The notes under the pieces are model-generated. The model made no database searches. It was not told where the DNA came from and was given only the letters and a program-made list of their open reading frames with translations. Below, one piece after another: positions 1 to 64,000 of a DNA stretch of 64,000 nucleotides (positions are counted from its first letter, which is position 1; the number at the start of each line of letters is the position of its first letter). Both the position numbers and the translations under genes were made by a program. Location: contig DASC01000135.1 of assembly GCA_002503595.1 (NCBI GenBank), forward strand, positions 2,596 through 66,595, read 5' to 3'. The stretch is from Candidatus Methanogaster sp. UBA203 (GTDB lineage Archaea > Halobacteriota > Methanosarcinia > Methanosarcinales > Methanogasteraceae).

Positions 1-190
1 ACACGCCCGGAGGTGATCAAGATGTCGCCTGTGGTGCGGGCGTGCGAGGGCTCGGGGGCGGAGTGGTTTATGGTTCACACGGGGCAGGGGTGTTCGCGTG
101 ATGTGGGTCGGGTGTTCTCTGGGGGCTTGGGCTGCCGGATGCGAGGTATAATCTGGATGTCGTATAATCTGGATGTCGGGGTGGGGGCAG
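1..190 (+). pseudogene. 5' fragment of a UDP-GlcNAc 2-epimerase (WecB-like) gene, copy 1; runs off the window start and is degenerate
   Basis: The translation TRPEVIKMSPVVRACEGSGAEWFMVHTGQ parallels the N-terminus of the better preserved copy at 762. Nt 1-135 are almost identical to 1743-1875. A 16-nt unit gtataatctggatgtc is duplicated in tandem at 146-177. The rest of the enzyme is absent. Confidence 0.7.
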
Positions 191-326
191 GGGGGCATTG
201 GAGTTGTCAAACGATAGTGCCTCTGGCGGCTGGCTGTTATGTTGATGACGTGATAGATAGATTCAGGACGAGTTGTTGCATAAGATGAAGAGGATGGATA
301 GGTGAAAATAGGAGGCGAGAATAAGA

Positions 327-560
327 ATGGAAGACGCCAAAACGATAACGATAAGCCCCAGGATTTATGCGGAATTGAACGCCTTTATGGGTATTCTCAG
401 TGATCGATTGAAGAGGCGCGTCTCGATCGATGACGCGCTCGAAAATTTACTACCACGTGCACATAGAAACAAGCCAAGCGATTTTGCGGGTGCATGGGTA
501 ATGAGCGACGAGGAGGAGGAAGAGATTAAGAAGAGTCTTAAGGAGTTGTGGCGAAGATAA
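327..560 (+). CDS. VapB-like antitoxin (small archaeal type with an acidic C-terminus)
   Basis: 77 aa. The tail FAGAWVMSDEEEEEIKKSLKELW resembles archaeal VapB-type antitoxins. A PIN-toxin remnant starts 26 nt downstream. Confidence 0.5.
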   Translation: MEDAKTITISPRIYAELNAFMGILSDRLKRRVSIDDALENLLPRAHRNKPSDFAGAWVMSDEEEEEIKKSLKELWRR

Positions 561-586
561 CCGCAAGTTTAGAACGCAACGGGAAC

Positions 587-724
587 ATGATAGATATACG
601 GGATCTGCTTATCGCTTCGATCGCTCTGGTTAATAGCTATGGAGTTTTGACAAATAATGTAAGGCATTTTGATAGGGTAAAGCATTTGAGGGTGATTGCT
701 GGCAGAGCAAATGATTATGACTGA
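587..724 (+). pseudogene. C-terminal remnant of a PIN-domain (VapC) toxin
   Basis: This 45-codon ORF is not in the track. MIDIRDLLIASIALVNSYGVLTNNVRHFDRVKHLRVI matches the last third of PIN toxins (D-x-LIA ... T-N-N-x-x-HF-x-RV). The N-terminal part carrying the first acidic residues is missing. Confidence 0.55.
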
Positions 725-761
725 GCAATTCGTTGAGACGTAGATTTAGGGGAGGTTATGG

Positions 762-1028
762 ATGAAGACCTGCGTAATTATTGGCACACGCCCGGAGGTG
801 ATCAAGATGTCACCGGTGGTGAGGGCGTGCGAGCGGCGGGGGCTGGACTGGTTTGTGGTTCATACCGGGCAGCATTACCCGTACAACATGGACCGGGTGT
901 TTTTTGAGCAACTTGGGCTGCCGGATGCGAAGTATAATCTCGATGTTGGGTCCGGGTCAGGGGGTATGGAGCAGACAGGGAAGATGCTTGAAGGGAAAGA
1001 TATTTTAGGTCCGAAAAACACATATTAA
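762..1028 (+). pseudogene. 5' fragment of a WecB-like epimerase gene, copy 2 (best preserved, about 75 codons, then divergence and a stop)
   Basis: MKTCVIIGTRPEVIKMSPVVRACERRGLDWFVVHTGQHYPYNMDRVFFEQLGLPDAKYNLDVGSGSGG is a typical WecB N-terminus. Full enzymes are about 350-380 aa, whereas this ORF stops after 88 codons. Confidence 0.75.
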
Positions 1029-1049
1029 ATTGGAAAAGAAGGGATCAAG

Positions 1050-1307
1050 ATGGAATCCGAAACGAGAAGAGTTATATATCCTGTTATGGCGATCACGCAA
1101 GAACGTCTATCAGATAGAGGTGTGAAAGTATCGCAAAAGGAGTTGATGTATGTGATCACTGAATTCATCGCCAAAAATGAGGAGGAATTACTAAGGATGG
1201 TGCAGGAGAAGAGAAGGAGCTATGATGCGAATTTGAGAAAGTGGTTGAACACCCCTGTTGAGGTCGAGAGAACCGATGCACTAAAGGAGCATGATTTGGT
1301 GGTGTGA
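1050..1307 (+). CDS. Antitoxin partner of the downstream PIN toxin (VapB-like)
   Basis: 85 aa. Its stop overlaps the GTG start of the PIN ORF (GTGA at 1304-1307), which is the classic TA operon layout. Confidence 0.55.
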   Translation: MESETRRVIYPVMAITQERLSDRGVKVSQKELMYVITEFIAKNEEELLRMVQEKRRSYDANLRKWLNTPVEVERTDALKEHDLVV

Positions 1308-1708
1308 TCTTGTTTATCGATAGTGTTGTGTGGATCGGTGCTAAATTAAAACGGGACCAGTGGCATAGAAAGTCAGTTCCGATCATAAGAAAATTCCTCG
1401 ATAAGGAGATTGAAAAGGCATATATTACAGATTATATCGTCTTAGAAACGGTGAATTTTATTTTGAGAAAAGGCAGTTTCGATGCGGCACTGGAGACATT
1501 GAATCTCTTTGAGTACCATGAAAGGATTGAAATCGTAAATATCGATGAAATGTCCTTTGCTCGCGCTTCTGCGATCTTTAAGAGATATCCCGGGTTGTCA
1601 ATCACCGATGCATCAACGGTGGCGGTAATGGAGGATCTGGGAATAGCGCAGATTTACACGTTTGATGAGGGTTTTGATAGGATAGAATGGATTGGGAGGC
1701 TGGAGTGA
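1304..1708 (+). CDS. vapC: PIN-domain ribonuclease toxin (VapC family)
   Basis: 134 aa. N-terminal ILFIDSVV supplies the first conserved Asp. IVLETV and SITDASTVAVMEDLGIAQIYTFDEGFDRI supply the later acidic residues. Confidence 0.75.
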   Translation: MILFIDSVVWIGAKLKRDQWHRKSVPIIRKFLDKEIEKAYITDYIVLETVNFILRKGSFDAALETLNLFEYHERIEIVNIDEMSFARASAIFKRYPGLSITDASTVAVMEDLGIAQIYTFDEGFDRIEWIGRLE

Positions 1709-1712
1709 ATCG

Positions 1713-1904
1713 ATGACGGGTAAGATCTGTATCATTATTGGCACACGCCCGGAGGTGATCAAGATGTCGCCTGTGGTGCGGGCGTGCGAGGGCTCGGGGG
1801 CGGAGTGGTTTATGGTTCATACCGGGCAGAGGTGTTCGCGTGATGTGGGCCGGGTGTTCTCTGGGGGGCTTGGACGACAGGGTTATGAGGACGTTAAGAT
1901 ATGA
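1713..1904 (+). pseudogene. 5' fragment of a WecB-like epimerase gene, copy 3
   Basis: MTGKICIIIGTRPEVIKMSPVVRACEGSGAEWFMVHTGQRCSRDVGRVFSGGLG. It is nearly identical in nucleotides to copy 1. Homology ends near 1875, and its stop overlaps the ATG (1901) of the next gene. Confidence 0.7.
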
Positions 1905-2809
1905 AGACGAGTGAACTATTGATAGCAGGTGGAGCCGGTTTTGTCGGCAGGAATCTTGTAAGGGTGCTTCAATCCAGTGATTACGAGATGGGAATGATAA
2001 CGGTTGTGGATAAAGACAGAAAGAATCTAGAGTACGTGAAGAAGTTTGGTGTGAAAGCGGTTCAGGCAGATATGGATGAAAAAGGAGATTGGTTTGACGA
2101 ATTCAACGGAAAAGAGATGGTCATCAACCTTGCAGCACAGATCTCTTCTCCTTCTTATGATGATTTCCACAGAAATAACGTCGTTTCTACGGAAAATATT
2201 ATCGAAGCCACCAGAGCAGCGGACATTGGTAGGATTATCCATTTCAGTTCTGCTGCGGTTCTCTCCATTCGAAAGGACGACTATGCCAAAAGTAAACTGG
2301 AAGGGGAAGAGATGGTTAAAAAGAGCGGGGTCGAATATTGCATATTACAGCCGTCTCTTATGTATGGTCCAACCGATGACAAAAACATAGGATACTTAAT
2401 CAATTTTGCCAAGAAACTCCCATGTTTCCCGATCCCGGGTCATGGGAAATGGCCCAGACAGCCGATCTACATCGACGACATCTGTTATCTCGTTATTTCG
2501 ATTATGGATAACTTCCCACACAATAAAGTTTACAGCGTCAATGGAAGGGAGGTTATCTACTTCAGGGATATGATAAAGATCGTTCTCAAGCAACTTGGAG
2601 GATTCAAGTTTAGAGTCTTCCTCCCCATCAGCTTGTTCAAGTTTCTCATGATGAGCTATCAACTACTGGCTGGAAGAACCCAGTTCACATCCGATCAGGT
2701 TGATTCCCTCACTGCTGAAGAGGTGTTTCCGAACTATGCATGGTGGGATGAGTTCGGTATTGATATCACATCCTTTGATGAAGGGGTTAGGAGGATGCTT
2801 GAACTATGA
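1901..2809 (+). CDS. NAD-dependent epimerase/dehydratase (extended SDR)
   Basis: 302 aa. It has the Rossmann motif GGAGFVGRNL and the catalytic YAKSK (YxxxK) motif. Confidence 0.8.
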   Translation: MKTSELLIAGGAGFVGRNLVRVLQSSDYEMGMITVVDKDRKNLEYVKKFGVKAVQADMDEKGDWFDEFNGKEMVINLAAQISSPSYDDFHRNNVVSTENIIEATRAADIGRIIHFSSAAVLSIRKDDYAKSKLEGEEMVKKSGVEYCILQPSLMYGPTDDKNIGYLINFAKKLPCFPIPGHGKWPRQPIYIDDICYLVISIMDNFPHNKVYSVNGREVIYFRDMIKIVLKQLGGFKFRVFLPISLFKFLMMSYQLLAGRTQFTSDQVDSLTAEEVFPNYAWWDEFGIDITSFDEGVRRMLEL

Positions 2810-3003
2810 TGGGGGAAAAGATACTTGCAGATTATGACAGGGAAGCGGACGTTCTTTGTATAAATTTTACCTATCCGCCCGAAGCAGTAGAACATAATGA
2901 AGATGAGAGGGGGCTCATCAGGAATTGTAATGAGCGTGAAGGTGTCGTGGGGATAACAGTGATTTCAGCGAGTGGATTTGCGGAGAGTAGTGACAGAGGT
3001 TAA
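2806..3003 (+). CDS. DUF2283-like small protein (antitoxin-like, orphan)
   Basis: 65 aa. ADYDREADVLCINF ... GVVGITVISAS fits the DUF2283 pattern. The start overlaps the upstream stop (ATGA). No DUF4258-type partner is present. Confidence 0.45.
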   Translation: MMGEKILADYDREADVLCINFTYPPEAVEHNEDERGLIRNCNEREGVVGITVISASGFAESSDRG

Positions 3004-3004
3004 A

Positions 3005-4393
3005 ATGATGAGTGATAATATCTCGGAGGTCATCCCGGTAAAAAACGAGGAAGCGAAGATTATGCAGTGCCTTGAAGCGGTCTTCTCTCAATCCCTCAAG
3101 CCGCATGAGGTGCTCGTGGTCGATGGACATTCGACTGATCGGACGGTGGAGCGGGCGAGGGAGTTTCCGGCCAGGGTGGTTTATGAGGATTATGGAACAG
3201 TTGGTGGAGCGCGGCAGGTCGGGGTTTTGAGTGCAGAGAGTGGGATTGTGGCTTTTACGGATGCTGATTGCGTTCCTGAGAAAAATTGGTTAGAAGATGT
3301 CGTAAAGGAATTTGATGAGGGTATTGTCGGTGTGGGGTGTGGGATAAAAAATGATGATGACCTGGTAGCTATATCAGTAGTAGTTCCGGTATACAATGGT
3401 GAGAAAACGATAAAGAAGACAATAGAAGCGTTGCTATCGCAAAAAACAGAAAAAAAATACGAAATTATCATTGTCGACGACGGTTCTACAGATAATACCC
3501 CCAACATTATTAAAAAATATCCCATAAAAACAATCACTCAAAAAAATGCAGGGCCCGCAGCAGCGAGAAATATCGGTTGGAAAGCCTCGTCGGGAAAGAT
3601 AGTAGCATTTACAGACAGCGACTGTGTCCCCATTCCGGATTGGATCGAAGCAATAAGTAAACACTTCAATGACCCCGCTATAGGAGGAGTTGGCGGCACA
3701 TATAAGATGGAAAATATAGGAAACATTCTTGCAACCTATATCGGAGAAGATATAAAATTTAGGCATGACCGACTTGGAAAGGAAATAGAAGCAGTAGGAA
3801 CGTTCTCTGTCGCATTTCGGAAGAATTTACTCGAACGGGTTGGTGGATTTGATGAAACATATAAAAAGGCTACCGCGGAGGACTTTGATTTATGTTTTGC
3901 AATACGTAAAACAGGGCATAAAATAATATACGAGCCAAATGCGATTGTGGGTCATTATCACAAGGAAAGCTTTTTAAAATATATAAAGAGTCAGTTCTGG
4001 TTTTCAGTTTGGAGAATATATTTATATGATAAATATAAATGTATGGCAAAAGGTGATCGGTACACGCCAATAACAACATTAATCCAAGTACCGGTAACAT
4101 TGTTATTTTTATTGAGTTTAGTATTGGGTGTTTTTATCGAAAAATTATTTATAATATCGATATTTCTTGTAGGTGTTCTTCTTATGTTAACTATTCCATT
4201 TATAAGCTATGAGATACGAAAGAATCCATTGATTGCGGTAATAGGGGTATTTATGCAGTTTATTAGAAACATCATCTGGGCAGTTGGTTTTGTCGGTGGG
4301 TTGGTTAATTTGTTTTATTTAAAGTTTGAAAAATGCAAAAAAAGAAGACGTGGTAAAGAACATGTTATTAAGCTGGTGGATAGTACAACATGA
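3005..4393 (+). CDS. Family-2 glycosyltransferase: a truncated GT-A N-terminal half fused in frame to a complete GT2 with C-terminal TM helices
   Basis: There are two successive GT2 motif sets: VIPVKNEE..VVDGHSTDRT..FTDADC, then VVVPVYNGE..IVDDGSTDNT..FTDSDC..EDFDLC. The hydrophobic tail has 3-4 helices. The ATG at 3005 is preferred because it follows the upstream stop at 3001-3003. Confidence 0.8.
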   Translation: MMSDNISEVIPVKNEEAKIMQCLEAVFSQSLKPHEVLVVDGHSTDRTVERAREFPARVVYEDYGTVGGARQVGVLSAESGIVAFTDADCVPEKNWLEDVVKEFDEGIVGVGCGIKNDDDLVAISVVVPVYNGEKTIKKTIEALLSQKTEKKYEIIIVDDGSTDNTPNIIKKYPIKTITQKNAGPAAARNIGWKASSGKIVAFTDSDCVPIPDWIEAISKHFNDPAIGGVGGTYKMENIGNILATYIGEDIKFRHDRLGKEIEAVGTFSVAFRKNLLERVGGFDETYKKATAEDFDLCFAIRKTGHKIIYEPNAIVGHYHKESFLKYIKSQFWFSVWRIYLYDKYKCMAKGDRYTPITTLIQVPVTLLFLLSLVLGVFIEKLFIISIFLVGVLLMLTIPFISYEIRKNPLIAVIGVFMQFIRNIIWAVGFVGGLVNLFYLKFEKCKKRRRGKEHVIKLVDSTT

Positions 4394-4462
4394 GACTATG
4401 AAAATTATGATGGGTATAAATTGGAGGTTTTTGGTGATGGTAAATTTTGGGAGTGGAGTGCA

Positions 4463-5587
4463 ATGAACATTTGCATGCTATCCTCTGAATTCCCCCCCGA
4501 TCTCGGCGGTATAAGTACGTACGTCCATAATTTATCAAAAAAATTGATAGAACGGGGGCATACTGTCACAGTTATCACGCGGGGGACATACAGAAAAACA
4601 TATCAGGAAAAGATAGATGGTATCTCTGTACATCGTGTGCGGTTCATACCATCATATCCTTCTCCATTCAAGTTACATGGATTGTTCGTGAATAAATCAT
4701 TTAAGTTATTGGAACCAGATTTTGACGTAGTACACGTACATGGAACACTCGTGCCGGTCATCCATACATCATTGCCAGTCATATTTACCTCACATGGTAC
4801 TTCCAATAAGGATATTGACAATATGCCGATGAAAAGTTTTCACTTTTATGTTGTTAGTCTTATGCGCAGGCAATTATTTAATGCAGAAAAAACGATTGTA
4901 GGAAGTGCAGATGTAATTACTTCGGTGTCACATTCGTGTGCAAAAGAACTGAAAAAAGACCATGTAGTAAATAAAAAAATTACAGTTGTGAATAATGGTG
5001 TAGATAGTAACTTTTTCATTCCCATTGAAAATAATAAAAAAGAAAATTATATATTATATACTGGGAGATTGGAGACAAGAAAAGGATTGATTGATTTCAT
5101 TGAAAGTGCGAAATACGTATGTCGAAAATATGTTGATATTAAGTTTATCTTAACTGGTAAAGGCACGATTAAAAATTATCTGGAGCGAAGAATTGATAGT
5201 TTCGGTTTGAAAAAAAACTTCTGCTTTACCGGGTTTGTGGATAGGTCAATGCTTCTTGAATACTATCAAAATGCAGCTATTTATGTTCTCCCATCATATT
5301 ATGAAGGACTGCCCACAACTTTGCTCGAAGCGATGTCATGCGGAATACCCTCAATCGCGACAAATGTAGAGGGGAGTTCTGAAGTGATAATCGATGGTGA
5401 AACAGGTTTGTTAGTTCCTCCGAAAGATCCTGAGAAATTAGCAGAAGCAATAATAATGTTATTAGAGAATAAGGTGTTACGAAACAGATTGAAGATGAAC
5501 GCAAGAAAATATATTGTAGCTACTCATGATTGGGAGATTATAACAGACAGAATAGAAAAAGTGTATGAAAAATGTGTAACTAAATAG
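4463..5587 (+). CDS. GT-B glycosyltransferase (GT4/GT1 family)
   Basis: N-terminal SSEFPPDLGGISTYVHNL. The C-terminal EX7E motif is EGLPTTLLEAMSCGIPSIATNVEGSSEVI. The ATG at 4463 is preferred over the track's upstream alternative start at 4421. Confidence 0.8.
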   Translation: MNICMLSSEFPPDLGGISTYVHNLSKKLIERGHTVTVITRGTYRKTYQEKIDGISVHRVRFIPSYPSPFKLHGLFVNKSFKLLEPDFDVVHVHGTLVPVIHTSLPVIFTSHGTSNKDIDNMPMKSFHFYVVSLMRRQLFNAEKTIVGSADVITSVSHSCAKELKKDHVVNKKITVVNNGVDSNFFIPIENNKKENYILYTGRLETRKGLIDFIESAKYVCRKYVDIKFILTGKGTIKNYLERRIDSFGLKKNFCFTGFVDRSMLLEYYQNAAIYVLPSYYEGLPTTLLEAMSCGIPSIATNVEGSSEVIIDGETGLLVPPKDPEKLAEAIIMLLENKVLRNRLKMNARKYIVATHDWEIITDRIEKVYEKCVTK

Positions 5588-5648
5588 TAGTAAAAATATA
5601 ACATGAGCCGGATAATTTTGTCGCAAAATCTAAAAGAAGATCGTATCG

Positions 5649-7562
5649 ATGAGCATGTCCGGGTGGCGTAAAGTAGGTGATAAGATGGAATTCGCGAAGT
5701 TTGGTGGCGAGAACAGAATCATTAAAATCGTATCCACCATCGCTTTTATTTTTATCGCAATATCTTTAGATATAATTGCGAAAACTTCTCCAACTGTTGG
5801 CTACGAAGTATCAATTTATAACGCCTACCCCTCCTACTTTTGGTTTTTAGTTATAGCTAGTATTGCTTGTGGCATTGGGATACTGTTGTACCAGGCTTTT
5901 GCTCAAGAAAAATCCCGATGGTGGGTTCTTGGACTTGTGATAATTATCTTAGTCAACACCATTTTTCTGCTCATGCCTGAGTTTAGAGGGTATTCCTTCT
6001 ATGCGCGAGGGGAGGACACACTCACACACGCCGGATACATCAGAGATATTCTAAATACTGGGCATGTAGGTGAAAGCAATTACTATCCAATCGAGCACAT
6101 ATTGGGTACAAACTTAATCCAAGTATCTGGAATATCGCTAGAAGATGTTTCTGCTCTATTTTTCGTCCTTTTTTCTGGAATGTATATTATTACTATATAT
6201 CCTTTGGCCAAAAGCACTAGTAAGCACTCGGGTCAAGTTCTATTAATAGTTGCTTTCGCCTCACCTTTAATATACAGTTTTTTTCATGTAAACATTTCTC
6301 CCAATATTTTTTCTTTGTTTATGCTACCATGTTTGTTGTATTTTTATCATAAAAGAGAGTTAATCCCATCAAATCGCATGGAAAATACTATTGCGGTGCT
6401 TATATTGGCGTTTTGCATTGTTTTTTTCCATGCCGTTACCACACTCTTCACCATAATTGTTTTTTTTGTATTTGGGCTTGCTTATGCTCTGTACTCCAAT
6501 TTTATTGTCCGCAGACTATCTGAGCATAGGCAATATGGAATTGTCGGTAAGAATTTTCTTAGAATAACTTTTATCCTGTTTATAGCTTTTTTCATGTGGT
6601 ATTTCTCGTACTCATCTATCTGCAATAGTTTCAGAAGAGTTGCCGACTGGTTAATCTATCAGATTGGCACTCCTTTGTTCGATGCACAACTTGAAACATT
6701 GAGAGAAACTGGACCTACATGGTCTCAAACTTTTGAACTTTTTGTGAATAGGTATGGCGCTATTTTTTTATTGTTGCTACTTTCGAGTATATGTTGTATA
6801 TATGTGATTAGGAAAAGTTTGTCAAAAGCACATAATATAGGACCCATGATGTTTACATACGCAATTCAATTCACGATTGCTCTTTTCATTAGTGTTATAA
6901 TGCTATTTGGTTATTTTTTCGAATATAATCCCGTCAGAGTTTTTAGGCTTCCTTTACTAATGGGTACAATTCTTAGTGGGTTGGTGGTTTATGATTTCGT
7001 TAGCGGATATACTAGGAAGAAGTCTAATAAGAGAAACAAGTTGCGCCAAAGGTTATTCATAATAGTAATTTGGATGACCATAATGGTCATGGTTACGCTA
7101 AGTTTTGGGAGTGTTTATAATTCACCGAGAGTGTATCTGCCAAATTCTCAGACCACCTCAATGGACCTAGTTGGCACAGAATGGCTGGATAAATCGAAAA
7201 GTCCTGATATTCGCATAATTGTTAGTCGATGGTCAGCACATTCTCTGCACCGATTCGAAGATTATAATTTTGGAATAGATTCCTCCCCTACCGTCAAAGT
7301 AGGAATAATCCACGAATATCTTCCTTCGCACTTTGGTTATGGTGGGAATAGCTCAGTTGTAGAATCTTTAGGTTTTCGAGATATGTATGTAGTCATCTTC
7401 CAAGTAGATAAAGTAATAACGATGTTTGTCCCAGAGAATGTTGGATCAAATATAGATCAGTGGACGGAAGAAGATTTTGCCAAGCTAAAAGTCGATCCTA
7501 CTGCAGTACATGTCTATGCTAATGGTGAATTTGATGTGTGGGGGGTATATGGCGAATTTTGA
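5649..7562 (+). CDS. Large polytopic membrane protein with a soluble C-terminal domain (glycan polymerase or GT-C-like role inferred from context only)
   Basis: 637 aa. More than 10 hydrophobic segments are followed by a hydrophilic tail of about 170 aa. No AglB WWDYG motif was seen. It lies within the glycosyltransferase cluster. Confidence 0.6.
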   Translation: MSMSGWRKVGDKMEFAKFGGENRIIKIVSTIAFIFIAISLDIIAKTSPTVGYEVSIYNAYPSYFWFLVIASIACGIGILLYQAFAQEKSRWWVLGLVIIILVNTIFLLMPEFRGYSFYARGEDTLTHAGYIRDILNTGHVGESNYYPIEHILGTNLIQVSGISLEDVSALFFVLFSGMYIITIYPLAKSTSKHSGQVLLIVAFASPLIYSFFHVNISPNIFSLFMLPCLLYFYHKRELIPSNRMENTIAVLILAFCIVFFHAVTTLFTIIVFFVFGLAYALYSNFIVRRLSEHRQYGIVGKNFLRITFILFIAFFMWYFSYSSICNSFRRVADWLIYQIGTPLFDAQLETLRETGPTWSQTFELFVNRYGAIFLLLLLSSICCIYVIRKSLSKAHNIGPMMFTYAIQFTIALFISVIMLFGYFFEYNPVRVFRLPLLMGTILSGLVVYDFVSGYTRKKSNKRNKLRQRLFIIVIWMTIMVMVTLSFGSVYNSPRVYLPNSQTTSMDLVGTEWLDKSKSPDIRIIVSRWSAHSLHRFEDYNFGIDSSPTVKVGIIHEYLPSHFGYGGNSSVVESLGFRDMYVVIFQVDKVITMFVPENVGSNIDQWTEEDFAKLKVDPTAVHVYANGEFDVWGVYGEF

Positions 7563-7573
7563 TTAACCTATTC

Positions 7574-9019
7574 GTACGTGTTTAGCCGCTCAGCCTCGCC
7601 CTCATCATCTGGAGACTGTTGAATCCCTGCTGTGCCCACGTTGCCAGCACTGTCATGATCCGCTCGTGAATTGACGTCCCTTTTCTATTACGCAGTGTTC
7701 CCACGATCTTCCGCTGGACGACATGCTCAGCGATTTGAGCCCTTTCTGCTCTGTTATTGGTCGACTCCACGCCTGGATGAGTGACAAACGTGAACCAGTA
7801 ATCAAAGCCATTTTCAATCTTGCCGATGAGCTTTTCCACCTTCTCGCTTCCGTATTCTCTCTTGAGCCATCGTTTGAGCGTTGCTTCCGCATTATGTGAC
7901 AGCTTCTCCCGAGTTTCGGGAGGAGGATCATTCTCCAGCGCGTCAATCAGTTTTTCATGGAGTCTCCCCGAGTGCTCTGTGTAAAGGAACCGCCTCCGCA
8001 ATCTTCTCGGTGAGATCCTTTGATTCTCGAAGTAGATGTGCCCAGCAACGCTGGATACGGTTTGTAAATTTGGCGTACGGTTTCCAGCCGTCACACACGA
8101 TCATTCCCTTGAATCTCCTTGTCAGAACCTCTACCAGGACTTTTGTGCCCCGACTCTTCCGAATCACGACAAAAGTCTCTGCGGGGGTGGTGAATGCCCA
8201 TATCCAGTGTTTCTTTCCCTGAACTCCGATTGAAGTTTCGTCCACATGCAGAATCGGAGCGTTACGAACTCGTTCCAGAATTGCGTCATATTCCGATTGA
8301 ACCGCATCAGCAGCACGGCGAGTGAGATCGAGTATCGTAGCAGGACTGATGTCCAATCCATAGTGCCGTATCAGCGCGTTCCGGATCTTCCGGTGTGGCA
8401 GCCTATCTTCATATTTCAGCAGTGCCGCCTGAGCAATCGTGTTGTTACCGAATATACCTTCTTTTGGACAACTCGAATCGGTTGCAACGACTTCTTTCTG
8501 GCAGTGTGGGCAGGTGTAATGTGCAATATTGTATTCGGTGACGATAACAGGCTGTGGTTCCGGAATCTCCTCGATAACCTTCGTTTCCACGCTGAACGGC
8601 TCACCAAGCTCAGTTCCAAAGTACAGGACACCGATCTTTCGTGACCTCCACCTGTCTATCAGGCTTTGCAGGAGGTCTCGTCACACCCTTATGTCCTTTC
8701 TTCTGCCCCGGCTTCTTCCACCGCCTTTATCTGGATCTTTTTTGCGCTTGCCGCCACGCTTCAGACTTGGTGGGGTATGTGCGTTCTCATACATAGCCAG
8801 TTGGCAACGAGCTCCTTTATGCATACCTTAAGCGACTCATTCTCATGCTTAAGTTGGTCAATCACGTCTCGAAGTTGTTTGATGATCTCGTCCTTGTCCA
8901 TCGTCCTCTTAGAAGACTATTACAGTAACAATATAGAAGTTTTGTGGTCGAGGATGGGTTTTAGATCGATCTGGAAGAACAGTGTGATGGGTGGTTATGT
9001 GGGGGAGCTAAACACATAC
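7574..9019 (-). mobile_element. IS66-family insertion sequence (single-ORF, ISBst12-like size), decayed
   Basis: Imperfect terminal inverted repeats are gtacgtgtttagc (7574-7586) and gctaaacacatac (9007-9019). It encloses a broken IS66-type transposase. It is a GC-rich element inside AT-rich flanks. No clear target duplication was found. Confidence 0.65.
7582..8901 (-). pseudogene. IS66-family transposase, disrupted by at least three frame changes
   Basis: The pieces are MDKDEIIKQLRD.. (from 8901), YENAHTPPSLKRGGKRKK..GHKGVTRPPAKPD (another frame), ORF 7955-8590 (CPHCQKE..HVDETS..DGWKPY..QRCWAHLLR) and ORF 7582-8094 (ESTNNRAERA..). Confidence 0.75.
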
Positions 9020-9094
9020 CAGTAAGTTAAATACGACGGAATCCTATTAATTAAAAAGAAATTAGATGGACTTGTAGACGAGTTTGGTGATAAA

Positions 9095-10075
9095 ATGGTA
9101 AATAAAAATCTATTCGTGATAGGCAGTGAGCATCTAAGGAAATGGGAACTCAAGTCATTTCTATGCGGGTTTATCTTTTTTAGCATATCTAGGAGGAACT
9201 TATGTGTAGATAATTTAAGATACGTAATTGCAAAGATGCGCAATAAGGGGGTAGATTACACTAAAGTAAAAGTAAATGATAATTTAATGTATATAAATTT
9301 TAAGGATAATGGAATCTCTAAGGAACTTTATATCCACCGGAAAAGAGAGCATTTTTCAACTGAATTCATAAAAGAAATTATTAGCGAAGACGAAATCATA
9401 ATTGATATAGGAGCTAATATTGGATACTATGCCTTATTAGAGTCTCAATTGGCAAATAAGGGAATGGTGTATGGTGTAGAGCCCATACCTTCAAATATGA
9501 ATTTATTGAATAGAAATATAGAATTGAATAATCGCAAGAATTTTTCTTCTTTTCAATGTGCTATAAGTGATAAAAATGGTGAAGCGAAAATGTATGTGTA
9601 TGACAAATGTAATTGGTGTTCCTTCACAAAAGATCCAGGCGGTAATATAATAGATGAAATCGAAGTTCAAACAATGACGTTAGATAAGTTTGTGGAGTCT
9701 TGTGTCTGTCAAGATCCTACGTTCATTCGAATGGATTCTGAAGGACATGAATATCAGATAATCAAAGGTGCAGCTAACATTTTTAAAAAAAATAATCCAC
9801 TAAAATTATGTATAGAATTGCACCCCCACTTGATGCCAAGGAAAAACATGGAAGAACTGATTAACAATCTAAAACAAAGTGGTTTCAAAGTGATGGCAAT
9901 ATTTTTAGATTCAACCCCCTATAACTATAAAAATATTAATACAATAAATAGATTGTGTAGAGCAATGAAAATTCCTGAATTTGGGTTTGCAGGCAATAGT
10001 TACGAAGATATATACAAACTATTAAAAGAGAGATGCTACGCACCCATTGTTTTTTTTGAAAGAGGAAAAGCATAA
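9095..10075 (+). CDS. FkbM-family SAM-dependent methyltransferase
   Basis: IIDIGANIGYYAL (SAM motif I), VYGVEP and FQCAISDKNGEAKMYV are present. The true start may be the ATG at 9236. The gene is very AT-rich. Confidence 0.7.
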   Translation: MVNKNLFVIGSEHLRKWELKSFLCGFIFFSISRRNLCVDNLRYVIAKMRNKGVDYTKVKVNDNLMYINFKDNGISKELYIHRKREHFSTEFIKEIISEDEIIIDIGANIGYYALLESQLANKGMVYGVEPIPSNMNLLNRNIELNNRKNFSSFQCAISDKNGEAKMYVYDKCNWCSFTKDPGGNIIDEIEVQTMTLDKFVESCVCQDPTFIRMDSEGHEYQIIKGAANIFKKNNPLKLCIELHPHLMPRKNMEELINNLKQSGFKVMAIFLDSTPYNYKNINTINRLCRAMKIPEFGFAGNSYEDIYKLLKERCYAPIVFFERGKA

Positions 10076-10094
10076 TATAAATTCAAAGATAACT

Positions 10095-11345
10095 TCAAAC
10101 CCACCCATTCCTCCACACCATCACCCCCACGTACACGCTCCCAACCACATTCCCCACCACCCACGCATACCCCACCCCAATAACCCCAAATATAGTCATA
10201 AACACATACCCAAGCCCAACCACTAGCCCACAGATCACCCCACTCAGAACCACAATCCCACGCACATCCTTCTGAATCCTCTTGATCGCAAAATAAACAT
10301 AATTCACCCCGATAAACAAACTTGCTACAACCATCACCCGCAGCACCCCCAACCCACCTCCGGCATAATCCTCCCCGATCACTCCAAGCGCTACGCCACC
10401 GCAAACATACAGCACAGCCGCAGCCGGAACCAGCAGCGAAAAGATAACAATCAGCGACTTTACAACGGTTCTTTTCAATGCCGCACCATGGCTGCCCTCA
10501 ACAAAGAGCGATATGCTGATCGCATTCGGTATCATGAAGAGCAGAGACACTACTGCAAACGCGATATAATAATACGCCGCCTGCTCGGCCCCGAGCATGT
10601 TCAGAACCATAATCGGTATTATCATATTCGGAGCCGCCATGAAGATGCCCACAAGATAATTACCGGCAGAGAAATGAAATGCATCGTTCAGAAAGCCACG
10701 ATCAACCACAAGCATAGGTCTGATCCCTAAACTTATTAGAAAAACAACTGCAATCGAAAGCGCAAACAGAAACGATATTCCGACTGCGCTGAAGATGCCG
10801 ATTGCTCCGAGTGTGGTGAGGGGGATTAAGAAGATGACTCTTGAGCCGACGACAATGCTCTGAAAAAACTGAAACTCAGCTTTTCGTATTGCGACAAACG
10901 AGATTCCAGTTAACGCGGTCACAGAACTTGCTGCAAGGAAGATTAAAAAGAGTGATGCGTTCTGCGGCGATTTTAGAAGATCAAGTTCTGGCGAAACTGT
11001 ATCCACACCTGCGATGAATATCGTACCGAGTAGAACCGCGAAAAATGTTGTTACGAGTGCAGATGTACTGAATGTCCTACTCTTATCATTTGTCGGGAAG
11101 AATCTGATAACCGAGAAGTCCAAACCTAATCTGGAGAGTGAGACGAGCAGAGCCATTAAGGAGATGAGCGCAGCTGCGATGCCAAAGTCTTCCTTCAGAT
11201 ATAACTTTGCCGCAAGCATCCAGAAGATGAAGCCGAAGCCTGCGCTTGATATGTGTGTGAGCACGATGAATAGAGAGTTTCTGAGGAGATGGTCATGGAA
11301 GCAGTGGTTCATCTCTGCTCTGGTTTTTGGCATTCTGATTTTCAT
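10095..11345 (-). CDS. Polysaccharide/oligosaccharide flippase (Wzx-like, MOP superfamily)
   Basis: 416 aa, hydrophobic throughout with about 12-14 helices. Its position in the glycan cluster fits a flippase. Confidence 0.7.
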   Translation of the reverse strand: MKIRMPKTRAEMNHCFHDHLLRNSLFIVLTHISSAGFGFIFWMLAAKLYLKEDFGIAAALISLMALLVSLSRLGLDFSVIRFFPTNDKSRTFSTSALVTTFFAVLLGTIFIAGVDTVSPELDLLKSPQNASLFLIFLAASSVTALTGISFVAIRKAEFQFFQSIVVGSRVIFLIPLTTLGAIGIFSAVGISFLFALSIAVVFLISLGIRPMLVVDRGFLNDAFHFSAGNYLVGIFMAAPNMIIPIMVLNMLGAEQAAYYYIAFAVVSLLFMIPNAISISLFVEGSHGAALKRTVVKSLIVIFSLLVPAAAVLYVCGGVALGVIGEDYAGGGLGVLRVMVVASLFIGVNYVYFAIKRIQKDVRGIVVLSGVICGLVVGLGYVFMTIFGVIGVGYAWVVGNVVGSVYVGVMVWRNGWV

Positions 11346-11369
11346 GCAACTCCGTCACACGCACAATTT

Positions 11370-11639
11370 TCACGGCTTCCAAACTATGAGCCACTCAACC
11401 CGCTCAAAATATTTGTCGTTGGTTGTGATGTTTTTGATCCTGTGTTTTTTCATTATTGCGAAATGCATAGCATCATTCGATAACGAACCATATTTTTTAG
11501 AATACTTCAAAGCAATTCCAAATACCTCCTTGGTCATTTCAACAATTTTTAAATTTTCAATCGCGTTAATGTTCAGTACAACATCCCATGCTTTGTTCAG
11601 TTCTCCCATAATTGCCCAATTCTTCTTCAAATACTTCAT
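11370..11639 (-). pseudogene. PIN-domain toxin fragment (C-terminal two thirds)
   Basis: SLSNDAMHFAIMKKHRIKNITTNDKYFERV is the C-terminal PIN signature. The N-terminal Asp-containing strand is missing, and an upstream in-frame stop lies close to the IS1-like element. Confidence 0.45.
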
Positions 11640-11768
11640 TGTACAGTGTGTATTTACCCCTATTAATGTGTTCTAAGAAACTATTGTGTGGTTCAGCATA
11701 TTCCCAGTGATCAAAAATTTGGTAATGTCCTAATCCAAGATAGTTAATTGGAAATAGAAAAATTCGTG

Positions 11769-12850
11769 TCATGTCCACAGGTGATCTGCCAATCCCTCTA
11801 ACATTGCAGGGGAACTTCTTCTTTTGAACCCGTTTATGAAATTCCAATAGAATTGAAACAGTTGGAGCGAACATTTCAGCATCCACCTCCGTTTTGAGAA
11901 ACATTTTGTCTTCCGTACCAACCTACCAATCCTTTCCCTGAGTATCCCGTTGTAGTTCTCGACGTCGGTGGTTTCGTACATGTTCAATATCGTGTGGAAT
12001 TTTTGGATAGAAATTTGCAAAACCACCACTGGCCGCCAGTTCCCTAAACCCAACAATAGTGATTTACCACAACTTATTGAGCAAGTACGTGGTTTCTATA
12101 TCGCCGGGATCCGGGTTACCGTATATTGTCCTTTTCTCCTTGCGGACGACTCTTCCATTCTCCCTGATCTTTACAAGCTGCCCATAATCGATACAGGTAT
12201 CCACATAATAATCCGGTAAAACATAAGTGTAATCGTCGTTTCCATCGGTGAATACCTCCATTTTAGTCTGCGGAGACGGCTGCTCCGTTCTTTCAGATAG
12301 CTTCTCTATCATTCTTCCACAAGTCTCCTGGGTCCATTTCCCAACTGAAAAAGCCACAAAGAAGTATGTGCTTCACTTTATGCAGGTGTAGATCCATGCA
12401 TCACCCTCTTCAGTCCAATTCGGGCTGCCGGGCTCAATATTTTTTTGTTTTTTTGATAAAGCTCCACAGTTCATCGCATTCGAATGGGGTAAGCCCGAGG
12501 GTCTTTATGAGATACTCATTCATCTCTGCCGCATGTTCAGCCATATCCTCCAGCAATCTACCTATCGTGTCCCTATGGTGACCTGTGATCCGCTCGATAC
12601 TCCGTAACCCGTTCTTCTCTACCAGATGCTTGCAAATATTGATTATTTCACTTTCGGGCAGTTGTTTCCGGTATAACGGAGTGCCCTTCGTTTCCATGAA
12701 ATAGGTTTCGCAATGCTTGCAGTAATACCTCTGATGGCCGGTACTCTTGTACTTACCGCTTTTGATAATGTCTTTCCCAGCTTCTTTTCGGTAATAACGA
12801 CACCGGGGGTTCTGACAAACAACATCGATTTTTCCTCTTGGTCGCGCCAT
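11769..12850 (-). pseudogene. IS1-family transposase (InsA/InsB-like), decayed
   Basis: The N-terminal Zn-finger/HTH ORF (CQNPRCRYY..YYCKHCETYF) ends in an A7-C-A7 run (12440-12454), the typical IS1 -1 slip site. The continuation carries an in-frame TGA and further frame breaks. The DDE-region motifs DGNDDY and VENYNGILRERIGRLVRKTKCFSK are present. Confidence 0.65.
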
Positions 12851-12876
12851 GGTGTTCACCAAGAGAATGGTTCCGT

Positions 12877-13971
12877 TGCATACTATAATAGACCTGTTGC
12901 GAAACAACACCCACTACACGAATTATACGCCCCAACCCTCCATACGACTCCCTCGATTTAGCAGCGTTTGAGGTGGTAATTCCACAATCCACAGGATATT
13001 AACATAACTTTATCATCAAACTCCTCTTTTTTGTTGCGAAACTTATCAGAAACTATCCTGAACCGCTTAACACCCCCAATAGCGTGCTCCACGAGGACTC
13101 TGAAACCACTGACAATCCGGTTCCACGCCTTCGCATCGTCGGTCAATTCTTTTCCTTTCGGCTTTTTCTTCGACATCATGACGACCGCATCGGTATAATC
13201 CTTTTCAACGCCAAGAAATCCCAAATCCATCCACGAAACCACATTTCTTGCAAATATTCCATACGGCGGTGGAAATTTCATCCTTGAACATCCGATAATC
13301 ATGCTTTTTACCCTCCATAGTTGGGCTTAAATAGCCAATTCGTCTTTTCTTGTTGGAGATGATTATATTCTTCCGGGTATGCATCTTCTTCTTGCCGGAG
13401 TAGTTTTTCTTCTGCTTCTCGTTGTCTTTTGGTCTTTGGATTGGTCTCTCGGTGCCGTCGATGAACAGATCCCTTACGTCGGGAAATATCGCAAACAACT
13501 CTTCTACAGTCCTTATTTTTCGCTTTGGTAACGTTGTCTCCCTACTGAGCGCTTTCTCCAATGCCAGTGTTAATTTATGGATATTACGGTTTGCATTCGA
13601 TCTGTTAAGATCAAATACGAATCCTAAGATATCAAAAGTTGGATAACACTTGAAATAGAAGAGCGTGAAGAATAACTTCTCCGCGTCACTTTCTAAATTT
13701 CCTATTCTTCCGCCACCAGGCTTCCTTTCTCTACCCCCAAGTTTAACTCCTGTTTCATACCTAATCCACGCTTCATTTTGAAGTTCTTGTCCGAAACTAC
13801 CCGTCGGTTTGTTAAATTCGGATGCAGATAATCCAGTCATGGCTTTCAGCAGTCTATCGTCATTTAACGCTCGATCGAAGTTTAGCATATTTCATGAGAT
13901 ATATCTCACTTAATTTAAAGCTTTTTGGTTGAAGTGGACGCTAATTGGCAACAAGTCTAATAAACTATCGT
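12877..13971 (-). mobile_element. IS5-family (DDE_Tnp_4 / Harbinger-like) insertion sequence with a frameshifted transposase (12958-13888)
   Basis: Imperfect inverted repeats are ataatagacctgttgc (12885-12900) and gcaacaagtctaataa (13948-13963). Transposase motifs seen are LFIDGTERPIQRP, NYSGKKKMHTRKN, MDLGFLGVEKDY and RVLVEHAIGGVKRFRI. One frame change lies near 13205-13302. Confidence 0.6.
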
Positions 13972-13982
13972 AAATTAGGACA

Positions 13983-14426
13983 CTACCAAAAATCTTCGCT
14001 CAAGATCTCAACCAAAAACTGATTTTCCTCTGGAAGCCTGCATCTACGCAGATGCGCGATTGTGGCAAGCGAAACCGTGAACACCGACAGAACAATTAGT
14101 GTCGGTATCAACCGAATCCCAAAAGGCGTGTAATTCAGTGCCAGTCCGAGCAACGGCACAACTGCGATGCTCAACCCAAAACTAAGTGCGATCCGCTCAA
14201 TCCCATCCAGGTCATCCTGCCCCGGAAACAGTGCCGCAATCAACGAATATCCGGGAAGGAAAAGCACCAACAAAAGACCAAGTAAAAGTCTCACTGACGT
14301 TTCGTTCAGTGGTGAGACCAGAACAAACGGTATGCATAAAAACGTGAGTAAGATCACAAGTGCAAGGTCTTTTTGAAAGTTTAGCATAGTCTGCATCTTT
14401 TTTTCACCTTGTTTCATTGGTATCAA
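13983..14426 (-). pseudogene. DUF1616-family membrane protein, N-terminal TM part only (likely truncated by the adjacent IS)
   Basis: LLGLLLVLFLPGYSLIAALFPGQDDLDGIERIALSFGLSIAVVPLLGLALNYTPFGIRL is the DUF1616 signature. At 147 aa it lacks the usual large extracellular domain. The ORF ends 12 nt from the IS5-like terminus. Confidence 0.55.
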
Positions 14427-14599
14427 CGTTGAAGTCGATGATGTATTCGGTTTTGTTTCTTATCGTGATACCTTCTTAATCCTTTGCATGCGCTTCCAAG
14501 TTGCATAGTAAATCTGACGGGGTTGGTCATTGTCGTGGAGCCAAAGAACATTCCAACCACAAAAAACCCGCCCCAGTGTCATTTACCATTTTTACCGTA

Positions 14600-17500
14600 T
14601 CACGGACTGATTTTATACACCAGTGTGTCATACGGATGTAATTCTATAAGTGCGATATACATTTTTCCATCTTCTGCACTCTGTGTAGATGTAATGTTCG
14701 TTACTAGTTCTTTGACTTCCACGCTAGTTCCATCAAAACCAAGTTTTGACAGGCCCACAGATAACACGCCACTTTCTGTCATGGAACTGCGGCTGGCAAC
14801 GGTATAGTATAAACACTCACTTAGATCACCATATCGTTCAAATTTTATATCGGGATTATCGCACGCCGCATACGGTATCGGCTCCCAGCCAGCAGCCGAT
14901 ATCTCTCTGATTATTGGAATGCATTTTTTGAATAGGTCGCGATCTCTTTCGTAGAATGTATCGTTATTCCAATATCGATTGTTTCCGTATATTTCTTCTG
15001 GTGACACAATACCGAAGGTTGGGAACATACCATAGAACATCTGCTCATCCATGTAATTTTCTACCTCATTATGAGTGATTGGGTCATCTCCATATTGTTC
15101 CCAATGTAATAAATTGGAATTTGTTTTTTGATAACTCATTGTGCGACGTAGCGACATATCACTATCACTTCTTTTTATATGCCAGACTTCACCGCCTAAT
15201 ACGTCAATTAGATGTTCATAATAAGAGTATGCGTTCGGGAATATGTTCGCATTGACAAGTTTGTCCATATTGGTCATGTTTTTACGTATCGATGCAAGAT
15301 ATTCATATTGAGATAATGTGCCCAACAACACAGGTTGCTTGGTATTATAACTGAATACTAGTGGATAATCGGTGTATTCCCAATGTTCTCTTCTATAGTT
15401 TTCAATTTCTGGCCAGCACCAATTACTGTGGAGTGAGTCCACGTAAAATCCACTAGATGGATAATCGCTTGCATTATATGTCGATTCAAAACTATGATTT
15501 TCAACTAAATTGATATCACTGTCACTTTCATGCAATTCAACATCATCAAACCAGAATGTGCCATACCCACTATAGATGTTAGCATATACACGTACATACG
15601 CGGTATCCGTGGTTGTTGTGAACGTTGCAGTTTTTTCTGTCCAGTTGGTTGTTCCGAAACCGAAGTCCAAATTTTTCTGTGCTATCCATGTTCCATTGCT
15701 GTCGTACTCTGCTGCACGCACACAAGGAGAATAAGTACCGCCACAGTTCAGTGTCTTTCCCCAAACTGAGAAATTGTATTTTGTCGATGGTGTAACCGAT
15801 ATGTGATCGGTTATTAAACTACCAGACATTACATCAAATGTTCCCAGTATCTCAATTTTGCCTGCGTAATTGCCACTGTGTGCAATGGTATCTATCGAGA
15901 GATTTGAACCAAATGACCAGTGATATGCATAAAAGCCGCTCTCGTTCGATCGATCGTATTCAGCATAACTGATCTCACATCGGTTTGGAGATGGAATGTC
16001 TGGATCGGGATTTTCAGGATAATTCTGTTGCCATGTACCATACTCATGCCAGCGGTAGGGGTCATCCAAATGGTGATTTTTATTCTTATCATACGGTGCG
16101 GAGTTCAACACTGCTTCTGCTGCAAACTTTGTTATTACCACGTCTCTCCACATTCCAATACCGTTGTTGTAATCATCCATCAGTGCTACAATCTTCTCGT
16201 CGTAACTCGGTTCTGTGGAATTATCTCCAAAACTCCGCCACCAACCCCATGGTTCAGTGTATTGCATCGGATATATTCCATGCTGATGATCATAAACACG
16301 TCTTGATATGGGATGATAATGCGAGTCATCAAACGCAAAACCAAAATCACTCGCATTCGGTATATCTGATGTGTCACGCCGCACCCACAACCCCTCCCAC
16401 TCATTCCTCTTCACAAAAAACTCCGGATACAGTTCATAATACTTCTTCGCGACCGCCCGAAACCCCCACTCTGGCCCGTCCACCTTGTACACAATAAACG
16501 TAAAGTTGGCATGTCCTGCCCCAATCTTATCAGTACAGTTCGCAAGCCCGAAGTCATACTCGATCGAATATCCTCCTGCACCAGTATCATACCCGATCCG
16601 GTAGATCCTCGGCACATCCATAGGAACAGCGAGACTCAAGCCCTGCGCATCTTCACCGACAAACGTGAACGAATATGTGTTCTGTGTCCGCATTTCCCCG
16701 ATCTTGTACACATTCTCATACCGCACCCCAGATCCAATCGCCCTGCTCTCCCTGATATAATCGCCCCACTGCCATCCAGTGGCGTCCACAGGCAGAACAT
16801 ATTGCACCTGAATCGCCCGGTCCACGCCTCTCAGATCCAGCACATCGCCATGCACCTCAATATACCGGTCTCTCGGTATGTAATCGAATCTGAATGCAAT
16901 ATCCGAACTGGTCACGTACTGCGTGATGCTACCATCATAGTTCTTCTCAACCGCACTCACAAGCGGGATCTTCCCGGTCCCACACATTCCAAGCGTCACA
17001 TCATCGACCCAGAACGTGCCGTAACTCTCCCAGATATTCGCATACACATAGAGTTTGCTGACATCAGAACTCGTGGTAAAACTGGTTTTCTTCTCCTCCC
17101 AGTCAGAATCCCTACCAAAAACTAAGTTGTGCTGTGTTATCCATCCGCCACTACCGTTAAGCTCCACCACACGGACTGTGGGCGAATAACTCCCATCAAC
17201 ACCGCTACTCTTACCCCGCGCTGAAAAGGTGTACACTGTACCCGGTTTCGCATCTATCAGGTCGGATTTCGGATAGCCGCTTTGCATATCTCCGGTTCCC
17301 GGGACATTGATCCGTATCGATCCCGGGCTATCATGTCCTTCTGACGCATCATAGACCACAGTCCCGGCGCGACTTACAAACGTCCAGTTCAGTGGCACAT
17401 CACCACTCACAGTCTCGAACCCGGGATTTGCAATAAGGTTCTCTGAGATGGTTGAAGATAATTCCCTGAAGGAAAAGCCACCCGGCACGGACAGCATAGG

Positions 17501-18562
17501 CATCTCGACATCATCTATCGATACGCCGCTGACCGCTCCGCCCTCTGCAAGACTAAATTCGAGACCATCATACGCACGCACACTGAGTTCACCAGCATCC
17601 CCCGCCGCCGTCTCGCCCGTCTGATTGACCCCTGTCTCGCTCACATTCCCACCCACATCAACCGTCCGCACACCGATCTCGTAACAACTACCGGAATCAA
17701 GCCCGGTCGCATTGTAGAACGAATCCGGTGTGACTCCCATGTACGTCCCGTTCAGGTGAACCGTCACATAAGCGAATCGTACATCAGCAGGGTTTGTCCA
17801 TGTCCAGTTGATCCACGTCCTGCCCGCGGTATACCCAAGATCACTGATGCCCGGAAGCGGTGCTTCATACACTTCCAGCGCCACATCCTTGACCTGGAAC
17901 GTGCCGCTGCATTCCCATGTGTTCATAGACACATAGAATTCACTGACATTGGGGCTCGTGGTGAAGGTGATCTCCTTTTCCACCCAGCCATAACATCTGC
18001 TGAAACTCAAGTTGTGCTCTGTTATCTTTCTGCCACTACCGTCAACTTCCATCGCGGTGACGAGCGGCTCATAAGTCCCATTAAGATCGCTGCTGATGCC
18101 CCGCGCAGAAAGGATGTATGGTGTATCAGGTTCCGCCACCACCATATAGACGCCGGATGGAGCCACTCCACCCCCGCCCGCGCCGTCACTTCCGTCCACT
18201 GCATCCGGTTCATGCCATGCCGGCTCATGTTTCGGATCTCCGCTCTTTGCGCCGCCGGTTCTGGAAAAGCCTGCTTGTGCCGTGTCAGTGTTATCCGCTC
18301 CTTTGGCACCTTCAGCAGCATCAGAAACCGCACCCCCAGCGCGGCTTGCGGTTACGTTAACCCCGTGACCTGCAGCAAGACCCCCCGACCCTGCAGCAGA
18401 TAACTCGTTATCTGTATGTGAAATCTGTTCGTTGGATGTGAATGCATCCGCAAAAGTTCCGGGTGTTAATGTGAATAGCAAAAGCGATATAGTCGCGATT
18501 GCCAGCAAATACCCGCTGTACTGGTAGTTATATGTGTTTTTTGGAAGTGCAGTGCTATACAT
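14600..18562 (-). CDS. Giant secreted or cell-surface protein: signal anchor, G/A-rich linker, FN3-like module, three CBM4/9-like (galactose-binding-like) repeats and an uncharacterised core
   Basis: The 1320-aa ORF is intact. The N-terminal hydrophobic anchor is YLLAIATISLLLFTL. A repeated module carries GxY(E/S)P.V...E.(D/N)(G/S)(S/N)G..I..(H/K)NL.F......W.EK...FTT and ends in GTF(W/Q)(V/F)(D/K)DV.L. The FN3-like segment is TWINWTWTNP..YEIGVRTVDVGGN. Confidence 0.8.
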   Translation of the reverse strand: MYSTALPKNTYNYQYSGYLLAIATISLLLFTLTPGTFADAFTSNEQISHTDNELSAAGSGGLAAGHGVNVTASRAGGAVSDAAEGAKGADNTDTAQAGFSRTGGAKSGDPKHEPAWHEPDAVDGSDGAGGGGVAPSGVYMVVAEPDTPYILSARGISSDLNGTYEPLVTAMEVDGSGRKITEHNLSFSRCYGWVEKEITFTTSPNVSEFYVSMNTWECSGTFQVKDVALEVYEAPLPGISDLGYTAGRTWINWTWTNPADVRFAYVTVHLNGTYMGVTPDSFYNATGLDSGSCYEIGVRTVDVGGNVSETGVNQTGETAAGDAGELSVRAYDGLEFSLAEGGAVSGVSIDDVEMPMLSVPGGFSFRELSSTISENLIANPGFETVSGDVPLNWTFVSRAGTVVYDASEGHDSPGSIRINVPGTGDMQSGYPKSDLIDAKPGTVYTFSARGKSSGVDGSYSPTVRVVELNGSGGWITQHNLVFGRDSDWEEKKTSFTTSSDVSKLYVYANIWESYGTFWVDDVTLGMCGTGKIPLVSAVEKNYDGSITQYVTSSDIAFRFDYIPRDRYIEVHGDVLDLRGVDRAIQVQYVLPVDATGWQWGDYIRESRAIGSGVRYENVYKIGEMRTQNTYSFTFVGEDAQGLSLAVPMDVPRIYRIGYDTGAGGYSIEYDFGLANCTDKIGAGHANFTFIVYKVDGPEWGFRAVAKKYYELYPEFFVKRNEWEGLWVRRDTSDIPNASDFGFAFDDSHYHPISRRVYDHQHGIYPMQYTEPWGWWRSFGDNSTEPSYDEKIVALMDDYNNGIGMWRDVVITKFAAEAVLNSAPYDKNKNHHLDDPYRWHEYGTWQQNYPENPDPDIPSPNRCEISYAEYDRSNESGFYAYHWSFGSNLSIDTIAHSGNYAGKIEILGTFDVMSGSLITDHISVTPSTKYNFSVWGKTLNCGGTYSPCVRAAEYDSNGTWIAQKNLDFGFGTTNWTEKTATFTTTTDTAYVRVYANIYSGYGTFWFDDVELHESDSDINLVENHSFESTYNASDYPSSGFYVDSLHSNWCWPEIENYRREHWEYTDYPLVFSYNTKQPVLLGTLSQYEYLASIRKNMTNMDKLVNANIFPNAYSYYEHLIDVLGGEVWHIKRSDSDMSLRRTMSYQKTNSNLLHWEQYGDDPITHNEVENYMDEQMFYGMFPTFGIVSPEEIYGNNRYWNNDTFYERDRDLFKKCIPIIREISAAGWEPIPYAACDNPDIKFERYGDLSECLYYTVASRSSMTESGVLSVGLSKLGFDGTSVEVKELVTNITSTQSAEDGKMYIALIELHPYDTLVYKISP

Positions 18563-18981
18563 GTCAGTAGCCTCCGTATCTAATCATCATGAGATGCGGC
18601 AAGGGAAAATGCCCCCACTCCCCCCCACACTTATCTCATGATAATAATGATTATGACATTCATAGTATAAAAAGTTAACGGTCACGCGTCATGTCAGCTA
18701 AAACCCCGTGTCGCGTCAGATAAAGCCCCGACCGTCGTCAGGTAGACGCGTCGCTACCGGTTTTGACGTGCCAGACATCATCCCGATTCAGGTTGTGGCA
18801 GGCAACAGACGCAATCCTGCACAGACACGATCCCGCCGTCTGCCGAGATGGACGATCTGAAAAGAGGCAGCTATCAAGAGCGAACGTGCGGTCAAGCCGC
18901 TGCAAGCGCATCACCTGGATCTGGTGTGTGGTTTGAAGATCAGGGATCGAGGATAAACCTCAAAAAAGCGTAACTACTCAT

Positions 18982-19152
18982 GGGCACTGTCTGAAAAGCC
19001 AGTGATTTATCACCGCGGAATACGAAGTATCGCCGAAGGCCGAACGCGGAGGGCACAGAGTTTCGAGACTGTATAAGTCCTCTGCGTGGCTTTGCGCACT
19101 CTGTGGTAGAATCTAAGGGCGTGGCGATATCACTGGAAAAATCGAGAGTGCC
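18982..19152 (+). repeat. MITE-like repeat, copy A (about 171 bp)
   Basis: It aligns along its length with 61394-61565. Shared elements are atttatcaccgcggaatacgaagtatcgccgaagg, the triple motif ctctgcgtgg-ctttgcgca-ctctgtggt, and the termini ggcactgtc / gagagtgcc. Confidence 0.75.
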
Positions 19153-19168
19153 TGATGCACATAAGAAG

Positions 19169-19306
19169 ATGGATCAGGTTCTCGAAACATTGGAGGTGCT
19201 CATGGATGAAGCGACGTTGAAACGGTTAAAGCGGGGGGAAGAAGAACTAAAAGCAGGTAATTATGTAGATGCCGCGCCAGGAGAGATTGAAGAGATATTA
19301 AGGTGA
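19169..19306 (+). CDS. Small RelB-like antitoxin (45 aa from ATG 19169; the track ORF starts at GTG 19103 inside the repeat)
   Basis: MDQVLETLEVLMDEATLKRLKRGEEELKAGNYV. Its stop lies 2 nt before the RelE-like ATG at 19309. Confidence 0.45.
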   Translation: MDQVLETLEVLMDEATLKRLKRGEEELKAGNYVDAAPGEIEEILR

Positions 19307-19308
19307 GT

Positions 19309-19575
19309 ATGTATAGAGCGCGTTTTTTAAAAACTTTTTTGAGGCAAGAGAAGAAGCTTAATGCAAATACGAAAGAGTGACTTATAAAAGCCGTTAAGGA
19401 AATTTTAAACGATCCCTATTCAGGAATTAATCTAAAAGGGGATTTAAGAGAATATTGGAAGAAAAGAGTTGGAAAGTATCGAATAATATATAAGATAGGT
19501 GAATCAGAAAAGATAGTGATTTTCTTTGACGTGAATTTGAGAAAGAAAGTCTACAATAGGTTAAAAAGGAGATGA
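19309..19575 (+). pseudogene. RelE/ParE-family toxin with an in-frame TGA at codon 24 (19378-19380)
   Basis: MYRARFLKTFLRQEKKLNANTKE*LIKAVKEILNDPYSGINLKGDLREYWKKRVGKYRIIYKIGESEKIVIFFDV shows the RelE/ParE hallmark (W..RVG.YRIIY). It is absent from the ORF track because of the stop. Confidence 0.65.
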
Positions 19576-19595
19576 AACTTCTTTCTTGTGATATT

Positions 19596-19885
19596 TCTTC
19601 AAACCCACCCCTCCTCCCTCCACACCATCACCCCAACGCACACGCACACGCACCCAACCCCATTCGCAACTACCCACGCATATCCAACCCCAACGACCCC
19701 AAACATCGTCATGAACAGATACCCCAATCCAACCAATGACACAAAAATCACCCCGTTCAGAACCACAATCCCCTTAACATCCTTCTGCACCCACTTGATC
19801 GCAAAATAAACATAATTCACCCCGACAAATAAACTTGCAACCACCATCGCCCGCAGCACTTCCACCCCGCCAGCAGCATAATCCG
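19596..19885 (-). pseudogene. Diverged 3' fragment of a second Wzx-type flippase gene
   Basis: VLRAMVVASLFVGVNYVYFAIKWVQKDVKGIVVLNGVI..GVGYAWVV aligns with the C-terminus of the intact flippase (VLRVMVVASLFIGVNYVYFAIKRIQKDVRGIVVLSGVI..GVGYAWVV). Homology stops at a repeat-derived sequence, gcgcactctgcggt. Confidence 0.75.
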
Positions 19886-20072
19886 CGCCCCTTCGCGCAC
19901 TCTGCGGTTATATTCTGTGTTTGGTTACAGTAATGCCTGCCCTTCGGGCATGGCATCGATAGAATCGAATCCTTCTGGGATTCTATTATGCCTCATGTCC
20001 TGGATAGTTCCTGCATAGTGAAGTCCCACGATAGTGGTTTAGGTACCTGAGTAGTTACAAAAAAGCTTAACA

Positions 20073-20144
20073 AGCCTCGGGCGGGAATTGAACCCGCGAC
20101 CTCGTCCTTACCAAGGACGCGCTATACCGCTAAGCCACCGAGGC
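20073..20144 (-). tRNA. tRNA-Thr (anticodon GGU)
   Basis: Hand-folded cloverleaf: acceptor GCCTCGG/CCGAGGC, anticodon stem CGTCC/GGACG with loop TTGGTAA, T-arm GCGGG-TTCAATT-CCCGC, discriminator T. No encoded CCA. Confidence 0.85.
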
Positions 20145-20428
20145 GCAGGTCTCTGATTGCTGCGGATTGATTATGAACATTTCGGTTCGCAGGGGGTGAT
20201 TTTTTGTTATCTTCTGAAATGGGTTTTGGAAAAACCACAGAGAGCACAGAGAAAACAACAACTCTCTGTGCCCTCCGTGTCCTCTGTGGTTAATCTTCTT
20301 TGCCATAATCCATACCCACCCAGAAGAAATTAAAAAGCCACCGCGGGGGCGGGGGTGAGCAGTTACGTGGATCCTGGGATACAGTCATGAGAAAACCATT
20401 AATACCCGCGCAGTAACCATCAGTACAG

Positions 20429-21298
20429 ATGACCCACCGTGTTGCGATCGTCTTTGACTCATCCGGTACGCTGATGCATACGTACAGGGTGGCAAAGGAT
20501 ATGGAGAGCGGAGGCACGCTCTATGATACAGTCACCCTGCATCTCGTCCGCGAGTCCCAGGCGCTCGTTGCAATCGATATACCTCCGGATGCGCTCCCAA
20601 ACTATCCACCGGATCAGGTTCTGCCGCGTTTTCTTGCTGAGAACAAGATCGATATAAACATCGGCTGTGCAAGCGATGATATCACGACTGACGATGTCCG
20701 GAATATGTTAAAACGCGACTCGGGGGGTGCTCGCGTCTCTGATCTCCTGGACGTGGTATCAGCGGTGAGAGAGAAGTGTAAAGACGTCTTTTATAGCGGA
20801 ACCGGATTCGTGATCGACGTGCCCACAGGAGCGATTCATTACGTGGTCTGTTCAGGCGGAAAACTCTTCGATGGTGCAGAAGCAACGATTGCAAAACTTG
20901 CAAATTGCGCAGATCTGTACATCGCATCCGGAGACAGTATGCGAAATCTATCAGTGCTCGCAGGTCGCCTGAAGATTCCGCATGATCATGTGGTCCCGGT
21001 TGCAACCCCGCACATCAAGGAACGTCTCATCACGGACCTCCAGAAAACTTATGACGCAGTCGTCATGGTCGGCGACGAGATTAACGACCTTCGCGCGATC
21101 AGGGCAGCAGATGTGGGCGTGCTGACGATGCAGCAGTGTTCTGATAAATTGCAGAAATTATGCGATAGCGCGGATATACTCATACCGGATATCTCGTCTC
21201 TTCCGGATGTTATCAGGGAGATGGAGTTATCCGAGTCCCTGACAGAATGTCTCACCAGCCGCGCGTCTGCAACGTCTCCACGTCAGAAAGCGTCCTGA
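20429..21298 (+). CDS. HAD-superfamily hydrolase of the soluble P-type-ATPase-like type
   Basis: Motif I is FDSSGTL (compare DKTGT) and the hinge motif is [18 protein letters not shown] (GDGxND-like). The 3' end overlaps convergent pdxS by 47 nt. Confidence 0.6.
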
Positions 21299-22145
21299 TA
21301 TCGATCCCTTTCATCTGGCCTCCGAGACCTTTCGAGATCTCGGCGAGAACATCGGGCTTATCATAGTTATTGACAGATTCTACGATCGCGTTTGCCATCT
21401 TTTCCGGATTCTCTGCCGTAAAAATCCCTGAACCGACAAATACTCCATCCACACCGAGATACATCATCAGTGCCGCATCGGCAGGAGTTGCGACGCCACC
21501 TGCTGCAAAGTTAACCACTGGCAGCCGCTGGAGCTTCGCGGTCTCCTCGACCAGTTCGAATGGTGCCTCGATCTCCCTTGCCACTCTTGCAAGTTCCTCC
21601 TTGTTCTTGCCCTTAAGGGACCGGATGCTTCCGCCGATCAGTTTCGTATGCCTGACTGCTTCCCGCACATCGCCGGTGCCTGCTTCTCCTTTCGTCCTGA
21701 TCATCGCGGCACCCTCTGCTATGCGCCGCAGCGCCTCGCCGAGATTGCGTGCGCCGCACACGAACGGAACCGTGAATTCAGTCTTATCGATATGGAATTC
21801 ATCAGCAGGCGTCAGCACCTCTGACTCATCGAGCATATCAGCACCGATCGCCTCGAGGATCCGTGCTTCCATGGTGTGCCCGATCCTCGCTTTTGCCATC
21901 ACAGGAATCGTTACCGAGTCGATGATCTCGCAGACGATCTGCGGGTCAGCCATCCTCGCAACACCGCCCTGCTTCCTGATCTCGGATGGAACCGCGTGGA
22001 GCGCCATCACAGCAACCGCACCAGCCCCCTCTGCAAGGACCGCCTGCGCAGGCGTTGTCACGTCCATGATCACGCCGCCCTTCTGCATGGCAGCGAATCC
22101 CCGCTTCAACAGTTCGGTACCGTGCCTGAGTTCATTCAAATCCAT
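21252..22145 (-). CDS. pdxS: Pyridoxal 5'-phosphate synthase lyase subunit PdxS
   Basis: 297 aa. [38 protein letters not shown] and [12 protein letters not shown] are highly characteristic of PdxS. Confidence 0.92.
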
Positions 22146-22154
22146 TTATCCACC

Positions 22155-22397
22155 TCAAACCGTATAATTCATATAATTCTTGTCTCTGTTCGCAAATCGC
22201 CTGTCAACATTGTCGATGATAGCAAACAACCTCACCTCGAGTTCATCGAATGCCAGTTCATTGCTGTGGACACTGATCTCGATGTCACCGACCGATATCG
22301 TGATCCCGTTGTCCAGTTGCATGTCGGACGTGGTCTCACCTTCCAATTGCGTCTGCTCTTCTTCATCGCACAAGTTCATCACCGTTCTGATAGCCAT
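22155..22397 (-). CDS. Hypothetical small acidic protein
   Basis: 80-aa ORF immediately upstream of pdxS on the same strand. No recognisable motif. Confidence 0.25.
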   Translation of the reverse strand: MAIRTVMNLCDEEEQTQLEGETTSDMQLDNGITISVGDIEISVHSNELAFDELEVRLFAIIDNVDRRFANRDKNYMNYTV

Positions 22398-22469
22398 GCA
22401 TCGCTCGATCTATAGATCAGAGGTACATTAAACTTTCTGGTTGTCTGGTGCGCAGGCTCCGGAGAACTG

Positions 22470-23765
22470 TCAACTTGCTCCATCGGTATTCGGTTGATGC
22501 CCGAAAACCCATTTCCAAAGTGGTACAAATATAATAACTTTATCTTCTAATTTTTCAGTTGCTTCGTAATCTTCTGTTATGACAAAACCTCTTTTAACAT
22601 TATATTTCTCCATAAATTTTATCATCCCTTTGACATCTCGAATTCCAACCTTTGATGAGTATTTAGACTGGGTGGGAATCATTGATTCGTCTTTTAATGT
22701 TACGAAATCTACTTCTTTACCTGCATCTCTCCAGAAATGGTCTGCTTTTGTTATGAATTGTACCAGGTTCTCTACAAGTTTCCCCTGCGGCGGATTTGCA
22801 AGAGCAAGAGCAACAGAGGGGTGGATAAGGTAGTATTTTTTCAGTTTTCTGGAGGAGACCTTGAATGAACCCCTGAAATTTTTCAGATCTCTCGTAATAA
22901 AACAGGTTTTCATATAGTAAAGGTAGTTGCTGACGGTCTGCCTGCTTCTTCCCACTTCCCTCGATATCTCATCCAGATTGATCATCATTCCTGGGTTCGT
23001 TGCAATGATACGGATGAGTTTTTCTATAAGTTCCATATCCCTGACCTTGAATAGAGTGCTTAAATCCTTGAATATGGTCTTTTCTATAACGCTCTCTTTT
23101 ATGTATCTTTTTGCAATCTCATCGTCAACATCTACTATCTCCGGAAACGGTTTTAGAATATAATTGTTTAGTTCGGTCTTTATTTCGTGTTTCCATAAGC
23201 CAACATTTTCTTTAATTTTTTTAACGTCCCATCCTCTCATCTCCAAAAACTCCTCAAATGATAGGATATCTAAGTTAAAGTAAAATGTTCTGCCTGCGAG
23301 ACTCTCTTTTGCGTCAAGCAAGATGTTAAGGGATGCAGAACCCGAAATGAAGAATTTGATGCTCGGATACTGGTCATAATAAATCTTGATCTTGTTCTGC
23401 CAGTCATTCAGTTTTTGGATTTCGTCCAGAATTATGTAGACGGTTCCGGCAGTAATATCTTCTCTCGGTACGTTTTCACGGTAAAAGTCTATAATATCTC
23501 CTAAATCCTCTACGTTTTCATCAAACGAAAAATACAGGATCCTTTCCGGAGAAACACCTGCTTTGATCAACTTGTCCACGGTCTGGAGTAATATTGTGGT
23601 TTTGCCGGTTCTGCGCAATCCAATGATCGTTATTATCTGTCTCAGTTCTATGTATTTTTCTATTTCAGAGAATAGTTTTCTCCTGTACGGCGGTATAAGT
23701 TCCGGTCTTACCTGACCAAGCTTCCACCACGAGTTCATCTCATACAGTGTGTCCAAATTTGACAT
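22470..23765 (-). CDS. AAA-type ATPase of the archaeal COG1373 / DUF4143 family
   Basis: 431 aa. Walker A is GLRRTGKTT and Walker B is IILDEIQ. The C-terminal region resembles DUF4143. The gene is AT-rich. Confidence 0.7.
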   Translation of the reverse strand: MSNLDTLYEMNSWWKLGQVRPELIPPYRRKLFSEIEKYIELRQIITIIGLRRTGKTTILLQTVDKLIKAGVSPERILYFSFDENVEDLGDIIDFYRENVPREDITAGTVYIILDEIQKLNDWQNKIKIYYDQYPSIKFFISGSASLNILLDAKESLAGRTFYFNLDILSFEEFLEMRGWDVKKIKENVGLWKHEIKTELNNYILKPFPEIVDVDDEIAKRYIKESVIEKTIFKDLSTLFKVRDMELIEKLIRIIATNPGMMINLDEISREVGRSRQTVSNYLYYMKTCFITRDLKNFRGSFKVSSRKLKKYYLIHPSVALALANPPQGKLVENLVQFITKADHFWRDAGKEVDFVTLKDESMIPTQSKYSSKVGIRDVKGMIKFMEKYNVKRGFVITEDYEATEKLEDKVIIFVPLWKWVFGHQPNTDGAS

Positions 23766-24047
23766 ATTGGTAACTTATACTTAACGAATATTTAAGTTTT
23801 TCGTTATCTTGACTTAACGAACACTTATGAAATCGACGCTCAGATTTAAGTATCATGACGACTCCATTGCGAATGCATGAAACCCACGCGGTCCATAAGG
23901 CAGTCTTGCAATATCCCCATTGGTATGGTTACTGATGAACTTGATCTTAAGTGCAACGGTAAGATGAGTTGCAGGAAATCGCCATGTGTAGGCTCCGGAC
24001 TTAAGTGCGGGGTATAGTGACTGGGACTGAAAGGAGGTAATAAATAA

Positions 24048-25235
24048 ATGAGTATAAAAGTAGGCAACATAATGAGCATATTGCTCGTGGTGATGTGCGT
24101 TACAGGTTTATCTGTAGCAGCACCAACAACACTCGGACCAATTGGAACACAAGCAACGATAGCAGATTTTACAGAAGGTGGACACTTGGAGCCAGATTTC
24201 GGTGTTAACTTTATGGCAGAATGGTGGTACCTAGATGGAGCTGCAAGGTTGGTCGCATCTGATGGCGAAAAACGAGATATAGGGTTCTTTGTTATCATGT
24301 CACACCAGGAATCTCCTGTGTTTGATAGTCCGGATCCATCTTCCACGCAACTCTCTCATCTAATTACTTCCTATGGAATATATTTTGACGATGGCACAAC
24401 GATCTTCAATTATAATGAGACCTACGTTCCACAAGCCATTGTTGGTGATTACATAGCCCTATGGACACCTTATGTAAACTACACATACCCGGATCCTTAT
24501 GACTTGAAGAGATTTTATGGCTCAGCACGCCCGGGGTATAACTTAGATTACATATCCGATGATATAGTCATGGATCTGTTCTTCCAGACAAATAATGACA
24601 AGACAATAGATCAGGCGGATATACCTCTTAACTTCACCACATACGAACATTCGTATGGCACTCTCCACGGTTCGATAATTCTGGACGGCAAAAGATACGA
24701 TGTCACTCAAGCCGAAGGATACATGGATCACATGATTCCTATTGGCGATCGTCCATTGCCAATGTGTACATGGCCAATGTCTATGCATGGATGGACTTGG
24801 TTCGAAGTGACAACAAAGAAGTACCAAGCTGTTACTTATGCCGTCAGGAGTCTGGATGATGGTTACGAGAATTATTCGTATAAACACCTGACATTGCTGA
24901 ACAAGCATAATGGAAAGGTGCTTGCAGAGTACTCTGGTAATGATATAACGATCACAGAAACTGGTTGGATAAATGAGCCTGTGTACAACAGGAAAAGACC
25001 GTCTGTGACTGTATTCTCAGCCTCCGATCTGAATATCGCCATTAATGCCGAAAACGTGATCTATTTCAATCAATCCCATCCTGGTCCTACTAATCCTATT
25101 GGATTTGTCGATTTCATGGCTTTTCAACCCGACAGTGCAACGATCCAATACAAGGGTAATATTGAGGAAGGAAGCGCGTTCTATGAGTATTTAGTTTCGG
25201 ACATTGGAGCGCTGTTGTTTCCTCAAACGGTTTAA
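24048..25235 (+). CDS. Secreted protein with an AttH/CrtC-like (lipocalin-like) domain
   Basis: Signal peptide is MSILLVVMCVTGLSVAAP. The AEWWYLDG motif is typical of AttH/CrtC N-terminal domains. 395 aa. Confidence 0.45.
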   Translation: MSIKVGNIMSILLVVMCVTGLSVAAPTTLGPIGTQATIADFTEGGHLEPDFGVNFMAEWWYLDGAARLVASDGEKRDIGFFVIMSHQESPVFDSPDPSSTQLSHLITSYGIYFDDGTTIFNYNETYVPQAIVGDYIALWTPYVNYTYPDPYDLKRFYGSARPGYNLDYISDDIVMDLFFQTNNDKTIDQADIPLNFTTYEHSYGTLHGSIILDGKRYDVTQAEGYMDHMIPIGDRPLPMCTWPMSMHGWTWFEVTTKKYQAVTYAVRSLDDGYENYSYKHLTLLNKHNGKVLAEYSGNDITITETGWINEPVYNRKRPSVTVFSASDLNIAINAENVIYFNQSHPGPTNPIGFVDFMAFQPDSATIQYKGNIEEGSAFYEYLVSDIGALLFPQTV

Positions 25236-25344
25236 AATAAAGGAAGATGCAAAATATATATAAAAATTGGAAAAAGCTACAGTATTTGTAGCAACGTCTG
25301 CGGCAGCTATCGGCTTCGGATGAACGTGTGCCAACCCAACCACA

Positions 25345-26766
25345 ATGACACAGAATAACACCCCCCGAGTACTCATCGCTGCTGACCGGTCATCTGCAGG
25401 AAAGACCACGGTCTGCACCGGGATCATGGCTGCGCTTAGCAAGCATCTGGACGTGCAGCCGTTTAAGGTAGGTCTCGATTACATCGATCCGAGTTACCAC
25501 ACACTTGTATGCAAAAACAGGTGCAGGAACCTCGACGGCTACCTGATGACAGAGGACGCTGTGCTCGAGACGTTCTCACATGCGATGAATGATGGAAATG
25601 CAGATTTAGCCATCATCGAGGGAGTTCGGGGGCTATACGAAGGATTCGAGGGATTAAGCGATCTTGGAAGCACGGCTCAGGTCGCAAAGGCACTGAAATG
25701 TCCTGTGATCCTCTTAATTGATGCGAGGAGCATCACACGAAGCGCAGCCGCGGTGGTCATGGGCTACAGGGCGTTTGATCCTGCGGTTGATATCAGGGGC
25801 GTGATCCTCAACAAGATCGGAAGCAGAAGACACGCTGAAAAGGCGGTATCCGCTATCGAGCACTACACCGGCATCCCGGTCATCGGCACGGTTCCGAGAG
25901 ACGATGCCATGGGGCTTACGATGCGGCATCTGGGTCTGGTTCCTGTGAACGAGGGCAGGCAGTCCCCTGAATTTGATGGGCGCATCTCCAGGATAACAGA
26001 GATCGTTTCAGAGAACATCGACCTAACGCGGCTGACCGGTATCGCAGAGACTGCTGAACCGCTGGAGGTTGGAGAACCTTCAATCTTTGCGGGAGGTGGC
26101 ACCAGCGGCAGGGCGAAGGTCAGGATCGGTGTTGCGCTTGACGAGGCGTTTAATTTCTATTATGCGGATAACATTGATCTTCTGAGGTTGCATGGCGCAG
26201 ATATCGTCTATTTCAGTCCGCTCCATGACAGAGCACTCCCTGACGTGGACGGCATCTACATAGGCGGCGGCTATCCCGAACTCTTTGCAAGGGAACTCGA
26301 AGCGAACAAGCGCATCCGGCAGAGCATACGAAAGGCATCATCGGAGGGCATGCCAATATACGGCGAGTGCGGCGGGCTGATGTATCTTGCAGAGCAGATC
26401 GTCACGAAGAGCGGCATGCACGGGATGTCTGGCGAGACTTTTGAGATGGTCGGCGCAATCCCGGTCACGGTTGAGATGGGTGGCAAGGTTGTGAGTTACA
26501 ATATCGGCTCGTTCACGACGGATACGCCGATCGGGGGAGTCGGCGACTCATTCAGGGGGCATGAGTTCCATCATTCGTCGGTCACGGATATTGGCGACGC
26601 CGCCTTTGCGATCCGGCTTACGCGCGGGGTCGGGATCAAAGATGGCTGGGACGGGATCATGGTCGAGAACACGCTTGCAGGATATGCACATCTCCACGCA
26701 TGTTCGTACCTGCGGTTTGCTGAGGCGTTTGTCGATGCGTGCCTGTACGGGATGTGTCCCAGTTAA
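25345..26766 (+). CDS. a,c-diamide synthase (cobyrinate CbiA or Ni-sirohydrochlorin CfbB type)
   Basis: 473 aa. P-loop is DRSSAGKTT. The C-terminal glutamine amidotransferase carries GECGGLMYL. The sequence alone does not separate CbiA from CfbB. Confidence 0.85.
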   Translation: MTQNNTPRVLIAADRSSAGKTTVCTGIMAALSKHLDVQPFKVGLDYIDPSYHTLVCKNRCRNLDGYLMTEDAVLETFSHAMNDGNADLAIIEGVRGLYEGFEGLSDLGSTAQVAKALKCPVILLIDARSITRSAAAVVMGYRAFDPAVDIRGVILNKIGSRRHAEKAVSAIEHYTGIPVIGTVPRDDAMGLTMRHLGLVPVNEGRQSPEFDGRISRITEIVSENIDLTRLTGIAETAEPLEVGEPSIFAGGGTSGRAKVRIGVALDEAFNFYYADNIDLLRLHGADIVYFSPLHDRALPDVDGIYIGGGYPELFARELEANKRIRQSIRKASSEGMPIYGECGGLMYLAEQIVTKSGMHGMSGETFEMVGAIPVTVEMGGKVVSYNIGSFTTDTPIGGVGDSFRGHEFHHSSVTDIGDAAFAIRLTRGVGIKDGWDGIMVENTLAGYAHLHACSYLRFAEAFVDACLYGMCPS

Positions 26767-27134
26767 CATATAAGCAGTTTTATAATTAAACCGACCACCA
26801 CCGAATAAGTGACATTAACCATTGTCCCTGCAAGAAAGAATAAGGAATTTTTAGCCATATCGTCTCTGCGAACTATGGTTTTTGCAGCGAATATCACCGA
26901 CAGCGCTGTATATGCGTCCAGAATCACAAAGGTAAGTATCAACAGATTTTCACATTTCCCGATTATAAAACCAGTATCACGCGCTTCCTTGCCAATTTTT
27001 CGGCTTATGGGTTCTCCTGAGATCTTAGACAGGATGTAGTTCACTACGATCCCGCTTGTAGCAAGTAAAACGACATATCCGCCTACAAGGATGGCTGTTT
27101 CGGTTGGGTTTATGTGTTCGATCATCATCTGCAT
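26763..27134 (-). CDS. Small integral membrane protein (DUF3307-like), partner of the SatD-like gene
   Basis: 123 aa with 3-4 hydrophobic helices. It lies directly downstream of the SatD-like gene on the same strand. Confidence 0.45.
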   Translation of the reverse strand: MQMMIEHINPTETAILVGGYVVLLATSGIVVNYILSKISGEPISRKIGKEARDTGFIIGKCENLLILTFVILDAYTALSVIFAAKTIVRRDDMAKNSLFFLAGTMVNVTYSVVVGLIIKLLIC

Positions 27135-27148
27135 TCCATTCCCAATGT

Positions 27149-27838
27149 TTAACGGTAATTACGCAGCACAAGACTTAAATTTTCTTCAATCGTCTTGATC
27201 TCCTTCCACATCGAACGGTTAAGTATCTTCGAGACTGCTTGCTGGGTTATTCCCAAATTTTCTGCCACAACGGATTGGTTTTTAGTTCGTTCGTATTCCC
27301 TGACTACCTGATGCTGTCTTGCAGACCAATTTCGCTTCAGCAGCAAAATTAAATTGACCTGTCCGGCTACCCCCGTATCGATTGTCGTGTCGCCGACAGA
27401 CATGTCGAAGATCAATTTTGAGCTTTTGAGTCTATGCAACATGTCTGATGCTCTATGAAAGGCGGAGCCGTCCATCTTTGTTACGTTTCTGGTTTTTATG
27501 GCAGTATCAATGTAATCAAAGACCAGCGCGAAACGCATTGAATTTGGGTGAAGTTCTTCTGATATGGTGGCGATAATCCCATAAGCACTCGACATACTCG
27601 ATAACACGCCCCCTATTTCGTCGATCCCTTTTAAAATTTTGAAATCTGCGTATATATCCTCTGCGTACAGGGCATTTATTTTTTTACAAGTTTCCTCAAC
27701 TTTATTTTGAAAATCCTCCCGATCGCTTATCCGGCGGGAGTGGACAACATCGCCCAACAGCACGTAGAGCTTCTGTTTCATAGTTTGTGATATGTCAGCC
27801 ATCACATATAAAAACAACCTGCATTGGTTGTAATCCAT
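27149..27838 (-). CDS. SatD-family protein with a C-terminal helix-turn-helix
   Basis: 229 aa. YVLLGDVVHSRRISDRE..FKILKGIDEIGGVL is SatD-like. The C-terminal HTH is SVVAENLGITQQAVSKILNRS. Confidence 0.45.
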   Translation of the reverse strand: MDYNQCRLFLYVMADISQTMKQKLYVLLGDVVHSRRISDREDFQNKVEETCKKINALYAEDIYADFKILKGIDEIGGVLSSMSSAYGIIATISEELHPNSMRFALVFDYIDTAIKTRNVTKMDGSAFHRASDMLHRLKSSKLIFDMSVGDTTIDTGVAGQVNLILLLKRNWSARQHQVVREYERTKNQSVVAENLGITQQAVSKILNRSMWKEIKTIEENLSLVLRNYR

Positions 27839-27926
27839 TATACAACCGTATAAGTCGTAATCTATGATACAACCATATCAGTTGTATGTGCGTGCCTGTA
27901 ATGAACCTGAGCCAGATCCAGGGTGA

Positions 27927-29537
27927 TCACAGCCCCCACATCTCAAACCCGATGACCGGCTGGTCCAGCCCGAAGTTCAGTATCACCCCGGGATGCACCT
28001 CTCCAAAGACTCCGGCACGCCTGCCGCCAGCGATGATGTCGGCACGCCTGCCCTTGATAAACGCAGGATCGTCTGACTCGGCGATCTCGTAAGCAACCAC
28101 CCGTTCGTGCATCACAGCATCCACTATTGACCTGATCTCGCTGAAGTTCGCATGAGGGTCGATTGCGACCGCGGCAAGATGCACATCATTCCTGCCAAAC
28201 GTGACCACATCCCCAACCTCGAAGATGCGCTGCGGCAGTTCCCGGTGCTGGTTAAACGAGAGTATCTCAAGCAAGTTCGGAAGGATCGTCGTGCGCAGCA
28301 TCGTCTGCTCTATTGTGATCGGGTGCATGACCTGTGTGGCGCTTGTGTGCGGTCTCTGCATCTTCTCGAAATGCACGGTCTCGCTTGTTAGCGTAAACGG
28401 CATGACCTCGTAAAAACCAAGCCCCACCATGATATCGCGAAGACCCGCCTTTGCGAGGGATACGGGATGCTCTTCTCCGATGGTCATCGTCTCAGGAAGC
28501 ACCGGCGCGATATTTTCGTACCCATACCCGATCGCAACATCCTCGAATATGTCATAATCGTGCATGATGTCTGCACGGTACGCGGGCACGCTCACCTCGA
28601 TCGCATCGTCGGAGCGTGGCACTGCCCCAAAGCGCATCCTCATGAGGCACTGCATGACCTGGTCGCGGCTAATATTCAGCCCGAGCAGAGCGTTTGCACT
28701 CCTAACCGAGATCCGGCGCGTCACGGGATTGAGGTTCGGCGTCGTGTATCCGGTCTCAGGCGCCTGTATCTTTACAGACTCGATCTTCCCGCCGCGTTCA
28801 GCAAGTGCGGTTGTTACGATGTTTAGTGCAACAGATACGGAGTTGTCCGTGCCGGTAACCTCAATGAACAGGTCTTTGGTATCGTCTCTCACGCGTGTCA
28901 GTGTCCCGTTGATGATTGGCGGAAATGATAGTACATTCCCAAGGGAATCAAGGATCAGAGGATATTTATCGAATTTTTCGACGAGATGTGCGAATTTGAC
29001 CCCTTTCGGATGCTTCGTGAGAATCTCATCCATCGACATCGGGACATCGAAATCGAGAGGAATGAATTCGAAGGAAGGGTCTGCTGCGATGTATTCAAAC
29101 GGCGGGGCCACACGGTCGAGATCGTGAACGCCGATCGATACCTTCGAGCGGTTGCGCCCGATTCCCCAGTGCAGATCCTCCTGCAGGCTCATCAGCGACT
29201 CTATGGAGTACTGGGTGAATTTGATATCCTTTACCACTGCACAGGCAAGATACGGGCGTATCCTTCCGATCTCGCGGTCGGATGCGATCGTAATCCCTGA
29301 CTGCCCGACCTCGTACTTGGAAATGCCTGTTTCGATATCGAGAAACCCGCGCATAGCCCGGGCTACGCCTTCGACGCTGTAGAGGTCAGGGCGGTCAGGA
29401 AAGAACTCGATATCCACGTAATCGTCATATACGCGCTCGATGTCGGCACCGATCATCGGGATGCGGCCCTGTATCGTATCCCGATCCGTCCCGATCAGAT
29501 TCTCAAGATCGGTGTAATAGAGGGTGATTACTGGCAT
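27927..29537 (-). CDS. pheT: Phenylalanine--tRNA ligase beta subunit (archaeal type)
   Basis: 536 aa. [16 protein letters not shown] is an archaeal PheT N-terminus. The B3/4 and B5 regions are present, and the C-terminus is [19 protein letters not shown]. Confidence 0.9.
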
Positions 29538-29562
29538 GGTAGAGACTTAAGCGCGGTTGTAA

Positions 29563-30258
29563 TTAAGGATTACGAGAAGATGCGGATTCAGCAAGAGCGC
29601 GTTCATTATCCATCCTGATAATGAGCAGCGAGAGGTATAATAATGTGTATGCAAATATATTAATGAGGAGCGTGTACACGATGATCGGGCTATCGATACC
29701 GCCGCCTTCGCCTGTCAGGTCGGGATGATACAACGGAGGCCAGAGTTTGATCGATAGGTAACTCATCGGCACAGCGACAAATGCGATGATTCCGAATACT
29801 GCCGATGAGCGTGCACGGCTCTCTGACCCCATCGCACGCCGTAGCGTCACATACGCTACATACAGCAAAAACAAGATGAGTTGAAAGGTAAGGCGTGGAG
29901 TCCAGTCCCAGTAGATACCCCATGCTCCCTTTGCCCACATCATACCGCTCACGAGATTGAGAGCGCAGAAAACAGCGCCAATTTCAGCAGAAGATGCTGC
30001 AAGCACATCCCATGTTATATGAGAGGTTTGGAGATACCTGATGCTCGCTACGAATACCAGGAAGAACGCCAGATATGAGACCCATGCGAGCGGGACATGG
30101 AAATAGAATATCCTGTAACTCTGGAGGATGTTTTCTCGTTCGGCATCGCTGAGTTCAGGTGAGAGCGGTGGAATGATCGATGGGCTCGTGAAGACCATAT
30201 AGGTCGCCGCGATCAGGACTACAGCGGTTAGCAGGTAGAGTATCGTACGTTTATTCAT
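29563..30258 (-). CDS. ccmC: Cytochrome c maturation heme exporter subunit CcmC
   Basis: Trp-rich WWD motif WAKGAWGIYWDWTPR plus conserved His-containing helices. The start is at MNKRT (30258) or at 30279. Confidence 0.8.
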   Translation of the reverse strand: MNKRTILYLLTAVVLIAATYMVFTSPSIIPPLSPELSDAERENILQSYRIFYFHVPLAWVSYLAFFLVFVASIRYLQTSHITWDVLAASSAEIGAVFCALNLVSGMMWAKGAWGIYWDWTPRLTFQLILFLLYVAYVTLRRAMGSESRARSSAVFGIIAFVAVPMSYLSIKLWPPLYHPDLTGEGGGIDSPIIVYTLLINIFAYTLLYLSLLIIRMDNERALAESASSRNP

Positions 30259-30260
30259 AT

Positions 30261-30479
30261 TTACAGGTAAGCCATCCATTCAGCCATCGAGTACTCGAAT
30301 CCTTCCATCAATTCGAAATCGACCTCCCCGAGCGGCAGGGGTTCGTTCTTGCACGATCTTGCAGTTCCACATTGTTTGTAGCATGCCATGCATGGTTCCA
30401 TGAAAGTTGGTACGGCACCGGATATATTAAACGCTTGGGTGCGGCGGCGAGTCGTGAACCACCATCCTGATAACAACAT
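30261..30479 (-). CDS. Hypothetical Cys-rich micro-protein, possibly translationally coupled to ccmC
   Basis: 72-aa ORF containing EPCMACYKQCGTARSC. Its TAA (30261-30263) lies 2 nt before the ccmC ATG (30256-30258). Confidence 0.25.
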   Translation of the reverse strand: MLLSGWWFTTRRRTQAFNISGAVPTFMEPCMACYKQCGTARSCKNEPLPLGEVDFELMEGFEYSMAEWMAYL

Positions 30480-30508
30480 TTATATACCACTACGCAATAA
30501 TAATCACC

Positions 30509-30637
30509 ATGGACGATATTGATCAGTCACTGGTCTACTTCGTATGCGGTGTGTGTGGGTTCACATTCCAGTCAGATCCGAACTTCATTCCGGTCACCTG
30601 TCCGCAGTGTGGGAGCGAGAATGTCGCGCGGACCTGA
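30509..30637 (+). CDS. Zinc-ribbon micro-protein (42 aa)
   Basis: MDDIDQSLVYFVCGVCGFTFQSDPNFIPVTCPQCGSENVART has CxxC-x17-CxxC. It is too short for the ORF track. Confidence 0.4.
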   Translation: MDDIDQSLVYFVCGVCGFTFQSDPNFIPVTCPQCGSENVART

Positions 30638-30652
30638 AATAGAACTATAAAC

Positions 30653-31789
30653 TCACGCAGGCGGCTTTGCGACCAGATGCACATCCCCGGTTCCGAGATT
30701 GATCGGCTGCCCGACGATTACGTTCTCGGTGACACCGCTTAACTCATCGATATCGCCGCGTATGCCGGCATCGATCAGGTGATTCACAGTCACCTCGAAT
30801 GCAGCCCGAGCGAGGATGCTTGCCTTCTCGCCGGATAGCCCGTGCCTTCCGATCTGCTTGACCTCTCCGTCGCAGGTCATCATGTCTGCTGCAAGCATGA
30901 TATGTTTTACATCCACGTTTAACCCCTGTTCGCGCAGTGTCTCCATGATCTCCTTAATGATCGAGTTTCTGGCAGCCTCGATCCCGAAGACCTCGCACAT
31001 CTCGCCTGGGTGGTTGGAGGTCGTTCGGGCAGGGTCGACACCCTCGATATCGAGAACCTCCTGAAGTGCCGTGCCTTCGGTATAGAGCACGTATTCAGAA
31101 CCTTCCTTCTGTATAACCACCCTTGGGATCGCCTCAATGCCTTTGATCAATACTTTCTTAAGATTCCTGCCCAACTGCACCAGGGAACCAAGATTGGACT
31201 CCTTAGGACTGAGTATGAGCGTGTACCCCTCCACCTCGATCGGGATCTTTAGTTTGGCTTCGAGTTTTTCGATGATGTCGGATAGTGTCAGGTCTCGTTC
31301 ATACAGGGTATCCTCATCCACTTCGATTAAGATCACCAAATTTGCGCGGTCTGTAATAATTCCACCCAGATCGGGGATTGTCGTCTTCTGGACCTCCCAT
31401 GCGACAGCCTGAGCTTTCTTCTTGCTTGCGCCGTCTCTCAGGTACACGGCCATCACCGGTGTACTCGGGTTCTTTCGCGCATCAAGGATCTCGATCAATC
31501 TCGGGAGCCCGAGCGTTACGTTGATCTCGGCGACACCGGCATAATGAAAGGTACGCATCGTCATCTGTGTACCGGGTTCGCCTATCGACTGCGCGGCGAC
31601 CACGCCGACCGGATCGCACGGCTCGATGCAAGCAGCCGCATACCCGCCCATAACATGGTCGATGATATCATCCAGTTGTTTCCTGGTCGGTTTGACTTCC
31701 AGGAGTTCCCCTCGCAGGGTATCCTTGATCTTTGGCGGCAATGAGAGCACACTTACACTCTTCTCGATACTATCTGCCGTTACGGTCAT
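30653..31789 (-). CDS. rpoA2: DNA-directed RNA polymerase subunit A''
   Basis: 378 aa. [20 protein letters not shown] and the C-terminal [17 protein letters not shown] are present. The start overlaps the rpoA1 stop. Confidence 0.95.
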
Positions 31790-34419
31790 TCTGGTACCTC
31801 CATCACGTCCTTTACAATTCGCTGTATATGGCTACGATCGAAGCCGCGTGACGGGTCGACTCCGTCCTCGCCGTATTTTGCCTGCACGACCACGCCACGG
31901 GTATCCCTGACCGTACCGTCATGCTGCGCCTCCAGATCCTGAAGCGCATTCACCATCCTCCGCTGGAGATACCCTGACTGGGACGTCCTGACAGCAGTGT
32001 CCACGAGGCCCTCCCTGCCACCGATGGCGTGGAAGAAATACTCGACCGGAGAGAGCCCGCTCTTATATGATGCCTGTACAAATCCGTGCGCCTCTGCGCC
32101 GCGATCTCCTTTCTTGAAATGTGGAAGCGTTCTACCTGAGTACCCGCGCTGGATGCGGGCACCCCGCACCGACTGCTGTCCGACACACGCAGCCATCTGT
32201 GCAAGATTCAGCATCGAGCCCCTGGCTCCTGAAACCGCCATCGCAACCGCAGAGTTGTCGATACCAAGATGCAATCCAGCCTTGTCGCCAGCCTCGTCAC
32301 GAACCTTTCCGAGAATCTGCATGATCCGAAGCTCAAGCGTCTCTTCACTGGTTCGCCCGGGCAGCGACTCAAGCTCGTTATGTTCATACTTGTCGATCAG
32401 ACTTGCGATACTCTCCTTTCCGTACATCGCGTCCTTATTGATCTCCTGTATCTGTTTGACCGCCTCTTTCGGGATATCCTCATCATCAATTCCGAAACTG
32501 AATCCGTGATACATGATGCCCCGGATCGCAAGGTTTGTCATATTGTCAATAAACGCAGCCCCGGCAGCAGGTCCGAACTCCCTGATAACCTTGTTTACGA
32601 TCTTTCCCTTGAACGCGCCGATCGATTTCTCATCGATGGTTCCACAAAGCAGTTCTCCATTCTTTATGACGACGTAAGCATCGTTCGGGCAGTTCTCCTT
32701 CTTGCATTCGGCACATTCCTCGCATATCTCTGCCTTGTATTCGAGGTTTAACCCTTCCGGTAGAATCTGGCTGAATATCTGCTTTCCGGTCCAGTAGGGG
32801 GTGCCATCCCCGATATGGTCCGGCGGCGGCAGGTCGCGCACCCCGGATTTCCGCAGGATCTCGAGTGCGCTGTTCTTGTCGATCGCTTTCTCACGCGTCA
32901 ACAGGAACATGCCTGTTATGTGATCGTGTATCCCGCCGATGATCGGACCGCCAAATCTTGGCGAGAGGATGTTCTCCTGAACCCGCATCAGTATCGCCGC
33001 CTCTGCCCTTGCCTCCTCGTTCTGCTGTACATGGAGATTCATCTCATCGCCATCGAAATCAGCGTTGTATGGCGGGCAGACCGCTGGATTTAACCGGAAC
33101 GTCTTTCCGGGCATGACCTTGACCTCGTGCGCCATGATACTCATCTTGTGAAGCGACGGCTGCCTGTTGAAGAGCACAATGTCGCCATCCTTGAGATGCC
33201 GATCCACGAACCATCCGTATTCGAGCATCTCCGCGATCTCCTCGCAGGTTGTATCGCTGATTCGCAGTCTGTGCCCATCTGTCCGGACCACGTAGTTCGC
33301 GCCCGGGTGATTGGTCGGACCGCGGCGCACATACTCCTTGAGTTCCTCGATGTTTCTCGGCACAACCTTGAACGTGAGCGTCAGTTCTCTTGCAATCGCC
33401 TCAGGAATGCCGACCTCGTTGATCGACAGGTTGGGATCCGGCGAGATAACAGTCCTGCCGCTGAAATTGACACGCTTGCCAGAGAGACTGCCCCTGAACC
33501 GTCCTTCCTTCCCCTTCAGGCGCTGGGACAGGGTCTTTAAAGGTCTTCCGCTCCTGTGCCTTGCCGGAGGTATCCCTGATACGCTGTTGTCCATAAAAGT
33601 GGTTACATGGTACTGCAAGAGTTCCCAGAGATCCTCGATGATCAACTGCGGCGCGCCCGCTTCCTTATTCTCCTGGAACCTCTGGTTTATCCTGATAATA
33701 TCAACGAGTTTGTGTGTCAGATCGTCCTCGCTGCGCTGCCCTGTCTGGAGCGTGATCGACGGGCGCACAGTGACCGGAGGCACGGGCAGCACCGTCATGA
33801 TCATCCATTCAGGGCGCGCGTTACCTGGATCCATGCCAAAGACAGGGAGATCTTCATCCGGTATGTGCTCGAACCAGTTCCTGATATCGCTTGGAAGCAG
33901 TTTGTCCCCGGCCTCATAATACGTGGTAGGTTTTTCGTACGTGATCTTCAGTTGGTGCTCGCCGCAGTACGGGCACACTTCGACCTTGCTTGCCTCGCCA
34001 AAGACCTGTTCAACTATCGCATCGATGGTCTGCCCCTGACTCCTCCGAGCCGAGATATGCTCGATATACTCTTTCTTCCGCCCTGCATCCAGAAGCAACC
34101 GGCTGCAACTTCTGCACGTACTCCTGAGTAGATTCCGTATCTGCTTGGCAAACCCGACGTGCACACAGGGAGCCACCAGTTCTATGTGCCCAAAGTGACC
34201 CGGGCACTCCCCAGCCCTTCCGTTGCATGTTTTGCACCGCAATCCCGGATCGATGACTCCGAGTCTGGGATCCATGAGCCCCATATCAATCGGAAAACCA
34301 TCCTCATCATAAGTATCTGCCGTGATAATTCTGGTGACACTCATATTCCGGTATTCCCGCGGTGAGATCAAGCCGAATTTTATCCTTGAGATTTTCTTTG
34401 GAGCACTGATCTGTTTCAT
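31786..34419 (-). CDS. rpoA1: DNA-directed RNA polymerase subunit A'
   Basis: 877 aa. Zn motifs are [17 protein letters not shown], the catalytic motif is [14 protein letters not shown], and the bridge helix region is present. Confidence 0.95.
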
Positions 34420-34755
34420 TGTATACCAGTCTCTGATGTCTGTGGGATAAAGGTTTTGATTCGAAGGGGTTGTCGTGCCTTGTGGTGTTGACGCCCACGC
34501 ACGGAAGCAGGGTTTTTATGTGAGTGGGCACAACCCGATATTCCAGTGACAGAATAGCCGGCAGACTGGACTTTCACAGTGCCTGTGAGACGAACGTGAC
34601 ATCCTCTTCACAAATTCCTTTATATCGATGTAACATCATAATGATCATTACCACGTCCTTTTTTAAATCCGTTCGCGTGGGTGGGGCTGTGCAGCCCTCT
34701 TTCACCAGGGCTGCACACCTCAGGGCATCACCCCCTGATAATGCCATCCGCAAAT

Positions 34756-34945
34756 CATGAAACGGTATCGGAAAATCCAGTGAAATCACTATATCCTTAA
34801 ATTTTACCGCAGAGCACGCGGAGAACGAGAGAGGCACCAGAAAACCAAAGCGAGGATCGAAACGGTATCGAAACTCTGCGACCTCCGCGTTCTCCGCGGT
34901 GATAAATCACTTGATTTTTAGACAGTGTCCATGAAACGGTATCGG
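34756..34945 (-). repeat. MITE-like repeat, copy C (short variant, inverted), including flanking 16-nt perfect direct repeats
   Basis: catgaaacggtatcgg occurs at 34756-34771 and at 34930-34945. The interior (34772-34929) carries gacactgtctaaaaatcaagtgatttatcaccgcgg (reverse strand) and the ctc(t/c)g(c/t)g triple motif. Confidence 0.7.
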
Positions 34946-35126
34946 TCGACACGCGGGTCACGTACATGACTTGAATAGACCGTGATTATCAGGCCAAGTT
35001 GCACAGCAGCGGCACAGCCATTAACACAGGTTCCACCGGTTTTATCCACAACTCGGGCAATAAACCCGGGTTCATGGAATATTTCGTAACGCCGGATGAT
35101 GGCACCATAATGCTTGCGCGGAAGTT

Positions 35127-36446
35127 TTACCCTTCAACCATCATGCCAACCCAGTCGGGTGCGTTCACATGGCCCTCCGCGCCACCATCGCCGCCGCGCA
35201 ACATGCCAGTCACAGACTTTAGCACCTGAACCGATGTCGGATGCATCATCATGAAGAGATCGACACCAGCAAGCGCAAGCGCTAGTCCCGTCGTTATTTC
35301 CCAGATCGGTCCCCTGTACTCGCGGGGTCCCCAGTCCGAGTCCTCCTTGAGTGGCGAGACCGCCATCCACGACTCTCTTGCACCCCATGCGTTCGTGGTT
35401 CCTGACGACATCGGGAAGTTCAGTTCCGCATCCCCTATAAGCCCTGCGAGCCGGATGCGCTCGATGTTTGAGTATGCGTAATCGAGACCGTAGCCAAGCG
35501 CCGCGGTTGTCGGATCCATCACGATGTCACAACGCTTGATGCCGCACTGCTTCATCAGTTTGCGGTTGAGTTCCTTCTGCGCATTGATCTCGAGCTGCGT
35601 CCACGAGAGGATCGCGTGACCGTACTCCTTTGCCGCGGCTGCGATCCGCTGGTAGTCCATGTTTAGATTTGCTGAAGCGATCAGGCACCGCTCCCCTTCG
35701 GCAGCCTCTGCCGCCTTCTCAAGAACCTCGGGATCCTTATCAGGATTTCCTGAGCCCCCGATGATGAGCGGGACATCTACTGCCTGCAAGACATCCTCGA
35801 CCACCTTCGCCGCCTCCGATGCAGGCGTGTCCTTGATCGATGGATCGGTGCTTATCAGGTGGATCGTGACCATATCCGCGCCGAACTTCGAGACCACCTT
35901 CTTTGCCCACTCAGCCGGACTTTCGAGCACATCCTCGTAGTTCATGCGCACAGCGCGTGCCATTCCGATGGGCATGTCAAAGACATCGATCGAGACATAA
36001 TTCGGATGCGGCATCGGCGCATCAAAGTAGAACGGCAGCGCATGTTCGCCGCCAAGCGTAACCGTACTTTTGCGTGTGCCGCCGTCAGAGGATGTTGCAC
36101 CGAGCACAACCTCCTCGATCCCGTGCTTCCACTCAGAGACCGGGTCCACGTCAAACGATGCCGGAATCAACTCCTGCGGGATCCGGGACTGTACCTGGGA
36201 CGGCAGCGTCATCGGCTGCATGGCAGGAAGCATCTGCCCTGCCGGACAGCCCATCATGCCTGCGACGTTATTTAACCGCGCCGCGATCTGCGCGAGCTCA
36301 TATCCAACCACTTGCATCAGTTCCTGGCTGCCGCCTCCGCCGTCGAATTCGATCTCGATATCCCCCTCTATCGTAACACCTTTCAGTTCAAGCACGTTCT
36401 CGAGCATTTTGTTGAGATCGGATAGCGTGAGAGTGGTAGTTGTCAT
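35127..36446 (-). CDS. cdhD: Acetyl-CoA decarbonylase/synthase complex subunit delta (corrinoid Fe-S protein small subunit)
   Basis: 439 aa. [61 protein letters not shown] and [19 protein letters not shown] closely match what I recall of Methanosarcina CdhD. Confidence 0.9.
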
Positions 36447-36470
36447 GCGGATTTCAATGAGATTACAGGT

Positions 36471-36478
36471 TTATTAAA
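36471..36478 (-). promoter_or_regulatory. Candidate TATA box for cdhD (TTTAATAA on the minus strand)
   Basis: It lies about 28 nt upstream of the cdhD ATG, which would give a very short leader. Confidence 0.3.
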
Positions 36479-36676
36479 TGTTGCAGATTCCCAGGTTCAG
36501 CAGGGGCAGTCAACTCTTCGGAGATGGGGGCAAGAGTAGAAATACATCCAACCACTGCCACATTTGAAAGCGTACGCATTGGCTCTACACTCGCCAGAAA
36601 GAGCAAGCTTCGCAAACAGATCCGAAAAACCCCAATACCAGTTAGATGAAATGCGTAATTAGAAGGAGAAGCGATC

Positions 36677-36895
36677 ATGTCAACTGAAATTGCTGCCTAC
36701 GAAAATCGGCTAATTCGTGAAATCAAAGAGACTCTACAAGAATATCTGCCGAACCTGCTTCAGGTTGTCCGATTGTTTCATGAGAGTGTAGTGTTAAAGC
36801 CAGCAGAGGATAGCTTCCGCCAAGGCTGGAAGGAAACGATGGCAGGCGAAACACGACCAGTGTCTGAATTGTGGGATGGCATCGATGCCGAGTGA
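36677..36895 (+). CDS. Small conserved-looking protein, possibly an orphan antitoxin
   Basis: 72 aa, ending in GETRPVSELWDGIDAE. No toxin partner follows it. Confidence 0.3.
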   Translation: MSTEIAAYENRLIREIKETLQEYLPNLLQVVRLFHESVVLKPAEDSFRQGWKETMAGETRPVSELWDGIDAE

Positions 36896-37062
36896 GCCAG
36901 CCGAATCTACTTACATCCCATCCCACACCTCCGTCCTCGCTAATCCCGCCGCTTTACCTCCAGCCCGCGGATGCCCCCGAATTCATTTGGGTGTGGAGTG
37001 GTTGGGGCTTCAGGATGTACGTTGGGGTAACCTATTTGTTTGGGAGTCCCCTACCCCATACA

Positions 37063-38592
37063 ATGGCAAACCGGAAGGAATTTCACGAGTTGATACCGAT
37101 CGGAAGAGCGGAAGAGATACTCAGATCGATCATCCGCAGCAGCACCGAAGTCGTGCCGCTCGATCTGGCATACCACAGCGTCCTTGCGGAGGATGTTTTC
37201 GCGACTACCGATGTGCCATCGTTTGACCGTGCAGACATGGATGGCTACGCAGTGCGTGCGGCAGATACGTACAGAGCGCGGGAAGAAGATCCGGTGCAGC
37301 TTGTGATCGCGGGCAGAATCCCTGCCGGGGACGTTCCGTCGCTTACGATTTCTGAGGATGTTGCTGCCGAGATATCCACAGGCGCGATGCTCCCCACGGG
37401 CGCTGATGCGGTCGTGATGGTCGAGTACACCAAGGAAGGCGAATCTTCGTCTTCGGTCTCGATTTACAGGGCGGTCCACGTATATGAGAATGTCATGCGG
37501 GCAGGGGCCGACATCCGGGGCGGGACGCGGGTGCTTCCAAAAGGCGCGCTTCTCGGATCGCGTGAGGCAGGTGTTCTTGCAGCCATCGGAGTCTCGCATG
37601 TCAGGGTTCACTCGCTTCGCATCGGAATCATCTCGACCGGAAACGAACTCGTCTCTGCGGGCGAGAAGCTGGATCCGGGACAAGTATACGATGTGAACGC
37701 GCATACGGTATCTGCTGCGGTGCGTGAATGCGGAGCAACTCCTGTTGCGTACGGGATCGTTTCAGATGACGAAAAAAAGACGGTGGAAGTCCTCATAAAA
37801 GCCATTTCAGAGTGCGATCTGATCCTCACATCCGGAAGCACGTCTGCCGGGTCTGGAGACATCATGCCCCGCATCCTCGAGGAGTACGGTGAGGTACTCG
37901 CGCACGGGATCAATATCAAGCCCGGTAAGCCGATGATAATAGCGAAGATGGAAAAACCAGTTATAGGGCTTCCAGGTTTCCCAACATCGGCACTGAGCAT
38001 GTTTTATTATTTAGTAGCTCCGCGAATACGCGATGTTCTCGGATACGTTGCAGGTGTAGCAGCGAGACCGCAGCAGGCTGTGCTCGGATCGATGATCCAG
38101 TCGGCAGGAAGGCACCAGCTCCTGCCGGTAGCACTGGTGCGGGGGATGGCGTATCCTGTGATCAAGGGTTCCGGCGCAATCACAGCGCTCGCATCCGCGG
38201 ACGGGTTTATCGAGATCCTTCCCGAGACCGAAATCATGGAGGCAGGAGAGACGGTTGAGGTCACGCTCTTTGGGGATGCGGCTGCAAATGATCTCGTATT
38301 TGCGGGAGCGGCTTTTTATGAGGTGAACCGGATCATCGGGATGCTGCCGTTTCGTGTGCGGATGATCCAAACTGGCGTTGCCGCCGGAATCGATGCTCTG
38401 CGGAACGGGATAGCAGATATCGCAGGAATCCCTCTTTCCACAGATGAACTGCCTGATATGGATGGAGTTTCGGCCATACATGAATTTCTGCGCGGAGATG
38501 GGGCGTATACGCTCATTGCACTTCACGACCGGATCGATTCTGAGAATATAAAGGCGTTTCTTTCGGCGATCGAATCTACCAGTGCTGCATGA
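37063..38592 (+). CDS. moeA: Molybdopterin molybdenumtransferase MoeA with a short C-terminal PBP-like extension
   Basis: MoeA core motifs are VPSFDRADMDGYAV, ISTGAMLP.GADAVV and SGSTSAGSGD. The C-terminal 100 aa or so (GIDALRNGIADIAGIPL) resembles a partial periplasmic-binding-like domain. The ATG at 37063 is preferred over the track start at 36871. Confidence 0.8.
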   Translation: MANRKEFHELIPIGRAEEILRSIIRSSTEVVPLDLAYHSVLAEDVFATTDVPSFDRADMDGYAVRAADTYRAREEDPVQLVIAGRIPAGDVPSLTISEDVAAEISTGAMLPTGADAVVMVEYTKEGESSSSVSIYRAVHVYENVMRAGADIRGGTRVLPKGALLGSREAGVLAAIGVSHVRVHSLRIGIISTGNELVSAGEKLDPGQVYDVNAHTVSAAVRECGATPVAYGIVSDDEKKTVEVLIKAISECDLILTSGSTSAGSGDIMPRILEEYGEVLAHGINIKPGKPMIIAKMEKPVIGLPGFPTSALSMFYYLVAPRIRDVLGYVAGVAARPQQAVLGSMIQSAGRHQLLPVALVRGMAYPVIKGSGAITALASADGFIEILPETEIMEAGETVEVTLFGDAAANDLVFAGAAFYEVNRIIGMLPFRVRMIQTGVAAGIDALRNGIADIAGIPLSTDELPDMDGVSAIHEFLRGDGAYTLIALHDRIDSENIKAFLSAIESTSAA

Positions 38593-38770
38593 CGGCGCGG
38601 GGTGCAGCGCCGGAGGCATAAAATCATGAATGCTTCGACAGTGCAGTTGCATGGCAGGGATGTTTGATGTGAGTGGCTGAGACGGATTACTTTCGAAACA
38701 AAATTTAGGGGTTGTGTCACCCCCTACATCACGACAGTTTTTTATAGATCGGTACACAAGTTCGGCATAT

Positions 38771-39373
38771 ATGTCGCAATGGAAAGAGACGCTGGAACGG
38801 ATCGGGCTTGCACTCGGAATCTCGATGCTGCTCGGGATGATACTGCTACCGAACTTTCGACCCGCTGTTGCCAGCGGCGTCGATGTACTGCTCGGACCGC
38901 TGCCTGACATGCTGCCGATTCACATCACGCTCTTTGTGATGGCTGCACTCACCGGACTCTATGCCTCGCTCATCCAGAAGTACACCATCGACTGGGAACT
39001 GATGCGCACATTCTCTGAAAAGATGAAGGCGTTTCAGAAGGAATATCGGGAAGCGCAACTCGCAGAGAACAAACAGAAATTAAAGAAACTCGATGAGAAG
39101 CGTGCTGCCATGATGGGCGATCAGGGTAAGATGATGAAACAGCAGTTCAAACCGATGGCATACATCAGCATCATCTCGCTGCCGCTCTTCTTCTGGGCAT
39201 ACGCATACGTCGGCAACCATCCGGATTTCACCATGACATTCCCGTTCTGGGGAGTAAAATCGCTTGGCGAACCTGCTATTCTTGGCATCCAGTACTGGAT
39301 CGTCTGGTACATGATATGCTCACTACCGGTCAGCCAGGTGATCAGGAAAGCCCTCGATATCGGCGGAGCATGA
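38771..39373 (+). CDS. DUF106 / EMC3-TMCO1-like membrane protein (archaeal Oxa1-superfamily candidate)
   Basis: The TM helices flank a charged coiled segment, KMKAFQKEYREAQLAENKQKLKKLDEKRAAMMGDQGKMMKQQFKP. The start is at the ATG at 38771. Confidence 0.55.
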   Translation: MSQWKETLERIGLALGISMLLGMILLPNFRPAVASGVDVLLGPLPDMLPIHITLFVMAALTGLYASLIQKYTIDWELMRTFSEKMKAFQKEYREAQLAENKQKLKKLDEKRAAMMGDQGKMMKQQFKPMAYISIISLPLFFWAYAYVGNHPDFTMTFPFWGVKSLGEPAILGIQYWIVWYMICSLPVSQVIRKALDIGGA

Positions 39374-39377
39374 TTCA

Positions 39378-40058
39378 ATGCTCGGTATCATCGCAGGCAC
39401 AAGTCTGATCGGAGAGGAGTTCGAAGAAAGGATTGGCAGAAAGGAGACCGTCGGAACTGAATACGGCGATGTGGAGGTTTTTATAGGGAGTGACGCCATC
39501 TTCCTGCCGCGCCACGGCATTGCTATGGATACGCCGCCGCACCGGATAAACCACCGCGCAAACATATCGGCACTCAAAGAATCAGGCGTGGATGGTGTGA
39601 TATGCGTCTGCTCGACAGGCAGTCTGAATCCGGAGATACTACCCGGCACGCTGGTCGTCCCAGACGACTACATAAACTTCGGAATGCCGCTGACATTCTA
39701 CGACGATGAGATACGGCATATCGTGCCAGCTCTCGACGAGGGATTGCGGAGCAGGATTGTCAAAGCGAGTCACGGAAAGGATGGGGGCGTCTATGTGCAG
39801 ACGCACGGACCCAGATTCGAGACAAAAGCAGAGATCACAGTTCTCGGGCAGTTCGCTGATATCGTCGGCATGACGATGGCAAACGAGGCAACCCTCTGCT
39901 GCGAGGCAGAAATCCCTGTTGCAGCGCTCTGCACGGTCGATAACTATGCAAACGGTGTTGCCGCGCAGAAACCGGGGTTGAGCTATGAGACGATCATCGA
40001 AAATATTGAGAGGAACCGTGAGATGGTCACAGATATAATCATGAGGCTAATCGAATGA
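39378..40058 (+). CDS. MTAP-family nucleoside phosphorylase (methylthioadenosine/methylthioinosine or deoxyinosine type)
   Basis: 226 aa. Motifs are FLPRHG....PPHRINHRANISALKESGV, STGSL and HGPRFETKAEI..ADIVGMTMANEATL. Confidence 0.8.
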   Translation: MLGIIAGTSLIGEEFEERIGRKETVGTEYGDVEVFIGSDAIFLPRHGIAMDTPPHRINHRANISALKESGVDGVICVCSTGSLNPEILPGTLVVPDDYINFGMPLTFYDDEIRHIVPALDEGLRSRIVKASHGKDGGVYVQTHGPRFETKAEITVLGQFADIVGMTMANEATLCCEAEIPVAALCTVDNYANGVAAQKPGLSYETIIENIERNREMVTDIIMRLIE

Positions 40059-41314
40059 GTCTGCTCCTGAGAGCTACCGAGAACTACGGAAACGTATACA
40101 TCGAGGACGGTGCGATCGCTGAGATCGGCTGTGCCGCGTATGACGCGGATACCGTTATTGACGCAAAGAGAAAGGCACTCGTGCCCGGCTTTGTGAACAC
40201 GCATACCCATGCGGCGATGACGCTCTTTCGCGGGTATGCCGATGATCTTCCTTTGCAGACGTGGCTTGCGGATTGGATCTGGCCAGCAGAAGCGAAACTG
40301 ACAGGGGAAGATGTCTACTGGGGCACAAAACTTGCGTGTCTCGAGATGATAAGGACTGGCACGACCACGTTTAACGATATGTACTGGCACGCTTCAGAAA
40401 GCGCAAAAGCGGTCGACGAGATGGGGATACGCGGCGTTATCAGTAACGTCTTCATCGATATCGATGGCGGGTCAGGCGGGCCAGATGATGAGACGCAGAG
40501 GGAAACTAAGAGATTGATCACGAAACTGACGAAGGATTACTCGGATCGGGTGATCCCCGCACTTGGTCCGCACGCCATCTACACAGTCTCAGAGGAGAGT
40601 CTTCTGTGGATCGCAGAGTTTGCAAGAGAAGATGATCTGCTGGTCCACATCCACGTTTCGGAGACCGAACAGGAGGTCAAGGACTGCATCGAGAAGACTG
40701 GCGTGCGCCCTGTCGAGTACCTCGACCGGATCGGGTTTCTCGGTCCGAATGTCGTTTCCGCGCACTGTGTCTGGCTCGATGACAACGAGATATCGCTGCT
40801 TGCGAAACATAATGTTAATGTGTCGTACAACCCAACTTCAAATATGAAACTCGCTGTCGGAGAGAATGTGAGATACCCTGCACTCTGTGCTGCAGGAGTC
40901 AACGTCTCGATAGGAACTGATGGGTGCGCATCCAACAACAACCTAAACATGCTCGAGTCGGCAAAGTTCGCATCACTTTTCCAGAAATTCGCAACGAACC
41001 AGCCGACCATGATGCCAGCGCGCGATGCGCTTTCGATGGTCACGAAGCATGGCGCACAAGCCCTGCGTATATGGGAAAGAGGCGGCGAGATAGCAGTAGG
41101 TGCGCCAGCAGACCTGCTCTTGATCGATCTGCAACTGCCAGGGATGACACCGCTTCACAACCTCGACTCGAACCTGATATACGCATCATCAAACTGCGTT
41201 GACACCACGATATGCGATGGCGTCGTGCTCATGGAGGGAGGGGTGGTAGATGGTGAGGAAGAGATTCTCATGAAAGCATCGGAAACGGCTTTTGACCTGG
41301 TGAGGAGGCAATGA
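40055..41314 (+). CDS. mtaD: 5'-methylthioadenosine / S-adenosylhomocysteine / 5'-deoxyadenosine deaminase (MtaD/DadD family amidohydrolase)
   Basis: 419 aa. The metal site is FVNTHTHAAMTLFRGYADDLPLQTWL, with HVSET and GTDGCASNN also present. The start overlaps the upstream stop. Confidence 0.85.
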   Translation: MSLLLRATENYGNVYIEDGAIAEIGCAAYDADTVIDAKRKALVPGFVNTHTHAAMTLFRGYADDLPLQTWLADWIWPAEAKLTGEDVYWGTKLACLEMIRTGTTTFNDMYWHASESAKAVDEMGIRGVISNVFIDIDGGSGGPDDETQRETKRLITKLTKDYSDRVIPALGPHAIYTVSEESLLWIAEFAREDDLLVHIHVSETEQEVKDCIEKTGVRPVEYLDRIGFLGPNVVSAHCVWLDDNEISLLAKHNVNVSYNPTSNMKLAVGENVRYPALCAAGVNVSIGTDGCASNNNLNMLESAKFASLFQKFATNQPTMMPARDALSMVTKHGAQALRIWERGGEIAVGAPADLLLIDLQLPGMTPLHNLDSNLIYASSNCVDTTICDGVVLMEGGVVDGEEEILMKASETAFDLVRRQ

Positions 41315-41315
41315 G

Positions 41316-41966
41316 ATGGCTGAAGATGAAAACAGAGCTATACCGGAAGAGACTAACAAAGAAGCACCGAAGTGCCAAACCCTGCACGAATCGATGGAGC
41401 TGCTGACAAAGCACATAGAGCAGGCGCTTAAGGAACTCGATCTCAACTCGGTTTCAGAGATGCTCGACGAGATCTTGGGTGCAAAGAGCATCTTTGTGAT
41501 GGGGACTGGTAGGTCAGGTCTCGTTGGTAAGGCATTTGCAACACGGCTCATGCATCTCGGACTGCGCGTGTATGTGGTAGGCGAGTCAACTACGCCAGCG
41601 CTGCGCTCAGGTGATGTGGTGGTCGCGATCAGCGGATCCGGTGAAACCCTCTCAATCGTCGATCTTGGAAGGGTCGTAAAGAAGATCAGAGCGTCTCTGA
41701 TCGTCGTCACCTCGCAACCGGATTCCACTCTCGGAAGAATGGCAGACAAGACCGTGAGAATCTTTGGCAGAGCAAAGAATGGCAAGGGCGACTATCTTGT
41801 GCAGCATCTCCTCGGGAAGTATGCGAAACTCTCAGAACTTGCGCCGCTTGGCACCACCTTCGAGATCACCACGCTCGTCTTCCTCGATGCAGCGATCGCA
41901 GAACTGATGGTGCGGATGGGGAAGGACTCAAAGGCACTTGAAGATATGCACGACAAACTCCAGTGA
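41316..41966 (+). CDS. SIS-domain sugar-phosphate isomerase (6-phospho-3-hexuloisomerase-like)
   Basis: FVMGTGRSGLVGKAFATRLMHLG..VVVAISGSGET..IVVTS is a SIS-domain signature. The N-terminal extension is about 40 aa. Confidence 0.7.
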   Translation: MAEDENRAIPEETNKEAPKCQTLHESMELLTKHIEQALKELDLNSVSEMLDEILGAKSIFVMGTGRSGLVGKAFATRLMHLGLRVYVVGESTTPALRSGDVVVAISGSGETLSIVDLGRVVKKIRASLIVVTSQPDSTLGRMADKTVRIFGRAKNGKGDYLVQHLLGKYAKLSELAPLGTTFEITTLVFLDAAIAELMVRMGKDSKALEDMHDKLQ

Positions 41967-41967
41967 C

Positions 41968-42738
41968 ATGATCTCCGCGATCAGGCGATATGGCGTCGAG
42001 ATCGCCTCGCTCTGCGTTGCGGTCGTGATATGGCAGCTAACTGCCCCTTATGTGACGAGGGGCAACTTCACCCTGCCCGGTTTCACCGGTGTTCTGGCGT
42101 CATTTTACAGTCTATGGGACGTTATGATCACTGATGCTGCGACCAGTCTGCTGCACTTTGGAATCGGTATGGCTGCCGGTATGTGCGTTGCGATACCGCT
42201 CGGGGTTGGTATGGGCTGGTTCCGGGTGATTGACAGGATATTCGATCCGATCATAGAGATCCTGCGCCCGATACCGCCGCTCGCATGGATACCTTTTGCA
42301 ATAGTGTTCATCGGGCTCACACACACGGCTGCCGGAACCATCGTGTTTATAGGAGCGGTATTCCCGATCCTGATCAACACCTATCAGGGATTTAGGAACG
42401 TGCCGAAGGTTCTTATCGAGGCAGCGATGGTGCTTGGATGCACAAGAAATTATGACCTGATCAGGAAGGTTGCGTTCCCGTCTGCAATCCCTGATATCGC
42501 AACAGGGATCAGGGTCGCGATGGGCGTTGCATGGATGTGCGTGGTTGCGGCAGAGATGTTCGGTGTATCGACGACCGGGATCGGGTACAAGATCATACAC
42601 TGGGCGCACTTTCACAGGATGGATCATGTCATGGCGTACATGCTCCTCCTCGGGTTCATTGCGCTCTTCATCGACCGGGTGTTTCGGTTTCTGGTAGACG
42701 AGCGGCTCTCCAGGTGGCGCAAAGGGGTTATTGCGTGA
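41968..42738 (+). CDS. ABC transporter permease (nitrate/sulfonate/taurine TauC/SsuC-like)
   Basis: Six hydrophobic helices and the EAA loop EAAMVLGCTRNYDLIRKVAFPSAIPDI. No ATPase or binding-protein gene is adjacent. Confidence 0.8.
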   Translation: MISAIRRYGVEIASLCVAVVIWQLTAPYVTRGNFTLPGFTGVLASFYSLWDVMITDAATSLLHFGIGMAAGMCVAIPLGVGMGWFRVIDRIFDPIIEILRPIPPLAWIPFAIVFIGLTHTAAGTIVFIGAVFPILINTYQGFRNVPKVLIEAAMVLGCTRNYDLIRKVAFPSAIPDIATGIRVAMGVAWMCVVAAEMFGVSTTGIGYKIIHWAHFHRMDHVMAYMLLLGFIALFIDRVFRFLVDERLSRWRKGVIA

Positions 42739-42799
42739 TGGACGCAACCTTGATAACGATCGGCACCAATGTTGTAGCAAAGAAACAGGAGGTTTGTAA

Positions 42800-43384
42800 A
42801 TGGACATTGATAGACCGGTGCAAGAGGTCATGTCACCACGCGTGATCACAGCAGAGATTGGCGACTCGCTGGTGAATATCGCAAAGGAGATGATCAAATA
42901 TGATAAGTCAAGTGTAGTCATTACAGAAGATGAAAAACCAGTCGGTATCATAACCGAACGCGACATCTCACGCAAGATTATACCTGATGACAGGAAACCA
43001 AGTACCGTACCGCTTTCTGAGATCATGACGTCCCCGTTGATCACCGTTGACCAGAATACGCCAGTGAGCGACGCGATTCAGATGATGCTCTCGAATAAGA
43101 TCAGAAGGCTGCCAGTCTTCCGAAACGATACCTTAATCGGCATCATCACGAGCCAGGACATCGTTACCGTATCCTCTGAGATGAGCGACGCCCTGCGGGA
43201 ACTCATGGAATCCGAGGTTGAATCCCTACTGACATCGGATTTCGAGGGTATGTGCGATGCCTGCGGGCAGTATTCATACCATCTGACCGTCGTCGATGGG
43301 AGGTCGCTATGCGATGACTGCAAGGACCTCAGGTGGAAAGAACCAACCGATTCCAGCCACGACTCTGCGTACATAGAGGGATAA
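42800..43384 (+). CDS. CBS-pair domain protein with a C-terminal zinc ribbon
   Basis: Two CBS repeats (VMSPRVITAE.., IMTSPLITVD..RRLPV) and the C-terminal CDACGQ..x..CDDC. Confidence 0.7.
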   Translation: MDIDRPVQEVMSPRVITAEIGDSLVNIAKEMIKYDKSSVVITEDEKPVGIITERDISRKIIPDDRKPSTVPLSEIMTSPLITVDQNTPVSDAIQMMLSNKIRRLPVFRNDTLIGIITSQDIVTVSSEMSDALRELMESEVESLLTSDFEGMCDACGQYSYHLTVVDGRSLCDDCKDLRWKEPTDSSHDSAYIEG

Positions 43385-43387
43385 CGG

Positions 43388-43876
43388 ATGGATCTCGCAC
43401 AGAACATACTTGAGATCATCGAAAACGATCCGAAAATCGATATTAGCGAGATTGCAGCCCTTACTGGCAGGTCGGATGAAGAGATCAGGGATTGTGTATG
43501 TCAACTGGAAGGGGACGGCACAATCCGCAAATATAAGACCATCATCGATTGGGATAAAGTAAATAATGGGTTTGTTTACGCGATCATCGAGATAAAAGTA
43601 TCCCTTGAGCGCGAAACCGGATACAATGTGGTTGCAGACCGCATCTCAAAATTCCCTGAGGTTAGATCGGTCAGATTGATATCAGGGGATCATGATGTCT
43701 CGCTCACCGTACGCGGCAAATCGATGAAGCAGGTTGCGTTTTTTGTCGCAGAGAAGATTGCGACCCTGCCGCAGGTGCAGAGTACTGCCACCCATTTCGT
43801 TCTGAAGACCTACAAGGAGGATGGTGTGATCCTGCATGAAACAGAGCATACAGAACGTCTCCCGATTGTTGCATAA
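43388..43876 (+). CDS. Lrp/AsnC-family transcriptional regulator
   Basis: 162 aa. The N-terminal wHTH is ILEIIENDPKIDISEIAALTGRSDEEIRDCVCQLEGDGTIRKY, followed by a RAM-like C-terminal domain. Confidence 0.75.
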   Translation: MDLAQNILEIIENDPKIDISEIAALTGRSDEEIRDCVCQLEGDGTIRKYKTIIDWDKVNNGFVYAIIEIKVSLERETGYNVVADRISKFPEVRSVRLISGDHDVSLTVRGKSMKQVAFFVAEKIATLPQVQSTATHFVLKTYKEDGVILHETEHTERLPIVA

Positions 43877-43883
43877 AAGGCAG

Positions 43884-45035
43884 ATGCGAGTCTCAGACAC
43901 GGTGCAGAGTGTGCCGCCGTCTGGCATCCGCAGGTTCTTTGATCTGGCAAACGAACTTGAGGATGTGATCTCGCTCGGCGTTGGCGAACCCGATTTTGTG
44001 ACTCCGTGGCATATCAGGGAGTCGTGCATCCACGCGCTCGAGCAGGGACACACCTCGTACACATCCAATCAGGGACTCCCTGAGTTGCGAGAAGAGATCG
44101 CGGACACGTTCCTGCGGGATCACTCACTCCACTACGATCCGAACGAGGAGATACTGATCACGACCGGGGTGAGCGAGGGAATAGACCTTGCGATGCGTGC
44201 GATTCTGAATCGTGGCGAGGAGGTCATCATCTCTGAGCCGTGCTACGTCTCTTACACCCCGACCGTGATCTTTGCCGGCGGAGTTCCGGTTACGGTTGCC
44301 ACAGGCATCGAGAACGATTTCAAGGTTACTGCAGAGCGGATAGAGGATGCGGTAACGGAAAAGACGCGTGCAATCATGATCAATTACCCGAATAACCCGA
44401 CAGGCGCAACAATGGAAAAGAAGGATCTCGAAGAGATTGCAGATGTTGCAACCGAGTACGATCTGATAGTCATCTCTGACGAGATCTACGATAAACTCAC
44501 TTACGACGGAAAACATACCTGTTTCTCATCCTTAAACGGAATGATTGCGAACACGGTTCTGTTCAATGGGTTTTCAAAGTCTCATGCGATGACCGGACTT
44601 CGGGTCGGATACGCGCTTGGAAGCAGTGACATCATCGGAGCGATGACGAAGATACACCAGTACACTATGCTCTGCGCCCCGATCACCTCGCAGATAGCTG
44701 CAATCGATGCGCTTCGGAACGGGAGGGCGGAGATGGAGCGGATGGTGCGGGAGTACGACCGCAGGAGACATCTGATCATCAGCGGATTTAACAAGATCGG
44801 GATTGACTGTTTCTGGGGAAAAGGAGCGTTCTATGCGTTCCCATCGATTGCGGGCACGGGGATGACCGCGGATGAATTTGCAGAGCGGCTGATGCTTGAG
44901 AAGCGGGTGGCTGTCGTTCCAGGGAATGTGTTCGGGGACTGTGGTAGTGGATTTCTGCGGTGCTCGTATGCTGCATCGAGGGATGACATAAAGGAGGCAC
45001 TTCTAAGGATCGGGGAGTTTGTTGAGTCGATTTAA
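43884..45035 (+). CDS. Class I/II pyridoxal-phosphate aminotransferase (aspartate/aromatic type)
   Basis: PPSGIRRFFDLA, NYPNNPTG and the PLP lysine motif NGFSKSHAMTGLRVGY are present. The ATG at 43884, just after the lrp stop, is preferred. Confidence 0.85.
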   Translation: MRVSDTVQSVPPSGIRRFFDLANELEDVISLGVGEPDFVTPWHIRESCIHALEQGHTSYTSNQGLPELREEIADTFLRDHSLHYDPNEEILITTGVSEGIDLAMRAILNRGEEVIISEPCYVSYTPTVIFAGGVPVTVATGIENDFKVTAERIEDAVTEKTRAIMINYPNNPTGATMEKKDLEEIADVATEYDLIVISDEIYDKLTYDGKHTCFSSLNGMIANTVLFNGFSKSHAMTGLRVGYALGSSDIIGAMTKIHQYTMLCAPITSQIAAIDALRNGRAEMERMVREYDRRRHLIISGFNKIGIDCFWGKGAFYAFPSIAGTGMTADEFAERLMLEKRVAVVPGNVFGDCGSGFLRCSYAASRDDIKEALLRIGEFVESI

Positions 45036-45166
45036 GTGTTGTAGTGTAATATAACGTGCCATAAACTTCGAGTTCGCGCCGATGCGTTAGCATCACCTCA
45101 AACTTTATCATAACTACTGCCATAGAGTGAAGTATCAATCCGGTTAACAGATACAAGGTGAAAAAT

Positions 45167-45358
45167 ATGAGAGCGCTTCAGAAACAGTATGTTGTGGATG
45201 GGAAGGGACAAAAAACAGCAGTGATCCTTTCGATTGAGGAGTATGAGGAACTTGTAGAAGACCTCCACGACCTATCGATCATCGCCGAACGCCGGGATGA
45301 GCCCACAATAACATTCGAAGATGTCAAGAAAGGGCTGAAAGAAGATGGGCTCTTATGA
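45167..45358 (+). CDS. Phd/YefM-type antitoxin
   Basis: GKGQKTAVILSIEEYEELVEDLHDLSIIAERRDEP. GGTG lies 7 nt upstream of the ATG. It overlaps the toxin start by 14 nt. Confidence 0.7.
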   Translation: MRALQKQYVVDGKGQKTAVILSIEEYEELVEDLHDLSIIAERRDEPTITFEDVKKGLKEDGLL

Positions 45359-45608
45359 AATTCGATGGAAGAGTTCGGCAGCACGAGATTTACACAGCAT
45401 TGACCCGCAACAAGTCCCGCGGATTATAAAAGCCATCGAATCGCTTGCGGACAACCCGTTTCCTTCGCAGCACCGTAAGATTCGGGGGTCAGTTCGGGAT
45501 TACAGGATTCGGATCGGAGATTATAGAGTTATCTATCAGGTGCATACCAGACCCGGAATTGTCATCATTTATCATATCCGGCATCGCAGACATGCGTATC
45601 GCAGGTGA
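45345..45608 (+). CDS. relE: RelE/ParE-family toxin
   Basis: 87 aa. YEIRWKSSAARDL..IRGSVRDYRIRIGDYRVIYQV is the RelE/ParE signature. Confidence 0.8.
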   Translation: MGSYEIRWKSSAARDLHSIDPQQVPRIIKAIESLADNPFPSQHRKIRGSVRDYRIRIGDYRVIYQVHTRPGIVIIYHIRHRRHAYRR

Positions 45609-45703
45609 TTGAGATGGTTGAAATGCTCGCCCTGCGAATGTGGCTGGGGGTATAAATAGGAATATCTCCTCGGAACCGGTTTTAGTTCCCCCAATGAGGA
45701 GAA

Positions 45704-46777
45704 CTATCCCGAAAAATACGAATTCACATTCTTATAATCGAACTCATCATCCGTAAGCGCGTTTCTTATGAAATTAAACAGCTTCGCCCTGACCTCGCGG
45801 TCAAGATTCGGATACCACACAGGGCTTGCCACCACGAGTCCGCGAAACGCGTAGAAGAGCTGGATAACCTTCAAGACATCCCAGTCTCCTGTTTCTTCAA
45901 GATAATGCTCCATGAACCGGTCGTACATCCTTTTGAAGTCGTGATCCAGCCGACCGTGCTCCTGAAGCGAGTAAAAGATGTAATTGGTGGTCATGCACGA
46001 TAGATCGTCTGCTGCCTCGCCCCATTCACCGCGGCTCCGGTCGAGCACAGTAAAGTCAGTTCCTTCCCGAAACATCACGTTCCACGGGTGGAAATCTCCG
46101 TGAACCATACACAACCGGTCTGTTCTCGATTTTATCTTCCATCTCCAGTCGACACATGATCTCTCGATCTCGGCAAGTTCCTTTCCTGTGATAAAGTCGA
46201 GATCGTCAGGATAACTGTCCATCAAGCCCATGATGCACTCGCCATGCCCGACAAGGTCCCTGATCCGCCTTACGTAGAGTTCCCGGCTATCATGCTTCCG
46301 GGCGTGAATATCAGCCAGATAACCTGATAATGCACTTGCCCGCTCTACATCCAGTTCGGTTGCACCATTTGAGCGGATCCGCTCAAGATCAAGGAAATAT
46401 TCGACACCCTCGACCTCCTCCATCAGCAGGAAATACTCCTCTGCATCGCCTGCCGACTTGAGTCTGCCATCGTGCGTGAAATAGCCGCAATCGATCGACC
46501 GCACGTGCTCTGGCAGTCTGTTAAATGTTGCGTGCTGCCAGATCAGGATCTGCGCCCGGTCAGAGAAATGATCGTGACCGAACCCGCCTCCGGTCCGCAT
46601 GGACGAGAGGACTGCGGATTTGGCTTCGCCATCTGCCAGGAATCTGATGAGGAGTGGTTTACCGTATCCGAACTCTTTGAGTCCTTCCTCGGTCTCGCCG
46701 AGTTTTCCTGTGCCTGTTACTACGATCTCCTTTTTGTACACCTGTTTCAGGTACTCGGCGATGTCGTCTGGTTTCAT
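45704..46777 (-). CDS. Aminoglycoside-phosphotransferase-like (APH/ChoK family) kinase
   Basis: 357 aa. The catalytic loop is MVHGDFHPWNVMF and the metal-binding motif is VLDRSRGEWG. Confidence 0.7.
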   Translation of the reverse strand: MKPDDIAEYLKQVYKKEIVVTGTGKLGETEEGLKEFGYGKPLLIRFLADGEAKSAVLSSMRTGGGFGHDHFSDRAQILIWQHATFNRLPEHVRSIDCGYFTHDGRLKSAGDAEEYFLLMEEVEGVEYFLDLERIRSNGATELDVERASALSGYLADIHARKHDSRELYVRRIRDLVGHGECIMGLMDSYPDDLDFITGKELAEIERSCVDWRWKIKSRTDRLCMVHGDFHPWNVMFREGTDFTVLDRSRGEWGEAADDLSCMTTNYIFYSLQEHGRLDHDFKRMYDRFMEHYLEETGDWDVLKVIQLFYAFRGLVVASPVWYPNLDREVRAKLFNFIRNALTDDEFDYKNVNSYFSG

Positions 46778-46904
46778 GATGTTTATCTCCTTTTATAACC
46801 CTGATGTAACATCTTTTGCGTAAGTTATAACTGTTATGACATTTCAAGCCGGAAAATACTCCCATTGTAACCAATTTGACGAACTTTAAACCATAAATGA
46901 TGGT

Positions 46905-47747
46905 TCAATCTATTAACCTTCCCCTTTCGGTGGATCTCTCTGGATTCCACCATTCTTTCTCTAGATGATCCTTGACCAGATTGAATAACTCCCATACAAG
47001 CTGTGCATCAATCGGATTCAATGGTTTCTGCTTATGTTTCTGTCTTCTCAAGACAAATATCTCATCGATCTGCGTATGCTTTGGATTTACGCTCTTGTCC
47101 AGCGCATTCGCCTCTGTAACAACAACATATAATGAATAAGGGTTTCCTCTCTTTAACCGTTCCGCCGCATAAGCAGCCCCATCCAGCATCGTCTTATCGA
47201 GATATGTCTTGCATTCTATCGCTACGATCGGAACTAAAATATTTTTTTGGATGGTGGCATGCATCTCCCTATCCGATGAAAATATGCAGAAAATCTCTTT
47301 GCCTATGGCAAAATCCTGATCCTTGACCTTGATGTCGACTCCCGGATTTCTCTCCCATTCGTCGATGTTCTTTGGAGAGAAACTCATATCAACATAAGCT
47401 TTCCCAGGACCCAATGTCAATTGCTTACCACTCAAAATTGGCAGTCCCTCAAACAAAAAATACAAAAACTCCTCTATAACCGTTGAATGCAATTTTGATT
47501 GGGATGTGAACCCATATCTGTTACCCCGCTCTTTTTTAAAGTGGGATTGATCGATAAAGTCCTTATATTCGTTTAAAAACTTCACTCTATCAAATATATA
47601 CTTTTTGGAAGTGCCAGTAATGGATTCATTATGCCCTTTCCATTCATCATACTTCTCTTTGATCTCGCGAAGTAATTTGATATTCTCTTTGACCTTTTCA
47701 TCCTTCAATTTCCGCTCTATATTGTTCCCATGTATGAATGGTAGCAT
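46905..47747 (-). CDS. Putative type II restriction endonuclease (PD-(D/E)xK candidate)
   Basis: 280 aa. It lies immediately downstream of the methyltransferase on the same strand, with a 4-nt gap. The candidate catalytic pattern is VKDQDF ... VAIECK. The gene is AT-rich. Confidence 0.55.
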   Translation of the reverse strand: MLPFIHGNNIERKLKDEKVKENIKLLREIKEKYDEWKGHNESITGTSKKYIFDRVKFLNEYKDFIDQSHFKKERGNRYGFTSQSKLHSTVIEEFLYFLFEGLPILSGKQLTLGPGKAYVDMSFSPKNIDEWERNPGVDIKVKDQDFAIGKEIFCIFSSDREMHATIQKNILVPIVAIECKTYLDKTMLDGAAYAAERLKRGNPYSLYVVVTEANALDKSVNPKHTQIDEIFVLRRQKHKQKPLNPIDAQLVWELFNLVKDHLEKEWWNPERSTERGRLID

Positions 47748-47751
47748 TTCA

Positions 47752-48705
47752 TCACCCCAGAAAGTCTTGCAGCCTTGATTGCTTCCTATATTCTTTGATT
47801 CTCTCTTCTGCGGTATTACAATAATTTTCAGATATATCGATCCCTATGTGCCTCCGATTTAATTTTTCCGCAACCAGCGTCGTCGTCCCAACGCCATTGA
47901 ACGGGTCTAAAACGATATCATCTACATAACTGAATAATCTCATCAAACGATAAGGTATCTCTTCTGGAAACATTGCCGGATGATCATACATTTTCATGTT
48001 TCTCTCAGGAGCAACGTCCCACTTTGCATATACCCATTTCTTAAATTCATCACCTGTAATATCTATTTTATCCGCATCCCCTGTCTTTTTATGCGAGTCT
48101 TTGCAGAATATCTCAATAAATTCCCAAGTGTATTTCAAATACGGCATACTCGGACTTTTCCAGCTTCCCCACGCCGTGTATTTGCAGTTATAGTTGTGCT
48201 TATCCCATAGTATTTCCCCTTTCCAAAGCAGCCCCAAAGCTGATAATTGGTTTGAGATGATGTGGTGGGTCGGTATATAATCAGAAAACATTGGTTGAAC
48301 ATTGACACAGATACGACCAGCAGGCTTTAAAATTCTAAAACATTCTGCCCATATCCTATTCAATTTTGAAAAATAGTGAGACCAGTGGATGGCATCCTGA
48401 CCTTCATCCTCTTCATACTCCAAACCAAAATTATAGGGCGGCGATGTGATGAGTATATCGATAGAATTATCGGGTATTTCTTTCAATATATTTTCGCTGT
48501 CTCCACAGTGGACCTTATTGACCCATCTGGAAATATCGGCTTCTTCAATTTCTGTTTTAGTACCGATTTTGTATTTAGTCCCCTCTCTACGTATTTCTTT
48601 ATCCTTTCGATCTTTTACTTTCCGTTCTCTACTCAACAACTTTGCATCCGGATATTCCCCCGATCCGTTCGTTTTCTTGGCGGTTGTAGATTGGAGTTGC
48701 TGCAT
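47752..48705 (-). CDS. DNA methyltransferase, N4-cytosine/N6-adenine beta class
   Basis: Motif IV ILITSPPYNF precedes motif I DPFNGVGTTTLVAEKLNRRHIGIDI, which is the beta-class permutation. SPPY favours m4C but does not exclude m6A. Confidence 0.85.
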   Translation of the reverse strand: MQQLQSTTAKKTNGSGEYPDAKLLSRERKVKDRKDKEIRREGTKYKIGTKTEIEEADISRWVNKVHCGDSENILKEIPDNSIDILITSPPYNFGLEYEEDEGQDAIHWSHYFSKLNRIWAECFRILKPAGRICVNVQPMFSDYIPTHHIISNQLSALGLLWKGEILWDKHNYNCKYTAWGSWKSPSMPYLKYTWEFIEIFCKDSHKKTGDADKIDITGDEFKKWVYAKWDVAPERNMKMYDHPAMFPEEIPYRLMRLFSYVDDIVLDPFNGVGTTTLVAEKLNRRHIGIDISENYCNTAEERIKEYRKQSRLQDFLG

Positions 48706-48885
48706 AGGTATGACATCGAGTGTAATGATTAATAAACCCTCCAGAATATTATATGCTCACAAGAGTTCGCACCTCAAAACCGCACCATCAGCGCGCCCAA
48801 CCCGACTGCGGCAACTACGTACCCGCCACGCCCATCGACCTGCTTGCCTGATCGGAGGGCGCGACGGATGATTTATCATTTATCT

Positions 48886-49635
48886 TCACAGCCCCGCAAT
48901 CGCGCTCTCTGTCCAGATCGTGAGCCTGCCTGCGTGTGTGCCAGGTGCGAGCATTTCCGCATTCAACCGGTCGCACATCACGACATCCACGCCAGAGAGG
49001 TTGCGCGCACCCTTCTCGATGCCGCTGTAATCGGATGTCACGATCAGGATGCTCTTTGGCTTCTTGTATTTTCTGCCACGAAGCTTCCCTCTGCCTGCCC
49101 TGATATGCTTCCCGGTCTTGGCACGGATCACGTCCTGCCAGAGGTTGATCGCCTGCAAAACCTCGCAAACGTCCTTGGTCTTCGCCAGACTCCCAAACGC
49201 ATCCTCAAGAACGATCGGAAGACCGAGATCTGCCTCGAACCTGTGTCCTCTGTTAGTAACGAGGTCAGGATTGGTTGTGGCTGCAATCGCTGACCTGATC
49301 GCAAACCTTCGCTCCTTCCTGTTGATCTTCTCGCTCCAGTCCTTCTCTGCCTTTGGTGGATGCGCTTTTCTGCCGCCCTTTGCCTGCGGAACCCGTGCAG
49401 CGCGGTTTGAGTTCACAAGTCGTGGAATCTGCGCTATCCCCCTGCCTGATCCAAGCGAGCGCGCCGATGTCCTCATGCCCGCGTACGCTGTTACGCCATA
49501 CGGCTGCCTGCGGTTTGCCTGCGCGGCAAGGACTGCTTTTTTGATGAGGTCCGGGCGGTAGGCTTCGGAAAATACATCTGGGAGATCGATTTCACGTAAA
49601 ACGTCTCCGGATAAACTTAAAACATTGGTTTTCAT
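48886..49635 (-). CDS. rpl4: 50S ribosomal protein uL4
   Basis: 249 aa. [27 protein letters not shown] and [21 protein letters not shown] are present. It starts 6 nt after rpl3. Confidence 0.92.
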
Positions 49636-49640
49636 CTAAA

Positions 49641-50597
49641 TCACCCCTGATGCGATTCTTTGCTGATATAATTGATCGCAGGAGCGTCCAACGGCGGCTT
49701 GCCGCGTATGGGCGGTCTCATCCGGATCAATCTCTTTGACGGACCAGGAACGCTTCCGCGAATCATCACGTACCCGTTTTTGACGATGCCGTAGTTTATG
49801 AATCCGCCATCCGGAGTCACTTCAGTTCCGTCAGATCCGATCTTTAAGATCCGTTTGTTAAATTCGGTGCGCTGGTAGTACCCGGTCTGCCCCATCAGCG
49901 GCACAGTTCTCCGCACATAATGCGGGGTCCATGGACCAAGGTTTCCGATGTGCCGCTTCTTTCCGGTGCGGCTATGCTTGCCCTTCTGCAGCTGCACACC
50001 CCATCGCTTCACAGGTCCCTGCGTCCCTTTTCCGGTGGTTATCGCGGCAACATCCGCAAACTCGCCGGGAGCGAAGAGATCTGCCATCTGATACTCCTTC
50101 CCGAGAATCGATCTGCCGTACTCGAACTGCGCGGCAACGTCCCCACCAGCGATCAGCGTCTCCATCACGTCAGGCGTCTTCTTTGGAATCCCTGAAACGA
50201 GGTGCGGCATGGTCTGGACGACCGCACGGATCTCGCGCACCGCGCCCTCCTCAAGAGCGCGTTCGATGTTATCATTATCACGGTCTGCCCACACCTCTGT
50301 AATCAATTTCATCCCATAATATCCCCGGTCTGTGTAGGCACGCAGCGCAACAGCGCGCATGGCAGGAGTCTCGATGATCGTTACAGGCACCGATATCTCA
50401 ATACCCGATGTAATGCTGTTCGGACGGTCGTCGATCATCAGCACATGGGTCATTCCTGCCTTGTACCCTGCAAAATCCTGTATCTTCGGCTCTTCTCCAT
50501 CGGTCCGCCACGATCGTATCCGTGCGATCGGTTTCTTTGCTTTTTTTCTCGGGCTGAATGCAAGTGACCCTCTTCTTGGTCTGTGTATCGTTGGCAT
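49641..50597 (-). CDS. rpl3: 50S ribosomal protein uL3
   Basis: 318 aa. [27 protein letters not shown] and [14 protein letters not shown] are present. Confidence 0.92.
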
Positions 50598-50892
50598 TTT
50601 TCAAATCCTCTTTCCAGAAGCATCGCTGTATACAGTATTAATGTTAACGTTCAAAAGGGGTTTGTCCGGACTACTGTGTTGCATGGTTGTGGAAAAATCC
50701 TAAATCCTGATATGGCATCGCGCAACTTGTCAGCCCCCACGTCATCGATAGGATTATGTATGATGAACGTCTCGTAATCATGGCGAAAAGTGCTTATACG
50801 CTTCAGACACCCCATATCGTGGAGGTCTCAGTATCACCGACTCCAAAAAAACATCAGACCCACATGAAAGCGCGACCAATGGCGATAAGAAA

Positions 50893-52326
50893 TTGCAATC
50901 ACCGTATCTTGTCATAGGCAGCGGTAACATCGGGTCAGCGGTTGCCAGAGAACTTGTGAATCGGAATAAGAAGGTTGTACTGATCGACAGGGATGCTGCG
51001 AAGGTTGAAACCCTTAAGGAGCAGGAGTTTGAAGCCATCGTAGGCGATCTCAACGACCCGGGTCTGCTCGATCCGATCGATATCAAGAGCGTTGAAGTGG
51101 CGCTGATCCTGAGTTCTGACGTTTCTGCAAACGAAAACGCAATCGTTACAATAAAGCAGGCATCAGAGAGCATTCAGGTGATTGCACGTGCACCAAACAG
51201 CATCGCAAAGACCAAACTTATAGAGGCAGGGGCTGACAGCGTGATCATGCCACCAAGGGTCGTTTCCGATGCCACGCTGCGGATCCTCGACCGCGTGGAA
51301 TCTGCCAGACATGCCTCGAACGTCCTTAATATTCTACGCTCGATCGGTAACGGGAAACTTGCCATCGTGGTTCACGACAATCCGGATCCGGATGCCATGT
51401 CCAGTGCTGTTGCCCTGAAGACGATTGCTGAGAGCGTTGATATCGAATCCGAGATGCTGTACCGGGGCGAGATCGGTCACCAGGAGAACAAGGCATTCAT
51501 AAATCTCCTCCAAATCGATATGAGCAAACTCGATGAACAGAAGGCACATTCTCTTGAAGATTTCAAGAAGATTGCGCTTATCGATTGTTCGATGCCAGGG
51601 GAGAATAACCTGCTCCCGAAGGATTCTGATGTTGCTATCGTCATCGACCACCATCCTGCCGAGATGAAGGCGGTACATGCTGAGTATATAGATATACGCC
51701 CGAATTCCGGAGCTACAGCAACGATCATGACGAAATATCTCCAGGAACTTGATATTCCGATCAGCAAGGATCTTGCGACCGCGCTGTTATACGGCATCCG
51801 CACCGACACACTCGGATTCAAACGGAATGCCAATCCGACCGATCTGACTGCGGCTGCACTTCTGTATCCTCTCGCAGACCATGATATCCTAAACATGATC
51901 GAAACGCCAGCCATCTCCACAGAAACGCTGGACGTGTTCGGGGAGGCGATAAGGAACCGGAAGATCAAGGGCAGTTACCTGATCACGAATGTTGGGATCC
52001 TTCGGGATCGGGACGCGCTTGCACAGGCTGCCGACTATCTGCTGAACCTCGAGGGCATCACGACCGTCCTTGTATACGGGATCGGTGAGGACTGCATATA
52101 TCTCTCTGCAAGAAGCAACGATATCCGGCTGAATCTTGGAAAGTCGATACAGGACGCGTTCGGGGAGACCGGTTCGGCAGGAGGGCACTCAACAATGGCT
52201 GGCGCCCAGATCCCGCTCGGAGTCTTCAGCGACGCAAAAGATAGGCAGGCACTTATGAAGATCTCAGAAGAAGTGGTGATGAAACGGTTCTTTGCAGCGA
52301 TCGGCGTTGAGAATGGGGATGAATGA
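50893..52326 (+). CDS. TrkA-N (NAD-binding) domain fused to a DHH/DHHA1 phosphoesterase
   Basis: The N-terminal Rossmann motif is VIGSGNIGSAVARELV. DHH motifs are VHDNPDPDAMSS and VIDHHPA, and the DHHA1 motif is GGHSTMAG. The start is TTG as given by the track. Confidence 0.7.
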   Translation: MQSPYLVIGSGNIGSAVARELVNRNKKVVLIDRDAAKVETLKEQEFEAIVGDLNDPGLLDPIDIKSVEVALILSSDVSANENAIVTIKQASESIQVIARAPNSIAKTKLIEAGADSVIMPPRVVSDATLRILDRVESARHASNVLNILRSIGNGKLAIVVHDNPDPDAMSSAVALKTIAESVDIESEMLYRGEIGHQENKAFINLLQIDMSKLDEQKAHSLEDFKKIALIDCSMPGENNLLPKDSDVAIVIDHHPAEMKAVHAEYIDIRPNSGATATIMTKYLQELDIPISKDLATALLYGIRTDTLGFKRNANPTDLTAAALLYPLADHDILNMIETPAISTETLDVFGEAIRNRKIKGSYLITNVGILRDRDALAQAADYLLNLEGITTVLVYGIGEDCIYLSARSNDIRLNLGKSIQDAFGETGSAGGHSTMAGAQIPLGVFSDAKDRQALMKISEEVVMKRFFAAIGVENGDE

Positions 52327-52561
52327 ATCTGGAAATCGAATTTTTGAACATGCTCAGGGCTTGTTAGGAAATAACCTGGCGGAATTAGTGCTATTTGCCC
52401 AAACGCGTGAGTTCGTGACTATGAGCGCAAGCGAAGCAGAGCCGAAGGCATAAAATCGGCACCAAGGGATGGCTGCACCAATGCTGCGCATTCACGAATA
52501 AACGAATGTATGACAAAATATAAAAACTATAGAATAATTAAAAAATAAAAAATAAAATCGC

Positions 52562-52852
52562 TCAAATGTTCTCGAGCGATTCGATACCGATCTTCCTGAC
52601 GTTTGGCTTCCATATCTTGTCTGGCATCCAGTCAGGCTTGTTCTTTGGAGCGTTAACCTGTTCCCTCCACCCCTCGAAGATGTGTACCTTTTTTGTGCCG
52701 CGTTCACGTAGCATTATCCGTATAGGATTGGATTTGGTACTGCCAACCCGATTCGCAACCTTGAGCGCTGCCTGTCGAGGCTGCTTTCCAGAAAAGACAC
52801 CATGTTCGCTGCCACCATTGTCCCGCAGTACAAAGTTCCTTGTTTTCTCCAT
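52562..52852 (-). CDS. Chromatin protein MC1
   Basis: RNFVLRDNGGSEHGVFSGKQPRQAALKVANR..LRERGTKKVHIFEGWREQVNAPKNKPDWMP closely matches my recollection of Methanosarcina MC1. Confidence 0.85.
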   Translation of the reverse strand: MEKTRNFVLRDNGGSEHGVFSGKQPRQAALKVANRVGSTKSNPIRIMLRERGTKKVHIFEGWREQVNAPKNKPDWMPDKIWKPNVRKIGIESLENI

Positions 52853-53012
52853 AACATACACCTCGCGCTATGCTTAAGTCATGCGCATGTAATACTGATC
52901 ACTTATAGGATATTAATGTAACGCCGGCAATGTCCTGCCCTGATGGCGGTGGCACCGATGGATCGCTCTTGGCGATGTCCATTAATGCGATGATCCGCGG
53001 AGATGAGATGCA

Positions 53013-53471
53013 ATGGTAAGTATCATGGAAATCTACCAGTTACTCCCGAAACTGAACTGTAAGGAGTGTGAAAAGCCCACGTGCATAGCATTCGCAAGTT
53101 CGCTTCTGTCAGGCGAATCCAAGATTGCTGATTGCCCGCCGCTCTACGAGAGCGGATACGAGAGCCAATTGCAGGAACTGCAATCGCTGCTTGCGCCAGT
53201 GAGCGGGGCTACCGAGACCGGCCTAGTTATCCATGAGGAGCTATGCTTCGGGTGCGGGAACTGCGTCGTTGCCTGCCCCGTAAACGTTGCCAATGATCCG
53301 CATGGTGCGGCTCTCGGGCTTGCGCCATCCAACGACAAGGTGATCCTCGAAGTGGCAGGCGGCATCGTCACTGCCAAGAATGTCGGTGAATGCAGGCGGT
53401 TCGGGCAGAATAAGATCCTGTGCGATGTCTGTATCGTAACCTGCCCATCAAAAGCGATCGAATTTGTGTAA
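53013..53471 (+). CDS. Fe-S protein: an N-terminal CdhE/RnfB-type Fe-S domain plus a 2x[4Fe-4S] ferredoxin domain
   Basis: The LPKLNCKECEKPTCIAFA motif and two ferredoxin motifs, CFGCGNCVVACP and CDVCIVTCP, are present. Confidence 0.7.
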   Translation: MVSIMEIYQLLPKLNCKECEKPTCIAFASSLLSGESKIADCPPLYESGYESQLQELQSLLAPVSGATETGLVIHEELCFGCGNCVVACPVNVANDPHGAALGLAPSNDKVILEVAGGIVTAKNVGECRRFGQNKILCDVCIVTCPSKAIEFV

Positions 53472-53484
53472 GGGAGCTTTTCAC

Positions 53485-53812
53485 CAAACTTTTCACAAAA
53501 GTTTGATCAAAAACTGCCCTTCGGGGTTATACACCCGTTTTTCACTCGCAAACTTTCCACAAAGCTTTGACGGTTCCGCTGGCGCTTCGCATTCAAAAAA
53601 TGGTCTCCGACCCGAAGGGCATTTCTTACTCGCAAACTTTTCACAAAAGTTTGATCAAAAACTGCCCTTCGGGGTTATACACCCGTTTTTCACTCGCAAA
53701 CTTTCCACAAAGCTTTGACGGTTCCGCTGGCGCTTCGCATTCAAAAAATGGTCTCCGACCCGAAGGGCAGTTTTTACTCGATTTTTTGTGAAAAAATCGT
53801 GTGAAAGAATCA
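53485..53812. repeat. Tandem repeat of 148-bp units (2 near-identical units plus a diverged hairpin tail), each unit made of two related half-units of about 74 bp
   Basis: caaacttttcacaaaagtttga starts at 53485 and again at 53633. The two units differ at only a few positions near 53620-53625. Perfect 9-bp/3-nt-loop hairpins are caaactttt-cac-aaaagtttg and cgatttttt-gtg-aaaaaatcg. Confidence 0.9.
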
Positions 53813-53814
53813 GC

Positions 53815-55728
53815 TCACGCCACCCGTACAGTCTCGAGGTTTCTCGGCACCTGAGTTTTGATGTGGTGTTTGTTATAAATCACACTTGCAAGACTCAGGC
53901 AGTTCCTCTCATCCCCATGCTCGGTCATCACAAGTTCCGGTTTCGGACGCATGTTCTTGATGTATTTTACCAGTTGGTTCCGGTCCGAATGCCCTGAAAA
54001 CCCATCGATCGTGCAGACCTCGAGTTTGATCTTGAGCAACTCGGACACGCCCCTCCTTGTTATCGGTATCTCGGTCCTCCCCTTCTGGATACGCTGTCCC
54101 ACAGTCCCCTCGGCTTGATACCCGACAAATACCAGAGTGCTCTTCTCATCCGGTGCAAATGCCTTGAGGTATTCCATGATCGGACCGCCGTTCATCATTC
54201 CCGAGGTCGAGATGATAATCGCGGGATCGATATTGCTCAAAAGATCCTCCCGCATCTTCTGCGAATCCACCTTGACGAAACAATCCGCAAGGAACGGATT
54301 CATCCCTTTGTGGAAGATCTGATTCCGCAGATCGCTGTTCAGATACTCAGGATGCGTGGTGTGGATCGCTGTTGCCTCCCAGATCATGCCGTCCAAATAT
54401 ATCGGAACCTGCTCGATCTTCTTCTGCCGCATCGCCTCTTCGAGAACCAGCATCACATCCTGACTTCGCCCGACCGCAAAAGCAGGGATCAGCACCTTGC
54501 CCCCGCGTTCGATAGTCCTCTTCACGATCTCTGATAGGTTCTTCTCTGCAACATTCCGCGGAGGCTGGAAATCATTCGGACCGCCATAAGTCGCCTCCAT
54601 GACCACGGTCTCCGCTCTCGGGAAATTGTTGATAGCACTGTCGAACAATCTCGTCTTTTCATACTTGAAATCGCCAGTAAAGACCACGTTGTGCAACCCA
54701 TCGCCGACGTGGAAGTGAGCGACCGCTGATCCGAGGATGTGCCCTGCATTGTGGAGTGTCAGTTTCATATCAGGCGCGATATCGGTAACGCTCCCATAAT
54801 CAAGAACAATTGTGTGTTTGAGCGCTTCCCTGACCATATCCGAGCTATACGGGATCCGCCTTCCTTCCTTGTTTGCGACATCGATGTAATCGATCTGCAG
54901 AAGCGCCATCAGATCGCGGGAGGGGGGTGTAGCATACACAGGACCACGGTACCCATACTTGAACAAGAGCGGCACAAGCCCGCAGTGGTCGAGATGCGCA
55001 TGTGTCACAACTACGCCATCGAGGTGTGTGATAGGGGAGACTTCAGGGATGTACAGGTATGGTGTGCTGCCGTTGTCATCAGCACCCACATTGATGCCGC
55101 AATCAATCAACACTCTCGTTTCCGGAGTTGACAGCAAGAAGCAACTCCGTCCAACCTCTCTACAACCTCCGAGTGCTGTTATGCGTATCCAGTTATCAGG
55201 AGATGTGATGCTGCGATGTATCTTCTCCCCGAGTTCCCGCAGGATCTTTTTGCGCTCGTCAAGACTCTCGCGCAGCACATGCCTGACGTTCTTTATCGTT
55301 GACGATTCGATCGGTGGGGTGCGCACGACCTTTGGCGTCCAGCCGATGTGTCTTGTGATCTCACGAAGCATTGATCCGTGCTGTCCGATAACGAGCCCTG
55401 GCTTCTCTGCCTCGATCGTAACCTCTCCAGTATCGCTATCAAAGCAGTAGTCGGTGATGCCAGCATCCGCCGGCGCTATCTTCTCGATTGCAGCAGTCGC
55501 ATCAGCAGGATCATACAGCACACTCTTGTCAGGACGTATCACGATCCGCTTTCGCACATCCTTCGCAATCGACCGCACGATCTCGCCGTTATCTGCCAGT
55601 TTCCGCGGCTCCTTCGTGTATATCACCAGTTCGGGACCCTCGAACTCCACGTCCGAGATCGTCACTCCGACCGGAAGATTCTTCCGTATCCGCTGCCTTA
55701 ATTCAGACAGTGTCTCTTCTATACCCAT
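53815..55728 (-). CDS. aCPSF1 / FttA: beta-CASP metallo-beta-lactamase ribonuclease with N-terminal KH domains
   Basis: 637 aa. It has N-terminal KH repeats, the motif [11 protein letters not shown] and beta-CASP motifs. Its ATG overlaps the psmB stop by 1 nt. Confidence 0.92.
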
Positions 55729-56369
55729 TAATTCCCCAGTTCACCGATTTTCTTCTTGATATCGTCCTCGTGCATCTGGATATACTGGTCTTTTGTGATA
55801 ATTATCACATCGATCCCGTCCCCAGATGCCGAGTCCCGCTTCATAACGTTGTGAAGCGCACGGACCGCGAGATCGGCGCCCTCGTCGGTGGTGATGTCTT
55901 CCCTGTATCGATCCTCAAGTATGCCGTAAGCAATCGGCGAGCCCGATCCGGTGGAGACCGCTTTTCGCTCCTCAAGCCTCCCCCCGAGCGCGTCCAGTGA
56001 GTAGATGCACGGACCGCTCTTGTCCACGCCTCCGAGCAGGAGCTGAACATAAAACGGCATCATCCGCTGTGCTCCGAGCACGCTTGAGAGCAGGTTTGCC
56101 ATTGCCTTGACCGTCATCGGCTCGCACGTCCGCATCCTGTGCAGACTCGATTCCACCGAGATGACGCGTACAAGCCGCTGGGCATCACCGACAGCACCTG
56201 CTGTGGTCATGCCGACGGTATCATCGATCTTGTATATCTTCTGCGCATCCTTGCTCGCGATGAGATATCCCATCGTTGCTCTCTGCTCACTTGCGAGAAC
56301 GACGCCGTCCTTGCAAACTAATCCAATCGTGGTCGTACCTTTTAGTATATTATCGTCCATTAGAAGCAC
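55728..56369 (-). CDS. psmB: Proteasome subunit beta
   Basis: 213 aa. A propeptide is followed by [23 protein letters not shown]. Confidence 0.92.
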
Positions 56370-56505
56370 CTCATAAACGAAAAAACGAGTTTCTCAATGA
56401 ATTGCTTAATTGATAGTGTGATACGTCCGGTATATAAGGCTTTCCATGAAGCGGGGCTGCAACTTGCCCGGGTGCCGCATCGAATATCTGGCTATTGTAG
56501 AAGTG

Positions 56506-57783
56506 CTAATCAAAGACGATCTGCACCGGTTCGATTAAGTTTACCGCGTCAGAAAGTTCTATCTTCAGGTCTTCGAGTTCAATGCTTCGCATCTTCAGTT
56601 CTTCCCTTAGATTGCCCAGTTCCTCGTCGATCTGAGCTATATCCTTAGTCTTCTCGGCAAGCTGACCCTCAAGCGCGGTTTTTGTTTTCGATATGGTCAA
56701 GTCAGATATCTGGTGCTCGATCTCATGAGTCTCGGACATAAGGGTGTCGTGTCGCTCCTTTTTCGGCGCGAAGGAGTCCATTATTTGATCAATCTGATCA
56801 ACGATCTTATCGCGTTTCTTATCCTTCAGTCCGAGCGCGCCGCTCTTGACTATCTGCAGCATCTCTATCAGGAAATCGTTGACATCAGCTACGTCCGCCG
56901 AAATCGGGTTTTCGAGGCACACATCCAAGAGCCCTTTCTGCTTCTTTGAAAGCGTGTACCTTCCACTCTCGCTCTGTTTTTTCATCCGATTTAATGCCTT
57001 GTTAAGTGGAATAAACAGTTCTGTAACGTTACTTTCGATGTTATTCGCTTCCATCTCTCTTTCGTTCAACCTGTCTTCAAGTTCAACAAAGGAACTCCAT
57101 TCCTTGCTCTGTGAGAGTTGCTCCAGTTTGGCGGTGCAATCGCTTATCTCACGCTTTATTTCATCTATTTTAGAACTGTTCTTCTGTATCTTTGAGTTAC
57201 CTGCTACGATATCTCTTTTTATATCATCTATTCGCTGTATAGTCTCTGTTATCTCATCGAAACCCTTTATTTTCGCGCCTTCCCGGTCGAGCAAATCTAT
57301 GAGTTTTGCTAACGATATTTTTATACTTCTAAGGTCCGTGAATACCGCGCCAACCTCCTGTGGAAACAGGTATTTGGCACGGTGGTGGCTCTTTGCAGAC
57401 TTCTCAATTGTGGCGTCAAGAGCGGTATCGGCAGACCTGCAAAATTCCATGATGTCAGGATAATCCATCGCCGGAGTGCTGATTCTATCGATCATTACAT
57501 TGATCTGCTTGATCATGCTGTCGCGGGCTGCAAACCCCACCCTGAGTACACGGGACGGTAACTCTGGCGGATCTGCAACTTTCAGGCTCTTGATATCGCG
57601 AATCAGTTCTTCTTTTGTCTCCTCGATCTCTGCGAATATCTGTGCAGCGGATTCGAAGAACCCTCCAAGTTCTGCTCTTGTCCTCTCTGAAACCCAGTCT
57701 CCAAGATCATGGAACGCGACCGTATCTGTCGTACGAGGTTTCTGATGGTTCTGCTTCCCGAGAATTTTGTTTAGCCATTTCAC
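56506..57783 (-). CDS. Long coiled-coil protein of unknown function
   Basis: 425 aa. Heptad-rich, charged segments run throughout (IDEIKREISDCTAKLEQL, LREELKMRSIELEDLKIEL). No enzymatic motif was recognised. Confidence 0.6.
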   Translation of the reverse strand: MKWLNKILGKQNHQKPRTTDTVAFHDLGDWVSERTRAELGGFFESAAQIFAEIEETKEELIRDIKSLKVADPPELPSRVLRVGFAARDSMIKQINVMIDRISTPAMDYPDIMEFCRSADTALDATIEKSAKSHHRAKYLFPQEVGAVFTDLRSIKISLAKLIDLLDREGAKIKGFDEITETIQRIDDIKRDIVAGNSKIQKNSSKIDEIKREISDCTAKLEQLSQSKEWSSFVELEDRLNEREMEANNIESNVTELFIPLNKALNRMKKQSESGRYTLSKKQKGLLDVCLENPISADVADVNDFLIEMLQIVKSGALGLKDKKRDKIVDQIDQIMDSFAPKKERHDTLMSETHEIEHQISDLTISKTKTALEGQLAEKTKDIAQIDEELGNLREELKMRSIELEDLKIELSDAVNLIEPVQIVFD

Positions 57784-57892
57784 TGTATTCCCGCCTGTCC
57801 TATAGTTTTGAATGGTATCGGTTATGTCGTTTCTATATTATAGGTACTACCGGAGGAGCTTGCCAGCCCTGCCATCCCACTACATCTGGCAG

Positions 57893-57900
57893 AAATTTAA
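57893..57900 (+). promoter_or_regulatory. Candidate TATA box for ilvD (AAATTTAA)
   Basis: It lies about 30 nt upstream of the ATG at 57928. Confidence 0.3.
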
Positions 57901-57927
57901 TGTATCACCGCCGCAATAACAAAACGC

Positions 57928-59583
57928 ATGGAAATGATAAGTGACCGCATCAAAAAAGGGCTTGCGCGGGCACCCCACCGCGCACTGCTCAGGGCAACAG
58001 GCGTTACAGACTTTGAGATGGATAAGCCGTTTATAGCAGTGGTGAATTCCTGGAATGAGATCATCCCGGGTCATATTCATCTCGACAAGATCAGCGAAGC
58101 AGTGAAAGCCGGCATACGGATGGCTGGAGGCGTGCCGTTCGAATTTAGCACCATCGGGATATGCGACGGCATAGCAATGAACCATGAGGGCATGAGATAC
58201 CCAATGCCGTCGAGAGAACTGATCGCAGACTCGATCGAGATCATGGTGCTTGCGCACGCGTTCGATGGGATGGTGCTGATACCGTCCTGCGACAAGATCG
58301 TGCCAGGGCATCTGATGGCGGCGGGACGCCTCGACCTGCCAGCGATCGCAGTTACCGGTGGACCGATGCTTCCCGGTTTTGTTGGCGACCGGGAGGAGGA
58401 CCTGATCTCTGTATTCGAGGCGGTCGGCGAGTCACGGGACAACATCCGCAACCTCGAGGGCTTAGCGTGCCCGGGTGCCGGATCGTGTTCAGGGCTCTTT
58501 ACAGCAAACACGATGGCGTGCATGACCGAAGCGCTTGGATTGAGTCTTCCCGGATGCGCAACCGCTCACGCGATCGATGCAAAGAAGATCCACATCGCAA
58601 AGGACTCAGGAAGGCAGATCCTCGAACTGGTGCGCCACAACATAACAGCACGCCAGATCGTTACGGAAAAGTCATTTGACAACGCGGTCGCCGTCGATAT
58701 GGCGATCGGTGGCAGCACAAACACGGTACTTCACCTGCCCGCTATCGCGCACGATTTCGGTATCACGCTTCCGCTTTCACGGTTCGACGAACTGAGCCGG
58801 ACTACCCCTCACCTCATCAATCTGCGCCCGGGTGGAGAGCATTTCATGATCGATTTCGACAGGGCAGGCGGTATCTATGCAATCATTGAGCGACTCCAGC
58901 AGAGTTCCGGAATCGATCTCGGTGCGCTCACTGTGACCACCGGCACGATCGGCGAGAATCTGGATGACATGGTGATCGTAAACCCCGAGACGAACAAAAT
59001 GGTCATCGCAACCGTGGACGCGCCCAGGCACCCGGAAGGCGGGATTGCAGTCCTTTACGGGACGCTTGCGCCGCAGGGATCAGTAGTCAAGCAGACCGCA
59101 GTCGATCCAAAGATACTCAGACACACAGGACCTGCAAAGGTCTTTGAGAGCGAAGAGGATGCGATGGAAGCGATCATGAATAAAAAGATCGTGTCCGGAG
59201 ACGTGGTCGTTGTCAGGTACGAGGGTCCGAAGGGCGGCCCGGGGATGCGTGAGATGCTCTCCCCAACATCAGCGATTGCAGGCATGGGGCTTATCGATTC
59301 GGTTGCTTTGATAACGGACGGGCGGTTCTCTGGCGGGACACGCGGACCCTGTATCGGGCACGTATCGCCAGAGGCAGCAGCCGGTGGGACGATCGCCCTT
59401 GTAGAGGACGGCGATACGATCGAGATCGATATCCCGAACCGGAGACTGGACCTCATGGTCGATCAGGACGAACTTAACAGGCGGAAAAAGGCGTGGAAAC
59501 CACCTGAATCGAAATTGAGCGGCGTGCTGGAACGGTACCAGCGGATGGTCGGAGACGCAAGCGAAGGAAGCGTGATCAGTTAG
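57928..59583 (+). CDS. ilvD: Dihydroxy-acid dehydratase
   Basis: 551 aa. Motifs are [45 protein letters not shown] and [10 protein letters not shown]. Confidence 0.93.
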
Positions 59584-59809
59584 TCTGTTTCGAGTACCAC
59601 GGTGGAAAAATCAGAGATATGGCGGAGGGGCTGAGCACGAATATTCGCTGACTTTTGCAGCCCCTCCGATCGAAGTTGCAGAATACGTGTGTTTCCGAAA
59701 AGACTATGATTGACCACTCCTCAAAACCAAAATAGAAAACTGACGCTAACCAGAACCGTCTACGGGACACCGGAAGCGGGAACGATCATCGGCACGTCTG
59801 CCCCCGCCC

Positions 59810-60040
59810 CTATCTGCCGCCGACCGTCTCTATCTTGTACGTGACATCAAGCCCCTTCAGCGTCAACTGGACTCGATCCCCGATCTGCAGAATGTCATCG
59901 ATGCTTGCATTTGCGCCCCAGTCATAGACATAATCATATGCGCCCTGCATCGCTCGAAATCCCATATCGGTTAGTCGTTTGTTCACCTCAGAGGGTGTGC
60001 CACCCTCGCTGTTGAACCATATAATTAGATAACTCTTCAT
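59810..60040 (-). CDS. Small hypothetical protein downstream of the radical SAM gene
   Basis: 76-aa ORF, co-oriented with the radical SAM gene and 40 nt after its stop. No recognised motif. Confidence 0.4.
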   Translation of the reverse strand: MKSYLIIWFNSEGGTPSEVNKRLTDMGFRAMQGAYDYVYDWGANASIDDILQIGDRVQLTLKGLDVTYKIETVGGR

Positions 60041-60080
60041 ATCGCGTCACCTTCTATGACCACATCACCCGGACTGGTTA

Positions 60081-61322
60081 TTATGTTTTTGGTTGTTCCG
60101 GCGGAAGTCCGATCGCATTGATGTGATCGATCAACTCGGTGAATGCAGAGATCTCGAACTGTATAACCTCTTCTTTCGTCATGCTGATGCTCATCTCGCC
60201 GTCAACGGTCAGCCGATCCGGACCCCTGCGCACAAGCCGGTCCACGCCATCGCGGGAGAGCACCTCCTTAAGTTCGGTATCGTGCACGAACGCCCTGCCC
60301 GGTATGAAGACCGTTTCCTTGACCGTGCTCAGGTCGAGTGCCTTGATGTCATCGATCGTTATCAGGCAGCCGATGTCCTTGTTGACATCGACCACGTTCA
60401 CATAATCGTTCTTAAACTGCAAGACCTTCGATAGGCGCGGCTTTGCGACGCTGCTCGTTAGCACGGTCGCCTCCTTCACGATTCCTGGCAGTTGTGAGAG
60501 TGCATCTACATCGTTCCTGATCGCAAACGGCGACCCGATAAGCGGATCCTCAAGTGGAGTCCCTGTGACCCTGAACGAGTGGTCGTCCGCTGCATTACGC
60601 ACGATCGATAGGAACTCAACGATTGTGTGTGTCGGCACATCCATGATCGGCGCATTTCCAAGAATCAAGCCCTGATGCGTGGCGTTTGCAAACCTCATCA
60701 GAAGAACACCGGTAACACCCATCTCCTCGAGATCAGAGAGCGTCTTTTCAAGTTCGTCCCCGTCATTCACTCCCGGGACGAGAACGATCGCTGCATAGAC
60801 TGTGCAGCATTCGGCAAACCGGCGCAGCATAGAGAGCGATGCTTCAGGGGTCTTATCCCCCATGTATTTCTTTCGAAGCGCTGGATCTGTCGAGAAAACC
60901 GTGAATGACACCTCATCGACACCCCGATCTATGAAATAATCCGCGTCGTCTGGCTGATCGAATCCTTTTCCGCTCGTGTATCCAAGATTGATCGGAACGC
61001 CATAAAAGGACAGTGCATCAACCAGTTCATGGAGATCAGGGTAGCAACTGAGATCGCCGCCGCCGCTGATCGTGATTCTATCGACCTCCTGATTCGCAAA
61101 CTGTATCGACCGGCTCACTTCGCTTATAACGAGTCGGAACGGCTTAAACCCGGAATAAGCCTCCCTCACAGCATTTGTACAGTACTCACACCCTTTCTGG
61201 AATGGAAAGCAGTTTTTACAGCCGAACGGTTCGATCTCTCCGACTCCCTTGAAGTAACAGTACCTGCAGAAGCCCATGCAGTCGCGCCCGGGTCTTCCTC
61301 CGATGTCAGCGAGTATTTCCAT
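60081..61322 (-). CDS. Radical SAM enzyme, probably methanogenesis marker protein 10 (Mmp10-like)
   Basis: 413 aa. N-terminal [22 protein letters not shown] carries CxxxCxx[36 protein letters not shown] and [10 protein letters not shown] fit what I recall of Mmp10. Confidence 0.55.
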
Positions 61323-61393
61323 CTTTAATCACATTCGTTGCCTGTATGTTACCTTGCCACTATGCGGACAAAGTACTTAATGATCGTGATCGC

Positions 61394-61565
61394 GACACTG
61401 TCTGAAAATCAAGTAATTTATCACCGCGGAATACGAAGTATCGCCGAAGGCGGAACGCGGAGGGGACAAGAGTTTCGGGGTCGTTTTCAACCCTCTGCGT
61501 GGCTCTGCGCACTCTGCGGTAGAATCTAAGGGCATGGCAATTTCAATAGAAAAATCGACAGTGTC
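61394..61565 (+). repeat. MITE-like repeat, copy B (about 172 bp)
   Basis: Termini are gacactgtc (61394-) and gacagtgtc (-61565), which form an inverted repeat. The interior is collinear with copy A, including ctctgcgtgg-ctctgcgca-ctctgcggt. Confidence 0.75.
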
Positions 61566-61834
61566 CGTGATCGCTATTCCGCTGCCCATACCGGGCTTGC
61601 CGAACTGCTCAACCGCGCAACAGCTCGTCCGGACTGCGAGCACGCTTACCAGGGCAATCGGGACGGACCTGAGGGAGGCGTGTATGAAACGGGATCAGTT
61701 CAAGCGGTTAATTGTCCTGATACAGCGGGAACGCGGATATCTCGCGAAAGCGTTTGCAAGTCGCAGGTTCTCTTTGCATGAAAGCACGGCAAACTTCATC
61801 CTCGTCTGCATCAGCAGTTTAAAACAAGCAATAC

Positions 61835-61842
61835 ATTTAAAA
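61835..61842 (+). promoter_or_regulatory. Candidate TATA box for alaS (ATTTAAAA)
   Basis: It lies about 30 nt upstream of the ATG at 61868, consistent with a near-leaderless transcript. Confidence 0.3.
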
Positions 61843-61867
61843 CCAGAACATAGATTCATAACAGACC

Positions 61868-64000
61868 ATGTTCGAGCAGGAATATCAACTCTCATACTTC
61901 ATAGAGGGTGGATTCATACGCAAGCAGTGCCCGAAATGCGGCGGGTATTTCTGGACCCGAAACGAGGAACAGGAAACCTGCGGCGACGCACCATGCGATG
62001 AGTACACATTTATAGGCAGCCCAGCATTCTCAAAGGAATACGATCTTACAGAGATGCGTGAGGCGTTTCTTTCATTTTTTGAGGCGAATGGCCATACACG
62101 AATCGACAGGTATCCGGTGATCGCACGGTGGCGTGATGACATCTACTTGACCATCGCATCAATCGCGGATTTCCAGCCGTTTGTCACATCAGGGGTCGTG
62201 CCTCCGCCAGCAAACCCGCTCTGCATCTCCCAGCCGTGCATACGGCTCGATGATCTGGATTCGGTTGGCAGGAGCGGCAGGCATCTCACGAATTTTGAGA
62301 TGATGGCGCATCATGCCTTCAATGGTCCTGAGAAGGAGATATACTGGAAGGACGAGACTGTGGAGTACTGCGACCGCCTGCTATCCGATCTCGGGATCCT
62401 CAGGGACGTCACATACAAAGAAGAGCCATGGGCCGGCGGCGGGAATGCAGGTCCCTGCCTCGAGGTGCTCGTCGGCGGTCTCGAAATCGCAACCCTCGTA
62501 TTCATGGATATGTGCGAGAGCGGCGACGGCGAGATCGAGATCAAGGGAAAGCAGTACGCTAAAATGGATAATTACATCGTTGACACCGGCTACGGACTTG
62601 AACGGCTCGTGTGGGCATCGAAAGGATCTCCAACGATATATGATGCGATATTTCCGGAAACTGTTAACAAAGTGATGGAACATGCCGGGATCGAGCACTC
62701 ACTGCAGGATCCCGAGTATGCGAAGGTGCTTGCGCAGAATGCGCGGTTATCAGGGTTATTCGATCTCGATCTGACCACGGATCTCGAGAATCTTCGGAAA
62801 ACTGTAGCAAAAGCGATCGGGATCGATGTGGAACGGTTGAAATCGATCATAGAGCCGGTTGAGAAGGTGTATGCCATCGTGGATCACGCAAGGTGCCTTG
62901 CATTCATGCTCGGCGACGGGATCGTCCCGTCGAATGCGAAGGCAGGCTATCTTGCGAGACTGGTCATCAGAAGGATGCTTCGGCAGATGGATGCACTTAA
63001 ACTCGATGTCCCGATCACGGATCTGGTGGAGATGCAGTTATCATCGATTGGCGACCCCGCGTACCTGCGTCGGCTGGATACAGCAAGAGAGATCCTTGAT
63101 CTTGAAGAGGAGAAATACCGCCAGGTTATCTCGAAGGGCAGGCGGCTTCTTGCGCGTTCGGTCAAGAAGTTTGGAGATGCAGGAGCGATCCCGACATCGC
63201 AGCTCATTGAGTGGTACGACACGTACGGCATCCCGCCAGAGGTTACGAAGGAAGTGGCAGACAGCGAGAGCATCGGCATCGATCTTCCTGATAACTTCTA
63301 TTCGATGGTCGCAAGCACCCATGCCGCTGCACCGGCAGAGGTTGCAGAAACGCCATACACAGAGTATGCAGACCGGCTGAAATTCCTTCCGAAAACGTTA
63401 CGCTTATTCTATGATGAACCGTCCAGCATAACATTCGAGGCGGTGGTGCTCGACGTCTTCGATAACCATGTCGTCCTTGACCAGACGTTATTTTATCCTG
63501 AAGGCGGAGGACAGCCCGAAGATCATGGAACGATCGCAGCGCCGGACATTGTTCTGCGTGTGGTCGATGTACAGTCTGCAAACGGGATCATCCTGCACAA
63601 GGTCGACGAACCGGAAGATGACCTGACGTATATGGTAAAGAAGGGCGATATCGTCAGTGGCACGATCGATTCGAAGCGGAGGTTAGCACATACCCAGCAC
63701 CACACAGCCACGCACATCGTGAACCACTGCGCAAAGGCAGTTCTCGGGGATCATGTGTGGCAGACCGGTGCACAGAAATCGGAGACGAAGGCGCGTCTTG
63801 ATATAACGCATTTCAAACGGATCACGGATGAGGAGTTTTCAAAGATCGAGCGGCTCGCAAACGAAGAGGTTGTGAAGAACCAGCGCGTGTATTGCGAGTG
63901 GATGGACAGGATAGATGCCGAGAAAGAGTATGGCTTTGTCCTGTATCAGGGCGGTGTTCCGCCGGGAAGCGATATCAGGGTCGTTCGGGTCGGCGGTGAC
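61868..64000 (+). CDS. alaS: Alanine--tRNA ligase (archaeal type), 3' end beyond the window
   Basis: An open frame of 711 codons runs to the window end, so it is not in the ORF track. It has an N-terminal Zn-ribbon-like CPKCGGYFW, plus RWRDDIYLTIASIADFQP, GRHLTNFEMMAHHAF and HTQHHTATHIVNH. Confidence 0.9.
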   Translation, partial: MFEQEYQLSYFIEGGFIRKQCPKCGGYFWTRNEEQETCGDAPCDEYTFIGSPAFSKEYDLTEMREAFLSFFEANGHTRIDRYPVIARWRDDIYLTIASIADFQPFVTSGVVPPPANPLCISQPCIRLDDLDSVGRSGRHLTNFEMMAHHAFNGPEKEIYWKDETVEYCDRLLSDLGILRDVTYKEEPWAGGGNAGPCLEVLVGGLEIATLVFMDMCESGDGEIEIKGKQYAKMDNYIVDTGYGLERLVWASKGSPTIYDAIFPETVNKVMEHAGIEHSLQDPEYAKVLAQNARLSGLFDLDLTTDLENLRKTVAKAIGIDVERLKSIIEPVEKVYAIVDHARCLAFMLGDGIVPSNAKAGYLARLVIRRMLRQMDALKLDVPITDLVEMQLSSIGDPAYLRRLDTAREILDLEEEKYRQVISKGRRLLARSVKKFGDAGAIPTSQLIEWYDTYGIPPEVTKEVADSESIGIDLPDNFYSMVASTHAAAPAEVAETPYTEYADRLKFLPKTLRLFYDEPSSITFEAVVLDVFDNHVVLDQTLFYPEGGGQPEDHGTIAAPDIVLRVVDVQSANGIILHKVDEPEDDLTYMVKKGDIVSGTIDSKRRLAHTQHHTATHIVNHCAKAVLGDHVWQTGAQKSETKARLDITHFKRITDEEFSKIERLANEEVVKNQRVYCEWMDRIDAEKEYGFVLYQGGVPPGSDIRVVRVGGD

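Follow-up and report, generated by a model that had tools for sequence, protein, structure and literature searches.

A restriction-modification (R-M) cassette of about 1.9 kb was very probably gained horizontally by a single species-level lineage of Candidatus Methanogaster, within the spacer between uL4 and an APH-like gene, after the ribosomal protein gene cluster had been split across the whole family. The host is a methane-oxidising ANME-2c archaeon, and the window referred to below is the entire 64 kb stretch of its DNA that was analysed. Open reading frames and Pfam matches give the minus-strand order uL3, uL4, 180 nt, methyltransferase, 4 nt, endonuclease (Table 1), in agreement with the genes, domains and both gap lengths of a preliminary description made from the sequence. 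The intact and tightly linked uL3 and uL4 of that description are confirmed, with a distance of 5 nt between the genes. The uL3 protein is 94–96% identical to those of Ca. Methanogaster relatives, and uL4 is 95–99% identical across 11 Methanogaster genomes.

Table 1. Features around the R-M cassette, in coordinates of the window.
Feature	Position	Strand	Evidence or remark
uL3 (rpl3), 318 aa	49641-50597	minus	PF00297, 2e-83
uL4 (rpl4), 249 aa, last ribosomal gene of the two-gene unit	48886-49635	minus	PF00573, 8e-44
Native 3' flank of uL4	48794-48885	minus	common to L004, L009-L013
R-M cassette, homology-defined core of 1907 bp, G+C 0.40	46868-48774	minus	blastn
Candidate archaeal TATA box TTTATTAA	48729-48736	minus	23 nt upstream of methyltransferase ATG
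Beta-class DNA methyltransferase, 317 aa	47752-48705	minus	PF01555, 4e-38
Bpu10I/BbvCI-family endonuclease, 280 aa, single gene	46905-47747	minus	PF09549 RE_Bpu10I, 1e-30
Native upstream region of APH-like gene, GGAG ribosome-binding motif	46778-46867	minus	common to L004, L010
APH-like phosphotransferase, 357 aa	45704-46777	minus	PF01636, 3e-7
RelB/ParE toxin-antitoxin pair	45158-45608	plus	PF18506 + PF05016

Base composition sets the cassette apart from its surroundings. The G+C content is 0.38–0.41 over positions 46800–48800 compared with 0.52–0.58 in the flanks, and GC3 is 0.42 and 0.46 in the two R-M genes compared with 0.62–0.64 in uL3, uL4 and the APH-like gene; both contrasts point to a foreign origin. 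The composition drop previously placed near 48770 coincides with the start of homology to other cassette copies at 48774. Of the two 60-nt counts given for it, the 36 G+C at 49381–49440 is correct, while 47581–47640 contains 20 and not 21. Such abrupt changes, at 48774–48793 and at 46868, are also what would be seen if the ribosomal locus and a foreign low-GC contig had been fused in an assembly or binning chimera. This explanation is scarcely credible, since the region is 100% identical in two independent assemblies (ENA ERZ27237536 and JGI 3300001749), all seven contigs encoding exactly this uL4 have identical neighbours, and synteny with relatives holds for both flanks, the uL4 side as well as that of the APH-like gene. 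The doubt about assembly at the junction, raised in the preliminary description, is thereby answered.

Judged from its sequence, the cassette encodes a real Type II R-M module, foreign and intact, of an ordinary mobile kind. Separate, adjacent methyltransferase and endonuclease genes on one strand are a Type II layout, and an arrangement of one endonuclease and one methyltransferase is kept in every homologous copy. By blastn, the copies in L039–L043 share 88% DNA identity over exactly 48774 to 46868, and those in L077/L078 share 89% over 48767 to 46875. The former lie beside genes for DNA ligase or GlutR, with immediate flanks common to these loci, and the latter between an ACT-domain gene and an Rce1-like gene. 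Copies this similar, with matching end points in at least two unrelated contexts, argue for mobility. The left end of the cassette probably reaches about 48793, as an 18-nt extension beyond the core agrees with the left flank in L039 and was equalled in 1 of 500 shuffles. More distant copies, with endonucleases about 69% identical, are found between hydrogenase small- and large-subunit genes (L044–L046) and between HypF and a GyrB-like gene (L072). The L072 copy has a perfect 31-bp direct repeat at both sides, which is the duplicated start of the downstream gene.

[quoted passage not shown] The present cassette resembles them as a low-GC R-M unit amid conserved host genes without integrase or transposase, and allelic substitution in particular in that sister genomes have differing cargo at the same site. 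That survey covered bacteria, whereas the present hosts are archaea (ANME and methanogen-like), and the window lacks a flanking duplication. The long target duplication of the survey is recognised by a direct repeat of more than 30 bp around the R-M unit that is single-copy in the empty site; a flanking repeat of this length is reached only by L072. In the window, the cassette is not marked by an integrase, a transposase, a terminal inverted repeat or a target-site duplication, and flanking repeats of at least 14 nt are absent. A tRNA gene or a known RNA family as the target of integration was also rejected: the sole tRNA gene of the window is at 20073–20144, and Rfam has no match in 45000–51500. 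Carriage of the cassette as cargo in an IS200/IS605 shell, between left and right subterminal hairpin ends and with or without tnpA, found no support: the window has neither tnpA nor the conserved IS right end, and the IS right-end remnant of L039 is found on the upstream side of the cassette and does not bracket it. A viral origin was rejected, with IMG/VR giving just 37%-identical homologues.

The site after uL4 is variable within the genus, and the APH-like gene is the conserved downstream neighbour. The cassette is present there in one of 12 Methanogaster species-level genomes. Five relatives (L003, L005–L008) have only 8 nt between the uL4 TAA and the ATG of the APH-like gene, and L004 and L009–L013 have other cargo after uL4. 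This sister cargo includes an IS200-like element and a metallo-beta-lactamase-fold gene that sits, in the post-uL4 spacer, exactly at the IS200-like right end; a block with a HicAB pair lies past the IS right end in L013. The sequence that precedes the APH-like gene in the window is also present in L004 and L010, which have other cargo farther upstream. On the opposite side of the APH-like gene, the RelB/ParE pair forms a second variable insert, which the window shares with L004 and L010 and which L003, L005, L007 and L008 lack (L006 was left out of this count, as its contig stops shortly after the APH-like gene). As we infer the route of entry, the cassette would have gone into a short, highly variable spacer between uL4 and the APH-like kinase gene. 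No unoccupied long spacer was recovered among the relatives, so a clean insertion and the replacement of earlier cargo, such as an IS200-like element, cannot be told apart.

The cassette might instead be old at this site, carried by the ancestor of the long-spacer genomes; the sister lineages would then have lost it afterwards or had it overwritten by cargo such as the IS200-like element. The sequence CGAATTATCC occurs in the native region upstream of the APH-like gene in L004 and L010, and the same 10-mer lies just past the right end of the core in L039; a near-identical GAATTATC is found in L077, with 7 and 18 of 500 shuffles equalling the L039 and L077 matches, respectively. Such a short motif may, however, be insertion microhomology or chance. 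In a neighbour-joining tree of uL3+uL4, the long-spacer genomes branch basally, as an old cassette would suggest, but the tree is poorly resolved and the ancestral form of the spacer, 8 nt or long, is therefore uncertain. Long residence is also at odds with a G+C content that is still strongly foreign (0.40 versus 0.52), with the presence of the cassette in a single genome and with the lack of R-M pseudogene remnants in the other spacers. Candidate remnants of the cassette left end in sister spacers were rejected, as the alignment was unconvincing. We consider an old cassette unlikely, and recent horizontal gain remains the preferred reading. As a broader proposal of low probability, the 3' ends and internal spacers of ribosomal operons in Methanogasteraceae could be preferred landing sites for compact low-GC cassettes, captured via microhomology or an IS right end and perhaps using strong ribosomal transcription, and the same turnover could have driven cluster fragmentation. 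It builds on the R-M pair, the metallo-beta-lactamase-fold gene, the HicAB block of L013 and a low-GC SDH-protease gene as observed cargo. The last of these comes from another species, where it separates uL2 from uS19 together with a small ORF.

As read from the available contigs, the ribosomal protein cluster of Methanogasteraceae is in at least three pieces: uL3-uL4, uL23...uL14 and the rest. Gene order within each fragment is that of the canonical archaeal cluster (uL3-uL4-uL23-uL2-uS19-uL22-uS3-uL29), which has been cut after uL4 and, it appears, again after uL14. The genes uL23 and uL2, which directly follow uL4 in the canonical order, are absent from the window and from L001–L018. The preliminary description had reported no rpl23 remnant behind rpl4, and tblastn searches of the 64-kb window with Methanolobus uL23, uL2, uS19, uL22, uS17, uL14, uL24, eS4 and uL5 likewise gave no match; a uS3 query gave a single weak match, which falls in a gene with a KH domain. 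The genes rpl23 and rpl2, which that description had proposed to seek elsewhere, are found in the Methanogasteraceae loci L083–L089 within a separate block, uL23-uL2-uS19-uL22-uS3-uL29-Rpp29-uS17-uL14. These loci, tied to the species of the window by NCBI taxon names and similar G+C content, do not have uL3/uL4 in the upstream sequence available (about 10 kb in L085/L086). The continuous canonical cluster is present in Methanolobus (L019) and in the ANME-2 loci L079–L082, from a genome outside Methanogasteraceae. For ribosomal proteins, gene order is not given in the supplements of the ANME comparative-genomics paper.

The R-M module had been described as taking the place of the remainder of the operon, and the cassette does sit exactly where uL23 is found in the canonical clusters of Methanolobus L019 and ANME-2 L079–L082. 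That its arrival displaced rpl23-rpl2-rps19 and caused the operon break is nonetheless very improbable. Among 16 relatives in which the site is free of the R-M pair, uL4 is never followed by uL23; in five of them the APH-like gene begins 8 nt past the uL4 stop, L014–L018 likewise lack uL23 there, and the family retains uL23...uL14 as a block of its own. As relatives free of the R-M pair also lack the uL4-uL23 junction, the split is older than the insertion, and the cassette, entering a cluster that was fragmented beforehand, replaced no ribosomal genes.

The region between uL4 and the methyltransferase combines native and imported sequence. A conserved 19-bp stem-loop lies 3' of uL4 at 48821–48869, for which RNAalifold predicts 19 pairs at -32 kcal/mol; changes in the alignment are one-sided and G-U-tolerant, and compensatory pairs are absent. 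The uL4 3' flank is invariably found immediately after uL4 in L004 and L009–L013. The idea that this conserved sequence is the left end of the IS200-like element was rejected, as blast on all loci and a scan of metagenome contigs placed it next to uL4 only (21 of 23 matches in the scan were chance 17–24-mers), and the IS200-like right end, unlike the post-uL4 motif, is multi-copy. Farther downstream, the stretch from GGTTTATTAATCATTACA to the methyltransferase ATG is identical in the window and L039–L043 and has about three changes in L077, though the cassette as a whole is 88–89% identical. The cassette thus appears to bring its own conserved promoter-like 5' region, whose promoter function we infer. 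Both the stem-loop and this 5' region bear on the read-through from a very strong promoter that the preliminary description had raised as possible, and which may or may not occur.

The methyltransferase has the motif order of the beta class, with ITSPPYNF (residues ~86–93), a motif IV of the (D/S)PP(Y/F) type, N-terminal to the AdoMet-binding motif I in DPFNGVGTT (residues ~268–276), as the preliminary description had proposed from its SPPY motif. It matches PADLOC MTase_II (2e-69), PDB 2zie (9e-34) and, at about 1e-14, the N4-cytosine methyltransferases 8s9n/8s9m. The order of SPPY before motif I (FxGxG) is common to Thermus thermophilus TTHA0409 (2zie), M.PvuII (1boo) and 8s9n/8s9m, and the last two also carry TSPPYN. 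By analogy with these enzymes, the protein would be of the N4-cytosine or N6-adenine type, with an N4-methylcytosine mark more likely. It differs in a Lys/Glu-rich N-terminal extension of ~55 aa, which is missing in the 259-aa homologue of L044. The partner methyltransferases of BbvCI and Bpu10I are C5 enzymes, whereas the window cassette has a single beta-class amino-methyltransferase and, unlike those systems, an archaeal host. The enzyme is not an orphan, as an endonuclease partner is present in every context examined.

The putative PD-(D/E)xK nuclease of the preliminary description has clear nuclease homologues. The protein aligns at full length (residues 2–278) with BbvCI R2 (6eg7; E 1e-48), compared with 7e-14 for BbvCI R1, and its Pfam match is above cut-off. 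In the 6eg7 alignment it keeps the equivalents of R2 D146, E177-C178-K179, E93, E211 and E227, with KDQDF and VAIECK aligned with D146 and E177-C178-K179; the catalytic residues of R2 have been defined by mutagenesis (PMC6326814). The domain and the intact site place it in the Bpu10I/BbvCI family. BbvCI and Bpu10I are Type IIT enzymes in which an R1+R2 heterodimer reads an asymmetric site, while no second PF09549 gene was found in the cassette or among the other ORFs of 44–54 kb. The single gene makes the endonuclease resemble the symmetric family members Bsu36I and BlpI, in which each subunit reads one half-site (PMC6326814), and not the Type IIT members.

A pair that no longer works as an R-M system, whether because the methyltransferase has been domesticated while the nuclease decays or because the nuclease is a subunit without its needed partner, has to be weighed here, given that BbvCI R2 is inactive by itself and needs R1 (PMC6326814), that there is only one endonuclease gene and that no PADLOC model matches it (NCBIfam has none either). 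Set against this are the retained catalytic residues, the existence of symmetric relatives and the two-gene layout conserved in every copy. Furthermore, dN/dS against three other copies is 0.11–0.12 for the endonuclease and 0.14 for the methyltransferase, which indicates purifying selection on both genes. Loss of function is thus quite improbable.

By analogy with its relatives, the methyltransferase would mark a short sequence wherever host DNA contains it, and this recognition site is probably a symmetric one of CTNAG type. The BbvCI-R2-like endonuclease would act as a homo-oligomer that cuts unmethylated incoming DNA, with 3-nt 5' overhangs expected. Like other R-M modules, this one could also stabilise itself through post-segregational killing. 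Within the family (PF09549; PDB 6eg7, 6maf), to which xxTNAxx/CTNAG-type sites belong, Bsu36I cuts CC|TNAGG and BlpI GC|TNAGC. The window endonuclease retains the Met equivalent to R2 Met186, a residue that in the family accompanies an unspecified central base pair, but its recognition loop reads D-K-T-M instead of E-R-N-M. Ala and His stand in place of K214 and N236, the proposed contacts to the outer bases, which makes GCTNAGC and CCTCAGC improbable as the site. Among 19 patterns examined for palindrome avoidance in 62 kb of host sequence, CTNAG and GGTNACC each had z = -2.1, and none of the xyTNAr(y)r(x) sites was clearly depleted.

By itself, the R-M module changes very little. It adds an archaeal, single-subunit relative of BbvCI/Bpu10I whose methyltransferase partner is of a different type, and its specificity may be new and of use to enzyme hunters. 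With it, one species of Ca. Methanogaster would possess a strain-specific obstacle to the uptake of DNA, which matters for studies of viruses and their hosts and for later genetic work on uncultured ANME archaea. The split cluster is more informative, as a normally very stable archaeal cluster is in at least three pieces in this ANME-2c family. It is a rare genomic change that could serve as a lineage marker, and contiguity of ribosomal protein genes should not be assumed when Methanogasteraceae genomes are binned or placed.

Re-inspection of the window bore out the gene coordinates and gaps of the preliminary description, as well as its observation that a restriction-modification (R-M) pair follows uL3 and uL4 (ORFs, Pfam matches, and a drop in G+C); its count of 21 G+C at 47581-47640 is off by one, the number being 20. 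On the plus strand beyond the APH-like gene lie a RelB/ParE pair and an aminotransferase gene. G+C is 0.38-0.41 across ~46800-48800 versus 0.52-0.58 on either side, and GC3 is 0.42 and 0.46 in the two inserted genes versus 0.62-0.64 in uL3, uL4, and the APH-like gene. The locus is identical in two independent assemblies, and the same neighbours occur in all seven contigs (7/7) encoding the window's exact uL4.

Features of the window (coordinates without prefix) and of related loci
Feature	Location	Strand	Remark
uL3	49641-50597	minus	first of six elements in order
uL4	48886-49635	minus	second, after uL3
Spacer, 180 nt	between uL4 and methyltransferase	minus	third
Methyltransferase, 317 aa	47752-48705	minus	fourth
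Endonuclease, 280 aa	46905-47747	minus	4 nt past methyltransferase
APH-like phosphotransferase gene	45704-46777	minus	sixth, past endonuclease
RelB/ParE toxin-antitoxin pair	45158-45608	plus	between APH-like and aminotransferase genes
Stem-loop, 19 bp	48821-48869	minus	directly 3′ of uL4
IS200-like element (Y1 transposase, 155 aa)	L004:10347-10820, L013:8674-9147, L010:5610-6084		Ca. Methanogaster relatives
IS200-like remnants	L017:463-620, L018:11679-11889, L039:120-166		
Low-GC insert	L083:852-2239, L084:1841-3228		between uL2 and uS19
Direct repeats, ~170 nt	L043:4470-4643, 6273-6438		flank ATPase_2/DUF234 gene

The methyltransferase gave matches to PF01555 (4e-38) and to PADLOC models for Type II methyltransferases (2e-69), and its motif order, SPPY before the FxGxG AdoMet motif, is that of the beta class. 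Among proteins of known structure it matches T. thermophilus TTHA0409 best (2zie, 9e-34), and next N4-cytosine methyltransferases with the same TSPPYN motif. In the beta class, SPPY favours N4-cytosine over N6-adenine, and we infer that N4-cytosine is the likelier target. The endonuclease matches PF09549 (1e-30) and, over its full length, BbvCI subunit R2 (6eg7, 1e-48), with a weaker match to subunit R1 (7e-14). The R2 active site comprises H145-D146...E177-C178-K179, and E93, E211, and E227 are essential (PMC6326814); the residues aligned to D146, E177-C178-K179, E93, E211, and E227 are D, E-C-K, E, E, and E. The Pfam matches, the R2 match, and these aligned catalytic residues support the earlier identification of the genes as an R-M pair. 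Compared with three other copies, both genes have a dN/dS of 0.11-0.14, indicating purifying selection. Bsu36I (CC|TNAGG) and BlpI (GC|TNAGC) are described as symmetric relatives, and a Met at the R2-186 position is reported to accompany an unspecified central base pair (PMC6326814). This Met is kept in the window endonuclease, but the loop reads D-K-T-M instead of E-R-N-M and the proposed outer-base contacts are not the same, so a symmetric CTNAG-type recognition site is plausible while its exact sequence is not readable from the protein. The module is new only in that its endonuclease, of the BbvCI/Bpu10I family, is archaeal and single-subunit and has an amino-methyltransferase as partner.

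The uL4 of the window is 95-99% identical to that of genomes labelled Ca. Methanogaster, ANME-2 cluster, or Methanosarcinales archaeon. In five of these relatives (L003, L005, L006, L007, and L008) the junction reads ...CTG TAA ATCTAAGT ATG..., the APH-like gene beginning 8 nt past the uL4 stop, with neither an R-M pair nor uL23 after uL4. Elsewhere uL4 is followed by an intact IS200-like transposase gene (PF01797, 1e-28; L004 and L013), a frameshifted one and then a metallo-beta-lactamase-fold gene (L010), a partial one at a contig end (L009), or a different sequence again (L011 and L012). More distant relatives (L014-L018, uL4 79-87% identical) likewise have no uL23 after uL4, and in L015 a Thi4 gene lies immediately 3′ of it. 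The proposal that the module replaced rpl23-rpl2-rps19 is refuted by these relatives, which lack uL23 there without having the R-M pair.

The APH-like gene is a conserved uL4 neighbour in Ca. Methanogaster, and given the 8-nt gap it is probably co-transcribed with uL3-uL4 in those five genomes. The RelB/ParE pair is also present in L004 (RelB partial) and L010 and absent from L003, L005, L007, and L008; L005 has a HicB-like ORF at its position. The IS200-like right end is sharply defined and multi-copy (...GCTATGTACAGGCTCYGTACTTAAGTSCGGGGTTTRGTGACT). The L010 metallo-beta-lactamase-fold gene is inserted exactly at this end, where L013 diverges into a block with a HicAB pair.

Endonuclease homologues at 88-92% identity were found on other contigs. 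DNA homology to five loci (L039-L043) spans exactly window positions 48774 to 46868 (1907 bp, 88%), and that to L077/L078 spans 48767 to 46875 (89%). The former copies, with common immediate flanks, adjoin DNA ligase or GlutR, the latter have an ACT-domain gene on one side and an Rce1-like gene on the other, and all have a G+C of 0.37-0.39 in hosts of ~0.50. Copies with ~69% identical endonucleases lie between NiFe hydrogenase small- and large-subunit genes (L044-L046) and between HypF and a GyrB-like gene (L072-L076). In L072, the R-M unit lies between the two copies of a perfect 31-bp direct repeat, which is a duplication of the beginning of the gene downstream. Such a repeat, and the fact that sister genomes carry different cargo at a single locus, agree with the mobile R-M systems of Furuta et al. 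(PMC2853133). The module is a mobile Type II R-M cassette of an ordinary kind.

Neither a duplication nor an inverted repeat was found at the window cassette. Its left end probably reaches ~48793, judging from an 18-nt match to the L039 flank that was equalled by 1 of 500 shuffles. It is without ~90 nt of right-end sequence common to L039 and L077. At its right junction lies a motif (CGAATTATCC in L039, GAATTATC in L077) that L004 and L010 also have in their native spacer, which hints marginally at microhomology (equalled by 7 and 18 of 500 shuffles).

Several of these contexts are themselves variable. In L039, L040, and L042 the cassette is preceded, at a distance of 72 nt, by an IS200-like remnant. 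The ATPase_2/DUF234 gene, present in L043 and L039 and absent from L041, is a second presence/absence polymorphism adjoining the cassette. The L044-L046 pair (69% identical, with a shorter methyltransferase of 259 aa) sits inside a normally tight hydrogenase operon (Oxidored_q6 and NiFeSe_Hases) in a low-GC host (~0.32). In L072-L076, 22 nt separate the R-M homologue from the 431-aa GyrB-like gene downstream, which is without the N-terminal ATPase domain. This gene is followed in L073, L075, and L076 by a HicA/HicB pair and a 60-aa GyrB C-terminal fragment, which looks like a toxin-antitoxin insertion duplicating the gene's end; L074 has neither.

The stem-loop begins ~18 nt past the uL4 stop codon and is common to seven genomes (the window, L004, and L009-L013). 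Its two G-U pairs form on the sense strand only, and a metagenome scan found the sequence next to uL4 only. No compensatory changes occur among the seven genomes, so its support is conservation and not covariation. Sister genomes have a T6 run past the stem-loop, where the window has just a T4 run, located at the cassette edge; the stem-loop may serve the uL3-uL4 transcript as a 3′-end element or terminator. Between cassette copies, a near-invariant stretch (GGTTTATTAATC...) extends up to the methyltransferase ATG and contains TTTATTAA 23 nt upstream of it, a position that fits a candidate leaderless archaeal promoter. The cassette can thus probably drive its own expression, and read-through from uL3-uL4 may also reach it.

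In Methanolobus (L019) the order is uL3-uL4-uL23-uL2-uS19-uL22-uS3... A search with Methanolobus uL2 led to a cluster named Candidatus Methanogasteraceae by NCBI, from which seven loci were taken (L083-L089). These carry a self-contained block, uL23-uL2-uS19-uL22-uS3-uL29-Rpp29-uS17-uL14, with 10 kb of unrelated genes upstream in L085 and L086 and unrelated genes past uL14 too; none of uL3, uL4, uL24, eS4, and uL5 was found in the seven loci. In contrast, the canonical run is complete, from uL3 to SecY, in an ANME-2 genome outside Methanogasteraceae (L079-L082). On this comparison of gene orders, cuts after uL4 and after uL14 are a trait of Methanogasteraceae. The low-GC insert of L083 and L084 (0.395 versus 0.53-0.55) encodes a 400-aa SDH-type serine protease (PF01972) and a 60-aa ORF, and has no PADLOC matches or flanking repeats; other members have just a 19-nt spacer there.

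In this ANME-2c family the cluster is in at least three pieces (uL3-uL4; uL23...uL14; the remainder from uL24 on), and the arrival of the R-M pair, in one lineage, postdates the split. The R-M module is less unusual than two other features, namely that the cluster is fragmented in Methanogasteraceae and that small cassettes turn over at its edges.

Follow-up and report, generated by a model that had tools for sequence, protein, structure and literature searches.

Two convergent genes are separated by a 343-bp gap (53472-53814) in the window, that is, the whole 64,000-nucleotide stretch of DNA analysed here. The first gene (53013-53471, + strand) encodes a ferredoxin-like FeS protein of 152 aa with matches to Pfam FeS (PF04060, 8e-12) and to Fer4 families. 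The gene facing it (53815-55728, − strand) encodes a protein of 637 aa that combines KH_TffA (Pfam, 2e-28), metallo-beta-lactamase, beta-CASP (Pfam Beta-Casp, 7e-33) and RMMBL (8e-15) domains, which identifies it as aCPSF1/FttA. Tandem Repeats Finder detected in the gap a repeat of period 148 in 2.0 copies (53485-53780; 98% matches, score 578). A repeat search gave 99% identity between unit 1 (53485-53632) and unit 2 (53633-53780), which differ at only two positions (53622 T versus 53770 G, and 53625 C versus 53773 T). The near-perfect 148-bp tandem described in an earlier note on this DNA is thus real, and the hairpins, degenerate half-unit copies, inverted arms and terminal hairpin that it listed were all located as claimed.

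Each unit opens with a perfect hairpin (HP1), CAAACTTTT-CAC-AAAAGTTTG (53485-53505 and 53633-53653); the hairpin pattern has six matches in the window against 0.01 expected by chance. A degenerate internal hairpin, HP2 (CAAACTTTCCACAAAGCTTTG; 53549-53569, with a second copy at 53697-53717), is homologous to HP1, and a terminal hairpin, CGATTTTTT-GTG-AAAAAATCG, lies at 53779-53799. Inverted arms accompany the hairpins, with AAAAACTGCCCTTCGGG (53509-53525 and 53657-53673) pairing with CCCGAAGGGCA(T/G)TT(C/T)TT (53611-53627 and 53759-53775). Hairpin, linker and arm together make up modules of two types at the outer ends of the array. Copy 1 of the type B module (CAAACTTTT-CAC-AAAAGTTTG, ATC, AAAAACTGCCCTTCGGG; 53485-53525, + strand; nhmmer module B, 4e-13) sits past the ferredoxin stop codon in the sense direction of that gene. 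The type A module (CGATTTTTT-CAC-AAAAAATCG, AGT, AAAAACTGCCCTTCGGG; 53759-53799, − strand; nhmmer module A, 2.6e-18) likewise sits past the aCPSF1 stop codon in the sense direction of aCPSF1. Since one module follows each stop codon in the sense direction of its gene, the modules form a long inverted repeat.

A central spacer (53570-53610, second copy 53718-53758) is variable among orthologues. Over the unit junction, an inverted doublet composed of CCCGAAGGGCATTTCTT, ACTCG, the hairpin, ATC and AAAAACTGCCCTTCGGG (53611-53673) forms a 63-nt REPIN-like long hairpin and contains an internal-junction variant, AAGAAATG. The outer edges of the array are made of shorter repeats. On the left, the 12-nt half-hairpin repeat CTTTTCACCAAA (53477-53488, + strand) is a slippage-prone microsatellite with one extra copy in the window, five in L001 and two in L009 and L026; the 12-nt motif AAACTTTTCACC is present in one to five copies, depending on the assembly. 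On the right, 13-nt half-hairpin repeats (TGTGAAAAAATCG / TGTGAAAGAATC; 53787-53811) differ in sequence and copy number among lineages. Compared with shuffled sequence, the predicted folding of the array is strong on both strands (z −6.5 on the + strand and −6.4 on the − strand); it is also marked for a single unit (z −3.4/−2.7) and for the junction at 53600-53680 (−28.7 kcal/mol on the + strand and −32.2 kcal/mol on the − strand, z −5.3 and −6.1).

We scanned species-representative genomes with both arms for an orthologous element and found it in five MAGs (labelled ANME-2 cluster, Methanosarcinales or Methanobacteriota archaeon), in the same interval between the ferredoxin and aCPSF1 stop codons; a metagenome contig (L153) carries it at the same position. 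Copy structure varies. Most orthologous MAGs have a single unit of about 180-207 bp, and one unit is present in L009, L012, L019, L026 and L153, versus 2 x 148 bp in the window and in L001. In MAG275 (L023), the 64-nt left half-unit is present in tandem in four or more copies, an amplification that the homology of HP2 to HP1 accounts for, and the terminal hairpin beside aCPSF1 is missing. L027, with a ferredoxin-like protein of 83% identity, lacks the element, and only 3 bp separate its two stop codons. For the ferredoxin/aCPSF1 locus only this empty site was seen; a clean target duplication could not be made out there. The remaining relatives have other neighbour genes or an IS66-like insertion. 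In L028-L030 (GCA_002506015.1 and two metagenomes; ferredoxin identity 83%), an IS66-like transposase ORF at ~3000-3800, and not aCPSF1, follows the ferredoxin gene, and all three contigs stop at this ORF.

The two units of the window have GGGG, GC and CCGCTGG states in common, and both pieces of MAG_107 have the alternatives. Units therefore co-vary within a genome and evolve in concert. This co-variation and the lineage-dependent structure of the array bear out the earlier suggestion of recent duplication or active homogenisation. The ORFs in the array, which according to the earlier note just translate the repeat, are not conserved: orthologues with one unit exist, and a GGG/GGGG indel shifts the frame. 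When 53472-53814 of the window was compared with positions 100-281 of L012 (ANME-2 MAG_107), the element was 97.8% identical, versus only 82-84% for the flanking third codon positions. Simple vertical descent does not explain the likeness of the two elements, which hints that the element region was recently exchanged or replaced.

A scan of metagenome contigs with one 17-nt arm retrieved at least 118 stretches. Among the matches listed, at least 51 are full hairpin-linker-core modules, distributed over at least 42 distinct flank groups. The 21-nt A/T hairpin followed by AAAAACTGCCCTTCGGG recurs at 97-100% identity in about 42 unrelated contexts on Methanosarcinales/ANME-2-like metagenome contigs. 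A search for the repeat elsewhere, which the earlier note had proposed, thus finds its modules in metagenome contigs in dozens of unrelated contexts. A special link to aCPSF1 is not supported: the same modules adjoin about 42 unrelated gene contexts. Family copies are solitary, inverted or tandem; some lie between ABC-transporter genes and a few in frame within genes. Single elements measure 70-130 nt and are short imperfect palindromes, highly alike and mostly extragenic.

The modules are built from a 21-nt hairpin block with a 9-bp stem and a CAC/GTG loop and from a core block, A5-CTGCCC-TTC-GGG. Type A, CGATTTTTTCACAAAAAATCG-AGT-AAAAACTGCCCTTCGGG, corresponds to the right arm of the window on the minus strand, with 97-100% identity to it over 42-46 nt at about 40 loci among the matches listed. 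Type B has the layout of the left arm, and its dispersed copies, about eight, have AAAACTTTT/AAAAGTTTT stems. Type C presents the same hairpin in reverse, followed by CGAGT and then by AA(G/A)AA(A/C)TGCCC. Four stem variants, all perfectly paired, occur in the family (CGATTTTTT/AAAAAATCG, CAAACTTTT/AAAAGTTTG, AAAACTTTT/AAAAGTTTT and GATTTTTTT/AAAAAAATC, one of them with an extra base pair); the hairpin changes between subfamilies are compensatory in the predicted stems, and in one variant of the small hairpin CCU/AGG replaces CCC/GGG. Four unrelated loci (L034, L094, L108 and L125) contain longer segments (115-219 nt) of the 148-bp unit with 77-87% identity, and within these longer matches the central spacer is 77-87% identical to the centres of the composites found there. 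At other loci, AAGAAATGCCC usually accompanies the CAAACTTTT hairpin and AAAAACTGCCC the CGATTTTTT hairpin, so the two inter-unit 'mismatches' of the window represent two module types and not random drift. The junction form CGAGTAAGAAATGCCC usually partners the CAAACTTTT hairpin elsewhere (L032, L034, L086, L099, L108, L125 and L155).

The tetranucleotide composition of the contigs that carry the family is close to that of the window (r 0.80-0.95; chance hits, 0.28-0.71). One of these contigs, L125 (r 0.953), stems from a metagenome that also contains an exact-match aCPSF1 contig, and the helicase adjoining one copy had its best match in a Methanosarcinales archaeon. A second family locus was not found in the 64-kb window by a pattern search allowing 3 mismatches or by nhmmer module profiles, nor any family match in viral contigs (three patterns), plasmids or phages. 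A protein-database census through translated repeats gave just 23 weak matches, and pointed to the filled/empty pair of loci L155 and L157. Copy orientation was scored for clear cases only, stop-to-stop ORF context being too noisy in this GC range. Literature searches brought up neither a description of the family nor any account of REP-like elements from ANME or Methanosarcinales.

Some copies within genes deserve separate mention. A type B copy lies in frame in a gene for an AshA-like SF2 helicase (..SATVGDP-EKLFTKVLSKTALRAG..) in L049 (~4000-4100) and L061 (~620-720); the nearest orthologues, P0121 and P0122 (82-83% identical), are without about 12-30 residues at the site of the copy. In L049, the 12-nt slippage is also seen inside the helicase gene. 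Fragments resembling UDP-glucose/GDP-mannose dehydrogenases (L065/L084/L093, L074, L052/L088) carry type A, B or C modules at almost one point, past ..LNEVGKVIKG.., with the middle of the gene seemingly missing; this site could be an insertion hotspot or one of repeated replacement. The type B copies of L041 and L074 have a common right flank and different left flanks, which reflects either recombination between copies or a chimeric assembly at the repeat.

Two syntenic 20-kb loci with flanks ~95% identical, one filled (L155) and one empty (L157), differ by the insertion of a 219-bp composite. The 7-bp sequence TTTTCAT is present once at the empty locus and on both sides of the insertion in the filled one. 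Type A copies have AT[AG]AAAA on either side, the variable base of the two flanks being the same in 13 of 16 cases (p=0.04), and 70-nt type B copies are bounded by TCAAG/TCAAG (three copies) or TCAAC/TCAAC (one copy). The T[AG]A that precedes type A copies might have been simply the stop codon of the neighbouring gene, but this was rejected for most of them; as the real stop often lies 6-45 nt upstream, we read the motif as a target duplication. The DHH-domain/MC1 gene pair is filled in L032 and empty in L028. In the window, an A-rich stretch (TAAAAAATAAAAAATAAT; 52521-52557) lies just beyond the 3' end of the MC1 chromatin protein gene; similar A-rich stretches are found at that position in L028, L031 and L032, and the family cluster of L032 is inserted beside the one there. 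No terminal inverted repeats bound single elements of type A or type B; the long inverted repeat of the window consists of two whole modules in opposite orientation. By eye, which is a weak test, no transposase or parent insertion sequence was seen beside the copies in L108, L119, L125 and L147, and an IS608 TnpA (Y1) probe, with an approximate query sequence, had no tblastn match in the window or the loci (~0.9 Mb). The L155 and L157 loci contain a second family cluster, between DUF169 and KaiC-like ATPase genes (15866-16393 and 8971-9380, respectively), with flanks ~95% identical, a different module order and a 62-nt tandem in one genome only. The 62-nt tandem of L155 has the same internal-junction variant as the window, at an unrelated locus.

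The arms of the element have remained unchanged while its centre has not. Across five orthologous copies, 38 nt (53633-53670 in the window) and 46 nt (53758-53803) are invariant; variable columns number 0 of 38 and 2 of 47 in the arms versus 23 of 87 in the centre (Fisher p=4.8e-6). The centre drifts about as fast as third codon positions: those of the flanking genes are only 82-90% identical, and the figure for the centre is 82-92% in most pairs. In the arms, not only stems and T-tracts but also loops and linkers (CAC, ATC, ACTCG) are unchanged. Invariant arms beside a drifting centre and flanks indicate either a sequence-specific constraint or continual conversion from other copies. That the arms have not changed while 10-18% of the flanking third codon positions have suggests a protein partner worth seeking.

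The array is also rich in potential transcription stop signals. In the ferredoxin sense, T4 tracts lie at +7 and +19 and a T5 tract at +67 past the stop codon; in the aCPSF1 sense, T6 tracts lie at +19 and +67. The density of T4-T6 tracts in the array region is 4.5 times that of the window. In Methanococcus, two U4-tracts constitute the minimal efficient terminator that responds to and binds aCPSF1, and additional tracts strengthen termination (PMC8716108). Both genes flanking the array have this trait of aCPSF1 terminators, with at least two U4-tracts just downstream. It is plausible, as the earlier note had proposed, that both converging transcripts are terminated by the array, or insulated from each other by it. 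Because oligo-T tracts occur on both strands beside hairpins in every module, a bidirectional U-tract terminator or insulator would be the most likely role.

Several other explanations of the array have to be weighed. It might be an assembly artefact, the true locus having one unit or some other number. Three other contigs that encode an identical aCPSF1 do terminate within the repeat, and the contigs of MAG_107 disagree, one spanning a single unit and another ending in a second one. However, L001, a separate assembly, has the same two units of 148 bp as the window, with the same junction, and the junction variant AAGAAATG is a genuine form of the family present elsewhere; we consider an artefact highly improbable. 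Hardly more credible are two structured small RNA genes, with each unit being one of them; the earlier note had listed an sRNA pair among possible roles. The strong predicted folding of array and unit would fit such genes, as would a few G-U pairs in HP2 and L026 that are specific to the + strand. The two strands nevertheless fold equally well, as a DNA palindrome predicts, so that no RNA strand can be inferred. In addition, Rfam gave only chance-level matches, both for the whole window at the gathering threshold and for 53300-54000 at E<=10, a tRNA/tmRNA scan found nothing at the array locus, and consensus folds of the orthologues on both strands showed a single compensatory pair among 58-59 (covariation term 0.9/0). 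The centre changes as third codon positions do, no promoter was recognised, and copies of the family lie in frame within genes; on this evidence, small RNA genes are very unlikely.

An autoregulatory device, in which U-tracts and hairpins in the 3' UTR of aCPSF1 would form a cis-regulator specific to this locus, has in its favour the position of the array directly past the aCPSF1 stop, with U6 tracts 19 and 67 nt downstream, a right arm unchanged in five lineages and the binding of U-tract RNA by the KH domains of aCPSF1 (PMC8716108). Against it, dozens of unrelated genes have the identical module behind or beside them, one relative has aCPSF1 abutting the ferredoxin gene without the element, and the hairpin beside aCPSF1 has been lost in MAG275 (L023). 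The position beside aCPSF1 appears to be incidental, and there is very little probability that the array evolved as a regulator of this gene. A more serious candidate, although still a doubtful one, is a protein-binding array that would work at the DNA level, its invariant arms being bound or cleaved by a putative protein of the host or of the element, for instance an HUH/Y1 nuclease of the kind found in REP-RAYT systems or a chromatin protein, and termination being incidental. The invariance of loops and linkers, not of stems and T-tracts alone, points in this direction, as do the perfectly symmetric hairpin variants and the REPIN-like inverted doublets of cores. By contrast, no candidate protein was found beside the copies examined (by weak tests), the GTAG/CGTC tags of bacterial REP sequences are missing, and a target-site duplication was observed; such duplication is not a known feature of REPIN/RAYT or IS200/IS605 mobility. 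Protein binding is, in any case, compatible with the explanation that we prefer. Integron attC sites, origin recognition boxes, CRISPR, dif and IS200/IS605 omega-RNA were discarded since their defining motifs or contexts are missing.

With good confidence, we interpret the array as a locally amplified mosaic of an undescribed mobile palindromic repeat family of ANME-2-type Methanosarcinales that probably serves as a two-way terminator. The comparisons above demonstrate the insertion, the modular and dispersed nature of the mobile family, and its lineage-specific amplification and homogenisation. The element would have entered a gap of ~3 bp between the convergent stop codons in an ancestor common to one narrow clade. 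The 148-bp duplication would then have arisen when the hairpin modules, being repeated, underwent unequal recombination or replication slippage with one another, and the same process may have given rise to the 64-nt array of L023 and the 62-nt tandem of L155; gene conversion would keep the two units alike. The cluster would function as a bidirectional U-tract terminator or insulator for the converging transcripts. Where the genes lack the element they abut, and each of their transcripts has to terminate within the opposite gene; the insertion of a two-way terminator could thus bring an advantage. The invariant arms of hairpin and core might be recognised by a putative sequence-specific protein, or be continually converted from other copies. 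The earlier note had held that its reading would fall if the repeat proved to be a fragment of a known mobile element: it is, in substance, a piece of a mobile element, but of a family that is apparently undescribed. A bolder and rather unlikely possibility is that the family is an archaeal counterpart of persistent host-integrated repeats such as REPIN-RAYT, in which a putative dedicated nuclease or transposase would maintain the 38-46-nt arms, and that it has been co-opted as portable bidirectional terminator cassettes easing the collision of abutting convergent genes, that of the termination factor included.

The closest analogues in function and architecture are the bacterial REP/BIME/REPIN sequences and hairpin-forming MITEs such as Correia or ERIC. 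REP/BIME/REPIN sequences are short palindromes of high identity that occupy many sites, mostly outside genes; their arrangements include single copies, inverted doublets forming long hairpins and alternating mosaic clusters, often between convergent genes; they persist at orthologous sites and have been proposed to act in termination and mRNA stabilisation (PMC2817692, PMC3116915, PMC3733652). The family described here shares the extragenic palindromes and, in the doublet at 53611-53673, the whole array and the L155 cluster, the inverted or mosaic arrangement. In REP sequences, one end of the palindrome bears a conserved tag, GTAG or CGTC (PMC3733652); our modules are without it, their conserved linkers being ACTCG/CGAGT and ATC. 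Other differences from REP/REPIN are the archaeal host, the A/T-rich stems with a separate small GC hairpin, the 7-bp target duplication, the occurrence of some intragenic copies and the lack of any identified RAYT gene beside the copies examined.

Archaeal MITEs are known from Sulfolobus (SM1-4), Halobacterium and Haloquadratum, and prokaryotic MITEs may contain terminators or be translated inside genes (review PMC10969869). Like MITEs, the family is small, non-coding, multi-copy and mostly intergenic, with insertion polymorphism and target-site duplications. Unlike them, it has no terminal inverted repeats on its single modules and is highly modular in build, with tandem and nested copies; nor did a parent insertion sequence sharing its ends turn up beside the copies examined. 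The Correia elements of Neisseria and the ERIC and RU elements of enterobacteria, of about 70-150 bp, form long hairpins near gene ends and affect transcript ends; they have clear terminal inverted repeats, a TA duplication in the case of Correia, and bacterial hosts. Hairpins and gene-end sites are common to these elements and our family, as are occasional copies within genes, which for RU have been described inside ORFs (PMC2759123), but the sequences are unrelated. The copies in the AshA-like helicase genes (L049, L061) are comparable to the palindromic elements of Rickettsia, mobile palindromes that are tolerated in frame in protein-coding genes; the sequences are unrelated, and intragenic copies are here a minority. 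The Borg elements of Methanoperedens contain near-identical tandem units with fast copy-number turnover in ANME-related archaea; in contrast to them, our locus is chromosomal and lies among housekeeping genes, and its units are built from a dispersed family and not de novo.

For ANME-2-type archaea, the story of a 'termination-factor guard' gives way to undescribed modular hairpin repeats that move with target duplication, amplify locally, break metagenome assemblies and are sometimes translated in genes. In work on ANME genomes, these repeats account for contig breaks and spurious ORFs, and can serve as a marker for strain-level variation. As natural compact palindromic U-tract cassettes, they also offer material for tests of bidirectional termination in archaea. 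Their interest would be greater still if the invariant arms had a dedicated protein partner or a demonstrated terminator role.

Two other features of the window were noted. A lone perfect hairpin with a UUCG-type loop (TGCCCTTCGGGCA; 19929-19954) lies ~120 nt downstream of tRNA-Thr(GGU) (20073-20144, − strand); it was rejected as a family copy, its profile match to the core being weak (E 0.12), and is an unrelated simple hairpin. The region 4001-10000 has a GC content of 0.35-0.40, against about 0.49 overall, and may represent foreign or otherwise atypical DNA.

Follow-up and report, generated by a model that had tools for sequence, protein, structure and literature searches.

A MITE-like family of non-coding repeats with an exchangeable passenger hairpin in an ANME-2c archaeal chromosome

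Introduction

Among the archaea, MITEs occur in Sulfolobus, in haloarchaea and in methanogens. In prokaryotes at large, these elements are considered as non-autonomous derivatives of insertion sequences (PMC3852290, PMC7986276). The IS6 family of insertion sequences, which is common in archaea, has known MITE derivatives and produces 8-bp duplications, is characterized by a signature made of GG at the tip followed by cTGTt, the tips of IS26 reading GGCACTGTTGCAAA (PMC7986276).

The window considered here, i.e., the whole 64-kb stretch of DNA that was analysed, contains three copies, designated A, B and C, of a short repeat for which a preliminary description had left the choice between a non-autonomous transposable element, a family of structured small RNA genes and a protein-binding module. 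Our preferred reading, to which we assign a probability of about 90%, is that the repeat represents a non-coding MITE family of an ANME-2c archaeal chromosome, carrying an exchangeable hairpin as a passenger. It is a well-known kind of element, apparently undescribed as a family; literature searches by topic and by sequence string retrieved no description of the MITE family or of the heptamer arrays that it contains.

Host and gene setting

The host is an ANME-2c-type (Ca. Methanogaster-like) methanotrophic archaeon. RNA polymerase subunit A is split in the window into A' (31786-34419) and A'' (30653-31789). CdhD is encoded as well, along with a radical-SAM protein from a cluster bearing the name Mmp10 / methanogenesis marker, and the names attached to the 90% clusters of these proteins are those of ANME-2 cluster archaeon and Candidatus Methanogaster sp. 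Three public assemblies contain identical contigs. Since the host is archaeal, the logic of bacterial promoters and terminators is inapplicable.

In this lineage, cdhD is located directly upstream of rpoA' (window 34420-35126; 2092-2500 in the related genome L039), where rpoB is expected in most archaea, and the cdhD-rpoA' spacer retains a conserved G+C-rich hairpin, GTGTGCAGCCCTGGTGAAAGAGGGCTGCACAGCC. The A'' gene of L039 harbours an intein with a LAGLIDADG domain (904 aa); the 378-aa gene of the window is devoid of intein.

Structural organization of the three copies

Aligned over their whole length, copies A, B and C form a single family of elements of ~150-175 bp, whose main features in the window are the following:

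61394..61565, + strand: copy B, complete, 172 bp, left tip GACACTGTCTGAAAATCAAGTAATTT, right tip ...GAAAAATCGACAGTGTC
61385..61393, unstranded: left 9-bp target-site duplication of copy B, CGTGATCGC, read directly and present once in the empty sites
61566..61574, unstranded: right 9-bp target-site duplication of copy B, CGTGATCGC, read directly and from the empty-site comparison
61418..61524, + strand: central hairpin module of copy B, with the leader TTATCAC and a left arm of CGCGGAG-type units
18983..19152, + strand: copy A, 170 bp, mutated right tip CGAGAGTGCC, without target-site duplication
34767..34929, - strand: copy C, subfamily type 3, right arm CCTCTCTCGTT-CTCCGCGTG-CTCTGCGGT

The collinearity of copies A and B from end to end, as first described, holds with 85.5% identity over 170/172 bp, and every copy contains the shared 15-mer ATTTATCACCGCGGA a single time, the 64-kb window having no further occurrence of it. 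The inverted tips GACACTGTC / GACAGTGTC noticed at the outset are real and correspond to the outermost part of a longer imperfect inverted repeat of ~30 bp, common to all subfamilies (GGCACTGTCTGAAAATCMAGTGATTT), which begins with G(G/A)CACTGTC. In nearly all copies, the terminal pairing opposes G(G/A)CACTGTCTRAAAATCMAGTGATTT to GGCAC(TG/AA)TCGRWWWWTYCAGTGAAATC.

The centre of the element consists of three tandem 9-10-nt units with a CGCRGAG core, facing three complementary CTCYGCG units. The three CTCTGCG units and the complementary CGCGGAG arm of the preliminary description were found in place, the core folding with energies of -30 to -57 kcal/mol. In the window copies and in L008-L035 the hairpin array is arranged as TTATCAC-CGCGGAG-AA-CGCGGAG-GG-CGCAGAG, and the right arm of the copy B hairpin reads CTCTGCG-TGG-CTCTGCG-CA-CTCTGCGG. 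A 22-nt insert of copy B (61431-61452) forms two mini-hairpins with CGAAG loops; in the variant insert CTGCGAAGCAG of L027, the mini-stem is retained through two changed pairs (ATAC/GTAT vs CTGC/GCAG).

Copy A shares 97.6% identity with a copy in L026. Copy C had been described as inverted and internally deleted: its inversion is correct, the alignment extending in reverse over both ends and most of the centre, but it is a member of a separate subfamily, 93% identical to copies in other contigs, rather than simply a deleted form of A or B. Compared with these, it is devoid of the 22-nt segment AATACGAAGTATCGCCGAAGGC, contains ~21 additional nt in the right arm and possesses a different right tip, CCGATTGTGCC, the final 6 nt of which are lost. 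Instead of a 9-bp duplication, its flanks consist of a 16-nt direct repeat, catgaaacggtatcgg, at 34756-34771 and 34930-34945.

None of the copies has any coding capacity, as previously proposed, the overlapping open reading frames (e.g., 61377-61643 and 34574-34837) not being common to the copies. With respect to their location, the copies are intergenic as stated; copy B, however, does not interrupt an operon but sits between the divergent genes mmp10 and alaS.

Target-site duplications and the empty site of copy B

Perfect 9-bp target-site duplications, unrelated in sequence to one another, surround seven independent copies, namely copy B (CGTGATCGC), L008 (CGTGGGCAT), L024 (ACGGTCTTG), L015 (ACCACGACT), L025 (GGCTTAACC), L030 (CTATTATTC) and L035 (GCCAAAAAT), and two more copies match at 8/9 positions. 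For copy B, the orthologous mmp10-alaS spacer from three related ANME-2c genomes (L044, L046 and L043) was used for an empty-site comparison. All three read ...GCGGAATA-GCGATCACG-ATCATTAAG... at the place where the window reads ...GCGGAATA-GCGATCACG-[172 bp]-GCGATCACG-ATCATTAAG..., the 181-bp difference between the filled and the empty spacer being exactly one element plus one 9-mer. Such a difference is characteristic of a DDE insertion, cut-and-paste or replicative, in which the cuts are staggered by 9 bp. Loss of the sequence from L044, L046 and L043 is an unlikely alternative, because it would have had to take out precisely one element together with one 9-mer. In the mmp10-alaS spacer, copy B represents a lineage-specific insertion. 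Owing to the conserved termini, the 9-bp duplications and this precise empty site, the first of the three initial proposals, that of a MITE-like non-autonomous transposable element, was borne out.

At the site of copy C, the related genome L039 contains a truncated copy at approximately the same place between cdhD and rpoA', which indicates that copy C is an old insertion and rules out the use of L039 as an empty site. The complete copies of the A subtype (A, L026 and L027_5802, the latter at L027 5802-6041) are located in unrelated flanks and display no target-site duplication. They are ~97% identical to each other, which makes them the most alike and youngest-looking copies of the family, and share the right tip CGAGAGTGCC. 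Shuffling of the flanks by recombination between copies is one possible cause for the missing duplications, in agreement with the rearranged surroundings of copy A. The copies of the window do not lie inside a larger known insertion sequence, an eventuality raised in the preliminary description, though copy A is enclosed in a disrupted second MITE.

As to the machinery, a DDE-type transposase is proposed to act in trans, by binding the termini and cutting with a 9-bp stagger. The copies would be mainly selfish DNA and substrates for rearrangements, and the archaeal hairpin would spread through hitch-hiking. No autonomous element bearing the family termini was detected in the window, in 47 archaeal loci or in viral contigs, the last of these being scanned twice with the termini, and outside the known copies the tips occur at chance level only. 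The proteins common to the loci were discarded as transposase candidates, as they are ABC ATPases and S-layer/dockerin proteins.

Distribution and subfamilies

The family was searched with an nhmmer profile, with an exact-pattern scan covering one genome per species and with a scan of metagenome contigs. Rather than being limited to the three copies of the window, it comprises about 20 further copies detected by the profile, with conserved ends, in Methanosarcinales, Methanophagales and Ca. Argoarchaeum contigs and in marine metagenomes. The exact-pattern scan, with one genome per species, retrieved full-length relatives in archaea only, i.e., in a Methanosarcinales MAG (four loci), a Methanophagales MAG and Ca. 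Argoarchaeum ethanivorans. Of its 20 hits, ten fell by coincidence in the coding sequence of phosphoglycerate mutase genes (..ITADHGNAE..), and a further two were likewise coding or else uninformative; all of these were discarded. Fifteen additional loci, mostly from one marine sample, were obtained from the metagenome contigs, and a single 6-kb contig carries four MITE copies. The alignment of ~20 distinct copies distinguishes three subfamilies:

Type 1: 22 extra nt between left-arm units 1 and 2; A, B, L026, L027_5802, L022 and L033
Type 2: without extra segments; the CSMAG_151 loci and others
Type 3: longer loop, right arm CCTCTGCGTT-CTCCGCGTG-CTCTGCGGT, right tip CCGATTGTGCC; C, L025, L030, L035 and L027_279

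Among plasmids and phages, BLAST gave no match to the whole element and chance-level matches alone (E>=3) to the hairpin core. The best intergenic-looking match of the core, in Caballeronia pNK81, was set aside since it reads like part of a gene.

The hairpin as an exchangeable cassette

Depending on the copy, identical termini enclose different interiors. In L027 (5995-6255), the termini of the family surround a hairpin of CACAGAG / CTCTGTG units, and in L016 (5260-5515) they surround four ATTCGTG units facing four CACGAAT units. One copy in L033 is chimeric, its left arm being of the CACAGAG type and its right arm of the CTCYGCG type. Conversely, the same CGCRGAG / CTCYGCG hairpin is found in a second MITE family, which differs by its termini (GTAACTACTCAGGTA) and by a duplication of 8 bp, canonical copies of this family occurring in L022 (duplication TAATTATC) and L043 (duplication CTTTTCGG). 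Since hairpins are swapped between identical termini and the same hairpin is found on other termini, it is the termini that define the transposon, and the hairpin is an exchangeable passenger cassette which does not belong to the transposition signal.

Similar hairpins of other repeat families occur in the window at these places:

18970..18980, + strand: left tip of a second-family element, GTAACTACTCA, cut off by copy A and preceded by the duplication AAAAAAGC at 18962-18969
19882..20058, + strand: right part of the second-family element, comprising a right hairpin arm of CTCYGCG type and the right tip TAGGTACCTGAGTAGTTAC
20231..20342, + strand: third repeat family, consisting of a CACAGAG / CTCTGTG hairpin and a conserved tail
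52383..52519, + strand: degenerate ATTCGTG / CACGAAT hairpin module with GCCGAAGGCATAAAATC, which occurs in L016 between the termini of the MITE studied here

Two stretches, 19886-19900 and 20263-20291, had been taken for fragments of the same element as copies A, B and C. They belong in fact to the second and to the third family, respectively, i.e., to two other repeat families with a like hairpin. The units of the third family are arranged as ACCACAGAG-AGCACAGAG ... CTCTCTGTGC-CCTCCGTGT-CCTCTGTGGTTAAT, and further copies of it are present in L021, L033 and L010.

The region 18962-20066 consists of a 1.1-kb segment bounded by the second-family termini and the 8-bp duplication AAAAAAGC, which is repeated after the right tip at 20059-20066 and adjoins there a tRNA-Thr gene (20073-20144, - strand). 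Copy A lies inside this disrupted second MITE together with a relBE-like toxin-antitoxin pair and with a gene fragment corresponding to a 288-bp duplicate of 10093-10371; the segment gives the impression of a MITE that became either a cargo carrier or a junkyard. The 288-bp direct duplication (19597-19884 vs 10093-10371, 81% identity) covers the 3' end of a gene for a 416-aa membrane protein (10095-11345), and its copy stops exactly at the start of the second-family hairpin arm. Between 19167 and 19575, a small antitoxin-like open reading frame (MDQVLETLEVLMDEATLKRLKRGEEELKAGNYVDAAPGEIEEILR) is followed by a RelE/ParE-like frame with an in-frame TGA which, read by eye, is probably a decaying toxin gene.

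A few other repeats were observed. A 37-nt motif common to 38589-38625 and 52421-52457, which ends with GC(A/C)G(C/A)GCCG(G/A)AGGCATAAAATC, corresponds to the loop of the ATTCGTG-type hairpin in L016, and both GCCGAAGGC and the CGAAG mini-hairpins recur across several of these repeat families. A 148-bp unit with the inner inverted repeats AAAACTGCCCTTCGGG / CCCGAAGGGCAGTTTT forms two tandem copies of 99% identity at 53485-53780, just downstream of an aCPSF1-like gene (53815-55728, - strand). At one end of the window, a 125-nt repeat is present in three copies (1-125, 786-910 and 1743-1867) of 74-97% identity, ~0.8-1 kb apart, and is followed by a conserved 35-mer (126-160 / 912-946).

Occurrence of the same array in bacteria and phage-like contigs

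The internal array is also encountered in bacterial DNA, where three hits of the exact-pattern scan proved to be more than coding coincidences. In a 584-kb Phycisphaerales contig (L001), a degenerate hairpin begins with the exact 23-mer TTATCACCGCGGAGAACGCGGAG, and an Acidobacteria contig (L003) contains a four-unit hairpin with the same leader, TTTATCAC. L018 contains the array TTTATCAC-CGCGGAG-G-CGCGGAG-AA-CGCGGAG as well as its complement ~440 bp away (1474-1965), the two being on either side of a gene for a 131-aa GxxExxY protein of the PD-(D/E)XK superfamily (TIGR04256, E 3e-44; PF13366); the complementary array being 3' of the gene, a potential long-range stem could form around the open reading frame. 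Out of five independent GxxExxY loci, four exhibit an (A/T)TCAC leader and three CGCNGAG units at most 40 nt upstream of the start codon, the arrays being located at 1474-1965 in L018, 390-500 in L049, 370-400 in L061, and 370-400 and 800-900 in L064. The example situated in a gatA-gatB spacer reads TTGATTCAC-CGCAGAG-A-CGCAGAG-GA-CGCAGAG-AC-ATG, and one GxxExxY locus comprises, just downstream, an additional hairpin of the archaeal design, devoid of any open reading frame. The hosts of these array-bearing loci are unrelated bacteria, including Nitrospirae and Acidobacteria-type. The array of the window follows the same general pattern as L018, L049, L061 and L064, i.e., an (A/T)TCAC leader and at least three CGCNGAG units at 8-10-nt spacing.

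When viral contigs were searched for the pattern TCACCGCRGAG-N1-3-CGCRGAG-N1-3-CGCRGAG, 139 exact arrays were retrieved in 104 viral (phage-like) contigs (L071-L174), where far less than one is expected by chance. A complementary array is found within 260 nt of 51 of them, and 59 others, without complement, are followed within 120 nt, often 8-30 nt, by the start of an open reading frame. The same viral contigs also contain other tandem-heptamer hairpins, built from CGCAGAT, CAGTTCC or CGCGAAT units.

These data raise the possibility, tentative at this stage, that the hairpin module is an independent and widely travelling non-coding element, made of (A/T)TCAC and three Shine-Dalgarno-like CGCRGAG units with or without their complement. 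In bacteria and phages it might conceivably serve as a gene leader, as a translation-initiation region or as a stem enclosing small selfish genes such as GxxExxY, and the ANME MITEs might, somewhat speculatively, have captured a copy devoid of open reading frame, perhaps from bacteria of the same sediments. The 23-mer shared with Phycisphaerales, the same-leader hairpins and arrays of L003 and L018, the position of the arrays around or upstream of the GxxExxY genes, and the viral arrays with a complement or ahead of open reading frames all speak in favour of such a module. On the other hand, within the archaeon the hairpin is confined to MITE-like repeats that are randomly oriented relative to the genes, and tblastn with 40 members of the GxxExxY family found this gene neither in the window nor in the archaeal loci, nor is it present beside the arrays of the 104 viral loci, which means that the link between array and GxxExxY is not general.

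GGAG(G), a string similar to a ribosome-binding site, is part of the array units, and CTCC is part of their complement. The array could act as a translation-initiation/standby module, as an RNA stem for processing or as a nuclease recognition array, the data being consistent with all three. It is only within this internal array that the third initial proposal, that of a protein-binding module, may apply. One may cautiously envisage the CGCRGAG/CTCYGCG hairpin as a member of an undescribed prokaryote-wide modular class of non-coding elements, although we hold this for doubtful. Such a class would perhaps comprise three or four Shine-Dalgarno-like heptamers behind (A/T)TCAC, in the form of leaders, among them those of GxxExxY nuclease cassettes and of many phage genes, of long-range stems enclosing small genes and of hairpins without open reading frame. 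It would, again with considerable reserve, cross bacteria, phages and archaea, be picked up by unrelated MITE backbones and function as a signal for expression, RNA processing or nuclease recognition.

Small RNA, regulatory and single-strand transposition readings

It is improbable that the copies are genes for structured small RNAs, or a cis-acting RNA element, in which the hairpin would be the functional RNA. Such a role would agree with the stable fold of the core mentioned above and of the whole element (z -2.3 and -2.7 for the two strands, relative to shuffled sequences), with the presence, on the + strand of most copies, of G.U instead of A.C mismatches, with the survival of the mini-hairpin stem of the 22-nt insert despite two changed pairs, and with core RNAs that fold better on the + than on the - strand, by 2-9 kcal/mol, in most of 17 distinct cores. 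The advantage of the + strand fits a transcript but is equally explained by shared descent together with CpG transitions. The strand-specific G.U bias was likewise rejected as evidence for an RNA, because in other families the R/Y position of the heptamer, derived from CpG, yields G.T and A.C mismatches alike; at CGC-R-GAG / CTC-Y-GCG, this is expected from CpG transitions without selection for pairing. RNAalifold, applied to the 17 distinct cores, recognized 14 pairs, none of them compensatory, with a covariation term of -0.25, the copies being too alike for a strong test. In Rfam, no family reached the gathering score on the window, and at E<=1 a chance miRNA was the sole match for three loci representing all subfamilies. 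Moreover, the interior is replaced by unrelated hairpins between identical termini, and the orientation relative to the downstream gene is random (9 same / 7 opposite), which also led us to reject a role as promoter or 5'-UTR in the archaeon and gives no indication of a leader or terminator role. The second of the initial proposals, a structured small RNA gene family, thus finds no support in the Rfam matches, in compensatory pairs or in an orientation bias.

Finally, an identity of the hairpins with palindromic elements (PATEs) of the REP/BIME-like or IS200/IS605 type, which a tyrosine HUH transposase moves single-stranded, is very improbable. Long perfect hairpins, like CGAAG mini-hairpins, would have a high stability in single-stranded DNA, as has d(GCGAAGC), and a standalone hairpin module occurs beside TTAC-containing ends in the second family, but HUH elements have neither target-site duplications nor terminal inverted repeats, whereas the present elements have conserved 30-bp inverted termini and duplications of fixed length and varied sequence (9 bp in the first family, 8 bp in the second), which excludes REP/RAYT and IS200/IS605 mobilisation for the whole element and leaves the internal module as the sole part for which a PATE-type reading could survive.

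Implications

The MITE reading provides ANME-2c and related uncultured methane- or alkane-oxidising archaea with a defined, active-looking MITE family. It accounts for contig breaks, contig L038 beginning within copy B, and for local rearrangements, as in the other MITE that encloses copy A along with a toxin-antitoxin pair and a gene fragment. The insertion polymorphisms are, in addition, usable as strain markers. The internal heptamer-array hairpin belongs to a module that is widespread in the intergenic DNA of bacteria and phages, apparently unstudied, and for which no published description was found. Should this module prove functional or self-moving, the archaeal MITE would be evidence that it has crossed the domain boundary, and would offer a simple sequence pattern for its study.

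Comparison with known systems

The arrays resemble the inverted-repeat cassettes of GxxExxY (TIGR04256 / PF13366) by their leader (ATCAC/TTCAC) and their CGCRGAG units, but the archaeal element has no open reading frame between the arms. A link with the 23S rRNA intervening sequences that contain small open reading frames is conceivable. Like REP/BIME and REPIN (RAYT) sequences, the hairpins are abundant, intergenic, modular and sometimes paired; unlike them, they are associated with terminal inverted repeats and target-site duplications of a kind that REPs do not possess, and no RAYT gene was seen here.

With prokaryotic MITEs, the family shares a small size, a non-coding nature, terminal inverted repeats, target-site duplications of constant length, a large number of copies dispersed between genes and insertion polymorphism among related genomes. 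It differs from them in that no parent insertion sequence was found, and by its interior, which is not a remnant of a transposase gene but a swappable hairpin cassette common to other MITE families, bacteria and phages. With respect to a possible parent, the tip GGCACTGTC fits the GG + cTGTt signature of the IS6 family, but the window family duplicates 9 bp in 7/7 clean cases and at the empty site, and the 'caaa' motif is not conserved. Another lead is the IS903 group of the IS5 family, with the tips GGCTTTGTTGAATAAATC, a GGC start and a 9-bp duplication. The family described here would resemble the IS903 group by its 9-bp duplication, by its GGC start and by a loose similarity over the first 18 nt.
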